Origin: Promethearchaeota archaeon
GTDB taxonomy: Archaea; Asgardarchaeota; Heimdallarchaeia; Hodarchaeales; Hodarchaeaceae
DNA length: 64,000 nt
Reading direction: 5' to 3'
NCBI GenBank assembly: GCA_048938105.1
Contig: JBHLMN010000003.1
Location: forward strand, 64,001 to 128,000
A program made the translations under genes and the position numbers. A model generated the notes under the pieces. The model had not been told where the DNA came from and did not search any database. It saw only the letters and a list, made by a program, of their open reading frames with translations. The number at the start of each line of letters is the position of its first letter. The first letter of the stretch is position 1. Positions 1-64,000 of this stretch are shown here, piece after piece.

Positions 1-25
1 AATAAAGGTATTCTTTAAAGCCATC

Positions 26-3000
26 ATGGATTTTCTAACTAATTTTAATTTTAAGAAAATCATCCAAGAATATTTACCTGACCTTATTGGATTTATCATC
101 GATACATTAGGCGGAGGTTCAGGTGCTTCGGTCACTACTACTGAAGATGCTGAAACTTGGAGTAAAATTATTGGAATTTTAATGAATTTGTTGATGACCG
201 CAATTGGATATACTGCTGATGAAGTTGAAATCACAGAAGGGGAAATTGAAGTCAAAAATAATTTAGCAAGTGTCTTTAAGGATTTATTAGAGTTACTCGA
301 TGAGAAATTTACTGAAGTAACATACGCAGCTGATCAGATCCAGAATTTAATACAACAAATTAATACTATCATCTCTCAAGCAAAAGAAGCTGCATTATCG
401 GATGTAGATACTTTTGTTTCAAATCTTGAAAATGCAATAACACAAACTGGATTTCAATTTCATTCTGACAGCACTAAAAATGCCAAGATCAAAGAAATGA
501 TTGTTTCTGGGGCTACGATGGTCGCTGGGGCCATTAATGGTGATTTTACTAATAAGGATAAACTCCCAAATCTCAATAGTACCGTAGATTTCTTAATTGA
601 TGTTACTGAATTTATGATTGGAGATATTGATGACACAAAAGAAGTGAAAATTAAGAAAGCTGTGAACAACATTGTGGCCATCATTGCAGTTATCAGTGAT
701 AAAGACGAATTAAAACAATATATTAGCAGTACAATTGAGAAATTCAAGCAACAATTCTCAGATCCCGTTGCTTTGATTCAGAATACAATTAACTTTTTAA
801 TAACGGGCGCCCAAGGACTTAATCTCAATACTGATGTTTTAGAAAAGATCAAGACCTTTGCAGAAATGGGAGTAGGGTTCTATAATATAATAATGTCGGC
901 AAAAGACAATAGTATCCAAGGTATATTGCAAGCTCTTATTCAAAATATTGGTATGAGTCTTATTAAGGAATTTACTGGTGTAGACATTTCATTTGTCAAT
1001 GACATCTTGAAGTTCATCTTTCCAAAATTCTTCGGTGTTGATAGTTCAGAGCTGCCTTCTGCTCAAGAAATGATCAGTAATCTTCTCAGTCAACTAGATC
1101 AAGTAGATGGACTAGATGCAATAGTTAGTTCTGCTACAGGAGGCGCATTATCAAATCTAAACGATTTAAAAGATGCAATTGAGGCAATATTAGGATTTAT
1201 CTTTAGTGCAAAAGATATTTTCACAGATGGTATTCGCTGGCTCTTTGGACAGCTGATGGATTGGCTAGGTGGACAAATTGAACAATTAATCAGCATGCTA
1301 TTAGATGCTATCACAAATGCTCTTAATGCAAGTGACCTTTTCCCTCCTGAATGGGCTGGATCGTTACCAATAGGATTAGGCGGTTTTAGTCTTTTCAGTA
1401 TCGGCATTGAATTAGGTTTATATCCCCATTTCGGATTTGATGAATCAGCTTTTTCAGATTGGATGCTAGATATTGTCTTTGGAGGTTTGAATCCATTTGC
1501 AGGTGGAGATATTGCTGATTTCTTCAAAAAGATATTTTCATTCTTCGAATTAATACCAACCTTCAAAGCAGGATTTGAAATTGGAGGATTTGGGACTGAA
1601 GAAAATCCCATGATGGCTTTTCTCCTCGAATCTCTCGGACTTGAACTGGAATTCTCAGGCAAAGGGTGGTTCGAGATGGAGTTATTTACCCTAAAAGGTG
1701 GGGTTTTTGATACTGATAACTTCTTTAAGGTTATTGAATGGGGTTTCTCGTTTACCATTACTATCTCGAGAACTTTTACATTATTGGACTTCTTGACCGG
1801 AGGTACTGCTGGAGCACTTAATGCAATTGGAGAATACATTGGTTTAGATGCAATTACTGTAACAGTCTCATTTGGTATATTTCTTGAAGTTGTAAAACGG
1901 GCGGCTTCCGCTACTGGCCCAGAAGAAGGTTCATTTACGCTTAAAATTACTATAGGTCTGGCTGTCCACCTTGGTCTTAATCTCCTGATAGTTGGAATAT
2001 CTTTTGACTTTTCACTAGAGATCATACTGACGTTTTTCCAAGATCTTGTGGCCCCCACGCCGCTTCAGATTTTCTTGGAGATCATCCTCCGGTTCAGCGT
2101 CACTCTCACATTTCTATTCTGTGATTGGGAAATTGAATTTGAGTGGAAACCTCTCGACCCGTCTCCCTTAGAATTAACTCCAACTAACAAAGCGGAACAA
2201 GAAGATAGTGGGGCGATGGGCCTAGACGATGATGGCGATGGTTTAGGTAATGCATACGAGGAAAATACACCTGGTCTTAATCCCCTATCAGAAGACACCG
2301 ATGGGGACGGACTCACAGATAAGTTTGAAACTCAAACATCGAAAACCGATCCCATCTTACCAGATACCGATGGCGATGGATTGGACGATTTTGTCGAGTA
2401 TCACCATACAAAAACAAATCCTCGTCAACCAGATACTGATTGGGACGGATTAACTGATTATGAAGAGGCAATCATCATCCAAACTGACCCATTAGACACT
2501 GATACAGACGATGATGGTATTGATGATAATTATGAGGTCAATCATGCCTATGATATCTTGGGAGTGACACCCTCCGTAGAATATGTCATGATTGGAGGTG
2601 TCAAATATTACGATCGAACGGATCCCCTCAATCCTGATACCGATGGAGATGGCCTCATTGATGGAGAAGAAGGTGAATACGGTCCCTATTATGGTTTAGA
2701 TGACCTCTATAATGAGACAGCAGAAGCAGGTACTGATACCCCACCACTTATTTTCAATGGCGGATATACTCACCCCCTAGATAACGATACTGACGATGAC
2801 ACTTGGGAACAGCTATATGATGGAAAAATAGCCCCAAGTAAAGCACATGCTTGGGTGAAACTAAAAGATGGAACATACATTCTAACCACAGATTGGTGGG
2901 AAATCAAAGGAATGCCCATAGTCTACATGATAGAAGGAGAACCAGTGCTGAATATTACTTATACGAACCCCTGCAATCCTGATACTGATGGAGATACTGG

Positions 3001-5194
3001 TATTGGAGGCTACGATCGAACTGGTGCCCCTGATAAGGAACATAATGACCCACCAATAAGTGAAATTCTCAATTCTGATGGATATGAATTATCATTAGAT
3101 CCCCCAAGTGATCCCTGCGATGCTGACACTGACAACGATGGATTGATTGATGGTCTAGAAGGTACAAGAGGTTCGACATCGAATCACACGCATTATGCTA
3201 ATCCTGACACTGATGGCGATGGATTAGGTGATTTACAAGAAGTTTTATTGGGTTCTGACCCCAGACATCCTGATGGGGATCACGATATGGTCATAGACGG
3301 CGATGAATACTTTAAATACGGAACTCATCCAGCAAATCCTGATACTGATTATGATGGGCTCTTAGACGGTGAAGAGTTATATTGGTATCACACTAATCCA
3401 TTCTCAGTTGATAGTGATGGTGATCGAATCAGTGATTGGATGGAACTTATGGTCTACTTTACTGATCCCATGGACGAGGATACCGATAATGATCGACTAG
3501 ACGACTATGAGGAAACGTTCATCTATAAAACTAAGCCTCATGATCCTGATACTGATTCAGAAGAATGGAATGATTTGAATCATAATAACCGATATGATGG
3601 ACTTAAGGAATGGGATTTAGAGTACGATGAAAACGGTAATGGCGTCTGGGACGGTGATTATCTTCGAGACGGTGACGAGGTGTATGGTACCTACAATGGA
3701 ATTAAAACAGATCCCCTTCAATGGGATACAGACCACGATTCTATTACTTACTTCGTTGTGTATGGAGGTGGAAAAATAGACTATACTTTCCGCATGTCTG
3801 ACGGTGATGAGCTATACTATTACGGTACTAATCCAACTTATGGAGACACAGATCTTGATGGAATTACAGATGGTTGGGAATTATATTTAGGTTCAGGCTT
3901 AATTCCCAATTTCAAACCAATGCCATTAGATGCTTTGAATGATGACACTGACGGTGATACATTAGTTGATGGGCTTGAATTAATGATTGCTAACTTCACG
4001 AGTTTGATCTATCCCTATATTGGATTTTATACAGTACGGCCTTACAACACCTCACCTGTCTTACCAGATTCGGATTTCGACTTTTTGAATGATTCAGAGG
4101 AAATTGATATCTACCATACTCGTCCTGACAAAGTGGACACTGATAACGACACATTAAGCGATTATGATGAAATTTTCTTCCACTTTACAAATCCACTTAG
4201 AAATGATACCGATGCGGACGGATTAATGGATTGTAATGAGACAACAGCCATTGTTCCACTTGTAGGAATAGAATCTAAAGGCATAAAATTCTCTATTAAA
4301 TTATCGGGGCATATAGATACGGTAACAGGGGAAATGTATTATCCTGATTATCCAACGAATGCTACTGATAGGGATACTGACGATGATCTACTACCAGATG
4401 GGGCGGAACTAGATCCTGACCTGCCTTATAATCAGGCAGGTACTGACCCTATGATCACAGACAGCATTGTAAACGGTACACAAGACGGACTTCTATTTGA
4501 TTCGGATCATGATTACATCCCAGATGGCTATGAGTACTTTGGTGACGGCCCGAATGGAACCTTAACCGCAACAGCATCGATCGGAGGGGGTGGGCCATTC
4601 AATCCCGATAGTGACCATGACGGTCTTATTGATGGATTAGAATGGTTAGAATATGGTACTAATGCTACCAATTGGGATACGGATAACGATTCTTGGTCTG
4701 ATGGCTTAGAGATTCTTCTTGGCACAAATGCTACCGAGTGGACCAACGCATCAGATATTTATGACGCATTAGATGCTTACCGTGGCGATTTAGTAATTAC
4801 ATCTCCAATCGAAACTTCCTATGAAACAGAGTCATTAACAGTTACTGCTACTAATTTTTCGATATTAACAAATGTTAAGTACCGTTTCACACATGGGCCA
4901 GTTTCTCACGAAGAAACAATGATGAATTATAACAACAGGCAATACCAGTGGCAAAGCCAACTATTAACTCTACCCAAAGGTGATTACACACTTGAAGTGA
5001 TCGGAACCAAACCAGATGACTCTGAAATAGTGAAAAGGGTTCGATTCTTTATCCAAATGGAGCCTTTACAGTTAGAACCTATTCTTATTGGCGGTTTGAT
5101 CGGATTCAGCGGGGTATCATTACTTCTGTTTTTAATTGAAATTGTGGACATCCAGAAATTATTATTCTGGCGGCGCAAAGAAGGAGGGCTCTAA
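26..5194 (+). CDS. Giant membrane-anchored surface protein: helical region, amphipathic beta-sheet region, many thrombospondin type-3-like Ca2+-binding (DxDxDG) repeats, C-terminal TM anchor; probably 5'-truncated by the window edge
   Basis: Dozens of P...DTDGDG(L)xDxxE repeats at ~2219-4705. C-terminal hydrophobic helix ILIGGLIGFSGVSLLLFLI followed by basic WRRK. The frame is open from nt 2 (IKVFFKAIM), so the true start probably lies upstream. Confidence 0.85.
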   Translation: MDFLTNFNFKKIIQEYLPDLIGFIIDTLGGGSGASVTTTEDAETWSKIIGILMNLLMTAIGYTADEVEITEGEIEVKNNLASVFKDLLELLDEKFTEVTYAADQIQNLIQQINTIISQAKEAALSDVDTFVSNLENAITQTGFQFHSDSTKNAKIKEMIVSGATMVAGAINGDFTNKDKLPNLNSTVDFLIDVTEFMIGDIDDTKEVKIKKAVNNIVAIIAVISDKDELKQYISSTIEKFKQQFSDPVALIQNTINFLITGAQGLNLNTDVLEKIKTFAEMGVGFYNIIMSAKDNSIQGILQALIQNIGMSLIKEFTGVDISFVNDILKFIFPKFFGVDSSELPSAQEMISNLLSQLDQVDGLDAIVSSATGGALSNLNDLKDAIEAILGFIFSAKDIFTDGIRWLFGQLMDWLGGQIEQLISMLLDAITNALNASDLFPPEWAGSLPIGLGGFSLFSIGIELGLYPHFGFDESAFSDWMLDIVFGGLNPFAGGDIADFFKKIFSFFELIPTFKAGFEIGGFGTEENPMMAFLLESLGLELEFSGKGWFEMELFTLKGGVFDTDNFFKVIEWGFSFTITISRTFTLLDFLTGGTAGALNAIGEYIGLDAITVTVSFGIFLEVVKRAASATGPEEGSFTLKITIGLAVHLGLNLLIVGISFDFSLEIILTFFQDLVAPTPLQIFLEIILRFSVTLTFLFCDWEIEFEWKPLDPSPLELTPTNKAEQEDSGAMGLDDDGDGLGNAYEENTPGLNPLSEDTDGDGLTDKFETQTSKTDPILPDTDGDGLDDFVEYHHTKTNPRQPDTDWDGLTDYEEAIIIQTDPLDTDTDDDGIDDNYEVNHAYDILGVTPSVEYVMIGGVKYYDRTDPLNPDTDGDGLIDGEEGEYGPYYGLDDLYNETAEAGTDTPPLIFNGGYTHPLDNDTDDDTWEQLYDGKIAPSKAHAWVKLKDGTYILTTDWWEIKGMPIVYMIEGEPVLNITYTNPCNPDTDGDTGIGGYDRTGAPDKEHNDPPISEILNSDGYELSLDPPSDPCDADTDNDGLIDGLEGTRGSTSNHTHYANPDTDGDGLGDLQEVLLGSDPRHPDGDHDMVIDGDEYFKYGTHPANPDTDYDGLLDGEELYWYHTNPFSVDSDGDRISDWMELMVYFTDPMDEDTDNDRLDDYEETFIYKTKPHDPDTDSEEWNDLNHNNRYDGLKEWDLEYDENGNGVWDGDYLRDGDEVYGTYNGIKTDPLQWDTDHDSITYFVVYGGGKIDYTFRMSDGDELYYYGTNPTYGDTDLDGITDGWELYLGSGLIPNFKPMPLDALNDDTDGDTLVDGLELMIANFTSLIYPYIGFYTVRPYNTSPVLPDSDFDFLNDSEEIDIYHTRPDKVDTDNDTLSDYDEIFFHFTNPLRNDTDADGLMDCNETTAIVPLVGIESKGIKFSIKLSGHIDTVTGEMYYPDYPTNATDRDTDDDLLPDGAELDPDLPYNQAGTDPMITDSIVNGTQDGLLFDSDHDYIPDGYEYFGDGPNGTLTATASIGGGGPFNPDSDHDGLIDGLEWLEYGTNATNWDTDNDSWSDGLEILLGTNATEWTNASDIYDALDAYRGDLVITSPIETSYETESLTVTATNFSILTNVKYRFTHGPVSHEETMMNYNNRQYQWQSQLLTLPKGDYTLEVIGTKPDDSEIVKRVRFFIQMEPLQLEPILIGGLIGFSGVSLLLFLIEIVDIQKLLFWRRKEGGL

Positions 5195-5213
5195 GATGAA
5201 AGGAGGACATAAT

Positions 5214-8200
5214 ATGACAAGAATTCTTTTAAAACTAATGGCAATATTCTTCATTGGTATATTCCTTTTAAGCCCAGTATCTACAACAGGCATTCTTCAG
5301 GACATTACATACGATGGAGCAACCTCTCTTCCTTCATTAAGGAGCTCCGTTTCACAAGATACCGTCTCGAGTCCAGTAATTCGTAGTGATGATGAACCTG
5401 GTGTTAACGATCGCTATATTCCTGAGGATTATGATATCACAAAGTTCCTCATGAACAACGAAATGGCAACGTATCAAAAAGTATGGGAACCTTGGTTAAC
5501 GAAAGCTGCTGTAAGATGTCTCGCAACTGATCCAAATAACGAATGGATAGCAGTCGGGGGTGGCTATTTGTATGACAATGAGATCCATCTTTACCGCTGG
5601 AACGATTACACCAGAGAATATGATGAGGTGTGGGATAGTGGTGATCAGATCATTCAGGGTGATGTACTCTCAATAGATTTCGGGGATACTGATAATAACG
5701 ATTTTCTGGAAATTGCCTGTGGGAGTGCAGATGGACATGTGTATGTTTTTGAGCAAGAACATATTTACGATCCTTTTGACAACATGGAAAATCAATTCGT
5801 ACATGTTTGGACAAGCCCTAAACTCCAACAAGTTTGGGGAGTCAAAATCGCTGATGTCGATAAAGATTACCTCCCTGACATCATTGCAGGATCTTGGGAT
5901 GAAAAAGTCCATGTCTATGAATACACGAACCATTCAGGTTATCCATTCTCGAAACAACATTGGATTGAATTTACAGAAAAGACCACTATAGATGTTGGCG
6001 AAAAAATATTCTCTATTGCCACAGGGGACACAAACTACAATGCTCTCCCTGAAATCATAGTTGGCACCCAGGAAGGACGTGTTTACATTTATGAGAATAA
6101 TGGAACCATTTTAACGATTAATGGTGAGCCCTGGCCTCTCACCCATGATAATTCCTACCGTTATCACTGGGATACTGGCAATACTTCTTGGAAACCAATT
6201 CTTCGGATTATTGTAGATCAACTTGATGATGACTTAGCAGATGAAATTGTCTATATTTCAGTAGGACAAAATGTCTTTATCATTAATTGGGATAAAACCG
6301 TTGGTATTAAAGGACGATATCTAACCCACCAACTTTGGGAACCTTTGGACTCGTGGGAGCTTGGTGGTCTAGAAGGACTAGGCCATTACCTCAATCACTA
6401 CATCGATTGGATGACTTGGTCTAACAATAATAATACTGGAAACGATGATGAACACGTTTTCAATGAAGAAGGAGCATATAAAATTCTCGAACCTTATCCA
6501 TATCCGTGGATGCCACAATGGCCAAAAAATACATCAATGGCAATCACACGGAAACTTGATCCATGGGGAGAGGGGTTAGATAAATGGATTAAAGGAGTGC
6601 ATTTTCAATATGACCCAGCTGAGAACTATACGACCTTTGATGCTTTGGATACCCTTGCAAGTGCCATCGTCGATTGGGGAAATGATGGAGAGGTTATGGG
6701 AGATGGGCTTTGGGCCATTCCAGACGCGGATCTTGGTTACGATGTCATGTTACGATTCCATTGGAATACAATACCCAATTTAAATCAAATTTCCTTTGAA
6801 ATATCTCGAGGTGATGGTGAATGGGCATTAATACCCAAGAAGGATATTTCTTTAGCCCATGTCGCGGTGGATACTAAGGATGACGATCTTTGGATTGACA
6901 TCGATCCCATCCTTTCGAAAAATCACTGGGCATATTTCCGTTATATGCGAATTAATGTTACTAATGGGGGCATTTTCAAGATTAAAGGTGGTTACGCTCC
7001 AATCCTGTACCGACCAATGGATACTGCTACTTCCGTTGCCATTGGTAATTTGGATTTAAGTTACTACAAAGCTTATACAACAGGTGAATCAGAGGGAAAG
7101 AAAATAGTTCTCGGTACATCCGACGGTAAAATAGTAATGTTTGAATATAATTCAGCAACAAAAGGATATGATGTTCTGTGGAATTCTTATAAGAACGATA
7201 CTTACACTTATGGGACAAATATCTGGGATATTGTGGAAGTTAAGAGCCCAGGTAAGATCCCAACGTGGTTGTACAACGAAGCCACAAGTAATATTCTAGC
7301 AGAAAATCTTGGTTCGACACTCCAGAGTGAGGGACTAGGAAACTTTGCAGCTATGGATCATGCTAATCTAGTACAGTCCTTCTTTGAAACTCTCTTTGGA
7401 TTTGTAACTGAGTTCTTCCCTGGTATGGAAGGCATCATTGAACTCAATATTCCTGGTAATGATCTAGTTGTGGGCACAGATACGGGTGATTTAGTCGTAT
7501 TTTCAGCATTAACAGGGGAATATTCTGAGATGGGAACTTACTTCTTTATTCTTCCTATCGCTGATCCATTTTATATGGATACTTCCGTCTCTCCAACATT
7601 CGTAGACTTTCTAGAGACCAACCCTCTTGATGTTCTTGATCTTATGAAAGAGGAAACAATGTTTCTCAGTTGGGTCAAAAATGACCAGTTGTATAACCCA
7701 GAGGAATTTGGCAGCAGATCAATTGCTGGGATTGATGTTTACACTTACGAATTTCCTGCTGTAAGCTATGCAATTCCTGCTCCTTTCAATCAATATGGAA
7801 ACTTCATAATGAAATTTGAGCTAGCTGAAAGGGAAATTACTGGATTGCTTTCACGGGCCTTAGAAAAGTCCATGAATATCCCTGATATAGCAGCTGGAGA
7901 TGTTGATGGTGATGGTGATAAAGATCTTGTTGTGACAAATGGACGGATTTATTATCTTGAGAACATTATGAATAACATATTCATCTTAGAACCTGAATAT
8001 TTCCAAGATCTCAACCTTCAAACCACAAATAAACTCTATACTTCTCCCGAACTTTATGATTTTGACGGAGACGGAGATTTGGATCTCTCAGTTGGTTTTT
8101 CAAACAGAGAAGGGGCAACATACTTCGAAAACGTTGGCCAACGGTGGGCTCCAGAGTGGAAAGAAAACAAATGGCTCTTTACAAACTCATGGGGTGGATT

Positions 8201-11200
8201 ATGGTACAATAATCTAACTTCTCCGACATTCGCTTTCGATGAAAATGGTCGTGTCAGTCATCTAACTACCTACAATAATTATACAAAGGATATCGTGCAG
8301 CTTAAAGCAGAGTACGAGAACCATAATGCTTACGTCATTGGAACTAATCCAGTTATTGCACGTCTAGAGATGAATTTGAAATCAGGTACTGATTCTTATG
8401 GAAACATGCTCGCTAATTATGGTTATCATGTATTTGAAACTTGGAACACTGAACCTGAGTTAGCACGCTGGACGTTAACGCTTAAAACAGGTGACATGGA
8501 TCAAGATGGGCGAGGAGAAGTAATTGTTGGCGACTATGATAACAATATGTACGTATTTGAACACCTAACAAATAACACGTATAAACGAGCTTATCGTGGG
8601 CAAGATATAACCCATACTGAGCTCTCGACCACCTCACCATACGCTTGGCAAGAATTAGAAGGTGTGAGTGGTACTTTCTATCGAACAATTTGGGATCACA
8701 TTGAGGAATTAGTAATAGGATTAGACATGGATAACGATGGTTTTCTTGAGATGGTTGCTACTGCCGGCCTATCGATTTTCGTTTGGGAACAAAGAAATGA
8801 TGGATTTGTCAGCATAGATGATGAATATACCCTCATTTGGCAAGCTGATTTGAGACAGTCTGCTTGGGCACCTCTCTTCGAAGCATTAGAAATCGATCAT
8901 TTCACTGCAGCAGCATTTGGTGGAGATTTGGACTACAATGGCTATGGTGAATTCATACTCGCAGCTGGTAGTTTCTTATTTGTTTTCGAATCGAATGGTG
9001 CAGATCAGTTCAATGACAACTTCCTCGTTAATCCGTACCCAGTACGCGGACGATATTTCATACCAGGCAATCCGATATCTTCACCTGCCGTAAGAACGTT
9101 ATCTATCGAAGCTATTACGGTGGGTGACACTGATAATGATACCTTAAATGAGATTATCATTGGTGGTGTCAATAAAACGTTATGGGGGCAATATAATGGC
9201 TTTGTTTGTATTTTAGAAAATCAAATTGGCACCTATGATTACACCTGGTGGGCACCAAATCATCTTATGGAAGATAATCCTGTTTACGATATAACGATTG
9301 ACAATCAAGATTATGATCACTACAAGGAAATCATTGTTGGAACGTTTAAGGGTATAGTTATTTATGAAAACGCTCCAGGTAGTTCTAGAGACAACAATTA
9401 TATCGAACGATCAATTCTTACCAGTTATGTTAATTTTCCGTATATTAAATTAAAGCAAATGTTTGATGTTGAAGCTAAATACCCATTAGCGCTAAGAAAC
9501 ACTGATTTTCTTGAGTTACTATATGAACATCCTGAAGGTGACTTCCACAGAGGTGATTGGATTCAAATTTTCAAAAGTGGCAATCGACTCTGCTGGGCCA
9601 CAAGTGATGACAATGGCAGTACTTGGATCCAACGCCTTACTGTAACAACTACCAACTTACAATCTGAAAGCAAAAACTACTTTCAAACTTCTTATGAATA
9701 TCACCCCTCTATTTACCAAACAAGAGACGGCCGTGTTTGGTTGGCTTTCACCGCAAAATTGGACTTTGGAGGATACAGTGGCTCGGATATGTATGAAGGA
9801 ATTTGGCTATTAGAGTTATCTAAAATCGGAAACGACTATTATTGGACAAATCCAGAAAGTAGTGTAGCCATCGACGGGAGTGACTCTGCATATTTGTTAT
9901 ACAATCCTAGTATTTGGGATTATCAAGACAATACGGAGCAAGGTGTAGCTATTTCCTACATGAATAGTTCAGATGGAGGTATTTACTGGAAAGGTGACTT
10001 TAATAGCCCCACATCAGCTCCTCTAGGGGATTATGGACAGATTCCTAACATTGGACAAGATCCAAGCACAAATAAGTACCAAGCCTTTTATCATGATGCA
10101 ATTCGGTCTTTCAGCGATAAAGTCGTTGTGGTTTTCAGTGGTCGTTGTTATGCTGAAGCCAAGGTAGACCTCGATTTGTGGATTGCTAAATCAAATAGTA
10201 CACCTATCTGGGATAATCAATCCCGATATTCTAGAGCAACAATAGATGGTATTGATGAATTGAATCCATCAATCACCCAAACAGTCACTCCAGATCATAC
10301 TCTTCTAGTAATATTTGAAGCTGACGGGTATAGTCCCTCTGGTGCATTACAAGTGACTTATTCTAAGGATGATGGTGAAAGTTGGCGAGACCCAGAACCA
10401 ATTTCAACAACCCCACCCTTTGCTGAATATATCCACTATCCGCAATTCGGGTTCAGTCTTCTTGTCTTAAAAGATGACCCTTACATTCTTGTTACTTCTC
10501 TAATTACGGTAGGTCCTGCAATTACCGCACATTATGAAGGTGGATTTGCATATTCTTTTATGGCACAATATAATTTAATTGGTCTTGGACATCTTTCTGT
10601 TTCTGGTCGGACTTCATCAATGAAAACCATGAACCGTGGTTATTCAACAACAGGGACAACAGGGACAACCACAACTACTACTTACACAACAGGCGATTTA
10701 TCAGCACATTCGGGAATGGTACGCCAAATCGGCGGTAGTTTGACCACTGGAGGGGGTAAGGTAAGTTATCAAGGACAAGTAATAGGCTCCTATTCTACTG
10801 CCACAAATGATGGAGGTGGTGGTAGTGCCCTATATTATGCAGCCACCACTCCTGCCGTGGTAAACTATAATGTACCGATCGTAACGGGGGAACAAGAAGG
10901 TGTTGGGACATATGGTGGAAATATCCTTTCATATCAAGGAGATGTAATGGGCACTGATGATCCTGAAGAAGATGAAAATACAGGTAGCGGATATCCTCCA
11001 GGGGAAGGCGGTGGGATGTTGTTAGTTGCTGCTGCCAACTATGATGGCTTCAATTTTCATTCTGATGCAAGCTATAGCGATCGTGGTTACTTCAATAACA
11101 TCTTCTTTGGTCTAAATCCTTCCTCTAATTTCACATTATTTGATTTTAAAGAGGTTAGGGCACTTAGTACTGGCGATTCAGATAAAGATTACCGTCGCGA

Positions 11201-20500: not shown

Positions 20501-22078
20501 AAAATCATTCTCAGCTTGACTAGTGATCGTCACCAAGTGCCCTCCTAGAGCTTCGCAGTCTGTTTTTGCCTCCCTCCATGTTCTCGGAATAGTGATCATT
20601 TTGTATTCATGGCCATTATGTACTACCGGTTCAGGGATATTGGGATAAATCTCGAAAAGAAAAATACCTTCTTCTTGGTTATTCATAATCACATTATCTA
20701 GTATTTTCACTCCTACAGAGTATTTTATTTCTATTCCATAACCATTATTTGTGATATTATTAGAAGAGATAGTACAATTTCTTAAATCAGAAGAAGAGAT
20801 CCCAGAGTCAATATTGTTTGACAAGGAATTGTTTTGGACTGATACATTTGTGCAAGAGTACATTAATATGCCAACAGAGGCATAAGAAATATTCTGATTA
20901 GTTATTAACAAATCCTGACATCCTAAGAGGATTATCTCCCCTGCTTCAGGGACTATTTTTCCAGAAACATCTTCCCAAAAGATTAATGGTTTACCATTAA
21001 TGGAATTATTCGTCAAATCATGTTGCTTATAGGTATATGACTCCCCTTCGGTAATTACTAACCCATTGTTTGTAAGCATGTTATCCACAATTATATTGTT
21101 AAATGACCTATCAAGGTTTATTCCTCTCCGATTATTCTCAATCAGATTACCTTGAATAAAATTTTCAGGTGAATAGCTCAAGTCAATACCGTTCTCCATA
21201 TTTACTGAGACAGTATTATCCCTGATATAATTGTCATTGGAGTCTTGAAGCTGGATTGCATTGTTATTATTTTCTAATATTGAATTATTTTGAATTGTGT
21301 TGCTATAAGAAGAATAGAGGGTAATTCCATCCCCACCATACCACCACCAATAGAACTGTCTATGTCTAAGATTTTTAGTTATGTTGTTCTGGATAATATC
21401 ATTATTCCAAGAATCATCAATAAAAATCCCATATTTATTGTGAAAAATAGAATTTTGTTTGATTAAATTCCTATTTGAATTTCGGAATTGAATTCCGTAT
21501 GAATTATTAGAAAGAACATTATTCCTTAATTCGATCTTTGATGACCTAGCTAAATAAATCCCAGTTGAACAATTATAGATATTATTCTGTGTAATTCGAC
21601 TATCTTCTATAAATTCTAGCCTAATTCCCGAATCTGTTGAAAAAGAGATCGAGTTGTCTACAATTACTCCATTTGATAGACCCAACAGATGAATCCCGAT
21701 CTCTCCTCCTATAATCGTGCAATTTGAGATAATAAAATAAACAGACGTGCCTTGTATATCAATCACTCTTTGCCACTCAGTCCCATGGAGTGTTAAATTT
21801 TCAATTAGGAATGGATTAGTAGCAGTACCCTCACCATCCCAATTCATTTGAGAAGCCATTTGGAGAAAATCGTCATCGCTTCCAATATAAATGGAATTAG
21901 AGTCAACATTTACTTTATCAACAGTTCTTACAGGAGAGATTAATGTTGTATAGGGAAGAAATTTTCCAAGAGGAGAAAAATAATCGATATTTAAGGGAAC
22001 ATTGAAGGGAAAGATTATAGAAAGAGTAAAAAATGTACATATAGTGATTTTTAATATGATTTTGTTTTCTTTTTGCAT
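17561..22078 (-). CDS. NosD/CASH-type right-handed parallel beta-helix surface protein with an inserted C-type lectin domain, Ig/FN3-like domain, polyproline linker and C-terminal TM
   Basis: Dozens of N-x-I-x-x-N...GIxL rungs in blocks separated by NxV/INGKPL/FxY/FW linkers. CTLD with WIGL, EPN and WND motifs at ~20273-20620. VLYPNGGE Ig-like domain, PPPPPP linker, TM and basic tail. Confidence 0.88.
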   Translation of the reverse strand: MQKENKIILKITICTFFTLSIIFPFNVPLNIDYFSPLGKFLPYTTLISPVRTVDKVNVDSNSIYIGSDDDFLQMASQMNWDGEGTATNPFLIENLTLHGTEWQRVIDIQGTSVYFIISNCTIIGGEIGIHLLGLSNGVIVDNSISFSTDSGIRLEFIEDSRITQNNIYNCSTGIYLARSSKIELRNNVLSNNSYGIQFRNSNRNLIKQNSIFHNKYGIFIDDSWNNDIIQNNITKNLRHRQFYWWWYGGDGITLYSSYSNTIQNNSILENNNNAIQLQDSNDNYIRDNTVSVNMENGIDLSYSPENFIQGNLIENNRRGINLDRSFNNIIVDNMLTNNGLVITEGESYTYKQHDLTNNSINGKPLIFWEDVSGKIVPEAGEIILLGCQDLLITNQNISYASVGILMYSCTNVSVQNNSLSNNIDSGISSSDLRNCTISSNNITNNGYGIEIKYSVGVKILDNVIMNNQEEGIFLFEIYPNIPEPVVHNGHEYKMITIPRTWREAKTDCEALGGHLVTITSQAENDFVRSLTSWGEPTFWIGLTDEITEGEWQWVTDEVVNYTNWGSGEPNDSGGEDYVETDDSGEWNDAPSEQTRGYVCEWDEIITPKEYTTISRNIVINNSNGINLGNVQDIQISNNIINDNSLNGIEIADSSVCNIINNKVSNNEGGIKLWASKYNRIVNNTLFGHGLYIDGWESAHFSQEVVNNSVNGKPLIYWLNVSDKVISEAGQIILKFSSYISILNQNLSFASGGIDMYSCSDVTITNCTLNNNNELAIFLGNCIDCLIINNSINFNHQAIRIVNTENITITNNTIMMNQEGGVVIEEDELTIGSTIKDNIVINSSRGIDLCRLSNSSIINNRIINNSECGIRISDGDEYSITDNFVAYNGGGIELENSGYNILANNTIIGHGFSIHGWSKYDFEQRIVRNNTVNGKPFVYWNDVTDSVVSKNAGQIFLIDVQRINVTNVNIDSVASSLIVAWSNEVRIRDNCFSNNSNIAITLQNSINCDISGNYIAQNSQGIHLSESKYNNISNNLVTSNSQIGIKLQDSIFNTISKNNIFLNQEGIRLYWNSPGTWITENMIHNNSWEGIFVQGSSNTMIINNSIMNHLFSGVRIEDTESCNLSDNLIANNLGSGIRLNWGTEICIENNLIQNNSLGIEIYESSSSIISNNVIIRNKGAGILLREDGENIEISNNDICINYHTGIMIDSVRNIRIDDNSITDNCLSNLFIGGIQLQRSEFITVERNELSRNMIGISVNSSIGTIISHNSISHNSYGCYLDPESSYNSIKYNDFIENSLFLLQYNNITTSQVFDDGTENNIIFNYYTDWVIPDKENDGFVDLPYLINGSALNYDPYPITHPNPPPHCVLGNQVLYPNGGERVSGNVRIEWMEAVDSHDYPIHYIVLFSENNGAEWNSIISSTQYYSRAYYNWNTLDCYDGSLYKIKVIAFGSDNVFQEDVSDRAFSVSNGIKRPPPPPPLEIRILLLIFISSFLVILVKRGRKNSN

Positions 22079-22493
22079 TGAAATTTCATCTAAATCGATT
22101 TTCTCTAAAAGAGCAATTGACTATATAATAGGCAGCTCCATGGGTTAAAAAAATATCACCTTGTCTCTGCAATCACTTCCTTATGATTAACTTAGATAAG
22201 CTAAAAAATCTATTGGATCACTCTAGATAGCCGTTTTTTTCAGATTGGATAATAATATTTTGTTTAATTCCTTTTTGTAAGAGTATCCCCTGAATAGATC
22301 ACAAAACAATAAAGATAATGACATCTTAAGGGAGTTTTTTTTCAGGTTTTGAAACTCCTTTTATGATAATTTGTCGTAAAATAGGGATTTTGCGACATTA
22401 AATATTCCCAAAAAAACAAAATAATAAACTCAACATTTTGCGCTTTACGAAGGCAATGGACTGCATCTGCATACTCCCACCCAAATGGAACGG

Positions 22494-22690
22494 GGGCTGG
22501 TGAAAACCGACACCAGTGGCAATGTGACATGGCATCAAACCTAGGGGGCACTGAAGATGATTAGGGGGCTTGCTGTCATCCAAACCGTCGATGGGGGATT
22601 TACCGTGGCAGGATGTTTTGATTTGAACATAGAGTATGATATAGGTAGTGCATTTGCCGAGTACAGTGATGTAGATATGTGGTTGGTGAT
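22494..22690 (+). pseudogene. Decayed fragment of a beta-propeller repeat surface protein (WLVKTDxxGNxxWxxTYGG...VIQTxDGGFxxAG repeat)
   Basis: Reads GLVKTDTSGNVTWHQT*, with GGTEDD in a shifted frame, then AVIQTVDGGFTVAG...DMWLV. Contains an in-frame stop and compensating frameshifts. Confidence 0.7.
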
Positions 22691-22720
22691 GAGCTTACAC
22701 AGGATTCTCGGATATGTAAA

Positions 22721-22860
22721 CCGTTCCTTGATACCTATGCTTTTATTGCTTACAATAAAAGCAGATCATTCCTGATTCATAAAGTTGGGCCCAGAAGTAC
22801 TAGGTCTTACCGATTCTCCGCAAGCGTTTAAAGTATCCGAGGAACTCACGGTGACTAAAT
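22721..22860 (-). ncRNA. Putative TnpB omegaRNA (reRNA) scaffold overlapping the tnpB 3' end
   Basis: accgtgagttcctcgg...gcttgcggaga...aatcaggaa pattern typical of IS607-type tnpB 3' ends. Perfect 11-bp stem at 22738-22763. Expression is unverified. Confidence 0.55.
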
Positions 22861-23056
22861 TATCAAATGGATTGAATAACGTCTGAATAAGTGGACCATA
22901 AAAATGATAATAATTGACCAAATTACGAGCAGCATTCAAATCACGATCAATTCTAAGGCCACATAATGGACACACGTATATTCTATCTTGAAGCTTCAAA
23001 CCAGTGTGATAGTACAAACAATTGGCACGAAGCTTAGACGAGGGAAAGAAACGAAT
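22721..23056 (-). mobile_element. tnpB: IS607-like (IS200/IS605-related TnpB) element remnant: tnpB 3' fragment plus right end
   Basis: IRFFPSSKLRANC...YVCPLCGLRIDRDLNAARNL...VSSSDTLNACGESVRP...NQE* (Zn ribbon plus RuvC-III). The first Zn-Cys reads Arg (cgt), and there is an in-frame TAG just upstream. A terminal hairpin is followed by ...ggaacGG. Confidence 0.85.
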
Positions 23057-23074
23057 ATTTTTCTATATATCAGG

Positions 23075-23281
23075 TCAGAAAGTGGTACAAAGACTAAATC
23101 CTGACCAAATCTCGCGAATGAATGAGAAACTACATGTACTTTGCATTGCTGAAAATTGGTGCAAATGGAATACCTCATTGTGTGGATCTGAATATTCATG
23201 AAGGGATTTTTCAAGTGGAAATGGATCGATATCGCTTTTATCCCACTTGTCAATTGTATAACTTCCATTATAATTGGACAT
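23075..23281 (-). CDS. Small hypothetical ORF, probably a gene fragment
   Basis: 68-aa ATG ORF with no recognisable motif, lying between the IS remnant and the TA promoter. Confidence 0.25.
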   Translation of the reverse strand: MSNYNGSYTIDKWDKSDIDPFPLEKSLHEYSDPHNEVFHLHQFSAMQSTCSFSFIREIWSGFSLCTTF

Positions 23282-23316
23282 TATCTGATTATAAATAAGA
23301 CTGAGAATCTCTAAGC

Positions 23317-23356
23317 ATAAACCTTAAATACTTAGTAATATTACAAAAAACTAAGT
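23317..23356 (+). promoter_or_regulatory. TATA-box promoter with palindromic operator upstream of the vapBC pair
   Basis: ttaaata at 23324-23330. Perfect palindrome gtaatattac at 23335-23344. Inverted repeat acttagt (23330-23336) / actaagt (23350-23356). Confidence 0.6.
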
Positions 23357-23364
23357 GATTTGAA

Positions 23365-23604
23365 TTGACACTTGATAGGATTGTGAAAATAACAAATCGT
23401 GGTATGGTAACAATCCCCGCCAGTTTGAGAAAAAAATATGGCCTTCAAGATGGAGATCAAGTTATAGTGGTAGAGGATGAAGGAATGTTGAAAATCATTC
23501 CAATTAAGAGCATTAAAAGTCTCCAAAAACGATCTGTTACAACAAAAGAAATGCTTGAAATTCTGAAGAGATCTAGAGAAGAAGAACTGGAGTTAGAAGG
23601 ATAA
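23365..23604 (+). CDS. vapB: AbrB/MazE/SpoVT-family antitoxin
   Basis: KITNRGMVTIPASLRKKYGLQDGDQV swapped-hairpin signature. Its stop overlaps the downstream ATG (TAATG). Confidence 0.9.
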   Translation: MTLDRIVKITNRGMVTIPASLRKKYGLQDGDQVIVVEDEGMLKIIPIKSIKSLQKRSVTTKEMLEILKRSREEELELEG

Positions 23605-24014
23605 TGACTTCAAGAATCTGTTTAGATACAGGGCCTATCACACTTCACTTTACTAAGGATGAACCTAAAGAAATAACAACACTAATGAATGACATTAAAC
23701 AACAAAAGACTGAAGCTCATGTCATTTCGCCGATTTTAGTTGAAGTATTCAAGCACTTATGTATAGCAAAAGGTAAACAGTTTGCTGAATTAAGTATAAG
23801 TTCCTTACAGAAAATTTACCCATTAATATTTGTGTCATTATCAAATGACATAATCTTAAAAGCAGGAGGATTAAAATGTCAATATAGAAGGATACTTTCG
23901 TACTTCGATTGTTTAGTAATTGCCTATGCATTAAATGAAAAACTAGTTCTTCATACAACAGAAAAGGATTTTCCATCTATTCAGAATCTAAGGGTGAAAA
24001 AGTATCAATTCTGA
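23604..24014 (+). CDS. vapC: PIN-domain VapC-family toxin
   Basis: ICLDT...ILVEV...LSYFDCLVIAYA...LHTTEKDF PIN acidic residues. Translationally coupled to the antitoxin. Confidence 0.88.
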   Translation: MTSRICLDTGPITLHFTKDEPKEITTLMNDIKQQKTEAHVISPILVEVFKHLCIAKGKQFAELSISSLQKIYPLIFVSLSNDIILKAGGLKCQYRRILSYFDCLVIAYALNEKLVLHTTEKDFPSIQNLRVKKYQF

Positions 24015-24201
24015 TTATTTTTTATTCTCTTTCATGTAATATACAGAGGTTCGTGTGTACTACCAACGTATCTTCAGACCTGTTCTTTAACTTTAATTTA
24101 ACGACAACAAGTGTGGTAACATATATAGCTTCATTCACATATTCAACGATATTGAAAGCGTTTTATGAATAAATTTCCTTGATATTACATAGGGATTTCA
24201 A

Positions 24202-24402
24202 TTAAACCGTATCTTTCCAAAATTTGAGATAACCAACGTTAAACAACAGAGGAAGGGAAGCTATAACCTGAAAATCTGAAAATGGGAATAATTCCCACCA
24301 CAAACGAGACAAGACATACAGGGCGGCAACGGCAAAAATAGACACTGATTCATAAAGCTCTATACTGAAATAAGTATGGAATTCATTAACGAAGAACAAC
24401 AT
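24202..24402 (-). CDS. Small hydrophobic hypothetical protein or membrane-protein fragment
   Basis: 66-aa ORF with hydrophobic stretches and no family motif. Confidence 0.25.
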   Translation of the reverse strand: MLFFVNEFHTYFSIELYESVSIFAVAALYVLSRLWWELFPFSDFQVIASLPLLFNVGYLKFWKDTV

Positions 24403-24577
24403 GAGGCTACAAGTAAGTAATAAGCTTTTTATTTCTTGAAGACTTTACATCACATCAAATTTTAAGTAAATAATATTTCATTTTCCTTTTTTTTTTGATG
24501 AAATTCTCGAAAGCTAGCTCTAACAATTATAAGGTAGATTTTACGACTAATATAGACTAAGGGAGGATTGTTATCCT

Positions 24578-25357
24578 TCATCCTAATACATATCTAGGAT
24601 AAGTAGATTTTGCTCTTTCTGCGATGTCTATGTCTATTTCTAAAGTTTTGAAAGGATTTGACTCATCTGTCCTTTCCAAGATATTTCCCTCAGGATCAAT
24701 TATCCATCCAACACCACCAAGGATTGTTTCATTATCTAAGGCCATTCCTTGGTGATTCGAGGAAATACAAAAAGCGCCTGAAATTACTGCAGCAGCTCTT
24801 CCCCCAGCAATCCATTTATCTACTGTTTCGAAAGGTGTAGCTCTTGGAACCGCAAGAATATGAATTCCCTGTTTTGCATATTCCCTAGCATGTTCCATGA
24901 ACCAGAGCTCGGTACAGATTGAAAATCCAATAGTTACCCCCCCTAAGGAAAAAACTGGGAATGATTTTTCCCCACGATCATACCATGTAGCCTCCCAGAA
25001 TCCTTCTTCATCAGGTAAATAGACCTTTTCATGGAGATCTTTAATTCCTAAATTTGCAGACCAAACATACCCTGAATTATACCGTTTGTTAGTTTCTGGA
25101 TGAATTACAGGTCTTGTTCCGATCACAAAATCCACCCCTAATTCGAGTAATCTTTGAATCCATAGATTATGCGATTCTATGGCTTTTTTCCATAACTCGA
25201 CATCAACTGCTTCTAAGGAACAAATCCAAGTATGAAAAGACATTTCAGGAAGTAATACTAAATCGCTTCTATGATGTTTAGTATGTCTTACTAATTGCTG
25301 CCAATGATTATCTAACGTATCCAATTCGGTAGATAATTGACAAACAGTGACTTTCAT
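24578..25357 (-). CDS. Carbon-nitrogen hydrolase (nitrilase superfamily)
   Basis: Glu-Lys-Cys triad motifs: DLVLLPEM, HEKVYLPDEEGFWE, SICTELWF. Confidence 0.92.
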   Translation of the reverse strand: MKVTVCQLSTELDTLDNHWQQLVRHTKHHRSDLVLLPEMSFHTWICSLEAVDVELWKKAIESHNLWIQRLLELGVDFVIGTRPVIHPETNKRYNSGYVWSANLGIKDLHEKVYLPDEEGFWEATWYDRGEKSFPVFSLGGVTIGFSICTELWFMEHAREYAKQGIHILAVPRATPFETVDKWIAGGRAAAVISGAFCISSNHQGMALDNETILGGVGWIIDPEGNILERTDESNPFKTLEIDIDIAERAKSTYPRYVLG

Positions 25358-25421
25358 GCTAAGTCTCTCATCTCTAATAATTTATGGAGTTCTTTTGAAA
25401 ATTTCTTAATAAATTCAAAAC

Positions 25422-26897
25422 TCACAAAATTCCGACTCTCTCATTAAATTCTGTAATTAAACTATCAATTTTAGGTGTTAGCAGCTTTATAGAACCCCAG
25501 TAGTTATCGTAATCATACCACTGTCTATTTAATTCGTCAATAGACTTTCCTTGTTGTTCAATCCATGTGAAATATTTGAGATGATGGATCCTTTTTCGTT
25601 CAATGTAACGGAGTTCAGCCATACTATCAGTTCTTATTCCATGTATTGATTGATGAAAATCCGCTGATGCTTTAAGTTCGTTGTATTCACCGTATTCTCC
25701 TCGCAATTCTCTGACCCTAGAGCCATATAATTCCATAGAATCCGTGAAAACAGTTAAAATCAGATCTTTTCGAGCTAATTCATAATATTTGGCAAATTTA
25801 ATTGCCATAAGGACATTTGCTATGCTAGAAATACCTAAAAGATGAAGTTGATCCACTAAACTTTCAGGTACCCCTTGTTTCAGAAGATATTTATGTCCTA
25901 CTGGTTCATTAAAGAGGCGAACCAAATTCATGCAATCACGATCATCTATGGCTATAACCATATCAGTATTTCTAATATTATGAATCCATGGAACATGCTT
26001 ATCGCCGATTCCTTCAATTCTATGATATCCATATCCATTTAGTAACAAGGTTGGACATTGTACTGACTCCCCAGCAACAATCTTACTAGTTGGATATCGT
26101 TCTTTCAGAAAATCACCACACCCAATGGTTCCTGCAGACCCAGTTGTCAAACAAACTCCTCTATAATTATCACCTTTGAGTTCTTTGTCAAGAACTTCCT
26201 TCATTGCATTACCAGTTACTTCATAGTGCCACAGATGATTACCAAATTCATCAAACTGATTGAATAGAACTATTGCATCATCTCCTCGTTCCCTTCTTAG
26301 CTCCCAGCATTTATCAAAGATTTCCTTGACATTTGATTCTCCTCCAAGTGTCGCTATAATTTCTCCACTTACTGTTTTCAACCAATCGAATCGTTCACGA
26401 CTCATTTCTTCTGGGAGAATTGCTATCGAATCACATGCTAAAAGTGTTGAATCGAATGCCCCCCCTCTACAGTAATTTCCTGTGCTTGGCCAGACTGCTT
26501 TTTGGGTTGTAGGGTCAAATTGTCCCGTTACAAGACGTGGAACCAAACAAGCATAAGTTGCACCTACTTTATGAGCACCTGTTGGAAACCATTTTCCCAC
26601 GAGTGCGATAATCCGTGCTTCGACTCCTGTTAATTCAGGAGGTAGTTCAACATAATTAGCAATATCAGTGAACCCTCCACCAAATTCCTTGGGCTCGTTT
26701 TTCCAAGTAATTCGGAAAAGATTACGAGGATGAACTTCCCATAAGCTTAGGTTACTCAATTCATCTTTAACGGATGATGAAACCAATTTTTTAGGATCCT
26801 TTTCTTCTTCAAATGTTGGAATGATTATATTCCTTTCTCGTGCTCGTTGAACAGCTCGGTCTAGTATTTCTTCATTTTTAGTTAAATTAATCATCAA
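25422..26897 (-). CDS. Fold-type II PLP-dependent enzyme (cysteine synthase/threonine synthase-like beta family)
   Basis: FPTGAHKVG (PLP Lys), WPSTGNYCRGG, TTGSAGTIG, IEGIGDKHVPW. Confidence 0.88.
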   Translation of the reverse strand: MMINLTKNEEILDRAVQRARERNIIIPTFEEEKDPKKLVSSSVKDELSNLSLWEVHPRNLFRITWKNEPKEFGGGFTDIANYVELPPELTGVEARIIALVGKWFPTGAHKVGATYACLVPRLVTGQFDPTTQKAVWPSTGNYCRGGAFDSTLLACDSIAILPEEMSRERFDWLKTVSGEIIATLGGESNVKEIFDKCWELRRERGDDAIVLFNQFDEFGNHLWHYEVTGNAMKEVLDKELKGDNYRGVCLTTGSAGTIGCGDFLKERYPTSKIVAGESVQCPTLLLNGYGYHRIEGIGDKHVPWIHNIRNTDMVIAIDDRDCMNLVRLFNEPVGHKYLLKQGVPESLVDQLHLLGISSIANVLMAIKFAKYYELARKDLILTVFTDSMELYGSRVRELRGEYGEYNELKASADFHQSIHGIRTDSMAELRYIERKRIHHLKYFTWIEQQGKSIDELNRQWYDYDNYWGSIKLLTPKIDSLITEFNERVGIL

Positions 26898-26995
26898 GTC
26901 TACTCCTTTATCACAGGATTGTTAGTTTAAGGAGAAATAATAGATTCTTTTTCTATTATTTCTAATTGTATTATAGTAAATACTTTGGTAGCTTT

Positions 26996-27793
26996 TCATG
27001 CTCTTTTTAATGGAGTCTTACAGGAATAACAAGTCTTTGCAAAGATATTTGCCTTATATGTTGTTTTACATTTTGGGCAATATAATCCCCAAGGTTGTTC
27101 TAGAGAAGCTTCTCGATAGTCAGTCAAACCTTTCTTCATAATTTCTTCAGTACTTAAGAATATGGGGAGTTCTGATACATTTTCAACATAACTAAATTCT
27201 TTGACTATTTGATTGAATTCAGCATCAGTTAAGGGATTCCAAGTCATAATCCAAGTTTGAACTTGTTTGAGCGTTGGAGTTACTAGAATTGATCTCTTCA
27301 TTATCAGGTTTAAATCTAGAGTACGTATCTTATCTTTATGATAGTCTTCTTTCAATGGGAGAGAGTAGTCAGTAATACCTTTATTTAAGATCTTTGAATT
27401 GTGATTTTTGATAAGTTTAAAGAAATTATTCTTAACTAATGGATCTATTCTAAGAGAACAATCTCGATTCGTGATATTAACAGTTAAATCATATTCATTA
27501 ACTAAAAATTCTCCAATATTCACTCCTGTATACTTCTTGTTTGGATAATCGCGACAACTGTCAATTCGGAATCCCTCCCCTACAGCAGAGATTAATACAA
27601 AGAATAGCCATTTTTTCCAATGTGTGTTTAATTGTGATATTTGCAGCAAGAACTGCGTGGCTAAAACTAATAGGAATTGTGATACGTCCATCGTTTCATC
27701 AGAATCTTTGGAATAATTACGAATATCACGTGAAAAGCATATCTCGATAATATTAGAAGAGAAAATTATAAAAATACTAAAATTATCACTCAT
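26996..27793 (-). CDS. Hypothetical protein with C-terminal Zn ribbon
   Basis: C-terminal YCPKC...CYSC. Start position uncertain. Confidence 0.55.
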   Translation of the reverse strand: MSDNFSIFIIFSSNIIEICFSRDIRNYSKDSDETMDVSQFLLVLATQFLLQISQLNTHWKKWLFFVLISAVGEGFRIDSCRDYPNKKYTGVNIGEFLVNEYDLTVNITNRDCSLRIDPLVKNNFFKLIKNHNSKILNKGITDYSLPLKEDYHKDKIRTLDLNLIMKRSILVTPTLKQVQTWIMTWNPLTDAEFNQIVKEFSYVENVSELPIFLSTEEIMKKGLTDYREASLEQPWGLYCPKCKTTYKANIFAKTCYSCKTPLKRA

Positions 27794-27828
27794 AACAACA
27801 TTCCAACAATAAAAATAAGCTTAGAACA

Positions 27829-29175
27829 TCAATCTTTTAGTTTCATACCTTCTTTATCATTATTAAGTAGTTGAGTTAATTTATTAACAACCTGCTTGAA
27901 GTTAATCTTTTGTTCTGAACCATCTCTCATTACTCTGAGAGTTACATTCTTGTTTGCCAGATCTCGTTCTCCCAAGATAATAACATAGGGAATCTTACTC
28001 CGGTTCGCGTAATCTAAATTTTTTGATAAACTGCGATTTAATAGATCAAACTCAGCACAAATATTATTCTGTCTCAATTCAATGGCTAATTTCATTATCG
28101 TATCAAGTGTATTAATTGATATAAGGAAAACATCTGTCACTGAAGGTTTACTTTCCCAACGAGTAACAAAAGCATCATAAATTGTGTCCAATCCAAAGGA
28201 AATGCCTGTAGCTGGATATTGTTCATCTTTTATTCCAATGAATTTCCCTATAATTTTGTCATATCTCCCACCACCACATAGAGAAGAATCTATGATCCCA
28301 GCTTCTTTTAAAAAAGCCTCAAAAACGGTTCCTGTATAAATTTCAAGTCCCCTTGCGAGACTGTACAATAACTTAACTTTATCTTCGATATTAAATAATT
28401 GTAAATAATGATGGAGTTCTCGTAATTCATTAATCCCTTCTTTTCCAATTTTGTTTCCTATCCGGGGTTCTAATTGGCTTAAAATTTCTAAGTATGATCC
28501 TTCATAGTTAAAGTAACTAAAAACCTCATCTATGATATTCGAAGGCACTCCTTTTACTTCTAATTCCTCTCGTACTCCATCCATGCCTATTTTTTTCAGT
28601 TTATCAATAGAAAGAATTGTAGTATCTAAGATGTGTTTAGGAACTCCTGCAGCGAGTAAAATTCCCGTTAATAGCTTCCGATTATTGACTTCTAGATATA
28701 CATCCAACCCCAATCTTGAAAAAAGGTGATGTGCCAATGCTAAACACTCTGCATCTGCTAATGTCGATGCTACTCCAATTATATCAGCGTCACATTGAAC
28801 GAATTCTCGGTAACGGCCTTTTTTGATGGGACCGTCACGGAAACATGTCCCAATTTCGTACCGTTTAAAGGGCCTTCCAATTTTTGGGTTCATCCCTATT
28901 AATCTCGCCAAAGGAACAGAAAGGTCATATCTCAATCCGAGTTCTCTATTTCCTTGATCAGTCAGACGATAAGTTTCTTTCAAAATTTCAGCTCCTCCTG
29001 CATATTTTGATGAAAGAATATCCCATTTCTCCAGAATTGGAGTAGTTAAAGGACGAAATCCATATAATTGGAAAACTTCCTTAATAATTTCCAATATTTT
29101 CTCACGTAGCAACTGTTCCTCAGGAAGGTGATCATTTGTTCCTTTTAGAAGAGAAAGTTCAACCATTTCAATCAC
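27829..29175 (-). CDS. hisS: Histidine--tRNA ligase
   Basis: LRYDLSVPLAR, GRYREFVQCDADIIG, LARGLEIYTG, GGGRYD, and a C-terminal anticodon-binding domain. Confidence 0.96.
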   Translation of the reverse strand: MIEMVELSLLKGTNDHLPEEQLLREKILEIIKEVFQLYGFRPLTTPILEKWDILSSKYAGGAEILKETYRLTDQGNRELGLRYDLSVPLARLIGMNPKIGRPFKRYEIGTCFRDGPIKKGRYREFVQCDADIIGVASTLADAECLALAHHLFSRLGLDVYLEVNNRKLLTGILLAAGVPKHILDTTILSIDKLKKIGMDGVREELEVKGVPSNIIDEVFSYFNYEGSYLEILSQLEPRIGNKIGKEGINELRELHHYLQLFNIEDKVKLLYSLARGLEIYTGTVFEAFLKEAGIIDSSLCGGGRYDKIIGKFIGIKDEQYPATGISFGLDTIYDAFVTRWESKPSVTDVFLISINTLDTIMKLAIELRQNNICAEFDLLNRSLSKNLDYANRSKIPYVIILGERDLANKNVTLRVMRDGSEQKINFKQVVNKLTQLLNNDKEGMKLKD

Positions 29176-30620
29176 GGAATTCTGGTTTGATAGAGGTTAA
29201 AATAAGCATTTGCCGAATTTTGCCAAGAGAAATCTTGTTGCATTCCTCTTCGCATCAATTTACTCCACTCAAGTTTAGACTGGAAAACTTGGAGTGCACA
29301 TTCGATAGCTGCTAAAAAATCCTCTTCATCATATGATTCGAATAAAAACCCAGTACCTTTTTTAGAATCAGATGTATAGTCAATAATGCTATCTGTTAGC
29401 CCTCCTGTTTTGAAAGCGATGGGTACTGTTCCATACCTCAAACTATATTTATCATTTAATCCACATGGTTCATAGCGAGAAGGCATAAGGAGGATATCGG
29501 CACCAGCTTCAATCTGATGTGCTAAGTAATCATTATAGGTCAAAGCAATACCTATTTTTGACGGATATTGCTTAGTTAATGCATTAAACTGTTGTTCTAA
29601 TTTTGGGTCTCCCACACCTAGTAGCACAAATTGAACTCTGTCTTGTTCCAATAATCTTGGAATCACCTTAAGGACTAATTCCATTCCCTTTTGCCATGCT
29701 AATCTTGATATTACGCTAAGAATTGGAATTGAAGGATTTTCACTTAGAAGAAAATACTGTTGAATTGCTGCTTTACATATTGATTTTCCATCTAGATCTC
29801 TACTAGAGTAATTAGATGGAAGGTACTGATCTGTTTCAGGATTCCAAATAGAATAATCAACACCATTAAGAATCCCGAAGATTTTTGACTGATTCTTTCG
29901 TAATAAGTTCTCTAATCCAACTCCAAACTTTTTTGTTTGAATTTCTTTTGCATATGTGGGACTGACTGTTGTAATCATATCAGAGTACAATATTCCTGCC
30001 TTCATTAAACTAAATTTTCCCCAATACTCTAAAGAATCATAATAGGAGGAGTCAATTCCTAACAAATGAAACTGTGAACGGCTGAACTTACCCTGATAAG
30101 CTAAATTGTGGATTGTATAAACACGAAGGGGTGTACTTTTCTGGAAAAAACTTAATACCTCTGTATAAAGCCCAATCAAAGCGGTTTGCCAATCGTGCAT
30201 ATGGAAAACATCATATGATGTTGATGATGATAGATGTTTAATTGTTTCCAACACCCCACGACAAAAAAATACAAAACGAGCTAGGTTATCTCGATAATCT
30301 TTACCATTCTTCACATATAATTGCGAACGATGTCTAAAAAAATGATAATTATCAATAAAGTATATCGTAAGATCAGGTAAATCAGTTTTTAGCTTTATGG
30401 TTGTACCTTTATAACTTCGTGAACCGATTTTTATCTTGAATTCAAATTGAAGATTCGTTACCGGTAGTTCTTGACGTTCTATTTCTCGGTAATATGGAAT
30501 AAAAACATCAATTTGGGTACCTATCGCTGATAAAGCTCGAGGGAGAGACCCAATTACATCAGCTAATCCCCCTGTCTTGATGTAAGGCACCATTTCACTT
30601 GCAAACATTGCGACTCTCAT
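29172..30620 (-). CDS. glgA: Glycogen/starch synthase (GT5)
   Basis: KTGGLADV, HMHDWQT, TIHNLAYQG, GILNGVD, MPSRYEPCGL. GAGG precedes ATG 30620 (track start 30662). 4-nt overlap with hisS. Confidence 0.95.
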   Translation of the reverse strand: MRVAMFASEMVPYIKTGGLADVIGSLPRALSAIGTQIDVFIPYYREIERQELPVTNLQFEFKIKIGSRSYKGTTIKLKTDLPDLTIYFIDNYHFFRHRSQLYVKNGKDYRDNLARFVFFCRGVLETIKHLSSSTSYDVFHMHDWQTALIGLYTEVLSFFQKSTPLRVYTIHNLAYQGKFSRSQFHLLGIDSSYYDSLEYWGKFSLMKAGILYSDMITTVSPTYAKEIQTKKFGVGLENLLRKNQSKIFGILNGVDYSIWNPETDQYLPSNYSSRDLDGKSICKAAIQQYFLLSENPSIPILSVISRLAWQKGMELVLKVIPRLLEQDRVQFVLLGVGDPKLEQQFNALTKQYPSKIGIALTYNDYLAHQIEAGADILLMPSRYEPCGLNDKYSLRYGTVPIAFKTGGLTDSIIDYTSDSKKGTGFLFESYDEEDFLAAIECALQVFQSKLEWSKLMRRGMQQDFSWQNSANAYFNLYQTRIP

Positions 30621-30679
30621 TCTTGTAACCTCAATATTATTAAACTTATTATTTTGGGCCACACTAAAGGTCTTTCATT

Positions 30680-31285
30680 TTGATCTTATCACCAGACACA
30701 ATCATTGTTCTATTTGTATTAATTTTTGGTTTAATTCATTCAGTACTTGCACGAGATTTCGCTAAAGAAAAGTTACAGATTATCAGCAACTATCGCCGTT
30801 TTTATATTCTTGTTTCGTTATTAACCTTGGTACTATTAATCTTAATAGAATTCAACTTAGCTCGGCAAGGAACCAAGATTGAAGTAATCATAAAAAATCC
30901 TCCTATTGGAATTCTGTTTGTTTTTATTGGTGGATTCTTATTTATTGGAAGTATGCTTCAATTGCGTCTTTCTAAGGGATTAGAGAAAAACCAGCTTATT
31001 AAGACTGGATTTTTCGCTTTTAGTAGGCATCCAATTTATCTAGGGGGAATAATTTTACTAATAAGCATGGGATTATGTTTTATTAACAATTCTGTTCATA
31101 TGTATTTTCTATTATCACTGGCACTTTATCTTTTCATCGGATCATTAATTGAAGATTATTATCTTCTTCGTAATGTTCCTGAATACCCTGAATACAAGAA
31201 GATTTGTGGAAAATACCTTCCTTGGAGAAAAAAACATATAATTTATTTTTTTCAAAACATATTACCAAAGAAAATAAAAGATTAA
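30680..31285 (+). CDS. ICMT/PEMT/NnrU-like integral membrane methyltransferase-family protein
   Basis: LIKTGFFAFSRHPIYLG and IEDYYLL...EYPEYKK motifs, an N-terminal HS motif, and multiple TM helices. Confidence 0.8.
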   Translation: MILSPDTIIVLFVLIFGLIHSVLARDFAKEKLQIISNYRRFYILVSLLTLVLLILIEFNLARQGTKIEVIIKNPPIGILFVFIGGFLFIGSMLQLRLSKGLEKNQLIKTGFFAFSRHPIYLGGIILLISMGLCFINNSVHMYFLLSLALYLFIGSLIEDYYLLRNVPEYPEYKKICGKYLPWRKKHIIYFFQNILPKKIKD

Positions 31286-31398
31286 AGTTTATAATTATGA
31301 AGTGTTAAATATCATCGATTTTAAAGGAATCGTTCAAAAACAATTTCTAACCAACCAAGTCATTCGATGCCCTCCCACTGAAAGGAGTTGACTTCAAA

Positions 31399-34300
31399 AT
31401 GGACATCGAAATCAAGCTTAAAGAGATAAGAAAACTAGAAAAGAAAAAAAAGTGGGAAGATGCCAGTAAGGCGGCGGTTGAGTTAGCTGAATACCATATT
31501 GAAAAGAAGAATTTCATTGAAGGTTTAAAATATTTTGAACAAGCAATTTCAGCTCTGCAAAAGGAAAAAAAAGCAGAAAAAATAATTGTACTATATCGAA
31601 AAATAATTGGGGCCGCTAGAAAAGGTAAAGCTAAAACGAGAAAAGAATTATTTCGTTATGCGGCAGCTGCAATTCCTTTGATTGAGGAATACATTCGAGT
31701 TTTAAAAGAGAGTAATCGCTATATTTCCAAACATGGGGCTATGACTCGATATTTTCTTGGAGAATGTCGTGAAATTGTTTCTGGTATCACACAACGAGAT
31801 GATGAATTTATTAGAGCTGGGCATATATTTTTAGAAGTTGGGGAGAAGCTCACCAAAAGCAAAAAAACCGAAACCGAGGCAGACGAAGCTTTTGACAAGG
31901 CTCGTACAATATTCGATCTAATCAATAACAAAGAGGAGACGTTTAAAGCTCTTCTTCTAGAGGCCGAATTAAACGTTAGGAAATATCGTTTAGAGAGGGG
32001 ATTTTTACTATTTGAAGATGCAAGGGGTATGTTTGATGATGATGATCATCAGGCAAATGTAGTAGATTTGGAGAAGGTAGTATATGCAGAAATGGGATTA
32101 GAACTTCTAAAAAATCATTTTACGGATGTAGAAAAACACGAAATCGCTGACATGCTTATTTCAAAATCGAGAGAAGCTCATTTATTAGCAAAATCTCTCG
32201 ATGAAGTGTCTGAAATTCTCTTTGAAATTGGTAGAATAAATATTGCGAATAAGCAACTAATAAATGGATTCAAAGTTTTCGACGAAGCAATTACTAATTC
32301 TCAATTAGTCGGTGATGAGACCACTCCAAAGAAAATTATAGAGTATCTATTTCAAGAAGGAAAAAATCTTGCTGAGAATCTTCTTAAACCCTCCATATCA
32401 CTTGAACCAACCATTGATCTTAGTAACCTCCCATTCGTGATATATTTTGATAAGATGGAGGAGATATGTAAAAAATTAGACAGAGGCCAAGAAATAGAAG
32501 AAGTAGCTTTATATATATGGCAATTAGGATTAGATTTACTAGAACAAAAAGCCATTCGTGATGATTTCCCCTTTATTGAGAAAGCAACGAATTATCTTAT
32601 AAACAATAACCGTTTTGTTGGTATCAGTACGATTGGTGATGTTCTGGAAAAAAGACTGGAACATCTTACAGAAAAGAAAGAAATCACAGCATTCGAGAGT
32701 TTAAAAACATTTTTAGTAGATATATATACTCGAATCGATGATTATCAATCAGCAGGATTTTTAAATGTCAAGATCGCACAAGTTTATGCCTCATGGGGAA
32801 ATTTTGAAAAACAAATTGCTTGTTTACGTGAAACATCAACGCTTTTTCAGAATGCTGATGAAGACACACTCAAAGCTTTTAGTGAAGCTCTCAATGAGCA
32901 GTTCATAACCTTACAAACGTATGTACCCGACTCAATTTATAATGAAGTTTTATATCTACTTGGTAATTCATACTTGCAACTCAAAGATGACGACAAGTAT
33001 GATTCCTTATTTTCCAGTATTGCATTAAAGACCCTAGAAAATAATGACCCCTCTAAAGCCATGGAATTCCATCAACAAGATTATGAATTTCTTATAAGAA
33101 CAAAAAATTACTCTCGTGCATTAGCAAGAATAGAAGAGTTCTTAAAAGCTCTTTTCTCGAAAGGACAACATAAATACGCAAAAGATCTCAGATCCAAACA
33201 AATACAATTATTGATAGAGACTAAATCTTCTCAAGAACAAGTCTTACAAACCATTAAAAGCCTAGAAGATCAAATTACAGAAGCACTAAGCCAAAAAGTG
33301 GATATTGCACTAGTGAATGGCCTATTCAATCATATTATAGAGCTATATGATTATTTAGGACTGAAAGAAGCACATGGGGATGCATTATTTGAAATGGCAT
33401 CTCGCTTATTTGAATTGGAATATATTGACTCTGGATTTGAATATCTAAATAGGGCTTATGAGCAATTTAAGGTAGAAGATGCAATTGAGAAACATGGGCT
33501 TTTACTTGATTTTGCTTTCGAGAAAAAGAATTTTTACCAAGATCTTGCTGATCAAGAAACCGCTAATAGATTTCTGGATTTCCTGATCAGAAATCTCATC
33601 GAACTGAACCAGATTAAAGAAGCAGCAGAATTAATAATGAATCGTGCCATTCAGCTCATTCCAATAGATGAGGCTGAAGCGTTTAACCAATTTGAAGAAG
33701 CAAAAAAGTTAATATCCCAAGCACAGTCGTCAGAGGATATCTTACAATATTATCAAGATTATGGATCCGCTCTTTTAAAAGTAGGGAAAATTAACAAGGG
33801 TATGGAAGCTCTCGCCAAAGCAGAAGGGTCCACTTCTACAAATTCTCTAGCAATTGCAGATACATGCCTAACAGTAGCAAAAGATAGATTTACAGAAAAA
33901 GACTATGATGTTTATTTTATCCTTGTAGATCGAGCATTATCTATCTATACTGATTTAGAAATGTATCAAGAATCATCATCAATTGCTCTAGCTGAAGCTC
34001 GAAAATTGTGGAGCGTAAATAATCTACCCTACACAATGATTTATTTGGAACGAGCTTGGGCACCTTTAGCGATGACCTATGATGAAAAATTAGAAAAATC
34101 AATTCAACCAGTCTTACAAGTATCAGAAGAGTTTGTTACCGCTCTTTTTGAACAAAAGAGGTATGATGAAGCAAAGAACTTTCTAGAGTTTCAAGAACGA
34201 ATCTATAGACAGTTAAACCTCACAGAAAAAGTTTTAGAGGTAGAGCGGAGAAAAATTGATGCTTTAATTGGACGGGGAAATCTCGATGGTGCTCTTTCCC

Positions 34301-35208
34301 AGGTTCTCGATATGGCTACTATTGGAATCGAAGAATCGAAATTCAAAGAAACAGTAGCCCTTCTAAAGGATTTATTGCCAGGTTTTATCACAACTTCCCC
34401 ATTAAAAGCAAAAGATCTCCTCAAGATTTTCATCAACATCCTTCTGACAATGAAACCAACAGAATTAGCTACGAAGATCCTTTATGAATCACTAGATTAT
34501 CATATAATTTTAATTACGGGATATAGAAATCAAATGGAATTATTTCAAGATCAAGTTGCCCTCTTTTTTAACGCCTTGACTGAGGTAGCAGAAGCAGAAC
34601 AGGTTCTAGGCTATTTTATTATTCGCTTCAGTGAAGAAATGACCAAACTTAAAGATTATCATATTCTTTTCACGGTTTTAAATCAAAATATTCCCAATTT
34701 ACAAGTGACTGATTCCACTAATAAAATGAAGATAGTAAATGAAATTAGTTCAATATTAGAGTATCATGACTTAGCCCCACACACAATCCTGAATGGATTG
34801 GAATTTATGAATGCATTAACCCAAAATATAGAAGTTGAGAATAGAGAGAATGTATCACGTACATTTTACAGGATTGGTATGAAAAATAAAAACCAGAAAG
34901 AAGTTTACGAGCAGGCTGTTCAATTAGCCCTTGAACAATCTAAATTAACCAAGAATGTTCCCCTAACCTTAGATTTAATCTATGGAATGATTGAAGAAGA
35001 TTTGAAAACAGAGAATTACTTAAATGCATTAAGAAGACTAGATGAGGTTATAGAAAAATTAGATCAAGCTCCACTAGCAATGGCAAAAAAATTCGCTAAA
35101 TTACTAGATGAGTATCAAATCAAATTAGCAAAAGAGAAAAAAAGGAAATGGACGGATCTTTTGGCTACTAAATATCAGATAATTCTTGATAGATTCTTAA
35201 ATGAGTAA
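31399..35208 (+). CDS. Large all-alpha TPR/SNAP-like solenoid protein
   Basis: 1269 aa, entirely helical, with repeating A/G-x-x-Y/F-x-x-A helix pairs. No TM. SD-like AGGAG upstream. Confidence 0.75.
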   Translation: MDIEIKLKEIRKLEKKKKWEDASKAAVELAEYHIEKKNFIEGLKYFEQAISALQKEKKAEKIIVLYRKIIGAARKGKAKTRKELFRYAAAAIPLIEEYIRVLKESNRYISKHGAMTRYFLGECREIVSGITQRDDEFIRAGHIFLEVGEKLTKSKKTETEADEAFDKARTIFDLINNKEETFKALLLEAELNVRKYRLERGFLLFEDARGMFDDDDHQANVVDLEKVVYAEMGLELLKNHFTDVEKHEIADMLISKSREAHLLAKSLDEVSEILFEIGRINIANKQLINGFKVFDEAITNSQLVGDETTPKKIIEYLFQEGKNLAENLLKPSISLEPTIDLSNLPFVIYFDKMEEICKKLDRGQEIEEVALYIWQLGLDLLEQKAIRDDFPFIEKATNYLINNNRFVGISTIGDVLEKRLEHLTEKKEITAFESLKTFLVDIYTRIDDYQSAGFLNVKIAQVYASWGNFEKQIACLRETSTLFQNADEDTLKAFSEALNEQFITLQTYVPDSIYNEVLYLLGNSYLQLKDDDKYDSLFSSIALKTLENNDPSKAMEFHQQDYEFLIRTKNYSRALARIEEFLKALFSKGQHKYAKDLRSKQIQLLIETKSSQEQVLQTIKSLEDQITEALSQKVDIALVNGLFNHIIELYDYLGLKEAHGDALFEMASRLFELEYIDSGFEYLNRAYEQFKVEDAIEKHGLLLDFAFEKKNFYQDLADQETANRFLDFLIRNLIELNQIKEAAELIMNRAIQLIPIDEAEAFNQFEEAKKLISQAQSSEDILQYYQDYGSALLKVGKINKGMEALAKAEGSTSTNSLAIADTCLTVAKDRFTEKDYDVYFILVDRALSIYTDLEMYQESSSIALAEARKLWSVNNLPYTMIYLERAWAPLAMTYDEKLEKSIQPVLQVSEEFVTALFEQKRYDEAKNFLEFQERIYRQLNLTEKVLEVERRKIDALIGRGNLDGALSQVLDMATIGIEESKFKETVALLKDLLPGFITTSPLKAKDLLKIFINILLTMKPTELATKILYESLDYHIILITGYRNQMELFQDQVALFFNALTEVAEAEQVLGYFIIRFSEEMTKLKDYHILFTVLNQNIPNLQVTDSTNKMKIVNEISSILEYHDLAPHTILNGLEFMNALTQNIEVENRENVSRTFYRIGMKNKNQKEVYEQAVQLALEQSKLTKNVPLTLDLIYGMIEEDLKTENYLNALRRLDEVIEKLDQAPLAMAKKFAKLLDEYQIKLAKEKKRKWTDLLATKYQIILDRFLNE

Positions 35209-35360
35209 ATTCACACTATAAAGCTGATATCTTCAGAGAATACTCTTGAAAATCTGCTTGAAACAATAAAAATATTTGGACGAAGTTAAAAAGAAAAAAT
35301 AGTAACCAATAAAAATTAGCAAATGTAAAGTACTTTTAGATGTTTTGAAGGTTTATTCTT

Positions 35361-35795
35361 ATGAGTGGTGATTATACGGCGTGGTTTTGCCAAGAAATGA
35401 AAAAACTGCTTGATTTGATAGCCAATCGCGCACATCAGACTAATCCTGCGGAGGTCAATAATCAAGTTGCGGAAATCCAACGCGGAGTAGAATATGGTAC
35501 AAATAATCCTGGATCAATTGACAATTTGCTCCTCAAACTGGGTAGAAACTTTATTGATTCCTTTCAAGTTTACTTACGTCAAATGAAAGCTAGATCTCCT
35601 ACAGGAATACCCCCTGGTGGCCAAGCAACATTACTTGCGGGAGTAGGTGATAGTCCAATAAGTGATGCAGGAACTACAAGTCAGCAATTCAGTGTAGATG
35701 AGTTAAAAGGAGCATTGAAATCACGAAAAAAAGAAAAAATCGTAAAAAAGATGAAAGGATCTTTAGATCTTTTGAAGGAATATGAAGATACTTAA
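35361..35795 (+). CDS. Hypothetical protein: helical N-domain, Pro/Gly linker, basic amphipathic C-terminal helix
   Basis: 144-aa ATG ORF following the solenoid gene on the same strand. Confidence 0.7.
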   Translation: MSGDYTAWFCQEMKKLLDLIANRAHQTNPAEVNNQVAEIQRGVEYGTNNPGSIDNLLLKLGRNFIDSFQVYLRQMKARSPTGIPPGGQATLLAGVGDSPISDAGTTSQQFSVDELKGALKSRKKEKIVKKMKGSLDLLKEYEDT

Positions 35796-35812
35796 TTATA
35801 TGCCTTTATCTT

Positions 35813-36337
35813 TTAAAACTTAATTTCAGATAATATATTATCTATTTGATCTGTTAGTTCCTTCAAGGTTCCATCGTTTATGATAATATAATTTACAGGA
35901 AGATTAGAGACTTGAATTTCGGTTAAATGATTTGACCATCTTTTCCAATCTAGATCAGAGATCTTTCTATTTCCACGGGTCTCAAGTCTTATTTTACGTA
36001 TTTTAGAAGACGATTCAATTCTAATAAATTTGAAACCAAGAGGTTTAAGGTAGTCCACTTCGTTCATTCTTCGTATGTCATCGACTACTATTGATTCAGA
36101 AGATTCTTGTATCTTTTTAGTTAGGTATTTTATCCAGACATCATCATCAAATTCACGAAAAAATTTCCCCATTCCTTGGAGTAAATCCCGTGTAATTTCT
36201 AATTCTAACTCCTGTGCAATTTCTCTCATCTTACCAGAAAGTTGCATACGAATAAATCTATATTTTTTAACAATATATGCTGCTGCAGTAGATTTTCCAC
36301 TTCCCATATGGCCTGTTATTCCAATAAGAAGCCGCAT
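35813..36337 (-). CDS. P-loop nucleoside monophosphate kinase / dephospho-CoA kinase-like protein
   Basis: IGITGHMGSGKST Walker A, VVDDIRRMNE, IINDGT. Confidence 0.85.
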   Translation of the reverse strand: MRLLIGITGHMGSGKSTAAAYIVKKYRFIRMQLSGKMREIAQELELEITRDLLQGMGKFFREFDDDVWIKYLTKKIQESSESIVVDDIRRMNEVDYLKPLGFKFIRIESSSKIRKIRLETRGNRKISDLDWKRWSNHLTEIQVSNLPVNYIIINDGTLKELTDQIDNILSEIKF

Positions 36338-36372
36338 AGCTTATTCTACCTGTAAAAAAGTATCGTTATTCA

Positions 36373-38220
36373 TTATAAATCCGGATGCCTCTGAGAATCA
36401 AGCTCATTAGAATCTGAATTTCCTTCATTTACATCAAAGTTATCCTCATCAGAGGCTAAGGATAAATCAATTGATTCGATTTTTCCTTCTTTCGGTTCAT
36501 ATGTGGCTACAGCTGGCCTTCGTGAAAGGATAATCTTTCGTATGACCCAACCAAGTCCGAAAATAAATCCAGCATAGAATGCAACTGATTCAACATATTC
36601 AAAGTACAGTACCGCACGAAAAAGAATTTCAACGAAACCTTGGCTTAAAAGGGGAGCGTCCGCGTATAATTCTGGTGTCGCTTCATGTAATTCATAGATA
36701 TCACCAAGAATATTCGTAATTATCAATACAAAAGCTGTTGATATAAGAAGAAAAAAGATAGAAAGACGTTCTTTTACTCTAGGTGTCACAATAGTGATAG
36801 AAAGAAATTTGAAAGCAGCAGCTATAATAAAATAGAGAGGTAAGAGAAGAAACGGAACATACTTAAAGGTGGGCCATATAAGCATAAACCATTCTGACAA
36901 TGGAAGCACCAACTCATCATAGATTAGATAAATTAAGGAAGGAATCTCAAGATCTATCTCAAGATTTAACTCTAACTCTAAGATTTGTAAGATACCACGC
37001 AAGCTGTTCCAAAATAATCCCAGCCACGCTGAAAACATAATCAGATATTTCATGATCACAGCAATCTTAGGAGGCGAACGAGCGATAACACGTCCAGTTC
37101 GTGCTACTTCAACTCCTTTGAAAATCGCTGTAAATATAGCAACAATTGCAAATCCCTCTGCAAATCCAACAATCACAGTAGCGATAAGAGTAATGAAAAC
37201 AAAATCGAGCTGAAGTATATTTATAATATCAAAAGCACGGGTTATGAATACAACCCATAAATCGGTCTTATCCTCAAATAGGATATCCCAAATTGTCCAT
37301 GATATAACTGGGAGTAAATAGAGAATTCCTATTAAGGGGATAATCAGCAGAAAATTTACACTTGTTATAAATGCAGTTACCTTAAGACCTCTCCATAAAA
37401 TTAGGAAAATAAATTTTACTAATTGATAAATCCACCATAATATCATTCCAATGAGGATAATTCCAACAATTGGTGCAATAGGAGTAGCCAATAGATTGAA
37501 AAGAAATAATCCGAATATCGGTATCCCTAACCAGGCTAATATTTTGTAAAGTCTCTTATTCTCTTCTTCTTCATCTACTTCCTCTTTTCTAAAACGTGAA
37601 GTTACCCTATTTCTAGCTAGAGTTGTTAAAATGGATAGAAAAATCAATACAGAGAATGCAATTATTACCAAGAAGAAAAAATCGAAATAGATATTACGAG
37701 CAGTTTGGTAAAATTCCTTCCCCGTTCCTATTTTCTCAGTTAAACCAGGAATGTTAGCTTCAGAAGATACAAGCACCCATTCCATAGCAAGAACAGGGAG
37801 AAGCTCAAGATATGTTGGTTTTATATCCAAGACAGGATTTTCCTGATACAGAAACACATCTAGAAGTAAATAGATGGCTGAACAAAACGACAATGCCAAT
37901 GCTGCAAAGAGGAAAAAACGAGCATTATACACCATTTCATTAGTTTCTTCATTACGTAAACCAAATTCTGTTGCCATATCGAATAATACAATCTTAGAAA
38001 AACCGATTAAAACGCAAAAAAAACATAGACTTGAAAGTACAACTGCAACTAAGTATGCTGGATCCTCAATTGTAGCAGATGAAAGATCAATCTCTTGGGA
38101 AACAAACATTACGCCGATAATTAATAGTGCTATTACTAGAAGACCTAGAATTTTATAGATCTGGCTTTTGAGGTATTCTTTCCATGGAATGCGAGACAAC
38201 TCGGTTATAACAGAAGACAT
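36373..38220 (-). CDS. Polytopic membrane protein (about 12 TM), function unknown
   Basis: 615 aa with many hydrophobic helices and an acidic C-terminal tail. Confidence 0.75.
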   Translation of the reverse strand: MSSVITELSRIPWKEYLKSQIYKILGLLVIALLIIGVMFVSQEIDLSSATIEDPAYLVAVVLSSLCFFCVLIGFSKIVLFDMATEFGLRNEETNEMVYNARFFLFAALALSFCSAIYLLLDVFLYQENPVLDIKPTYLELLPVLAMEWVLVSSEANIPGLTEKIGTGKEFYQTARNIYFDFFFLVIIAFSVLIFLSILTTLARNRVTSRFRKEEVDEEEENKRLYKILAWLGIPIFGLFLFNLLATPIAPIVGIILIGMILWWIYQLVKFIFLILWRGLKVTAFITSVNFLLIIPLIGILYLLPVISWTIWDILFEDKTDLWVVFITRAFDIINILQLDFVFITLIATVIVGFAEGFAIVAIFTAIFKGVEVARTGRVIARSPPKIAVIMKYLIMFSAWLGLFWNSLRGILQILELELNLEIDLEIPSLIYLIYDELVLPLSEWFMLIWPTFKYVPFLLLPLYFIIAAAFKFLSITIVTPRVKERLSIFFLLISTAFVLIITNILGDIYELHEATPELYADAPLLSQGFVEILFRAVLYFEYVESVAFYAGFIFGLGWVIRKIILSRRPAVATYEPKEGKIESIDLSLASDEDNFDVNEGNSDSNELDSQRHPDL

Positions 38221-38428
38221 AGGGCTTAACTCCTTTAATAGAATTTCTCATCACTCTTTTACTTGATTTAAATGTGAATCGTTATAAATCTTAACTTCCT
38301 AAAATCAGTTTACAGAACATCAAACCATTATAGATGTACACTAAAGGCACTTTACGCTTAAAGTAATCAGTAGATTTTAAAATAATTTCTTTACTTCCTC
38401 CTCAAAAGAATTTTATAAGTGAAAACCT

Positions 38429-38983
38429 ATGAACTATGACGATGAGAAGGCAAAATATCATCTTAAAATCATTGTTTGTGGCGCTGGAGCAGTGGGAAAA
38501 ACATCAATTGTAAGACGTTATGTAGAAGACAAGTTTGAATTCAACTACTTGCTTACAATAGGTTTAGACCCAACCAATCGTCGAATTGAAATTGATGGAT
38601 TTCTTGTTAATTTGGTTATTTTTGATGTGGCTGGCCAAAAACGCTTTCAAACGTTACGAGATATCTTTTTCAGGAAAGCTAATGGTGCTATTTTAGTTTT
38701 CGACCTTACACGACAAGAAACTGTTGATGAACTTTATGAATGGAAAGAACAGATAGACAAGCGCCTAGGGAAAAACCATATCCCGATGATTTTAATTGGT
38801 AATAAATCTGATCTTGAAGATATAATACAAATTGATTATAGTTATCTCGAAGATCAAGTTATTCCAGATTTTACACCAATTAAATATCTAGAAACTTCAG
38901 CGTATCAAGATAAAAATATACGTGAAACATTTTACTTTTTAACCAAAGAAATTCTAATACAACAAGGTATTATTTCATCTTAG
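38429..38983 (+). CDS. Rab/Ras-like small GTPase
   Basis: GAGAVGKT (G1), LTIG (G2), DVAGQ (G3), NKSD (G4), ETSA (G5). No C-terminal Cys. Confidence 0.93.
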   Translation: MNYDDEKAKYHLKIIVCGAGAVGKTSIVRRYVEDKFEFNYLLTIGLDPTNRRIEIDGFLVNLVIFDVAGQKRFQTLRDIFFRKANGAILVFDLTRQETVDELYEWKEQIDKRLGKNHIPMILIGNKSDLEDIIQIDYSYLEDQVIPDFTPIKYLETSAYQDKNIRETFYFLTKEILIQQGIISS

Positions 38984-39365
38984 AAATTAGAACCTAGTAT
39001 AAAAGAACCCATGTTCTCCCCGTCCCATTTTCTTATGTAATCCTTGTGAAAAATCGCAAAGAATTTATTTCTGAGATAAATCGTCTTAATACTCTCGTAG
39101 ATTTTACCCATCTGATAATTCTCTGAAAAATCCTCATAAATTATACTCTTCTACTCTTACATAGGCTTTATATGACAAGGATTTCAAAAACTAATAAGTA
39201 ATGATTTATTTATACCTAAAAAATTGCTAAAGAATTTTAAAAGTCTATCTAGAGATTCTATTCACTAAAAAACCTTAATTACAGAAGCCCAAATTAGTAA
39301 TGAATGAATCCGACAAAAATAATCTTTTTATATAATATTCATTAGAAAAGCACAAAAAAAAATCA

Positions 39366-39584
39366 TTATATCAATTGTGTAAAAAATCCTTGAAAAATGG
39401 GTTTCTCTATTCTAAGGGCATCCCCTTCGCAATTTAATTCACATGCTCGACATTTCAGACAAATAGCAGGCTTTACAAGCTTTGCTTTGGTTTTATTGGT
39501 GTCAAACGTAAAACAACCTCGTGGACATACTTGTATACAGAACTGGCATCCTATACAACGTTCTATATTGAAATGTATTACCAT
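39366..39584 (-). CDS. 2[4Fe-4S] ferredoxin, HgcB-like
   Basis: CIGCQFCIQVCP and CLKCRACELNC. Lies 5 nt downstream of the HgcA-like gene with its own GGAGG. Confidence 0.9.
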   Translation of the reverse strand: MVIHFNIERCIGCQFCIQVCPRGCFTFDTNKTKAKLVKPAICLKCRACELNCEGDALRIEKPIFQGFFTQLI

Positions 39585-39589
39585 GTTTG

Positions 39590-40564
39590 TTAACCTCCAA
39601 TGATAAACGGTGTGACAATCAATCCAAGTATAATTACCAATGCTGCTCCAGTAAGGAGTATATAATCCTTTATAATAAAATCAGTCCCCCAAAAGGGCGT
39701 AAAACCATCAAAATCTGTACTGATAATTAAACCATATAGTAATAGTGTACCAAACCCTATAGCAAAATCCATGGTCGAACTTGTAAAAAATAAACCAGTA
39801 GATAATGGAACCAGAACGATAGAAAGGATAATCCCTTTGAAAAATCCCGAATTGAAAGGAACCACGGGATAAAGTACACCTATTAAACACCCGAAGAACC
39901 ATATATATAATAGAAGGAATACTACATTTCTCTGTAACCACCAAGCCCATGGCTGCAGTAAAAAACCAAGAGGTTGAGCTAAAATTGCAATTCCTAATAC
40001 TAGAGGTAGTAAGATTAAGGAAATGAAAACGTTATGAGAGATACTGTTCTCTAAACGTCTTTTAAGATTAAATTCAACTTGAGATATCTTTGCTGATTTT
40101 ATTTGATCATTCTGCAAATACTCGCTTAAATCGTTAATATATACTGGACCGAATTTCGCTTCCCATTCAGCCTTTTTCAGTACAATATGATCAACTCCAG
40201 CAGCTGAAAGTTGTGGAAGTATTAACTGACGATGATTTATCGCTTCTGATAGATCGGTATCTTCTATTTGTTCAAGAATCTTCTCTGCAGTAAAATTACC
40301 CCCTACAGCGGAACACCAAACATTCACTCCTTCAGTATCAACTACTAACAACCAGGAATTAATGTTCTGTTTCTCTAAAGAAGACACAATCCTTTTGTAA
40401 GTAACAAAATAATTTGAAGTTACCAAAACAGGAGATTCTTCAGTTGGATTACCAATTGGATAAAGTCCAGGTTTAACGTTCAAGTTGAAACCGGGGAAGG
40501 CGATCCCTGCAATAACTATTGAAAACAATTCTTTGAGTACATCCAACATACTCATTATGATCAC
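39590..40564 (-). CDS. HgcA-like corrinoid protein (CdhD/CFeSP-like cobalamin domain plus TM domain)
   Basis: KPGLYPIGNPTEESPVLVTSNY, WLLVVDTEGVNVWCSAVGG (cap helix), HRQLILPQLSAAGV, FGPV, then ~5 TM helices. Confidence 0.88.
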   Translation of the reverse strand: MIIMSMLDVLKELFSIVIAGIAFPGFNLNVKPGLYPIGNPTEESPVLVTSNYFVTYKRIVSSLEKQNINSWLLVVDTEGVNVWCSAVGGNFTAEKILEQIEDTDLSEAINHRQLILPQLSAAGVDHIVLKKAEWEAKFGPVYINDLSEYLQNDQIKSAKISQVEFNLKRRLENSISHNVFISLILLPLVLGIAILAQPLGFLLQPWAWWLQRNVVFLLLYIWFFGCLIGVLYPVVPFNSGFFKGIILSIVLVPLSTGLFFTSSTMDFAIGFGTLLLYGLIISTDFDGFTPFWGTDFIIKDYILLTGAALVIILGLIVTPFIIGG

Positions 40565-40603
40565 ACATCTGGGTTTATTGAATATTATATTTTTAATTTA
40601 CTC

Positions 40604-41254
40604 TCACTTAGCTTCCTTCTTGATAATAAATAAGGTAAGATGTCCATTTAGGTAATGTTTTTGATCAATGATGGAACCAAAAGTTGATAGAAGAGTTGTT
40701 ATATCATGAATAGGATGTTTTGGAACTTTAACGAATGTTGTGGCTATTATGTAGGCAGGGAATCTCAGCAAATTGATAACTAAACGTTTGATTCTGCTTG
40801 TGGGGATTGATTCTGTGACAAGTATAAGTATACCATTTGTTTTCAAGCAGGAATGAAACTCATTAAGGGTTTTTTTAACCCCCTCGTAGTTTAATTCCGA
40901 TAAAACCAGAGAACAGAGAATAATATCGAATAATTCGAGTTTTAGTGGTAGAGCAGTAATTGAAGATCTAACCAGACAAGGGAGGGATTTTCTTCCAAAA
41001 AATCTTTTTCGTGCTTGCTGAAGCATTTTTTCAGAGATATCAATACCAATATGATCTACCCAAGTAGCATCTGCTATTTCTATAAAACGACCAGTACCAC
41101 AACCTGCATCAAGAAGAAACTGATTTTTATGCAAATAATTCTCTTTAATATATGTATAAATCCTACCACGGCGACCAAAAGTTAGAAAATTGATTAAACA
41201 CTCATATTTATTTGGTGCCTTCTTTTCAGCTAATGTCATCAAAATTGTTGCCAT
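40604..41254 (-). CDS. cpaM: Class I SAM-dependent methyltransferase resembling corrinoid-protein-associated methyltransferase CpaM
   Basis: LLDAGCGTG, GIDISEKML, FDIILCSLVLSEL. The N-terminal LMxxxExxPxKYxxxIxxLTxG pattern is recalled from CpaM (not searched). Adjacent to the HgcA-like gene. ATG 41254 preferred over the track start 41266. Confidence 0.7.
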   Translation of the reverse strand: MATILMTLAEKKAPNKYECLINFLTFGRRGRIYTYIKENYLHKNQFLLDAGCGTGRFIEIADATWVDHIGIDISEKMLQQARKRFFGRKSLPCLVRSSITALPLKLELFDIILCSLVLSELNYEGVKKTLNEFHSCLKTNGILILVTESIPTSRIKRLVINLLRFPAYIIATTFVKVPKHPIHDITTLLSTFGSIIDQKHYLNGHLTLFIIKKEAK

Positions 41255-41525
41255 TTTATTAATCAAAGAATGAAAAAATCCCTTTAGTAAATCAAGTTTT
41301 TGTCAAAAATAAGGGATCAAATCCTATTATTATAACAGGAGATCTATTAAAATCGTTACTCTATAAGCTAATTAGGCATTTTAAGCTTTAATTGTGCTAC
41401 CATATTTTTCAACAATCATTCGGTAAAGAAACAATTCAATTCATGTCCCTTCAGCCAATTTTTCAGATGAAATTGAAACAGAACTTTAGAGGATGAGTTC
41501 AAGGTTTTTTGGCACGATTTTGTTC

Positions 41526-42773
41526 TTAGTTTCTCAAAAAAAGGAGAAAAAAGAATCCACATAAGGAAAAGAAGCACGCGAAGTAAAAAATCAATGAATA
41601 CTGGCCTGGAGCTATCGCCAATAATATTCCATCAATAGAAGGCCCTAAAGCACCTACAAGATTAGCAACAAGCATTACCCAACCAAAAGCTCTTCCCTGT
41701 TGTGTTGAGTTTTTAGCTACAAGACTATTCGTCGAAGGCCAAAATAAGGCGTTCATTATTCCTAATAGGATATAAAGGAAGAGGAGAACCAGATTATCAA
41801 AAATTACAAACATAGATGCCAGAATTAATACTTGAAAAACTGCGGTAAACAAAAGAACAACCTTTTCTCCATATTTATCCCCAAAAAGTCCACCTACAAC
41901 TTGTCCTGTTGATCCAAGAAGAGCTGATAGACCAATATATAAAGCAGCAACTGAAATTTCTATATCTTTTACTTCTGACAGGAATGGTGAAAGAATGAAA
42001 TTGATCATTCCTCGTGTTAATGACATTACAGTTATAAAACTAAAAATAAGCAACAGCACGGAAAATTGCCCCTTATTCAAGAGGATTCTCTCAGTGGTTA
42101 ATTTATCTTGAGAAATTGGTGTTAAAGATTCACTTTGAGATTCATGCCTTCCTACGAAGAACCAGAAGACTATTGCTAATATAAATAGTGGAAAAGACCA
42201 AAGTAAATAGATTGAACGCCACGATATTGAATCAATAAGGAAGTAGACTGATATTGGTCCTATTGAAGATCCTATACTACCGCCAATTCCATGCATTGCT
42301 AATATTTGAACATATTTAGGAGAATAGGAACGAGTATTTGGATCTTCAAAAGCAGTCGAAATCCAAGAAAGGCCAGCAGGATGATAGAGAGCGAGACCAA
42401 ATCCCAGAAAAATTACACCAAATAACATTACAATAAATGACTCTCCCCATGAACCAATAAAAAAAGCCCCTAAAGCAGCAAAAATCAAACTAATTAACAT
42501 CAACGTTCCTCTCCGATATTTATCTGCTAATCTCCCAAAAATAGGGGCGGGAAGGCCTGCTGCTAATGTTCCAATTGTTCCTAGTGACCCTAATCCAATC
42601 CAACTTAGTTCTCCCAAATTAGGAAACAGATCTTCTCCTATAAGAAGTAAAATTACAGGAAAAATAAAAAAAGGTATTTCTATACTACAATGAATAAGAA
42701 TAGCAGAGACTAAGCTGATATTGGGAGTTATCTTTTCAGTTGTTTTTTCCATCAAATCAGTGCATCGACCCAC
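41526..42773 (-). CDS. MFS transporter
   Basis: GRLADKYRRG and GLFGDKYGEK motif A, GLALYHPAG, ~12 TM. Probable ATG at 42752. Confidence 0.9.
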   Translation of the reverse strand: MGRCTDLMEKTTEKITPNISLVSAILIHCSIEIPFFIFPVILLLIGEDLFPNLGELSWIGLGSLGTIGTLAAGLPAPIFGRLADKYRRGTLMLISLIFAALGAFFIGSWGESFIVMLFGVIFLGFGLALYHPAGLSWISTAFEDPNTRSYSPKYVQILAMHGIGGSIGSSIGPISVYFLIDSISWRSIYLLWSFPLFILAIVFWFFVGRHESQSESLTPISQDKLTTERILLNKGQFSVLLLIFSFITVMSLTRGMINFILSPFLSEVKDIEISVAALYIGLSALLGSTGQVVGGLFGDKYGEKVVLLFTAVFQVLILASMFVIFDNLVLLFLYILLGIMNALFWPSTNSLVAKNSTQQGRAFGWVMLVANLVGALGPSIDGILLAIAPGQYSLIFYFACFFSLCGFFFLLFLRN

Positions 42774-42822
42774 ATGTGCAGCAAGAATTCAGAATTTATG
42801 AGGCGAGAAATTGTGTCATTTA

Positions 42823-43785
42823 TTAATCTTCAAGTTTTATAGAAGCAGCTCCACTTTGTCTTTCATAACTGACCATTGCTACCCCTATTGCACAAAAAAT
42901 GCCTCCTATGAGGGCAAAAAACGATTGTTCTCCCAAAAAAATCCAAGCAAAAAGCAATGAAAATAATGGTATTAAAAACTGGATATTTCCAGCCTGTGTT
43001 GGCCCAAACTTTTGAACTAGCTGCAAATAAAGAGTGAATGCAACTGCTGCAGCGCCTACACCAATTACTACTAGTCCCCAAATACTCTCTAATGTATAGC
43101 TTTCAAATGAAGGAAGATATTCTGTTGATAAGGAAAGTATTAGCAAGATCATTGAAGCAATAAAAAGATTAAGAGCTGTAACCTCCTCTGAGTGACTTTC
43201 TTGAAAAAACCACCTTAATGATAGCGAATAACCAGCCCAAGCGACACCTGATAGAAAACCTAAAAGGTACCCAAGGATAAAATCCATCATAGGAATACTC
43301 TCTGTCTCTAAAGACGTTAAAAAGATAAAGCCAATGCCTATAGATGATATGACAAATCCTAAAGTTTTTTTACTGGAATATTTTTCATCTACGAATAGTA
43401 ATGGGGCAAAAACATAAATTAGGACAGGATTAAAATTTAGAAGAACGGAAGAACTACCTCCAAGAATGAACAAAACCGAAAAGTTTTGGCCAATAATCAT
43501 TAAGACTAGCCAAGATGAGCAAAATAAAATGGATTTAAAATGCTTTTTTAAGAGATGTTTCAAGTTCTCAAGCTTTTTTTGAAATCCTATAATCATTAAT
43601 AAAGCAATAAATCCGAAAATATAACGGAGAAAGCCAAAATACAATCCTGGGAAAAAACTTTTCGTACCAACCCAAAGTTTTGATACTAAGGGCGGAGTTG
43701 ACCAAAGTATTACAATAATAATTGCCTTTACGAAGAAATCTGGGTCAAATTTCTTTTCTGAGGAATGCATTAGCTTAAAACTCAT
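42823..43785 (-). CDS. DMT/EamA-family transporter
   Basis: Two EamA repeats with ~10 TM; FLRY, AWAGYS and LFAWIFLGE motifs. Confidence 0.9.
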   Translation of the reverse strand: MSFKLMHSSEKKFDPDFFVKAIIIVILWSTPPLVSKLWVGTKSFFPGLYFGFLRYIFGFIALLMIIGFQKKLENLKHLLKKHFKSILFCSSWLVLMIIGQNFSVLFILGGSSSVLLNFNPVLIYVFAPLLFVDEKYSSKKTLGFVISSIGIGFIFLTSLETESIPMMDFILGYLLGFLSGVAWAGYSLSLRWFFQESHSEEVTALNLFIASMILLILSLSTEYLPSFESYTLESIWGLVVIGVGAAAVAFTLYLQLVQKFGPTQAGNIQFLIPLFSLLFAWIFLGEQSFFALIGGIFCAIGVAMVSYERQSGAASIKLED

Positions 43786-44234
43786 CAGCGAAAGAAAGAA
43801 TATAGAATTAGATCTTTGCTTAAGAATTCCTTTCGTAAATAGCCTTCAGGAAGAAATTCAAAATGGGCAATGATTTTACGCATTGGCACATTCCAGGGTC
43901 GTATATATATTTTCACCTTGAACCAGTCATTTTTTCGGGCCAAATCCAGACAAGCTTCAATTAATCTTGTACCAATGCCATTTCCTCTGTAGCTAGGATC
44001 CACAGCTAACATATGAATCTGTGCAGGTTGTTCTTTTGTCTCTGCTTGAATTAATGCAAAAGCAATGAGCTTATTATTTTCCTCTTCCACGAGAAGCACG
44101 ACTTCTTCTTTTTCAATTCTCGAAGTTAGGAGTGACGGGGAAGGTAATTGCATTCCTTCTTCAATTTCATCTTTAAAGCAGATAGTCATTAATTCAATGA
44201 CCTTGGAGATGTCTTCTTGTTTAGAAGTTCGCAT
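43785..44234 (-). CDS. GNAT-family N-acetyltransferase
   Basis: LAVDPSYRGNGIGTRL acetyl-CoA motif. 1-nt overlap with the EamA gene. Confidence 0.9.
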   Translation of the reverse strand: MRTSKQEDISKVIELMTICFKDEIEEGMQLPSPSLLTSRIEKEEVVLLVEEENNKLIAFALIQAETKEQPAQIHMLAVDPSYRGNGIGTRLIEACLDLARKNDWFKVKIYIRPWNVPMRKIIAHFEFLPEGYLRKEFLSKDLILYSFFR

Positions 44235-44448
44235 TGCAATTCTTATTTTACTTTCTAATAATGATTTTAAAAATTTTGAGTCTCTCTGGATCCTTAAATT
44301 CGTAAGAATTTCTAAAAAAAACTAATAACCTTCTCTTATTTTTTCCACTATAGAAATAGTTTAAATAATGATAGTACCTAATTTATTGAAAACTTGAGGA
44401 GAGCTCAAAGCCTAGTTAAAACGTGACTATGTTATTGGAAGACTAATT

Positions 44449-46032
44449 ATGCAATGTCCAAAATGTGGCACCGTAAATTCTGAAAGTGCCCAGTTTTGTA
44501 TGGAATGTGGAACAGCATTTCCTAAACATAAATCAATGGACTTTTTCCACCCTAGTCCTTCTAGACATTGTCCAAAATGTGGAGTATCAAATCCAAAAGA
44601 TGGAAACTTCTGTTTTGAATGTGGAACTTCTCTAGAAAGAGTTCCCCAACTTCAATCCCGTCAATGTCCAACCTGCGGAATTACATTAGATCCTTCTCGC
44701 CTTTTTTGTCCAAATTGTGGTCAATCTTTAATTGAAAAACCTCTAGATGCAAAGATAGACCAAGAACCTGTTCCATCTATAGAAAAACATATTGAATGTC
44801 CCGCTTGTGGGCAACTCACCACTGGAGATTATTGCAGGAACTGTGGATACAATTTAACAATACGAATGCATAAAAGACCCATTGATTGGTGGTACTGTGA
44901 TCGTGATTCAGCAGTAATGACAGAAATTAACCCAAATTTACAAATTCCTGTATCTCGTACATCTCTTGATGCCTCTCTAGCTAAAGCGATAGAACAAAAC
45001 ATCCTCCAGCACCATGATCGTGAAAAAGCTCGCTCATTAGCCTTACAACTATTTGAAAGTGGGGGGAAAACTAATTTTGAAGTTTTATCTCAAGTACGCT
45101 GTCCTGTTTGTGGCCATCAATCACTAGCACCAACAACGCAACGACCTCGAAAAGTAGGTATAAGTTACCCCCGAGAAATAGCTTTAAATGTTAGTTCCAT
45201 TTTGCAAAATGGGATACTTTACTTCCGAGCTTACCCTCAACTCATGTTGATTATTTTATGTGCAATTATAACTGATGGGGGATTAATTCTCTTAGGATTA
45301 AGTGCTGCATCTTACTATGATGTAAATTCTATGTTATTCAATTTGGCCTTACCTAGTGTGGCTATGGGAGGAGCTATTTCTTCTCTCACCACTCTAATCG
45401 TGATCTTTTTAGTATCTTATGTAGCTAATACTTTCTTTCAATGTTGGTATTATACGAGTCTTAAAGAAATTATACATGATAAAGAATCTCCCTTCAATAT
45501 TGCCAACAGCTTCAAAAACAGCTTCACCTTTCTACCTCGAGCTGTGGCAGCTCAATTCGTGATCATGGGAATAATCTTATCTCTAGTAATTGGAATGTTT
45601 CTTGTTATTGTTGTATTGGGTGTAGGTTTGTCTTTAAGTAATTCTACTTCCTCATTCTTCATGTTCTTGATATTTGTTCTCGTTGCAATAATTGCCATAT
45701 TTGGTCTTACTGTTCTCTTTATGGTTTTTTTTAGCTATGTTAATATGTCGATTGTTTTTGATTATAATAGTGGGGTTATACTTAGCCTTAAACGCTCTTG
45801 GAGGTTTACTCGACGATATTTCTGGACAACAGTAGGAATTCTCATTATTTTTTATATTGGCTCATCTGTACTAGTAAGTTTTTTAGGTACTTTTTTCTCA
45901 CCTTTCTATGTTCTCCTGGGTTCTAGCCTCATATCTACATTAGTTTATACCATTTTCACTCGTTTAGTGGAAGCTTATAGATCTATAAGCTTGGGGTGGG
46001 CATATGATGGATTCAAACACACTATTGATTAA
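44449..46032 (+). CDS. Multi-zinc-ribbon (DZR) membrane protein
   Basis: Four or more CPxCG...FCxxCG ribbons at the N-terminus. C-terminal TM domain with a SLKRSWRFTRRYFW motif typical of membrane proteins in MoxR clusters. Confidence 0.85.
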   Translation: MQCPKCGTVNSESAQFCMECGTAFPKHKSMDFFHPSPSRHCPKCGVSNPKDGNFCFECGTSLERVPQLQSRQCPTCGITLDPSRLFCPNCGQSLIEKPLDAKIDQEPVPSIEKHIECPACGQLTTGDYCRNCGYNLTIRMHKRPIDWWYCDRDSAVMTEINPNLQIPVSRTSLDASLAKAIEQNILQHHDREKARSLALQLFESGGKTNFEVLSQVRCPVCGHQSLAPTTQRPRKVGISYPREIALNVSSILQNGILYFRAYPQLMLIILCAIITDGGLILLGLSAASYYDVNSMLFNLALPSVAMGGAISSLTTLIVIFLVSYVANTFFQCWYYTSLKEIIHDKESPFNIANSFKNSFTFLPRAVAAQFVIMGIILSLVIGMFLVIVVLGVGLSLSNSTSSFFMFLIFVLVAIIAIFGLTVLFMVFFSYVNMSIVFDYNSGVILSLKRSWRFTRRYFWTTVGILIIFYIGSSVLVSFLGTFFSPFYVLLGSSLISTLVYTIFTRLVEAYRSISLGWAYDGFKHTID

Positions 46033-46052
46033 CACAATCAATTGGAGAGATT

Positions 46053-47810
46053 ATTATTTTTCCTGACAAATCAACAACCAACAATCAAACAATTCATTCT
46101 TCAAACTGGTCACCTCTCCTCCTTCGTACAATTAGCCTAACAGCTTTATCAAGTCTCATATCTCTTCTAATACTCTCATGGGTTACTCAGTGGGATCCGT
46201 TTCTTTGGACTTTGACTCAGTACTTAAGCCCTTTACTATTCTTAGGCATTTGGATTCCTTTTGCGGGTTCATTTCTCAATCTAGATCTAGAAGTCCAGTC
46301 ACTCAAGAGAACAGGTCCTTCAATCCTATTTGCAAGTGTGTTGGTGGTTTTAGGTGCTTTATTACTGAACCAACGTTTACTTTTTGTGATTCTTAACGCG
46401 ATTTCTAGTCTATTTGTGCTAGAGACAACCCTTACAAGCCAATTCGTTGTTAATGAGCTTATTGTAGGAATAATTCTCCCAGCAAACGAGGAAATTATGA
46501 AGATTCTCCCCATTATTGTGGTAGCTCGCGCCTCAATTATTTTTTTTAATCCAGAAAAGAGTGATCCCAGTTCAGAATATAAAACCCATCATTCTATAAT
46601 GACCCTCCGACAGTTTGGATTCTATGGTATTGTAAGTGGGACAATTTTCACATTTTTGGAACTATTTCTTTACCAATGGCAATTAGTTGACTCCACTGAA
46701 GCAACTGAAGAGATATTTGTCCAGATATTGTTTCGTACTCTCGCTCCTGTTCACATTCTCACAACTTTCCTTATTACTCTTGGGATAGGTCTCTTTTTAA
46801 TTCGAGTAGCAGAAAATACAAGTTATAGGACATCCATTCTCACGAGTACTGGGTACTTTATTGCAGGTTGGGCACTTCACTCCTTATGGAATACAATCAA
46901 CATATTTTATGGAGTTTTTCGTCAGGATGCTGAATCTGAGCTTTATATGATTTTGACAATTTTCGGAATATTTATTTTCATCATGTTATTTACTGGAATA
47001 ATCAGAATTTTCAAACCACTACCAAGAATATGTTCTCATTGTGGTTTAGAAGAAAAAGGTTATCATTTACATGATAAACATATAATTAAAACCTCTACAT
47101 ATCATAAAATCCTTCTTCCGCTATTTTCTTATATGAGTATAAACAAATTAAAAAAGAGTATTTCTTGCCCATTTTGCGCTAATCCACTTATATTGGGTAC
47201 TTGTTCGTCCTGTGGAGCCAGCACTTTTGTCACCTGTCCCCAATGTAACGGATTCATTTCAGAAACTACCTCGGTCTGTCCACATTGTAATAAGAAAATA
47301 AATCCAGTAATAGAGCTGCAAACCAAGGCTTTTTCATGGCCAGAAACCTTTATTTTAGGAATTTCGTCACTAGCTAGTTTAGCCTTCTTAATTGCACCAA
47401 TAAGTATTCTTGTTTTTGGCCAAATGGGTGAGTTGGGCTCATTAGTTAATCCAATTCTGCTATTTTACTTTCTAATAAGTCTTACTACTCTAATAAATGT
47501 TATAACCACGTTATTCTTTAATAGAACCGCTGGAATGTTAGTTCTATTCTGTTATTTTCTTTCATTGGCATTACTAATATTTATAATCGTAGGTGGATTT
47601 GTGATAATAAGTTTCATGAAAGGTCTCATTACTCAAGATACTCTAGGCTTGGGTCTTATATGTTTAGGAGCAGCTATCCTATTCTTCATCATATATCGCT
47701 TTATACACATTTTTATTTTTAACTACTCTCCAGTATTTCCTGAATACGAAATTGCCAATATTGGGGGATCTAATAACTCATCAAAGGAGGTTAATGACAA
47801 CGCGAGCTAA
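46053..47810 (+). CDS. PrsW-family intramembrane metalloprotease fused to Zn ribbons and extra TM helices
   Basis: NEEIMK, FTFLE, PVH and HSLWN PrsW motifs; CSHC/CPFC/CPQC ribbons. The track start is 46212 (TTG), but the frame is open from 46029 with GGAG followed by ATT codons, so the start is uncertain. Confidence 0.8.
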   Translation: MIFPDKSTTNNQTIHSSNWSPLLLRTISLTALSSLISLLILSWVTQWDPFLWTLTQYLSPLLFLGIWIPFAGSFLNLDLEVQSLKRTGPSILFASVLVVLGALLLNQRLLFVILNAISSLFVLETTLTSQFVVNELIVGIILPANEEIMKILPIIVVARASIIFFNPEKSDPSSEYKTHHSIMTLRQFGFYGIVSGTIFTFLELFLYQWQLVDSTEATEEIFVQILFRTLAPVHILTTFLITLGIGLFLIRVAENTSYRTSILTSTGYFIAGWALHSLWNTINIFYGVFRQDAESELYMILTIFGIFIFIMLFTGIIRIFKPLPRICSHCGLEEKGYHLHDKHIIKTSTYHKILLPLFSYMSINKLKKSISCPFCANPLILGTCSSCGASTFVTCPQCNGFISETTSVCPHCNKKINPVIELQTKAFSWPETFILGISSLASLAFLIAPISILVFGQMGELGSLVNPILLFYFLISLTTLINVITTLFFNRTAGMLVLFCYFLSLALLIFIIVGGFVIISFMKGLITQDTLGLGLICLGAAILFFIIYRFIHIFIFNYSPVFPEYEIANIGGSNNSSKEVNDNAS

Positions 47811-48627
47811 TACTTTGCTTCCATTCAGACGATTAACTAAACCTAGATCAGTAGATCCAGCAGGAAATATAAAAGTAGGTTTTTTTCTTTTATTCATAGG
47901 ATTTAGCAGTCACATTCTCTTCTTTGAGGTTCTTGTTTTATTATTAAAATTGGAAACAACCTATATGCTAAGTTTTATACTTTTTGAAGTAACAGGGCTA
48001 CCTGAAATAGATATATTAACCCCATTAATTATAATTTCACTTTCTCCTTTTTTACTAATATCTACAAATCCATTTTTATTTTTAATTAGTATAATTCCCT
48101 GGGTTTTTTCGGGATTTCTTACTGGACTTTTATTTGGCCCACAACACGGTCGAGCAATCGTATTTGCCCCACCTGTCTTTATGGGGAGTATAATAACGTT
48201 ATGGTTTTTTCTTCTTTTTTCCATAGCAGGTTTAGGAGAATTAACCCCCTCTGTTGGGATATTACTCCTCAGTACCGTTATATTAATACTATCTGTGTTC
48301 TTAGTCTATGTAATTTTCCTGTTATCAATGGTAATAGCCATTCCAGCCTTAATAGGCTATACTTTTGGCAAAAACAAAACCTTATTTGCGATCTCCCCTA
48401 GGATTTTCATTGCTCAACCCGATCGTGAAGACCCTAGTAATACTCGTTGTCGGTTTTTAACCCCCCAAAACCATTGCAATGTAGCAGCTAGGGTTGGTGT
48501 GTTTTTCCCAAATATTTGTGATAATAAGTGGAATCAAGTCACATGTTCATATTATTTAAGACAAATCGCAGTTGAAAAAATGAACCAAAAATATCAACAA
48601 GGGGATTATATTGATGAAATTAAATAA
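47794..48627 (+). CDS. Membrane protein with C-terminal Cys cluster
   Basis: ~5 TM helices and a C..C..C..C tail. AGGAGG precedes ATG 47794. Confidence 0.7.
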   Translation: MTTRANTLLPFRRLTKPRSVDPAGNIKVGFFLLFIGFSSHILFFEVLVLLLKLETTYMLSFILFEVTGLPEIDILTPLIIISLSPFLLISTNPFLFLISIIPWVFSGFLTGLLFGPQHGRAIVFAPPVFMGSIITLWFFLLFSIAGLGELTPSVGILLLSTVILILSVFLVYVIFLLSMVIAIPALIGYTFGKNKTLFAISPRIFIAQPDREDPSNTRCRFLTPQNHCNVAARVGVFFPNICDNKWNQVTCSYYLRQIAVEKMNQKYQQGDYIDEIK

Positions 48628-49357
48628 AATTGCTCTGTTGGTACTCCTGTTAATCCTTCTTGGAAGTATTTTCTTAATTATTAGCAATGGGAGTAATAAT
48701 ATTCCTTATCAATCACAAAAGGAATACAGTGATGTTCCTTTAACAGATGACCCTACAACACAGCCGTTTCTCTTTCCTTTTGATTTTCAGTTTCCTTCGA
48801 TTGATATTCCAATTATTGGTGGAGTTTTTGGACTTGGAGGAACTGGTCTATGGATTATTTTCTTTACATTCTTAGTGATGCTTCTTCTACTTGTTACATC
48901 ATTAATCGTTTCCCAATTAAGGAAGACAAAAAGAGAAAAAGAAGAAGGGGCCAAGGATCTTCTTGAAACAGAGGATAGAGAACTTGAAATCCGACGTCAG
49001 ACTCTTGGAAAACGAATCGAAGAGATAATTTATTTTCTCGAAACATGTTTGGACGGCCATTATAGTCAAGGAATCACAGAGGGGTTCGAACGACTTGATT
49101 CTGCTTTAAAAGAGTATTCAAAGATATCTCGTCCAGGGTGGTTGACACCCCGAGAATTTACTCTTCTAAAGATTCCCTATTTCAATCATGATGCAATGAT
49201 AGCTGCTGTTGAGCAGTTTTACCGTATTACTTATGGCGAGAGAACAGCTAAGCGAAAAGAACTTGAAGAATTTATTCTATATTTCCAACAAATGATTGCT
49301 GATAAAGCAGTACTTAAATGGAAAGCTGATTCACCACCAATTCTAAAGGATGGTTAA
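48611..49357 (+). CDS. DUF4129-like membrane protein
   Basis: RPGWLTPREF...FYRITYG motif plus MoxR-cluster context. Confidence 0.75.
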   Translation: MMKLNKIALLVLLLILLGSIFLIISNGSNNIPYQSQKEYSDVPLTDDPTTQPFLFPFDFQFPSIDIPIIGGVFGLGGTGLWIIFFTFLVMLLLLVTSLIVSQLRKTKREKEEGAKDLLETEDRELEIRRQTLGKRIEEIIYFLETCLDGHYSQGITEGFERLDSALKEYSKISRPGWLTPREFTLLKIPYFNHDAMIAAVEQFYRITYGERTAKRKELEEFILYFQQMIADKAVLKWKADSPPILKDG

Positions 49358-49360
49358 TTA

Positions 49361-50590
49361 ATGAGAATACGATCTGAATACTTATTTGGCATTATTTTCC
49401 TTATTTTTGTAATTCTAATTGTACCTCCACTTCAAGCTGCACCATATACTATTGAAAATACTAATTGGGACGGTCTTTCTATATTTAAAACACTAATCAA
49501 GGAAAATAGTACTGCCACTGTGAGTGAATCGACAACTCCCCTTAGACTTCTCGGAAAAATCAATGCTGATTTAATTATCATCGTTGGAGGAAATTTACCT
49601 TATTTTACAGAAGAAAGTAATTTTCTACGGCAATTTGTGGAAAATGGAGGAGATGTAATCCTCTTCGAAGATCAAGGATATGCCCGTATTTTAACCTCTG
49701 CTTTCGGGATTTCGCTAGGAGGAACAGTAATTGACCAAGATTCTCATGATCGAAATCCTTTTTTACCTACAGTCAATCAATATAGTATTGGTATACCACA
49801 ATCTGACTCTTCATTCTATAATATAGTACTCAATAAAGCCGTCAGAGTTCAAAAAAGTGCACTTCACATAATTAAAAACACAACATATTATCCTCTCTTT
49901 AGAACACGAATTGGTAGTACTTGGGAAGATAGAAATAATGATGGTAAATTCTATCGAAAAGGCGAGGCAGTAAATGACACATGTAATCTTGGAGGAATAC
50001 TCAGTTTCGACAAAAATGGAGGACATTTTATTGTTATTGGAGATTCTGCATTTCCTACAAATGATTTGATAAATATAAAGGATAATTATTCATGGCTTTC
50101 AGAGCTAATATCTTACTTACTAGCTAATGGGGAAAGAAAAGTACTTTTTGATGAAAGTCGGAAACTTTGGATTCCTCCTACTGGAAAAGCTGCTATAGGA
50201 ATGGTAGGGGTATTATTAATGGGAACATTCCATTCACCATTGATTGCAATCATTTCGCTGATTGTACTTGGAGGGATTATTGCAATGAAAAAGAACGACC
50301 AAATAAATAAAATAAGTAAAAATATTCAAAAATCTCTCCGACCACACAAAGACATAAAACCTATTGCTGCATTTTTACAATCGGAAGAGGAAGAGGAATT
50401 AGCGCGTTTAACAAAAAGAGGAACATACTCAAATCTTCATCGTGTCTTGTTAGCTGATGAGGTACGGCAAGTCATTCACAATATGCCTCCTTCAGTAAGG
50501 ATTGAATATGAGAATTATCTGAGACAACGGTACATTGATATAAATATGTCAGAAAAGTTGATTAAGCAACTAGAAAAATATCGGAAATAA
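49361..50590 (+). CDS. DUF4350-like (GATase-fold) membrane-anchored protein
   Basis: NTNWDGLS, LRQFVENGGDVILFED, FIVIGDSAFPTND, VLFDES motifs. Confidence 0.8.
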   Translation: MRIRSEYLFGIIFLIFVILIVPPLQAAPYTIENTNWDGLSIFKTLIKENSTATVSESTTPLRLLGKINADLIIIVGGNLPYFTEESNFLRQFVENGGDVILFEDQGYARILTSAFGISLGGTVIDQDSHDRNPFLPTVNQYSIGIPQSDSSFYNIVLNKAVRVQKSALHIIKNTTYYPLFRTRIGSTWEDRNNDGKFYRKGEAVNDTCNLGGILSFDKNGGHFIVIGDSAFPTNDLINIKDNYSWLSELISYLLANGERKVLFDESRKLWIPPTGKAAIGMVGVLLMGTFHSPLIAIISLIVLGGIIAMKKNDQINKISKNIQKSLRPHKDIKPIAAFLQSEEEEELARLTKRGTYSNLHRVLLADEVRQVIHNMPPSVRIEYENYLRQRYIDINMSEKLIKQLEKYRK

Positions 50591-50600
50591 GAACATTAAA

Positions 50601-51557
50601 ATGGAGAAAATAATAGTGGATCCAAATGAAATCAAAGGAATAGTCGATAATATAATCGAAGAAATCCATCAAAGGGTCGTCGGTCTTGACTATGCTGTTA
50701 AAAATATTTTAGCATGTTTTTTTGCTAATGGTCATGTATTACTTGAAGGTGTTCCAGGAATTGCGAAATCCATGATGGCTTATTCGCTTGCTGAAATTTT
50801 AGGGTTGGATTTTAAGCGTATTCAGTTTACTCCTGATCTCATGCCAGGGGATATTACAGGAGTCTCTGTTTTCAATATGAAAACCCAAGAATTCTCTTTT
50901 ATCAAGGGACCTGTGTTTTCTAACATTATTTTATGTGATGAAATCAGCCGCGCACCTCCAAAAACACAATCAGCCATGTTGGAGGCAATGCAAGAACGTC
51001 AAGTCAGTCATGAGGGAATCACATATAGGTTACCTGAACCCTTTCTTGTGATCGCAACTCAAAATCCTATTGAACAGGCTGGAGTGTATCCGCTACCTGA
51101 AGCACAATTGGATCGGTTTCTCATACGTCAAATAATTGCTTATCCAAACAAGGCTGCTGAATTGGAAATGTTGCAACTAAAGCAAAAAGAGGATATGCTT
51201 CCTGAAAGAACACTTTCTAGTCCAGAAGAATTTCTTAAAATTCAGCAGTTTGTGAGGCAAGAAGTATTAGTGTCAGAAAAAATCATGGAATATGTAGTAG
51301 ATCTCATCCGAACGACCAGGGAACATTATGGATTAACTTTGGGGGGATCTCCCCGAGCTTCAATATCCTTAATGACTGTAGCCCAAGCTCGTGCTGCTCT
51401 TTCTGGCCGTGATTATGTCGAACCAGATGATGTTAAACAATTATTTTTCTCAGTAGTAAACCACCGTTTAATCCTGTCGCCTGAAACGGAAATGGATAAA
51501 GTTCCAGTAATTCAGATAGTTGATAATATTATAAAATCAACTGAAGTTATCCTTTGA
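50601..51557 (+). CDS. moxR: MoxR-family AAA+ ATPase
   Basis: HVLLEGVPGIAKS, RIQFTPDLMPGD, DEISRAPPKTQSAMLEAMQE, ATQNPIE, LPEAQLDRF, GGSPRAS. Confidence 0.96.
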   Translation: MEKIIVDPNEIKGIVDNIIEEIHQRVVGLDYAVKNILACFFANGHVLLEGVPGIAKSMMAYSLAEILGLDFKRIQFTPDLMPGDITGVSVFNMKTQEFSFIKGPVFSNIILCDEISRAPPKTQSAMLEAMQERQVSHEGITYRLPEPFLVIATQNPIEQAGVYPLPEAQLDRFLIRQIIAYPNKAAELEMLQLKQKEDMLPERTLSSPEEFLKIQQFVRQEVLVSEKIMEYVVDLIRTTREHYGLTLGGSPRASISLMTVAQARAALSGRDYVEPDDVKQLFFSVVNHRLILSPETEMDKVPVIQIVDNIIKSTEVIL

Positions 51558-51574
51558 TCAAATGAGGTTACAGC

Positions 51575-52936
51575 TTGGACTATCTTTCACATAAGAAAGA
51601 AATTACACCTCAAGGGCAAATTCTTCTAGTTTTGTCATTCATTGGCGGCATTATTGGTATGAATTTTGGCCTATCTTTTCTATGGATCCCCTCGTTTGCA
51701 TTAATTTTGTATTTTCTTCCTTGCATTCGATTTCACTTCACAAGTTGTAATTTCTCAGTTTTTCGGGTTTTTTCGTCATCAACTGTCACCTTAGGTGGAT
51801 TTCTACATTGTCGATTGCGGATAAAGAATTTACAAGATAGTCCTCTTATTTTAACATTCGAGAATCGTTACTCAAATGGAATCATTCTTGTAAAAGGTTG
51901 GACTCATCAAAGTGTTCACTTAGCTCCAGGAGAAAGTCGTAAATTTTCATTTATTTTCACTTTCTCAACACGAGGCTTCCATGAGTTTTTTCCTCTCTTG
52001 ATTTATCGAGGGGATCCGTTAGGCTTATATCGAGATTCTTATGAGGTGGAGGAATCCGTCCAAATACGTGTTATTCCAGCTCGTCCATACATACGTTTAG
52101 ATAAACAACAGAAGAAAAGAGTTAGAGATATTCTCACAGGTCACCATGCCTATCGAAGGCGAGGACAAGGTGATGAGTTCTTTTCTTTACGAGAATACAT
52201 TCGTGGAGATGAACCTCGGAAGATCTACTGGAAAGGCAGCGCAAAACAAGGAAAATTAATTTCAAAAGAATTTACTGATGAGCTAGTTTTCAGGGTATTG
52301 GTTGCAATTGACATTAGTTGGACGATGCGATCCAGAAAACTTGAATTTGCCCTGACTACATTGTTGGAATTGGCAGAAATGGCAGCAATTACTCACGATG
52401 CTTTTGGATTTATCCTTTTTGATGAAAAGCCAAGGAGGTTCTTGAAACCTCTTAAAAGTCCACGATTATATGAAAAAACAGCAAGACTCACATTTGATCA
52501 GTCAGTTTCCAACAGTCGGACTCTTTTTGAAGCTATCATTCCATTCATCTTCTCCTTGAAAGGAACTCGTGGATTATTGGTTATAATAAGTGATACAGAA
52601 GGAATTTTAAATGAGAAGATAAAAGCTATCACTAAACTGGCCAAATTCGGCCATAAAATTATTTTTGTTGATTTACGTGGAGATAAATTTGGAGTTATTC
52701 ATTCAAATCTCTCTATTGAACATCTAAATACCAAACAGAAACTTAAATATTTGAATATTGCACGAGAGAGAGTCACAAGAAAATATTCAAAACGAGAACA
52801 GAAAATTCGAGAAACTCTTGATCAACTAGGTGGTACATATCTCAAAGTCGATTCTCCTGATCAAAATCTCCTTATAATGCTTAAACAAGAATTTGGCCAA
52901 GACGAAACTTTTCCTCAATGGATGGTAAATCTATAA
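51575..52936 (+). CDS. DUF58 (vWA-like) MoxR partner protein
   Basis: GDEFFSLREYIRGDEPRKIYWKGSAK, DISWTM (MIDAS-like), IISD. Confidence 0.9.
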   Translation: MDYLSHKKEITPQGQILLVLSFIGGIIGMNFGLSFLWIPSFALILYFLPCIRFHFTSCNFSVFRVFSSSTVTLGGFLHCRLRIKNLQDSPLILTFENRYSNGIILVKGWTHQSVHLAPGESRKFSFIFTFSTRGFHEFFPLLIYRGDPLGLYRDSYEVEESVQIRVIPARPYIRLDKQQKKRVRDILTGHHAYRRRGQGDEFFSLREYIRGDEPRKIYWKGSAKQGKLISKEFTDELVFRVLVAIDISWTMRSRKLEFALTTLLELAEMAAITHDAFGFILFDEKPRRFLKPLKSPRLYEKTARLTFDQSVSNSRTLFEAIIPFIFSLKGTRGLLVIISDTEGILNEKIKAITKLAKFGHKIIFVDLRGDKFGVIHSNLSIEHLNTKQKLKYLNIARERVTRKYSKREQKIRETLDQLGGTYLKVDSPDQNLLIMLKQEFGQDETFPQWMVNL

Positions 52937-53664
52937 TGAATTCACACAAAAACTCCACTTTAAGTCCTGAATTAATAGGGATTTGGATCTCTAGGGGATA
53001 TTCGAGATATACACAAGCCTTATTACGCATTCTTTGGGCTTCTACTGGGTCTATTTTATTGATCATTTTTATAGAGATAATTAATCATCTAGGATTGGTT
53101 CCTGTTGCTGCATTTTTAATTTCTGGCGGAATAATTCTCAGTCTTGAATATTATACATCAAAAATCCCCCACATCACAATTCCCTTCAGTCAAGGAGTAA
53201 TTATTGTATTAGCTGGTTATATTCAGTATTATACCCTTTTATCTCAACAAACAGGTTTCCTAGATAGTCCAAATATCCCCCTCCTTCCAGATTTACTTAG
53301 TATGATTTTAGGTATTGCCATTTTAATTAGGACTGTAACAGGAATCGAATTAATCCGACGTAATAAGGAAAACAAGAATGCACGGGTTCCTCTATCTGGA
53401 TATTCAAGGGAAGCTCTTATCACATTTGAGACAAACCTTCATCTTGCTTCAAGCCAGATTCAGAAGGAATTTTCAGATAAACAACCTATATTTGCTATTA
53501 AGCAATTATTAACCTATATTTTTTTCAGTATCGGTCTTCTATTAATCCTATTGACACCACTATGGCTGAATTTATTATTGGATGTTGTAATATATCCGTA
53601 TATTCTTCTAATCCCAGGAATTCTCGGTTCATTACTTATGGTGTTTTATTTCCCTCTAAAGTAA
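52918..53664 (+). CDS. Membrane protein, last gene of the MoxR cluster
   Basis: ~6 TM helices; overlaps or abuts the DUF58 gene. Confidence 0.7.
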   Translation: MDGKSIMNSHKNSTLSPELIGIWISRGYSRYTQALLRILWASTGSILLIIFIEIINHLGLVPVAAFLISGGIILSLEYYTSKIPHITIPFSQGVIIVLAGYIQYYTLLSQQTGFLDSPNIPLLPDLLSMILGIAILIRTVTGIELIRRNKENKNARVPLSGYSREALITFETNLHLASSQIQKEFSDKQPIFAIKQLLTYIFFSIGLLLILLTPLWLNLLLDVVIYPYILLIPGILGSLLMVFYFPLK

Positions 53665-53877
53665 AGTTCTTGATTTCAAAAGAAGAAAAAGATTAAACTG
53701 GATTAAAAAAATAACCACTGTAAATACGGTTGTATAGACAGATCACCTTCGATGAATATTTCTTCAGGTACAGGAAGACAATACCGAATAGTGAGTTCAT
53801 CTGATTCAAGAGATAATTTCGCCATGAAGAATCATAGGTTTTCCTTGGATTTACAACGCAAATTTCTCAAATACAAC

Positions 53878-54270
53878 CTATTCTTGTTGCATCTTTTGAA
53901 GTTCTGAAAGGAGAATCTGATTTGTTTCTTCTAGATTGGACAATTTCTTAAAAACCTCGTTCCAAATTGGAGAAATTTCTTTAACGAGTCCGATCTCTGC
54001 TTTGTAGGTCCCCTTCTTATAATCCAACCAACCAAGAATTGCTGCCAATGGAAAATAGATACTTCCAAAGATCATAAAAAAAATTGAATATGATTTTAAA
54101 ATCTCAGGGATAAAAAAGAGATTTTTGAAGAGTAAGTTATAAAAAATCAAAGTAAAATTCAACAGGGAAAAAGCTAGGGCAAACCAGGCATTATGACCTC
54201 GTAAAAAGTATTGTTTCAAACGGGCACCAGAATCGATCCCCTTTCGGGCTAATGGTTTAATTTTTATCAT
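53878..54270 (-). CDS. Small 2-TM membrane protein with C-terminal coiled coil
   Basis: 130-aa ORF with GAGG upstream, two hydrophobic helices and a heptad-like tail. Confidence 0.7.
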   Translation of the reverse strand: MIKIKPLARKGIDSGARLKQYFLRGHNAWFALAFSLLNFTLIFYNLLFKNLFFIPEILKSYSIFFMIFGSIYFPLAAILGWLDYKKGTYKAEIGLVKEISPIWNEVFKKLSNLEETNQILLSELQKMQQE

Positions 54271-54503
54271 AGTATTATACCTCTATAAGTTCAACAGAAA
54301 ATTTCTAGATTAATGTTAAAAACGAATCCGAATATATCAACCGATTTGGTTTTTAATCAATTAAGATATAATTAAGTATTTTATAAAACAAAATGTACTA
54401 ATCCTTATAAAATCAGATCTTTAATACTATAACGGCATTGATTCCGAGTCAAAGATAGAAGGGTTTTTATATTAGAAAGTTCTTGATCTACTCGGAGAAA
54501 AAA

Positions 54504-54614
54504 GTGGAGAATTCAATCAGAAAACTGAGAATGATATTAGACCTGACTTTCACTTATGGCTCAGGTTTAATTTTCTTGTTGGGTATTATTTTCCTCCTCG
54601 TATTATTTTCTTAG
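54504..54614 (+). CDS. Putative 36-aa single-TM micro-protein (below the ORF-track cutoff)
   Basis: MENSIRKLRMILDLTFTYGSGLIFLLGIIFLLVLFS*. GTG start with GGAG at 54494-54497 and TATA-like tttttata at 54464-54471. Confidence 0.45.
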   Translation: MENSIRKLRMILDLTFTYGSGLIFLLGIIFLLVLFS

Positions 54615-54694
54615 AAAAATACCATAAAAATCGCACTTTCTCTGCAACACATCCCCTTTTTCTAGTAAAATACTCATAACCAATAAATTAATTC

Positions 54695-56791
54695 TCAATT
54701 AATAGTTTTCAATTTTATTTCAACCCCAAATTCCAAACTCTTACCTGAAACTTTGATTTTGGGAAATATTGATGTACCTTGGTAGACCTTTTCGAATCTA
54801 GTCTCGCTTTGTGGCATTGAAAACAAGGGAAACAGTATACAATCAACTGCTTTAGAAAAAACGAGTTCAATTGACACGCATTCTGATTCATTTTGATCTT
54901 TAATTTCAATTCTTCGGCATTTGATCTGATTTACCAACTTAGCCAGATCAAATGGTTCAGCATCTAGAGTACCAGTTGTTTTATAGGGGTAAGAGACTCC
55001 AATTATATTAATTTCAGGGGAGAAAAAGAGGGTTTTTGTTGGAATAGCATCTGAAAAAATGATATTATACTCAATAAAAATCGTGTTAGACTGCAAACAA
55101 TATTTTTTTGAAATTTTTGTCTGTATAGCTATTTCTCCAAGCGAAATCTCCCCCTCACGTATAAGAGTCAGATTGTGGCTAACCTCTCGAGTGATTTTGT
55201 ACATATTATTGGCAAAATCTCCTAAATCCCTATAAGTGTCATTTTGTAAAGAAGTACTGGAAACACTCGGAGAAAGAAAATGATCTTGAAATGACCATTT
55301 CTCAAAGCGATCATGTACGCTTCGCACTTTATCAATGTGGTATGGTTCATTCCGCCTAGTGAGAACATTAAGAAAATTATAACCCTTTTCTTTTATGTTT
55401 AATGAAAAAATACAACCACCAAATAAAGACGAGATGTAACATGAGACATATTTATTTTCTAAAATTCCGTCAGGTTGTCCATCTAGTAACACATCTTGAA
55501 TTCTTGTCGTAAAGTCTTCAAGTCCCTCTCTATCACGAAGGTTATCTAAAAGATACTCAGCTTGGATAATATGCTTGTGAATTGAATGACGAAGAAAAAG
55601 ATAATACACTCCACCAAATAATCCATGCCAATATGCATCGTTTGATTGAGAAGCCAAGACATTTTCCCAGATTTTCTTGAACTGATTTGGTGATAAATCA
55701 GGTAATGCTTTCTCCGTTTCTACTATTTTATTACGACAAACAAGCATTCTTTTATGCATGATATTTGCTTGAGAATATTTTATCAAGAAATTTTGCCAAA
55801 TAGATCCAGTAGTAAAGGTTTGAATTTCCTTAGCTAATTCAGGCTTGATTTCCTTTCGATCTATTTTTTGATGTAAATTCTCCAATCGTTTCCGTAGGGG
55901 TGATGGTAATGACCAAATTGCCATTTTATCATAACTACTTGTTGGTAAATAGATAAGACCTCTCGGATGGTGTTTTCTTAAGTAATTACTAATTAGAACT
56001 GGCTTTATCCATTGTTTAGCTAGTATTGCCTCAAAGAATTTTCTCATCCAAGGAGTACCATCGTAACCATTTACATAACAAATATCATGAGTTGTTAGAT
56101 CACCAGCAGACCAAAGACCCATTTTTTCCATGTCAGACATCATAACTATTATCGTTTCATGATATTTATCACAACCTTTCCTTATATACCGAATTGTTTC
56201 CTCAGGGGCTTTCCAAGGGATCAAATAGCGAATTTGCTGGTTAATAGGAAAGATAGTTATCAATTCTCCTTGATCTTCGGTTACATATGCGTAATATGTC
56301 TGTTTTTCGGAAAAACCCGTCTTACAAAAAAGATAATCATCAATGAATGTGAAATCTACCCCCATTTTAGCACAAATAGAAACCAAACTTGGGGTCCATA
56401 CTCTTTCTGCTAACCAGATTCCTTTAGGGATAATATTATAATTTTCATACCACCAATCATTCATTAATAGGATTTGTCTTTCCTTATCTTTGTTTGGTAG
56501 AATAGCTAGGATTGGTTCAAAGAATCCCCCTCCGATAATTTCGATCTGCTGACGACGATAAAGAGTAACTATTTGCTCTAAATAATCAGGATGGTTTTCT
56601 TGAAGCCATATGAGAAGAGGACCAGAAATATGCAAGTTTGATTTAATTTTTGGATATTCATTAATCATTTGCAGCAATGGAAAATATGCTTTTTGATATG
56701 CCTCTTCAATTACCCATGGAAAGTTCCCAACAGGTTGATGTGCATGCCAAACTATGGGGAAAAAAACAGTGCCGTCTTTCCAGACTGACAA
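54695..56791 (-). CDS. GH57 alpha-amylase / 4-alpha-glucanotransferase
   Basis: HAHQPVGN, GGGFFEPIL, GIWLAERVW (nucleophile Glu), SDMEKMG (acid/base Asp), QSNDAYWHGLFGGVY. Confidence 0.92.
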   Translation of the reverse strand: MSVWKDGTVFFPIVWHAHQPVGNFPWVIEEAYQKAYFPLLQMINEYPKIKSNLHISGPLLIWLQENHPDYLEQIVTLYRRQQIEIIGGGFFEPILAILPNKDKERQILLMNDWWYENYNIIPKGIWLAERVWTPSLVSICAKMGVDFTFIDDYLFCKTGFSEKQTYYAYVTEDQGELITIFPINQQIRYLIPWKAPEETIRYIRKGCDKYHETIIVMMSDMEKMGLWSAGDLTTHDICYVNGYDGTPWMRKFFEAILAKQWIKPVLISNYLRKHHPRGLIYLPTSSYDKMAIWSLPSPLRKRLENLHQKIDRKEIKPELAKEIQTFTTGSIWQNFLIKYSQANIMHKRMLVCRNKIVETEKALPDLSPNQFKKIWENVLASQSNDAYWHGLFGGVYYLFLRHSIHKHIIQAEYLLDNLRDREGLEDFTTRIQDVLLDGQPDGILENKYVSCYISSLFGGCIFSLNIKEKGYNFLNVLTRRNEPYHIDKVRSVHDRFEKWSFQDHFLSPSVSSTSLQNDTYRDLGDFANNMYKITREVSHNLTLIREGEISLGEIAIQTKISKKYCLQSNTIFIEYNIIFSDAIPTKTLFFSPEINIIGVSYPYKTTGTLDAEPFDLAKLVNQIKCRRIEIKDQNESECVSIELVFSKAVDCILFPLFSMPQSETRFEKVYQGTSIFPKIKVSGKSLEFGVEIKLKTIN

Positions 56792-56818
56792 AATTAGACC
56801 TTCTTAGATCCTGAATCT

Positions 56819-57607
56819 TTAGAGAATTAAATTTCGTAATTGTTGAACCATTCCCTCTACTATACCAATTGTAGTAGCTGCCGAACATTCTGGATTGGCA
56901 TCAACAAGTAATAACAGACCCTCACCAAGAATATAAACAAATATGTTTGAGACACCTGAAACAGCCAAAAAAAATGTTGGTTTTTCGAGGTGTGCTGCAA
57001 ATGCTCCTCGAATAGCTCGCACTGCAGCTGGTAATATTTCTGCATCCATTTGATTTACAATGACTGCGCCAGTGAAAGATGACACACAAGCACCTCGGAC
57101 TGCATCGTCACTGAGAACCCAAGCTTCAAGATGTTCTTCAACCTCCCGTTTCATGGATTCTGACATATAACGACTTTCACCTGCCATAACGGTTTGAATA
57201 GCTTCATTAAATTCCTCCTTTTCCACACCTGATATACGAATCGTTCTTTTACTGAGTTTATCGGCAAAATTTCCAAGAAAGAGTGTCATTAACGTTCTCA
57301 ATTTAAATTCAATATCAAGTAATGAGGCAGAAGCGGAAGTAATTAGGGAAAACATTCCTTCTGGTCTATTAATCCCAGCAATACGCATTGATGCAAAATC
57401 GACGTGAAATAATTGGCCCTCCTCTATCGATTCTTCCTCTAATCCTTGTGAGATGGCAAAAGCTGAATCCAGAAGTACATGGATTTTTGCAGGAGTAAAA
57501 GCTTTTACAGTTTGTGAACCACGCAAATCTTTGCTGATAAGCAGTTTTCCTGAGGAATGAAAAACAAAGAATGCTAAAAAAGTCTCCAGCTCATCGAACG
57601 AGACCAA
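56819..57607 (-). CDS. Longin-like plus Roadblock/LAMTOR-like two-domain protein
   Basis: N-terminal FFVFHSSGKLLISKD beta-hairpin/helix pattern (longin-like). C-terminal VRGACVSSFTGAVIVNQM...LLLLVD (roadblock-like). 4 nt downstream of a GTPase gene. Confidence 0.65.
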   Translation of the reverse strand: MVSFDELETFLAFFVFHSSGKLLISKDLRGSQTVKAFTPAKIHVLLDSAFAISQGLEEESIEEGQLFHVDFASMRIAGINRPEGMFSLITSASASLLDIEFKLRTLMTLFLGNFADKLSKRTIRISGVEKEEFNEAIQTVMAGESRYMSESMKREVEEHLEAWVLSDDAVRGACVSSFTGAVIVNQMDAEILPAAVRAIRGAFAAHLEKPTFFLAVSGVSNIFVYILGEGLLLLVDANPECSAATTIGIVEGMVQQLRNLIL

Positions 57608-57611
57608 TTTC

Positions 57612-58136
57612 TTACTCTCCTAGAATTAGCTGGCCCATCTGGACAAAAGCTTCTTGAACACGAGATCCTGTTTTCGCTGAAGTTGAAAAAAATTCTTGAG
57701 CATGGAAACGCTCTAGAATCTCTTCTTTACTAGCAGGCAATTTTCCTTCTGCAATATCTTCTTTATTACCAAGAACCATCACTTTGGCATTTGGACTTTG
57801 TTCGTTAATGTCTGCTCGCCATCGATCTAATTTTTCATATGTGGGGTTTGGTCTCGTTAAATCGAATACTAAGAATACTCCATGTGCCTTCTTCAAATAC
57901 AGATGACGAAAATTAGTGAAACCTGATTGACCTGCAACGTCCCAAATCTGAAAAGTAAGCTCTCGCTCGTTGATGTTCACTGTTTTTGAGAGAAAATCTA
58001 CTCCTAAAGTGATCTGATAACCTTCTTTGAAGAAATCATCAACATATCGTTTAATTAAGGAAGTTTTACCTACCTCTGGTTCTCCGACCAATAATAATTT
58101 GAAGGCGAACTTGCCTCCTTTAGCTTTCTTAGACAA
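57612..58136 (-). CDS. Rab-like small GTPase
   Basis: FKLLLVGEPEVGKTS, YQITLGVDFLSKTV, QIWDVAGQ, GNKED, STSAKTG. Confidence 0.95.
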   Translation of the reverse strand: MSKKAKGGKFAFKLLLVGEPEVGKTSLIKRYVDDFFKEGYQITLGVDFLSKTVNINERELTFQIWDVAGQSGFTNFRHLYLKKAHGVFLVFDLTRPNPTYEKLDRWRADINEQSPNAKVMVLGNKEDIAEGKLPASKEEILERFHAQEFFSTSAKTGSRVQEAFVQMGQLILGE

Positions 58137-58306
58137 AGTTTAGCAGCTCCAATGGTGGGATAACTTACTCGAGAGAATAGCTAATAATATCTTATAAGTA
58201 TTCCTTATATGAATCATAAATTCCCTTTCTTCTTAACTTTGACCCCTGATATCCTTAAAAAGTAGTTTTAAGATTTCATATCTTATAGAAAAAAATTACC
58301 ATTGGT

Positions 58307-60955
58307 TTGGATTGTCATTACTATAATTTCATGTGGAAGAAGAACGGAAGAATAAGGATGCCTGAATGGGAAATTAGTTTCAACTTACGTGCTGGTGACC
58401 GATTAGAACATTTTCAGTTCCTAGTCAATCCTGTTAAAGAAATGACCAAAGATTTTCCTAGTTTTCCCAAGGATAAATTTCTACGAGCATTAAGAACTCA
58501 TAGTGAAGAAAACAGATATACGCTCCATTCTGGAGGAATTTCGGATCTGAAATTCAAACACACGTCTGATTATAATGAAAATCAAGAGATACATGTATTA
58601 ATGCTCGTAATGGAGAAAATTGGGCCTATTTCGTTAATCTTTCGGCAAACATTCGAGTATCTAATCCTTGAAGGGATTGATTCACATTATAACTACATTG
58701 GAGGAGAGGCTCTCCTCAACGTCTTGATTCAGATAATAAAACCTGACTCTCCAGCAGTTAAGGGTCTTGGAAAAATAACTACGATCTATCATGCTTCTAA
58801 TATCACCGAATTAACTAGAAAAGAGGCTTTTGTTTCTTTACTTGATAGCGTAGAAGGTCAAATAATTGTTTTTAGCTTAAGTATTATCTTACCAACTATA
58901 TTAATCATTGTTCTACCTTTAGAAGTTTTAGATAGCATGATAGGCTATGTTATGACCCTAGTAACTATAGCAATTCTATGGTGCATTTACCCCCTTGCGA
59001 AAAGATCAACAAAGTATGCACCACTGTCTTTAATCTCCATTTTAACCAGTTACCTTATCATTGAAATATTCATCCATATTCATTTTATAAAAAGAGGAAT
59101 AAACCCTTGGGGAATTTTCAACAATATTTCGCGCCAAAATTTAATAGGGATTTTGCAAAGCCAAGAATTAATCACGGAGCTTGGCACACAAGTTTTTTTA
59201 GGAATAGAATTACTTCAGATAGTTATTCCATTTATTGATATCATTTTCCTATTATTAATACCGTTCACCGTGGGAGTGGGACTTTCTGGATTTTTTATGA
59301 TATTTGAACGAAAATGGAAGAGCGCTACAGTGTTTCGGGTACTTTTTGGAGCATTATTTCTCATCTCAATCATTACTATTCCTTTGGTATATCATGCACT
59401 TGGAAAAGGATCTGAGGGCACTCTCCACGCAAGTATTGGTCTTATAAAGACAGCAGAGATGTTTTCTCCAGAGTTCTTAGAGAATCTTGATGAAAACTAC
59501 CTTCTTTTAGAAAGGTTAATTGCGCGGGCACAAGGAAATTTGACAAAAGCTGGTAATTCCTTTATACAATTCGGAGAAAATCCTCTAATAGCATATGTTT
59601 TACCTTATTTGATACCTGAAGTGGCAGGAATTCCCCTAGAAGATCTATCAGAAATATTAAAACTTACAACGGTACTAGCGGACACTGTACCCTACTTCTC
59701 TAACATTCTATGGGGTTATTATAATTTACAGACTGGATTTAATCAGACATTCGACATTCTATTACAATCAATTGAAGATTCCCCCCAAAAAGGCCTTGGA
59801 GCTGGTATTTTTCAGGAATATGATATATCAATGCAAGAAGCACTTCAAATAATGCAAAGAGGTGTGGGAAATCTCACTGTTGTTAAGGACCCGATATTAA
59901 ATTTAATCAGGAAGATAAGCAAATTTAACTATTCTGTTTTTGCTGAAATGTCCGATCTTCTTTCAGAATTAGAGATTGGGTTACCAATTATCATTACTGT
60001 CATCTCTGGTGCCGTACCATGGATTAACAGTACCTATAAACTTACTTTAGCTCTTGATGAGCTTTATGAATTTAATTTTGCATCAGATACTCTTTCGGAT
60101 GCAGAAAAAGATTACAATGAATCAAGAACTATGCGGGATGTCGATGTTGAAAGTTTGCCAGAAGGAGCACTAATCCCATTTCGTGATCTAGCTAATTTCA
60201 GCCTTAACTTGCATCAAGTAACAAAATATTTCTTATTTTCAATCAAAAACACCACGACTATGTTTCAAGCTTTAAACAATACACTAGTTCAAGTTCAAAA
60301 AATAAACTTCTCAGATTCAGCAAATATTAAAGATCCCCAGTGGATTAATATTGATAATGGACTTGATAACACTTCCCATTATTTAAGTGCAACACAAACA
60401 AGTTTAGACAATATGAGCTTAATCATCGAATCTCAGAAGCTCTTTCCGTTTGAGGAATTAGTTGTACTCAATAATTTACTCGATACTTTAGAGAATTTTA
60501 CTCAATCCGCCTCTGAGCGAGTCGATATCGTTGATCAATATGTTTCAGCTTTAAATGGGACTCTTCGGGCTGTGAAATTCTTTTCCATGGGTTCCTACAG
60601 CTTAAATCAAACCTTAAGTGAAGCAGTGCAGCCAGAAGATGTTGATTCTGGAAAAGCGATAGCTAATTTTACCTTTTCTCAAATAGAATCAAATATGACA
60701 AATGAACTCTTGAATTCAGTTAGAGAAGGGCAACTCTTGAATGAGAGTGCAGTTAACAATTGGCAACAGTTAGTTAAAGGAAATATCACTGATAACCGTA
60801 CAAATTCTATCTACATGAATGCTCAACGCTGCTTGGATTTGATTTCAGCTATAGAAGGTGTTCAAATTACGTTACAAGATGCCCAAGATGACCTTCAAAA
60901 GATTCTTGATAGAATGGAACAACTAGACGATAGATGGGATGTTTTTACCCAATGA
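58307..60955 (+). CDS. Polytopic membrane protein with a large helical, sequon-rich C-terminal ectodomain
   Basis: ~5 TM helices in the middle and ~20 N-x-S/T sites after the last TM. Probable ATG at 58358. Confidence 0.75.
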   Translation: MDCHYYNFMWKKNGRIRMPEWEISFNLRAGDRLEHFQFLVNPVKEMTKDFPSFPKDKFLRALRTHSEENRYTLHSGGISDLKFKHTSDYNENQEIHVLMLVMEKIGPISLIFRQTFEYLILEGIDSHYNYIGGEALLNVLIQIIKPDSPAVKGLGKITTIYHASNITELTRKEAFVSLLDSVEGQIIVFSLSIILPTILIIVLPLEVLDSMIGYVMTLVTIAILWCIYPLAKRSTKYAPLSLISILTSYLIIEIFIHIHFIKRGINPWGIFNNISRQNLIGILQSQELITELGTQVFLGIELLQIVIPFIDIIFLLLIPFTVGVGLSGFFMIFERKWKSATVFRVLFGALFLISIITIPLVYHALGKGSEGTLHASIGLIKTAEMFSPEFLENLDENYLLLERLIARAQGNLTKAGNSFIQFGENPLIAYVLPYLIPEVAGIPLEDLSEILKLTTVLADTVPYFSNILWGYYNLQTGFNQTFDILLQSIEDSPQKGLGAGIFQEYDISMQEALQIMQRGVGNLTVVKDPILNLIRKISKFNYSVFAEMSDLLSELEIGLPIIITVISGAVPWINSTYKLTLALDELYEFNFASDTLSDAEKDYNESRTMRDVDVESLPEGALIPFRDLANFSLNLHQVTKYFLFSIKNTTTMFQALNNTLVQVQKINFSDSANIKDPQWINIDNGLDNTSHYLSATQTSLDNMSLIIESQKLFPFEELVVLNNLLDTLENFTQSASERVDIVDQYVSALNGTLRAVKFFSMGSYSLNQTLSEAVQPEDVDSGKAIANFTFSQIESNMTNELLNSVREGQLLNESAVNNWQQLVKGNITDNRTNSIYMNAQRCLDLISAIEGVQITLQDAQDDLQKILDRMEQLDDRWDVFTQ

Positions 60956-60961
60956 GCTCTA

Positions 60962-62437
60962 TTATTGGAAAGAAAATGTAGATTGATCTTCAAGATATGG
61001 TTTTGGATCCAAGTCCCATACGGATAAATCAAACTCCCCCCGAGTGGCTGCCAAATCTCGGAAGACAGTCCCTGCTTGACCATCCTTCCAGAATTCTTCC
61101 CCATATTCATCGATCATTTGATTAGTCCATTCTTTTGCTCGAATGCTTCCAAGCAAATATGAAGGCGCATAAAGATCATAATCAGGCATAATATGGTGTA
61201 GGAGCCAATAATCTCCTGGAATTTCCCAAAAGAATCGTTTTGTTAATTCCTGAAACCGACTTGAAGCCTGTTCAGAGGTATAATCCCGCTTCCAGAACTC
61301 TAGTTTCATAAGAGCGTTAGCAGAGTAAAAAACCAGAAAATAGAGGTTGATAAAATGCCTTCTATCAATGATCTCTTGAATAACCTCCTCAGACAATCCA
61401 AGCTCCTGTTGTAAGAACAGGGGATACTGTAATAACATTTCTATGAATATAGAAAAAGTTTCCGCAACACTCATGGGAATAAAGTATCTTTTCCAATAAG
61501 AAGCATCGGGATCTCCAGAGGTTCCATGGATAGCATGTCCAAACTCATGGAAGATACTACTAAAATCACTGAATGGAGAAACATGTTTATAAACCACTCT
61601 AACATCGTTAGGAATTTTTATCCCAAAACAGAACGCAGATGGGGATTTTTTCTCACGATCTTCACTATCAACTTTTATTTGAGCAAGATCATCTTCAAAT
61701 CCCCAATTTGAAAGAAAACTCCCCACAACCTTCAAAGGATTCTTCTTTTCGAAATATTTGTTCAATGAAGAGTATATTCGCGCTTTGGCAACATAGAAAT
61801 CATCAAAGTACTCGAAAGTCTCTTTATTGAGAATTTCTGGAGCGTAGTGGTCTGCAGCTATTAAAAATGGTTTTCTCGCGCCGTCTCCTAATGAAAATAT
61901 AATGTTATTTAATTTATCATATGAGAGAAACTCTTTTTCTAAATATGCTTCGAGGGGTGAAGAACCATAAAGAGAATAAACTTGTCGGGAGATATTGAAA
62001 CGTTTAATAATAGAGGGGGCAAGATCTAGTATTTTATTAACAAACTCATCAAATACTTTTTGACGATCGTTTGGATTGGAGGAAAGAGCATTGAATTGCC
62101 TCCAAGATCCCCAATTAACTGGCTTTTTATGAAGTTGGTAGGCTTTGGTCGAAATCAATGACATTCGTCTATCATAAATCTCTAAGGATAGAGGTAATTT
62201 ACGGGCTTGCGCTATAGTATGAATAGAATTTAGATAAAAAGCCCTTGGTTCTTCATATGAGTTAAGGAACTCCGAACTTAACCCAACCAACGCTTCAGAG
62301 GCCGACTCCATAAGTTTCTTATCATACGGAAGACCTGCGGTTTGATTATACCTTTGTTCAAATAATTGAACGACATATTTCTCAAATTCAGCTCCAAGAT
62401 CCTCAATACTACGAACAGGGGTACTCAATGTTTTCAC
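60962..62437 (-). CDS. M3-family (oligoendopeptidase F-like) metallopeptidase
   Basis: DSEDREKKSPSAFCF, FHEFGHAIH, AETFS, Y-x-x-S-Y. Confidence 0.85.
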   Translation of the reverse strand: MKTLSTPVRSIEDLGAEFEKYVVQLFEQRYNQTAGLPYDKKLMESASEALVGLSSEFLNSYEEPRAFYLNSIHTIAQARKLPLSLEIYDRRMSLISTKAYQLHKKPVNWGSWRQFNALSSNPNDRQKVFDEFVNKILDLAPSIIKRFNISRQVYSLYGSSPLEAYLEKEFLSYDKLNNIIFSLGDGARKPFLIAADHYAPEILNKETFEYFDDFYVAKARIYSSLNKYFEKKNPLKVVGSFLSNWGFEDDLAQIKVDSEDREKKSPSAFCFGIKIPNDVRVVYKHVSPFSDFSSIFHEFGHAIHGTSGDPDASYWKRYFIPMSVAETFSIFIEMLLQYPLFLQQELGLSEEVIQEIIDRRHFINLYFLVFYSANALMKLEFWKRDYTSEQASSRFQELTKRFFWEIPGDYWLLHHIMPDYDLYAPSYLLGSIRAKEWTNQMIDEYGEEFWKDGQAGTVFRDLAATRGEFDLSVWDLDPKPYLEDQSTFSFQ

Positions 62438-62566
62438 CTGGAATCAATAAGTTTCTCCCAAGAGTAATGAATGAACATATAATCAACCTCATGAATTTTA
62501 GCTACAGGTTTTAAATTTTTAAGAAAGATTTTTGAGGTCTGAATAAAATTAAGATAGAAAAAAGAG

Positions 62567-63442
62567 ATGATTAATGTGCAAACTTCTATTATGCAATTTA
62601 CAGAAAGAGACCCAATTGAACTTCTAGGAATTGCATTTGTAGCAATAGGTATTATCTTGTTCCTTTCTTTTGGATTTCGCTTGTTATTTTCTTATAAACG
62701 AACGGAAAAAAAGCAAACATTATATCTTGCTTTAGAATTCATCTTCGGAGGACTAGGAATGTTCTTCCTGCTCGTAGAGCAGGTGATTCTAATGTTGTCT
62801 GTTGAAGTTATAGCTACTGCTCCAGATGTAATTACTGATCCGCCTATCCCTCCGATGCAGAGTTTTTTTCAGTATTCAGGTTTTGATGTATTTAGTGCAG
62901 GATGGGTTGGAGCAGCTTTAGCTTGGATTTCTTCTGGAATTGCAATCATAGCAGCAGTTTTTTTTGTAGTCTCATTTTTTCCTACCATGGGTAGGAAATA
63001 TTTAATTCCTCCTATCATTCTTATATTAGTCTATTTAGCTCTGATAATTATCTCGCCTTTTCAGTGGAATTTTTCTGGTTCAGATTGGAGCCCTGAGCAC
63101 GATCCTACGATAAACATTATCCTTTGGATCCTTTTCTTTATTCCTCTCTGGAGTGTCGCATTCCTCTTCCTATATCTAACCTTCAGTTTATTCCGTAGAG
63201 GTTCTCCTAGTTGGCGAAGATTGTGTTGGATATTTGTTAGTCAAACACTCCTATCAATTGCATTCACTATCGAGATTGTTAATCCATCAATGATAACAGA
63301 GTATTTGATTCCAGCTCTTATAGGTAGCGAAGGAGTTATCGCAACTATTTCCCGGTTTTTCCTAATGATCTATCCTATGTTAATGTGGATAGGTGTACTG
63401 ACACCAAGTTGGGCTAAAGGTATGTTAGGGGTAACTACCTAA
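62567..63442 (+). CDS. Seven-transmembrane orphan protein
   Basis: Seven hydrophobic helices by inspection, ending GVLTPSWAK. No Lys in helix 7. Confidence 0.75.
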   Translation: MINVQTSIMQFTERDPIELLGIAFVAIGIILFLSFGFRLLFSYKRTEKKQTLYLALEFIFGGLGMFFLLVEQVILMLSVEVIATAPDVITDPPIPPMQSFFQYSGFDVFSAGWVGAALAWISSGIAIIAAVFFVVSFFPTMGRKYLIPPIILILVYLALIIISPFQWNFSGSDWSPEHDPTINIILWILFFIPLWSVAFLFLYLTFSLFRRGSPSWRRLCWIFVSQTLLSIAFTIEIVNPSMITEYLIPALIGSEGVIATISRFFLMIYPMLMWIGVLTPSWAKGMLGVTT

Positions 63443-63483
63443 TCCTCTCTTTTCATTAAGAGTCTGAGTGGATTATTCTATCC

Positions 63484-63954
63484 TTAGAGATCTCCCATCC
63501 AGTCTAAAAATCTCGCAGATACTCGTTGTAAAAGTAATTCACGTATTAAAGGATTCCGTTGAGCTCCAATCTCTGCAGCTACTTCAACTAATGATGAATC
63601 ATACTTTTTTTGAATTTCATTTATTCTACTTTCTTTTTCAGCTTCTGGATATGAAAAAGCCTCCACTAACATACCAGCAACCTTTAAGAGTTTTTCAGTC
63701 GATTCTTTCACTATAGGAGTTGGATTATCTAGGTTTTTTCGCAGTTCTTTAATTAGATTCCTTGAATACTTGCAAGGTTCACCATTTTTAACCTGCTTTT
63801 TATCCATATCAATTAAAACTTCATTAGGATAATTTTTGACTAGATCTTTCCCTATACCAATGATATCAGCATATGCAGGGTCAATTATCTCTCTTGTAAA
63901 GCTCACTTTCCTCAAGTTCACATGTGGGACGAGCATATCCAAACTGTGAACCAT
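63484..63954 (-). CDS. Hypothetical helical protein
   Basis: 156-aa ATG ORF with ordinary composition, convergent with the 7TM gene. Confidence 0.7.
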   Translation of the reverse strand: MVHSLDMLVPHVNLRKVSFTREIIDPAYADIIGIGKDLVKNYPNEVLIDMDKKQVKNGEPCKYSRNLIKELRKNLDNPTPIVKESTEKLLKVAGMLVEAFSYPEAEKESRINEIQKKYDSSLVEVAAEIGAQRNPLIRELLLQRVSARFLDWMGDL

Positions 63955-64000
63955 TAAATCAATTATTATATCAGATCCACCAGTAACAAAAACAGACTTA

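Follow-up and report, generated by a model that had tools for sequence, protein, structure and literature searches.

We believe that positions 39366 to 41254 of the window, by which we mean the whole 64,000-nucleotide stretch of DNA analysed here, rather likely encode a self-contained three-protein methyl relay, one that belongs to a deep-branching, unfused HgcA-like lineage and whose acceptor is probably something other than Hg(II). The three proteins are a CpaM-like methyltransferase, an HgcA-like corrinoid membrane protein and an HgcB-like ferredoxin. As a kind, the module of CpaM with an HgcAB-like protein has already been catalogued by NCBI; what is new here is a deep-branching and fully unfused lineage of the HgcA-like superfamily, which takes in both that catalogued module and true HgcAB. 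The catalogued module (NF043040 with NF043039) is one that we take to be the 'fused HgcAB' of Podar 2015, Gilmour 2018 and Lin 2023, found for example in Pyrococcus furiosus.

All three genes lie on the minus strand, in the order methyltransferase, HgcA-like protein, ferredoxin. The class I SAM-dependent methyltransferase (216 aa; 40604-41254), identified from its ORF call, Pfam and NCBIfam matches and an AF2 model, is followed after a gap of 48 nt on the same strand by the gene for the HgcA-like protein (321 aa; 39590-40555), and this in turn by the gene for a 72-aa ferredoxin (39366-39584) recognised by the Fer4 families and NCBIfam. The junction between the last two genes reads ATT GGA GGT TAA CAAAC ATG, with a 5-nt gap and a difference of frame; the GGAGG that an earlier note on this DNA had assigned to the ferredoxin is thus present, within the last codons of the corrinoid gene. 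That note had also described an operon of these three genes and had taken the split between the corrinoid protein and the ferredoxin to be real. The reading frames and domain matches bear out the operon, and the out-of-frame gap, together with the same split in all nine intact orthologous loci, bears out the separation. A run of nine T residues directly past the ferredoxin stop (39354-39362, minus strand) is likely an archaeal oligo-T terminator of the operon, and, judged from its sequence, the three-gene operon is real. The nearest upstream gene, of the MFS type, is 271 nt away from the triad, and an upstream ArsR/MarR regulator is absent at the Hodarchaeales locus.

The HgcA-like protein consists of a corrinoid domain followed by five transmembrane helices. 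PF03599 (CdhD) matches its residues 28-139 over profile positions 266-376 with 86.6 bits, against a gathering threshold of 24.8, and the same region aligns to residues 313-438 of CFeSP gamma subunits (E = 1e-16 to 2h9a and 4c1n), placing a Rossmann-like corrinoid-binding domain at residues about 25-150 (40106-40483, minus strand). The AF2 model (pLDDT 90.7, pTM 0.81) predicts helices at residues 164-192, 197-228, 237-256, 261-285 and 291-320, that is, a membrane domain encoded at 39596-40066 on the minus strand. Foldseek returns the HgcAB model 9a0b_A as the best match to this model (E = 1.3e-12), followed by CFeSP large subunits with an rmsd of 1.4-2.9 over about 130 residues. Across 33 diverse members of the superfamily the invariant positions are G30, G76, N78, V79, W80, C81, LPQL at 113-116, A118 and G136. 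Within the membrane domain, a DFDGFTP segment (residues 281-287; 39695-39715, minus strand) corresponds in the alignment to NFTG(S/C)T(T/P) in true HgcA and to DF.G.TP in the other paralogues, and the protein ends in FIIGG.

The cap helix, NVWCSAVGG (residues 78-86; 40298-40324, minus strand; helical at 79-85 in the model), holds the putative cobalt-ligating Cys81. Six cap-helix motifs are known from confirmed methylators, N(V/I)WC(A/S)(A/G/S)GK, and NVWCSAVG is not among them (PMC10087281); the window protein keeps the N, V, W and C but lacks the Lys, much as had been claimed from the letters, where a retained Cys and a departure from the mercury-methylator consensus were noted. In our motif census the cap helix of true HgcA ends in GK, whereas the Hodarchaeales clade reads NVWCS[AS][AV]G[GRK] and includes one Lys-ending member, P0005, with NVWCSAAGK. 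Profile scores are likewise below curated limits: 213.7 bits on HgcAB_like (NF043039, cut-off 285) and 173.0 on HgcA (NF040863, cut-off 275).

Both cluster motifs are present in the predicted 2x[4Fe-4S] ferredoxin, as CIGCQFCIQVC and CLKCRACELNC. Its cysteines are confined to positions 10, 13, 16, 20, 24, 42, 45, 48 and 52, with C24 as an extra one, and beyond C52 there is none; the equivalent of HgcB Cys73 (GVGC) and the C-terminal Cys pair are thus missing, and the sequence confirms both the CLKCRAC motif and the lack of HgcB's C-terminal cysteines on which the earlier reading had relied. True HgcB at two comparison loci (L063 and L064) carries GVGC...CC. On the NCBIfam models the ferredoxin scores 54.5 on HgcAB_like and 51.9 on HgcB (NF040864, cut-off 99); if the HgcAB_like scores of corrinoid protein and ferredoxin are simply added, they reach about 268, against the cut-off of 285.

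The methyltransferase matches Pfam Methyltransf_11 with 65 bits and has CpaM (NF043040) as its best NCBIfam match. The CpaM score of 125.3 bits is under the cut-off of 180, where a canonical Asgard CpaM scores 240.8, but the match runs over the full length (residues 8-216, profile positions 3-215 of 216), and the gene adjoins and is co-oriented with the HgcA-like gene; the CpaM-like neighbour that had been proposed is therefore what we find. The name CpaM, or 'corrinoid protein-associated methyltransferase', in the sense of NF043040 was not found in the papers searched. The AF2 model of the methyltransferase (pLDDT 88) has a Rossmann-type methyltransferase fold, with Coq5 (TMq 0.76) and a PmtA-type phosphatidylethanolamine N-methyltransferase (0.74) among the closest structures. 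The fold search as a source of clues to the substrate was set aside, as it returns only generic class I matches, about 500 at E <= 0.001. The N-terminus MATILM is shared with the orthologues, LDAGCGTG lies at residues 48-55, and conserved throughout the family are the N-terminal MATILM..E helix, LD.GCGTG, LSE, E148, P151 and R164. Sequence comparison indicates a single methyltransferase family common to all the architectures described below.

Nine of the 20 other genomes in the same genus-level group carry the triad intact, and in a tenth an assembly gap interrupts it; roughly half of the genus has no triad. Since nine other genomes carry it in the same order, the triad is no chance pattern. 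Identities across these nine species-level genomes are 60-86% for the corrinoid protein, 40-79% for the methyltransferase and 53-78% for the ferredoxin. An apparent variant of the HgcA-like protein reduced to its corrinoid-binding domain, in genome G065, proved to be an artefact of an assembly gap (a run of N). A second clade in which all three genes are unfused occurs in Thorarchaeota. A tblastn search with the three window proteins led to 32 fetched loci, among them the 9 Hodarchaeales orthologue loci, 15 unfused Thorarchaeota triads and 5 loci with a methyltransferase-corrinoid (MT-A) fusion and a ferredoxin, and the order methyltransferase, corrinoid protein, ferredoxin holds in all 32. 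The CpaM-like gene is likewise immediately upstream in 19 of 19 informative Asgard loci with corrinoid-ferredoxin (A-B) fusions. The forms encountered include MT-A fusions (about 540-560 aa), A-B fusions (about 360-420 aa) and single chains of all three parts (P0129, P0136, P0159, P0180 and P0254). Of the latter, P0129 exceeds both cut-offs, with 264.9 on CpaM and 362.1 on HgcAB_like; a canonical Asgard fused member scores 372.5 on HgcAB_like. Three true hgcAB loci, taken as a control, have a regulator and hgcB, and none of the three has a methyltransferase. Loss of the methyltransferase linkage had been named beforehand as a point against the proposal; each informative paralogue locus that we examined retains it. 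Across 18 wider loci, no conserved partner beyond these three proteins is common to the Hodarchaeales, Thorarchaeota and MT-A loci.

Synteny of the upstream GNAT, EamA and MFS genes and of the downstream Ras-like GTPase stops at the genus, where clearly unrelated genes share it as well. A link to arsenic through the MFS, EamA and GNAT neighbours was considered and dropped, the NCBIfam matches being weak and at superfamily level, with ArsK and ArsN1 far under their cut-offs. Elsewhere in the host genome there are 11 matches to B12-binding domains, from which we conclude that the host uses corrinoids; CobS and CbiB were not found in this genome (99% complete). Its only other PF03599 gene is a second HgcA-like paralogue, and because the genome has no CdhD/E, the triad is not a component of the Wood-Ljungdahl pathway.

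Phylogenetically, the window protein is not canonical HgcA. The true-HgcA clade (SH-aLRT 100; 100/100) excludes it in both trees, in keeping with its HgcA score of 173 against 275 and the missing cap-helix Lys, and on this point the earlier note was right. Its proposal that the protein is an unfused member of the fused HgcAB-like family goes too far in this simple form: the protein is unfused and HgcAB_like is its best model, but the score of 213.7 stays under 285 and the protein falls outside the canonical fused clade in the LG+C20 tree. Where the protein belongs at depth varies with the model. Under LG+G4 the window clade falls within a broad paralogue group (SH-aLRT 84/94), and its sister there is the Thorarchaeota clade (SH-aLRT 87), whereas with the site-heterogeneous LG+C20 PMSF model it lies outside the canonical fused A-B clade (99/92), in an open basal trichotomy, and true HgcA groups with the MT-A fusion lineages. 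Because an AU test does not reject a tree in which the Hodarchaeales clade is joined to true HgcA (p = 0.43), we do not claim the deep position as resolved.

Compared with the CpaM and HgcAB-like fusion, the triad has the same three parts in the same order, with a Cys-cap corrinoid domain, five transmembrane helices and a 2x[4Fe-4S] ferredoxin. CpaM and HgcAB_like are the best NCBIfam models for the methyltransferase and the HgcA-like protein, while for the ferredoxin HgcAB_like and HgcB give nearly the same score. Both cap helices end in GG rather than GK, but the window protein has Ser after the Cys, and its ferredoxin is a separate, out-of-frame gene instead of part of one polypeptide. With the mercury methylase HgcA and HgcB of Pseudodesulfovibrio mercurii ND132 the triad shares a corrinoid domain with five transmembrane helices, an NVWC cap helix, the membrane motif D/N-F-x-G-x-T/S-P/T, a separate dicluster ferredoxin immediately downstream and SAM as the expected methyl source (PMC11588087). 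Unlike that pair, it lacks the cap Lys, the Cys73 equivalent and C-terminal Cys pair of the ferredoxin and the ArsR/MarR regulator, and it has a dedicated methyltransferase gene that the three true hgcAB loci checked do not have. The MT-A fusions with a separate HgcB-like ferredoxin belong to the same superfamily and have the same methyltransferase family. In them the methyltransferase is joined to the N-terminus of the corrinoid protein and the ferredoxin is separate, as it is in the window. They are widespread in Asgard archaea, with one copy in the same genome (G000:C56), and provide the nearest matches outside the window clade (P0122, P0124 and P0125; 37-39% identity); none of the three MT-A fusions scored reaches the NCBIfam cut-offs. 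Their partner ferredoxins have an HgcB-like GCGC motif and a C-terminal Cys pair, both of which the window ferredoxin lacks; HgcB-like Cys tails are seen in the four examined from other Asgard loci and in the host genome's own. The corrinoid iron-sulfur protein of the Wood-Ljungdahl pathway (CFeSP; AcsC/AcsD, CdhE/CdhD), together with MeTr and the activator RACo, follows the same logic, with a corrinoid protein that must be activated by reduction and is loaded by a methyltransferase, and its corrinoid domain is homologous, although only this C-terminal domain matches. CFeSP differs in being a soluble protein that binds cobalt base-off, with no Cys ligand, and receives its methyl group from methyl-H4folate/H4MPT; its TIM-barrel and [4Fe-4S] domains have no counterpart in the HgcA-like protein, and its MeTr is a TIM barrel, whereas the window methyltransferase is a class I SAM enzyme.

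Overall, the general course of the methyl relay can be sketched. The ferredoxin, with its two [4Fe-4S] clusters, would deliver low-potential electrons and so reduce the corrinoid carried by the HgcA-like protein to the Co(I) state. The CpaM-like methyltransferase would bind SAM and present it to Co(I), acting as a methyl loader that generates methyl-Co(III), with the cap-helix residue Cys81 serving as lower axial ligand to the cobalt. The methyl group would then pass to an acceptor that gains access to the cofactor at, or by way of, the membrane domain with its five helices, and this acceptor is probably not mercury. For the metalloid and lipid classes of substrate that the earlier note had put forward we find no direct support. 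From the biochemistry of HgcAB (PMC11588087) it is known that ligation is Cys-on, that SAM supplies the methyl group and that ferredoxin is the reductant, and it is by analogy with HgcAB that we suppose the same for the triad. At the same time, purified HgcAB accepts methyl groups from SAM without a separate methyltransferase (PMC11588087), so that a loader is not obviously needed, and the methyltransferase might act instead on the final acceptor or on something else.

If the architecture is old, a broader picture suggests itself, which we regard as possible but doubtful: the unfused Hodarchaeales and Thorarchaeota triads would be early lineages of the HgcA family that keep the ancestral architecture, true HgcAB would stem from a methyltransferase-bearing ancestor, the native chemistry would be SAM-dependent, Cys-on cobalamin methylation of a non-mercury acceptor at the membrane, and mercury methylation would be a late side branch that lost the SAM-binding domain. 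The grouping of true HgcA with MT-A fusion lineages in the site-heterogeneous tree and the HgcB-like Cys tails of the MT-A partner ferredoxins examined are what suggest it. This picture, if true, bears on the native chemistry and origin of the HgcAB family.

To our knowledge, HgcAB is the only enzyme that makes methylmercury, and it was not until 2024 that its methyl donor was identified as SAM. That the triad is itself a divergent but genuine mercury methylase, with the corrinoid protein and ferredoxin acting as HgcAB and the methyltransferase as an accessory, strikes us as very improbable. The retained HgcA architecture and ligand Cys, the use of SAM by true HgcAB (PMC11588087), the AU result and the Lys-ending cap helix of the related P0005 speak in its favor. 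Against it stand a cap helix outside the six confirmed-methylator motifs (PMC10087281), the exclusion from the 100/100 true-HgcA clade, and scores well short of true HgcA (173 against 275 on the HgcA model, and 209 against 301-451 on a proxy model described below). The ferredoxin, moreover, lacks every one of the cysteines C73, C94 and C95 reported to be crucial in HgcB (PMC11588087), and organisms with paralogous fused forms showed no Hg methylation when tested (PMC10087281). Scarcely credible is the notion that the triad is what remains of a fused gene, decaying or no longer functional: all three proteins do fall under curated thresholds, and about half of the genus has no triad, but the three frames are intact in nine other species-level genomes, all superfamily invariants are retained, both AF2 models are confident, and an independent unfused clade exists in Thorarchaeota.

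A reductive corrinoid protein, whose Co(I) supernucleophile attacks halomethanes or other alkyl halides so that methyl-Co(III) arises from the substrate and the methyltransferase serves another step, would suit the ferredoxin and membrane anchor. A 2026 preprint also describes dechlorination of CCl4 by heterologous HgcAB and proposes halomethanes as the ancestral substrates (10.64898/2026.04.26.720869), but it concerns true HgcAB and is not peer reviewed. Moreover, no dehalogenase-type genes were found at the Hodarchaeales locus, and every paralogue lineage examined has the SAM methyltransferase as an obligatory and often fused partner, a linkage that a purely reductive role leaves unexplained; we hold such a role to be distinctly unlikely. 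Unlikely too, if less so, is a role in tailoring, in which an organic acceptor such as a membrane lipid or quinone, a peptide or a natural product would be methylated and no metal or metalloid would be involved. The Coq5 and phosphatidylethanolamine N-methyltransferase folds, and a ferredoxin without the thiol tail expected for soft-metal handling, would fit it, yet those fold matches are generic to class I, and no biosynthetic genes are conserved beside the triad in the Hodarchaeales, Thorarchaeota or MT-A loci. It is in any case a sub-case of the methyl relay rather than a true alternative to it.

Regardless of the acceptor, a dedicated SAM methyltransferase accompanies the HgcA scaffold throughout the Asgard archaea, and all possible fusion states of the parts are represented there. 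As the three genes of the triad are separable, and each could be expressed singly and then combined, both the loader hypothesis and the question of the acceptor should be easier to test here than with the fused proteins. Among archaea, Hodarchaeales are the group for which the closest relation to eukaryotes is at present argued; the triad adds another cobalamin enzyme candidate to them, and a link to eukaryogenesis is not implied. Beyond a phylum review, no paper searched pairs hgcA with Hodarchaeales.

The triad also matters for surveys of hgcA, in which it had been predicted to be a likely false positive. We built a proxy HMM from 80 true HgcA sequences with the GK motif, on which held-out true HgcA score 301-451 bits and the HgcA-like protein of the window 208.9 bits. 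The 'moderate stringency' limit of the consensus protocol is 100 bits (PMC10087281), and because the window protein exceeds this limit while staying well under true HgcA, a false positive is plausible. HgcA-like proteins of this kind would pass screens that use the bit score only at moderate stringency, and a cap-helix motif filter rejects them. In annotation, such proteins appear as hypothetical.

The triad opens with a class I SAM methyltransferase of 216 aa (40604-41254, minus strand), whose N-terminus, MATILM, is that of all orthologues; an HgcA-like corrinoid protein of 321 aa (39590-40555, minus strand) follows after 48 nt, and a dicluster ferredoxin of 72 aa (39366-39584, minus strand) after a further 5 nt. 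The earlier note had held that the separation of the corrinoid and ferredoxin genes is real, and the TAA stop, the 5-nt gap and the different frames bear this out. The junction reads ATT GGA GGT TAA CAAAC ATG, and the GGAGG therefore lies within the final codons of the corrinoid gene. All of the motifs cited in that note were found: the corrinoid protein has NVWCSAVGG (residues 78-86) and DFDGFTP (residues 281-287), and the ferredoxin has CLKCRAC. Downstream of the ferredoxin stop lies a T9 run; the distance from the triad to the upstream MFS gene is 271 nt. The observation as a whole is confirmed, while its interpretation as an unfused methyl-transfer module of the HgcAB-like family is partly supported.

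Modules of this kind are already catalogued (NF043039, NF043040), and in the mercury literature the fused form is treated as a non-methylating paralogue, with Asgard sequences placed in the fused clade by Lin et al. 2023 (PMC10087281, PMC10083202). The triad is a variant of this known kind, whose function is putative. The new element is a deep-branching lineage that is unfused throughout, scores below threshold, has a counterpart in Thorarchaeota and possesses a ferredoxin devoid of the Cys tail. Pfam assigns Methyltransf_11 to the methyltransferase, PF03599 (CdhD) to the corrinoid protein (residues 28-139, aligned to positions 266-376 of the profile) and Fer4 to the ferredoxin. The kinship with CpaM and HgcAB-like proteins proposed in the earlier note holds in that the same NCBIfam models are matched, but every score falls below its curated cut-off: the methyltransferase scores 125.3 bits against CpaM (cut-off 180), the corrinoid protein 213.7 against the HgcAB-like fusion protein (285) and 173.0 against HgcA (275), and the ferredoxin 54.5 against the fusion protein (285) and 51.9 against HgcB (99). 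For calibration, a canonical Asgard pair (locus L061) reaches 240.8 for CpaM and 372.5 for HgcAB-like, and a natural MT-A-B single chain from a Ranarchaeia MAG, P0129, which NCBI names 'HgcAB-like fusion protein', reaches 264.9 and 362.1. The suggestion that the corrinoid protein would be a false positive in hgcA surveys is plausible. It scores 209 bits with a proxy HgcA HMM, versus 301-451 for true HgcA, and so exceeds the moderate-stringency limit of 100 bits in the consensus protocol (PMC10087281); lacking an accepted motif, it would be admitted by score alone and removed by the protocol's motif rule.

Conservation of the methyltransferase linkage met with no exception in examinable loci. 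The order MT > A > B was present in 32/32 loci first fetched by tblastn with the three window proteins, among them those of the Hodarchaeales orthologues, 15 from another unfused clade (Thorarchaeota by NCBI name; cap helix IN(V/A)WCGSRG(G/S)) and five in which an MT-A fusion is followed by a ferredoxin, and a CpaM-like gene lies directly upstream in 19 of 20 further Asgard A-B fusion loci, the twentieth ending at a contig end; the genomes counted here are related, and the cases do not amount to independent events. Three true hgcA loci with the GK cap helix, taken as a control, carry a regulator and hgcB and no methyltransferase. The fusions are the stronger argument for linkage: homologues are found in the forms A, A-B, MT-A and MT-A-B, and the methyltransferases of every architecture align as one family, with N-terminal and catalytic-core motifs in common. 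The canonical fused HgcAB-like proteins of a large Asgard family (A-B fusion loci L065-L084, mostly family f20) have the cap helix NVWCGACG, with a second Cys three residues past the putative cobalt ligand.

Trees were rooted with CdhD/E corrinoid domains. In an LG+G4 quick tree of 117 rows, the true-HgcA and window clades are each fully supported, and the window clade has the unfused Thorarchaeota clade as its sister group (SH-aLRT 87) within a broad paralogue group; a single clade of window proteins and true HgcA survives the AU test (p = 0.43). A site-heterogeneous LG+C20 PMSF tree of 68 rows shows an open basal trichotomy of Hodarchaeales (100/98), Thorarchaeota (100/100) and everything else (85/94), the last containing a canonical A-B / MT-A-B clade (99/92) and a grouping (97/82) of true HgcA (100/100) with several MT-A lineages (P0034, P0077, P0126, L026, L030 and others). 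The window protein is thus nested neither in canonical HgcA nor securely inside the canonical fused family, so that the earlier assignment to an unfused branch of the fused sister family stands in its first part and is insecure in its second. The window clade has a long stem, and its position at the root may owe to attraction. Also new is a possible position of true HgcA among relatives fused to a methyltransferase.

The same genome encodes a second HgcA-like system on another contig (G000:C56, locus L053), consisting of an MT-A fusion of 554 aa with cap helix INVWCAAGGK (8404-10068, minus strand) and a partner ferredoxin of 87 aa (8124-8387, minus strand). Together with the triad it makes up two paralogous methyl-relay systems with unlike ferredoxin tails. 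True HgcB (L063, L064) has GVGC...CC, and the four MT-A partner ferredoxins examined from other Asgard loci, like that of the second system, have HgcB-like tails, with GCGC and a C-terminal Cys pair; two of the four (L026, L030) belong to lineages in the LG+C20 PMSF tree. These tails and the LG+C20 PMSF grouping hint that HgcAB arose from a methyltransferase-bearing ancestor, on which the LG+G4 tree is not decisive. Such Cys are absent from the Hodarchaeales and Thorarchaeota split-type ferredoxins; the window ferredoxin lacks the C-terminal Cys, as the earlier note had said. Of its nine Cys, eight belong to the two cluster motifs and the ninth is C24, with none beyond C52. HgcB C73, C94 and C95 are reportedly critical to the methylation of mercury (PMC11588087), and the missing Cys are the most direct sequence argument against HgcB-style Hg(II) handling by the triad. 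The extra C24 lies just past the first cluster motif (PRGC, residues 21-24, 39513-39524); the three further Hodarchaeales ferredoxins of which the full sequence was obtained keep it (CP(R/T)GCF), and it is Val in Thorarchaeota (CPRGVW). At the end of the second cluster motif stands CE, not CP. The HgcB of one true hgcAB locus, from a metagenome of JGI (L062:4609-4890), has an in-frame TGA at the Cys73 equivalent (GVG-U-AYAII) and the frame runs on to ...NCDRC, a probable selenocysteine HgcB of the sort suggested earlier in literature cited by PMC11588087.

AF2 models the corrinoid protein with confidence (pLDDT 90.7, pTM 0.81), as a Rossmann-like domain with the cap helix (79-85), followed by five long helices. 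The best full-length Foldseek match is the published HgcAB model 9a0b_A, followed by CFeSP large-subunit corrinoid domains (rmsd 1.4-2.9 over ~130 residues); CFeSP gave the only matches in a PDB sequence search. The methyltransferase is modelled as a generic class I fold (pLDDT 88), with Coq5 and a phosphatidylethanolamine N-methyltransferase among its nearest structures. In HgcAB the cobalamin carries a Cys-thiolate ligand and is reduced at low potential to Co(I), and the methyl group of the methyl-Co(III) derives from SAM (PMC11588087). By analogy, the ferredoxin would reduce the corrinoid cofactor, the CpaM-like enzyme would supply SAM, and the methyl-corrinoid would methylate an acceptor at the membrane domain, where a D/N-F-x-G-x-T/S-P motif is common to the whole superfamily. 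We infer the loader role of the methyltransferase because its linkage is obligatory and fusions exist; the main caveat is that purified HgcAB works without a methyltransferase (PMC11588087). That the corrinoid protein has a reductive role instead seems to us rather improbable, though a preprint on halomethane dechlorination by HgcAB (10.64898/2026.04.26.720869) keeps this reading alive. The host uses corrinoids and would probably salvage them: the 99%-complete genome yields 11 B12-binding-domain matches, several in frames of 470-600 aa, and neither CobS nor CbiB was found in it, which together suggest a salvage-dependent corrinoid user. CdhD/E was likewise not found there.

Close homologues, at 56-100% identity, fall into 33 clusters (90% identity); each is either without a name or called 'hypothetical protein', and the sources are MAGs of Hodarchaeales and Heimdallarchaeota, plus a few MAGs with other NCBI labels. 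A library of 1.8 billion proteins clustered at 50% holds essentially one more cluster of the window clade, beyond which matches fall to 34-39% identity. Some PF03599/HgcA-like gene occurs in 286 of 399 Asgard genomes, among which the split orthologue (E < 1e-120) is restricted to the window's genus-level group, intact in nine other genomes and interrupted by an assembly gap in a tenth (G065). No gene beyond the triad was found in common with Thorarchaeota or MT-A loci. The upstream GNAT-EamA-MFS genes and a downstream Ras-like GTPase are syntenic genus-wide, as are plainly unrelated outer genes. The GTPase, of the Rab/Ras family (38429-38983, plus strand; Pfam Ras, 142 bits), is convergent with the operon just past its 3' end, and its place there is the same in all genus members examined, whether or not they have the triad. 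Five members lacking the triad (L091-L095) also lack the MFS and GNAT genes (41526-44234) and retain the downstream flank of TPR protein, dNMP kinase, 615-aa membrane protein and Ras-like GTPase; a single deletion or insertion within one subclade could account for this joint absence.
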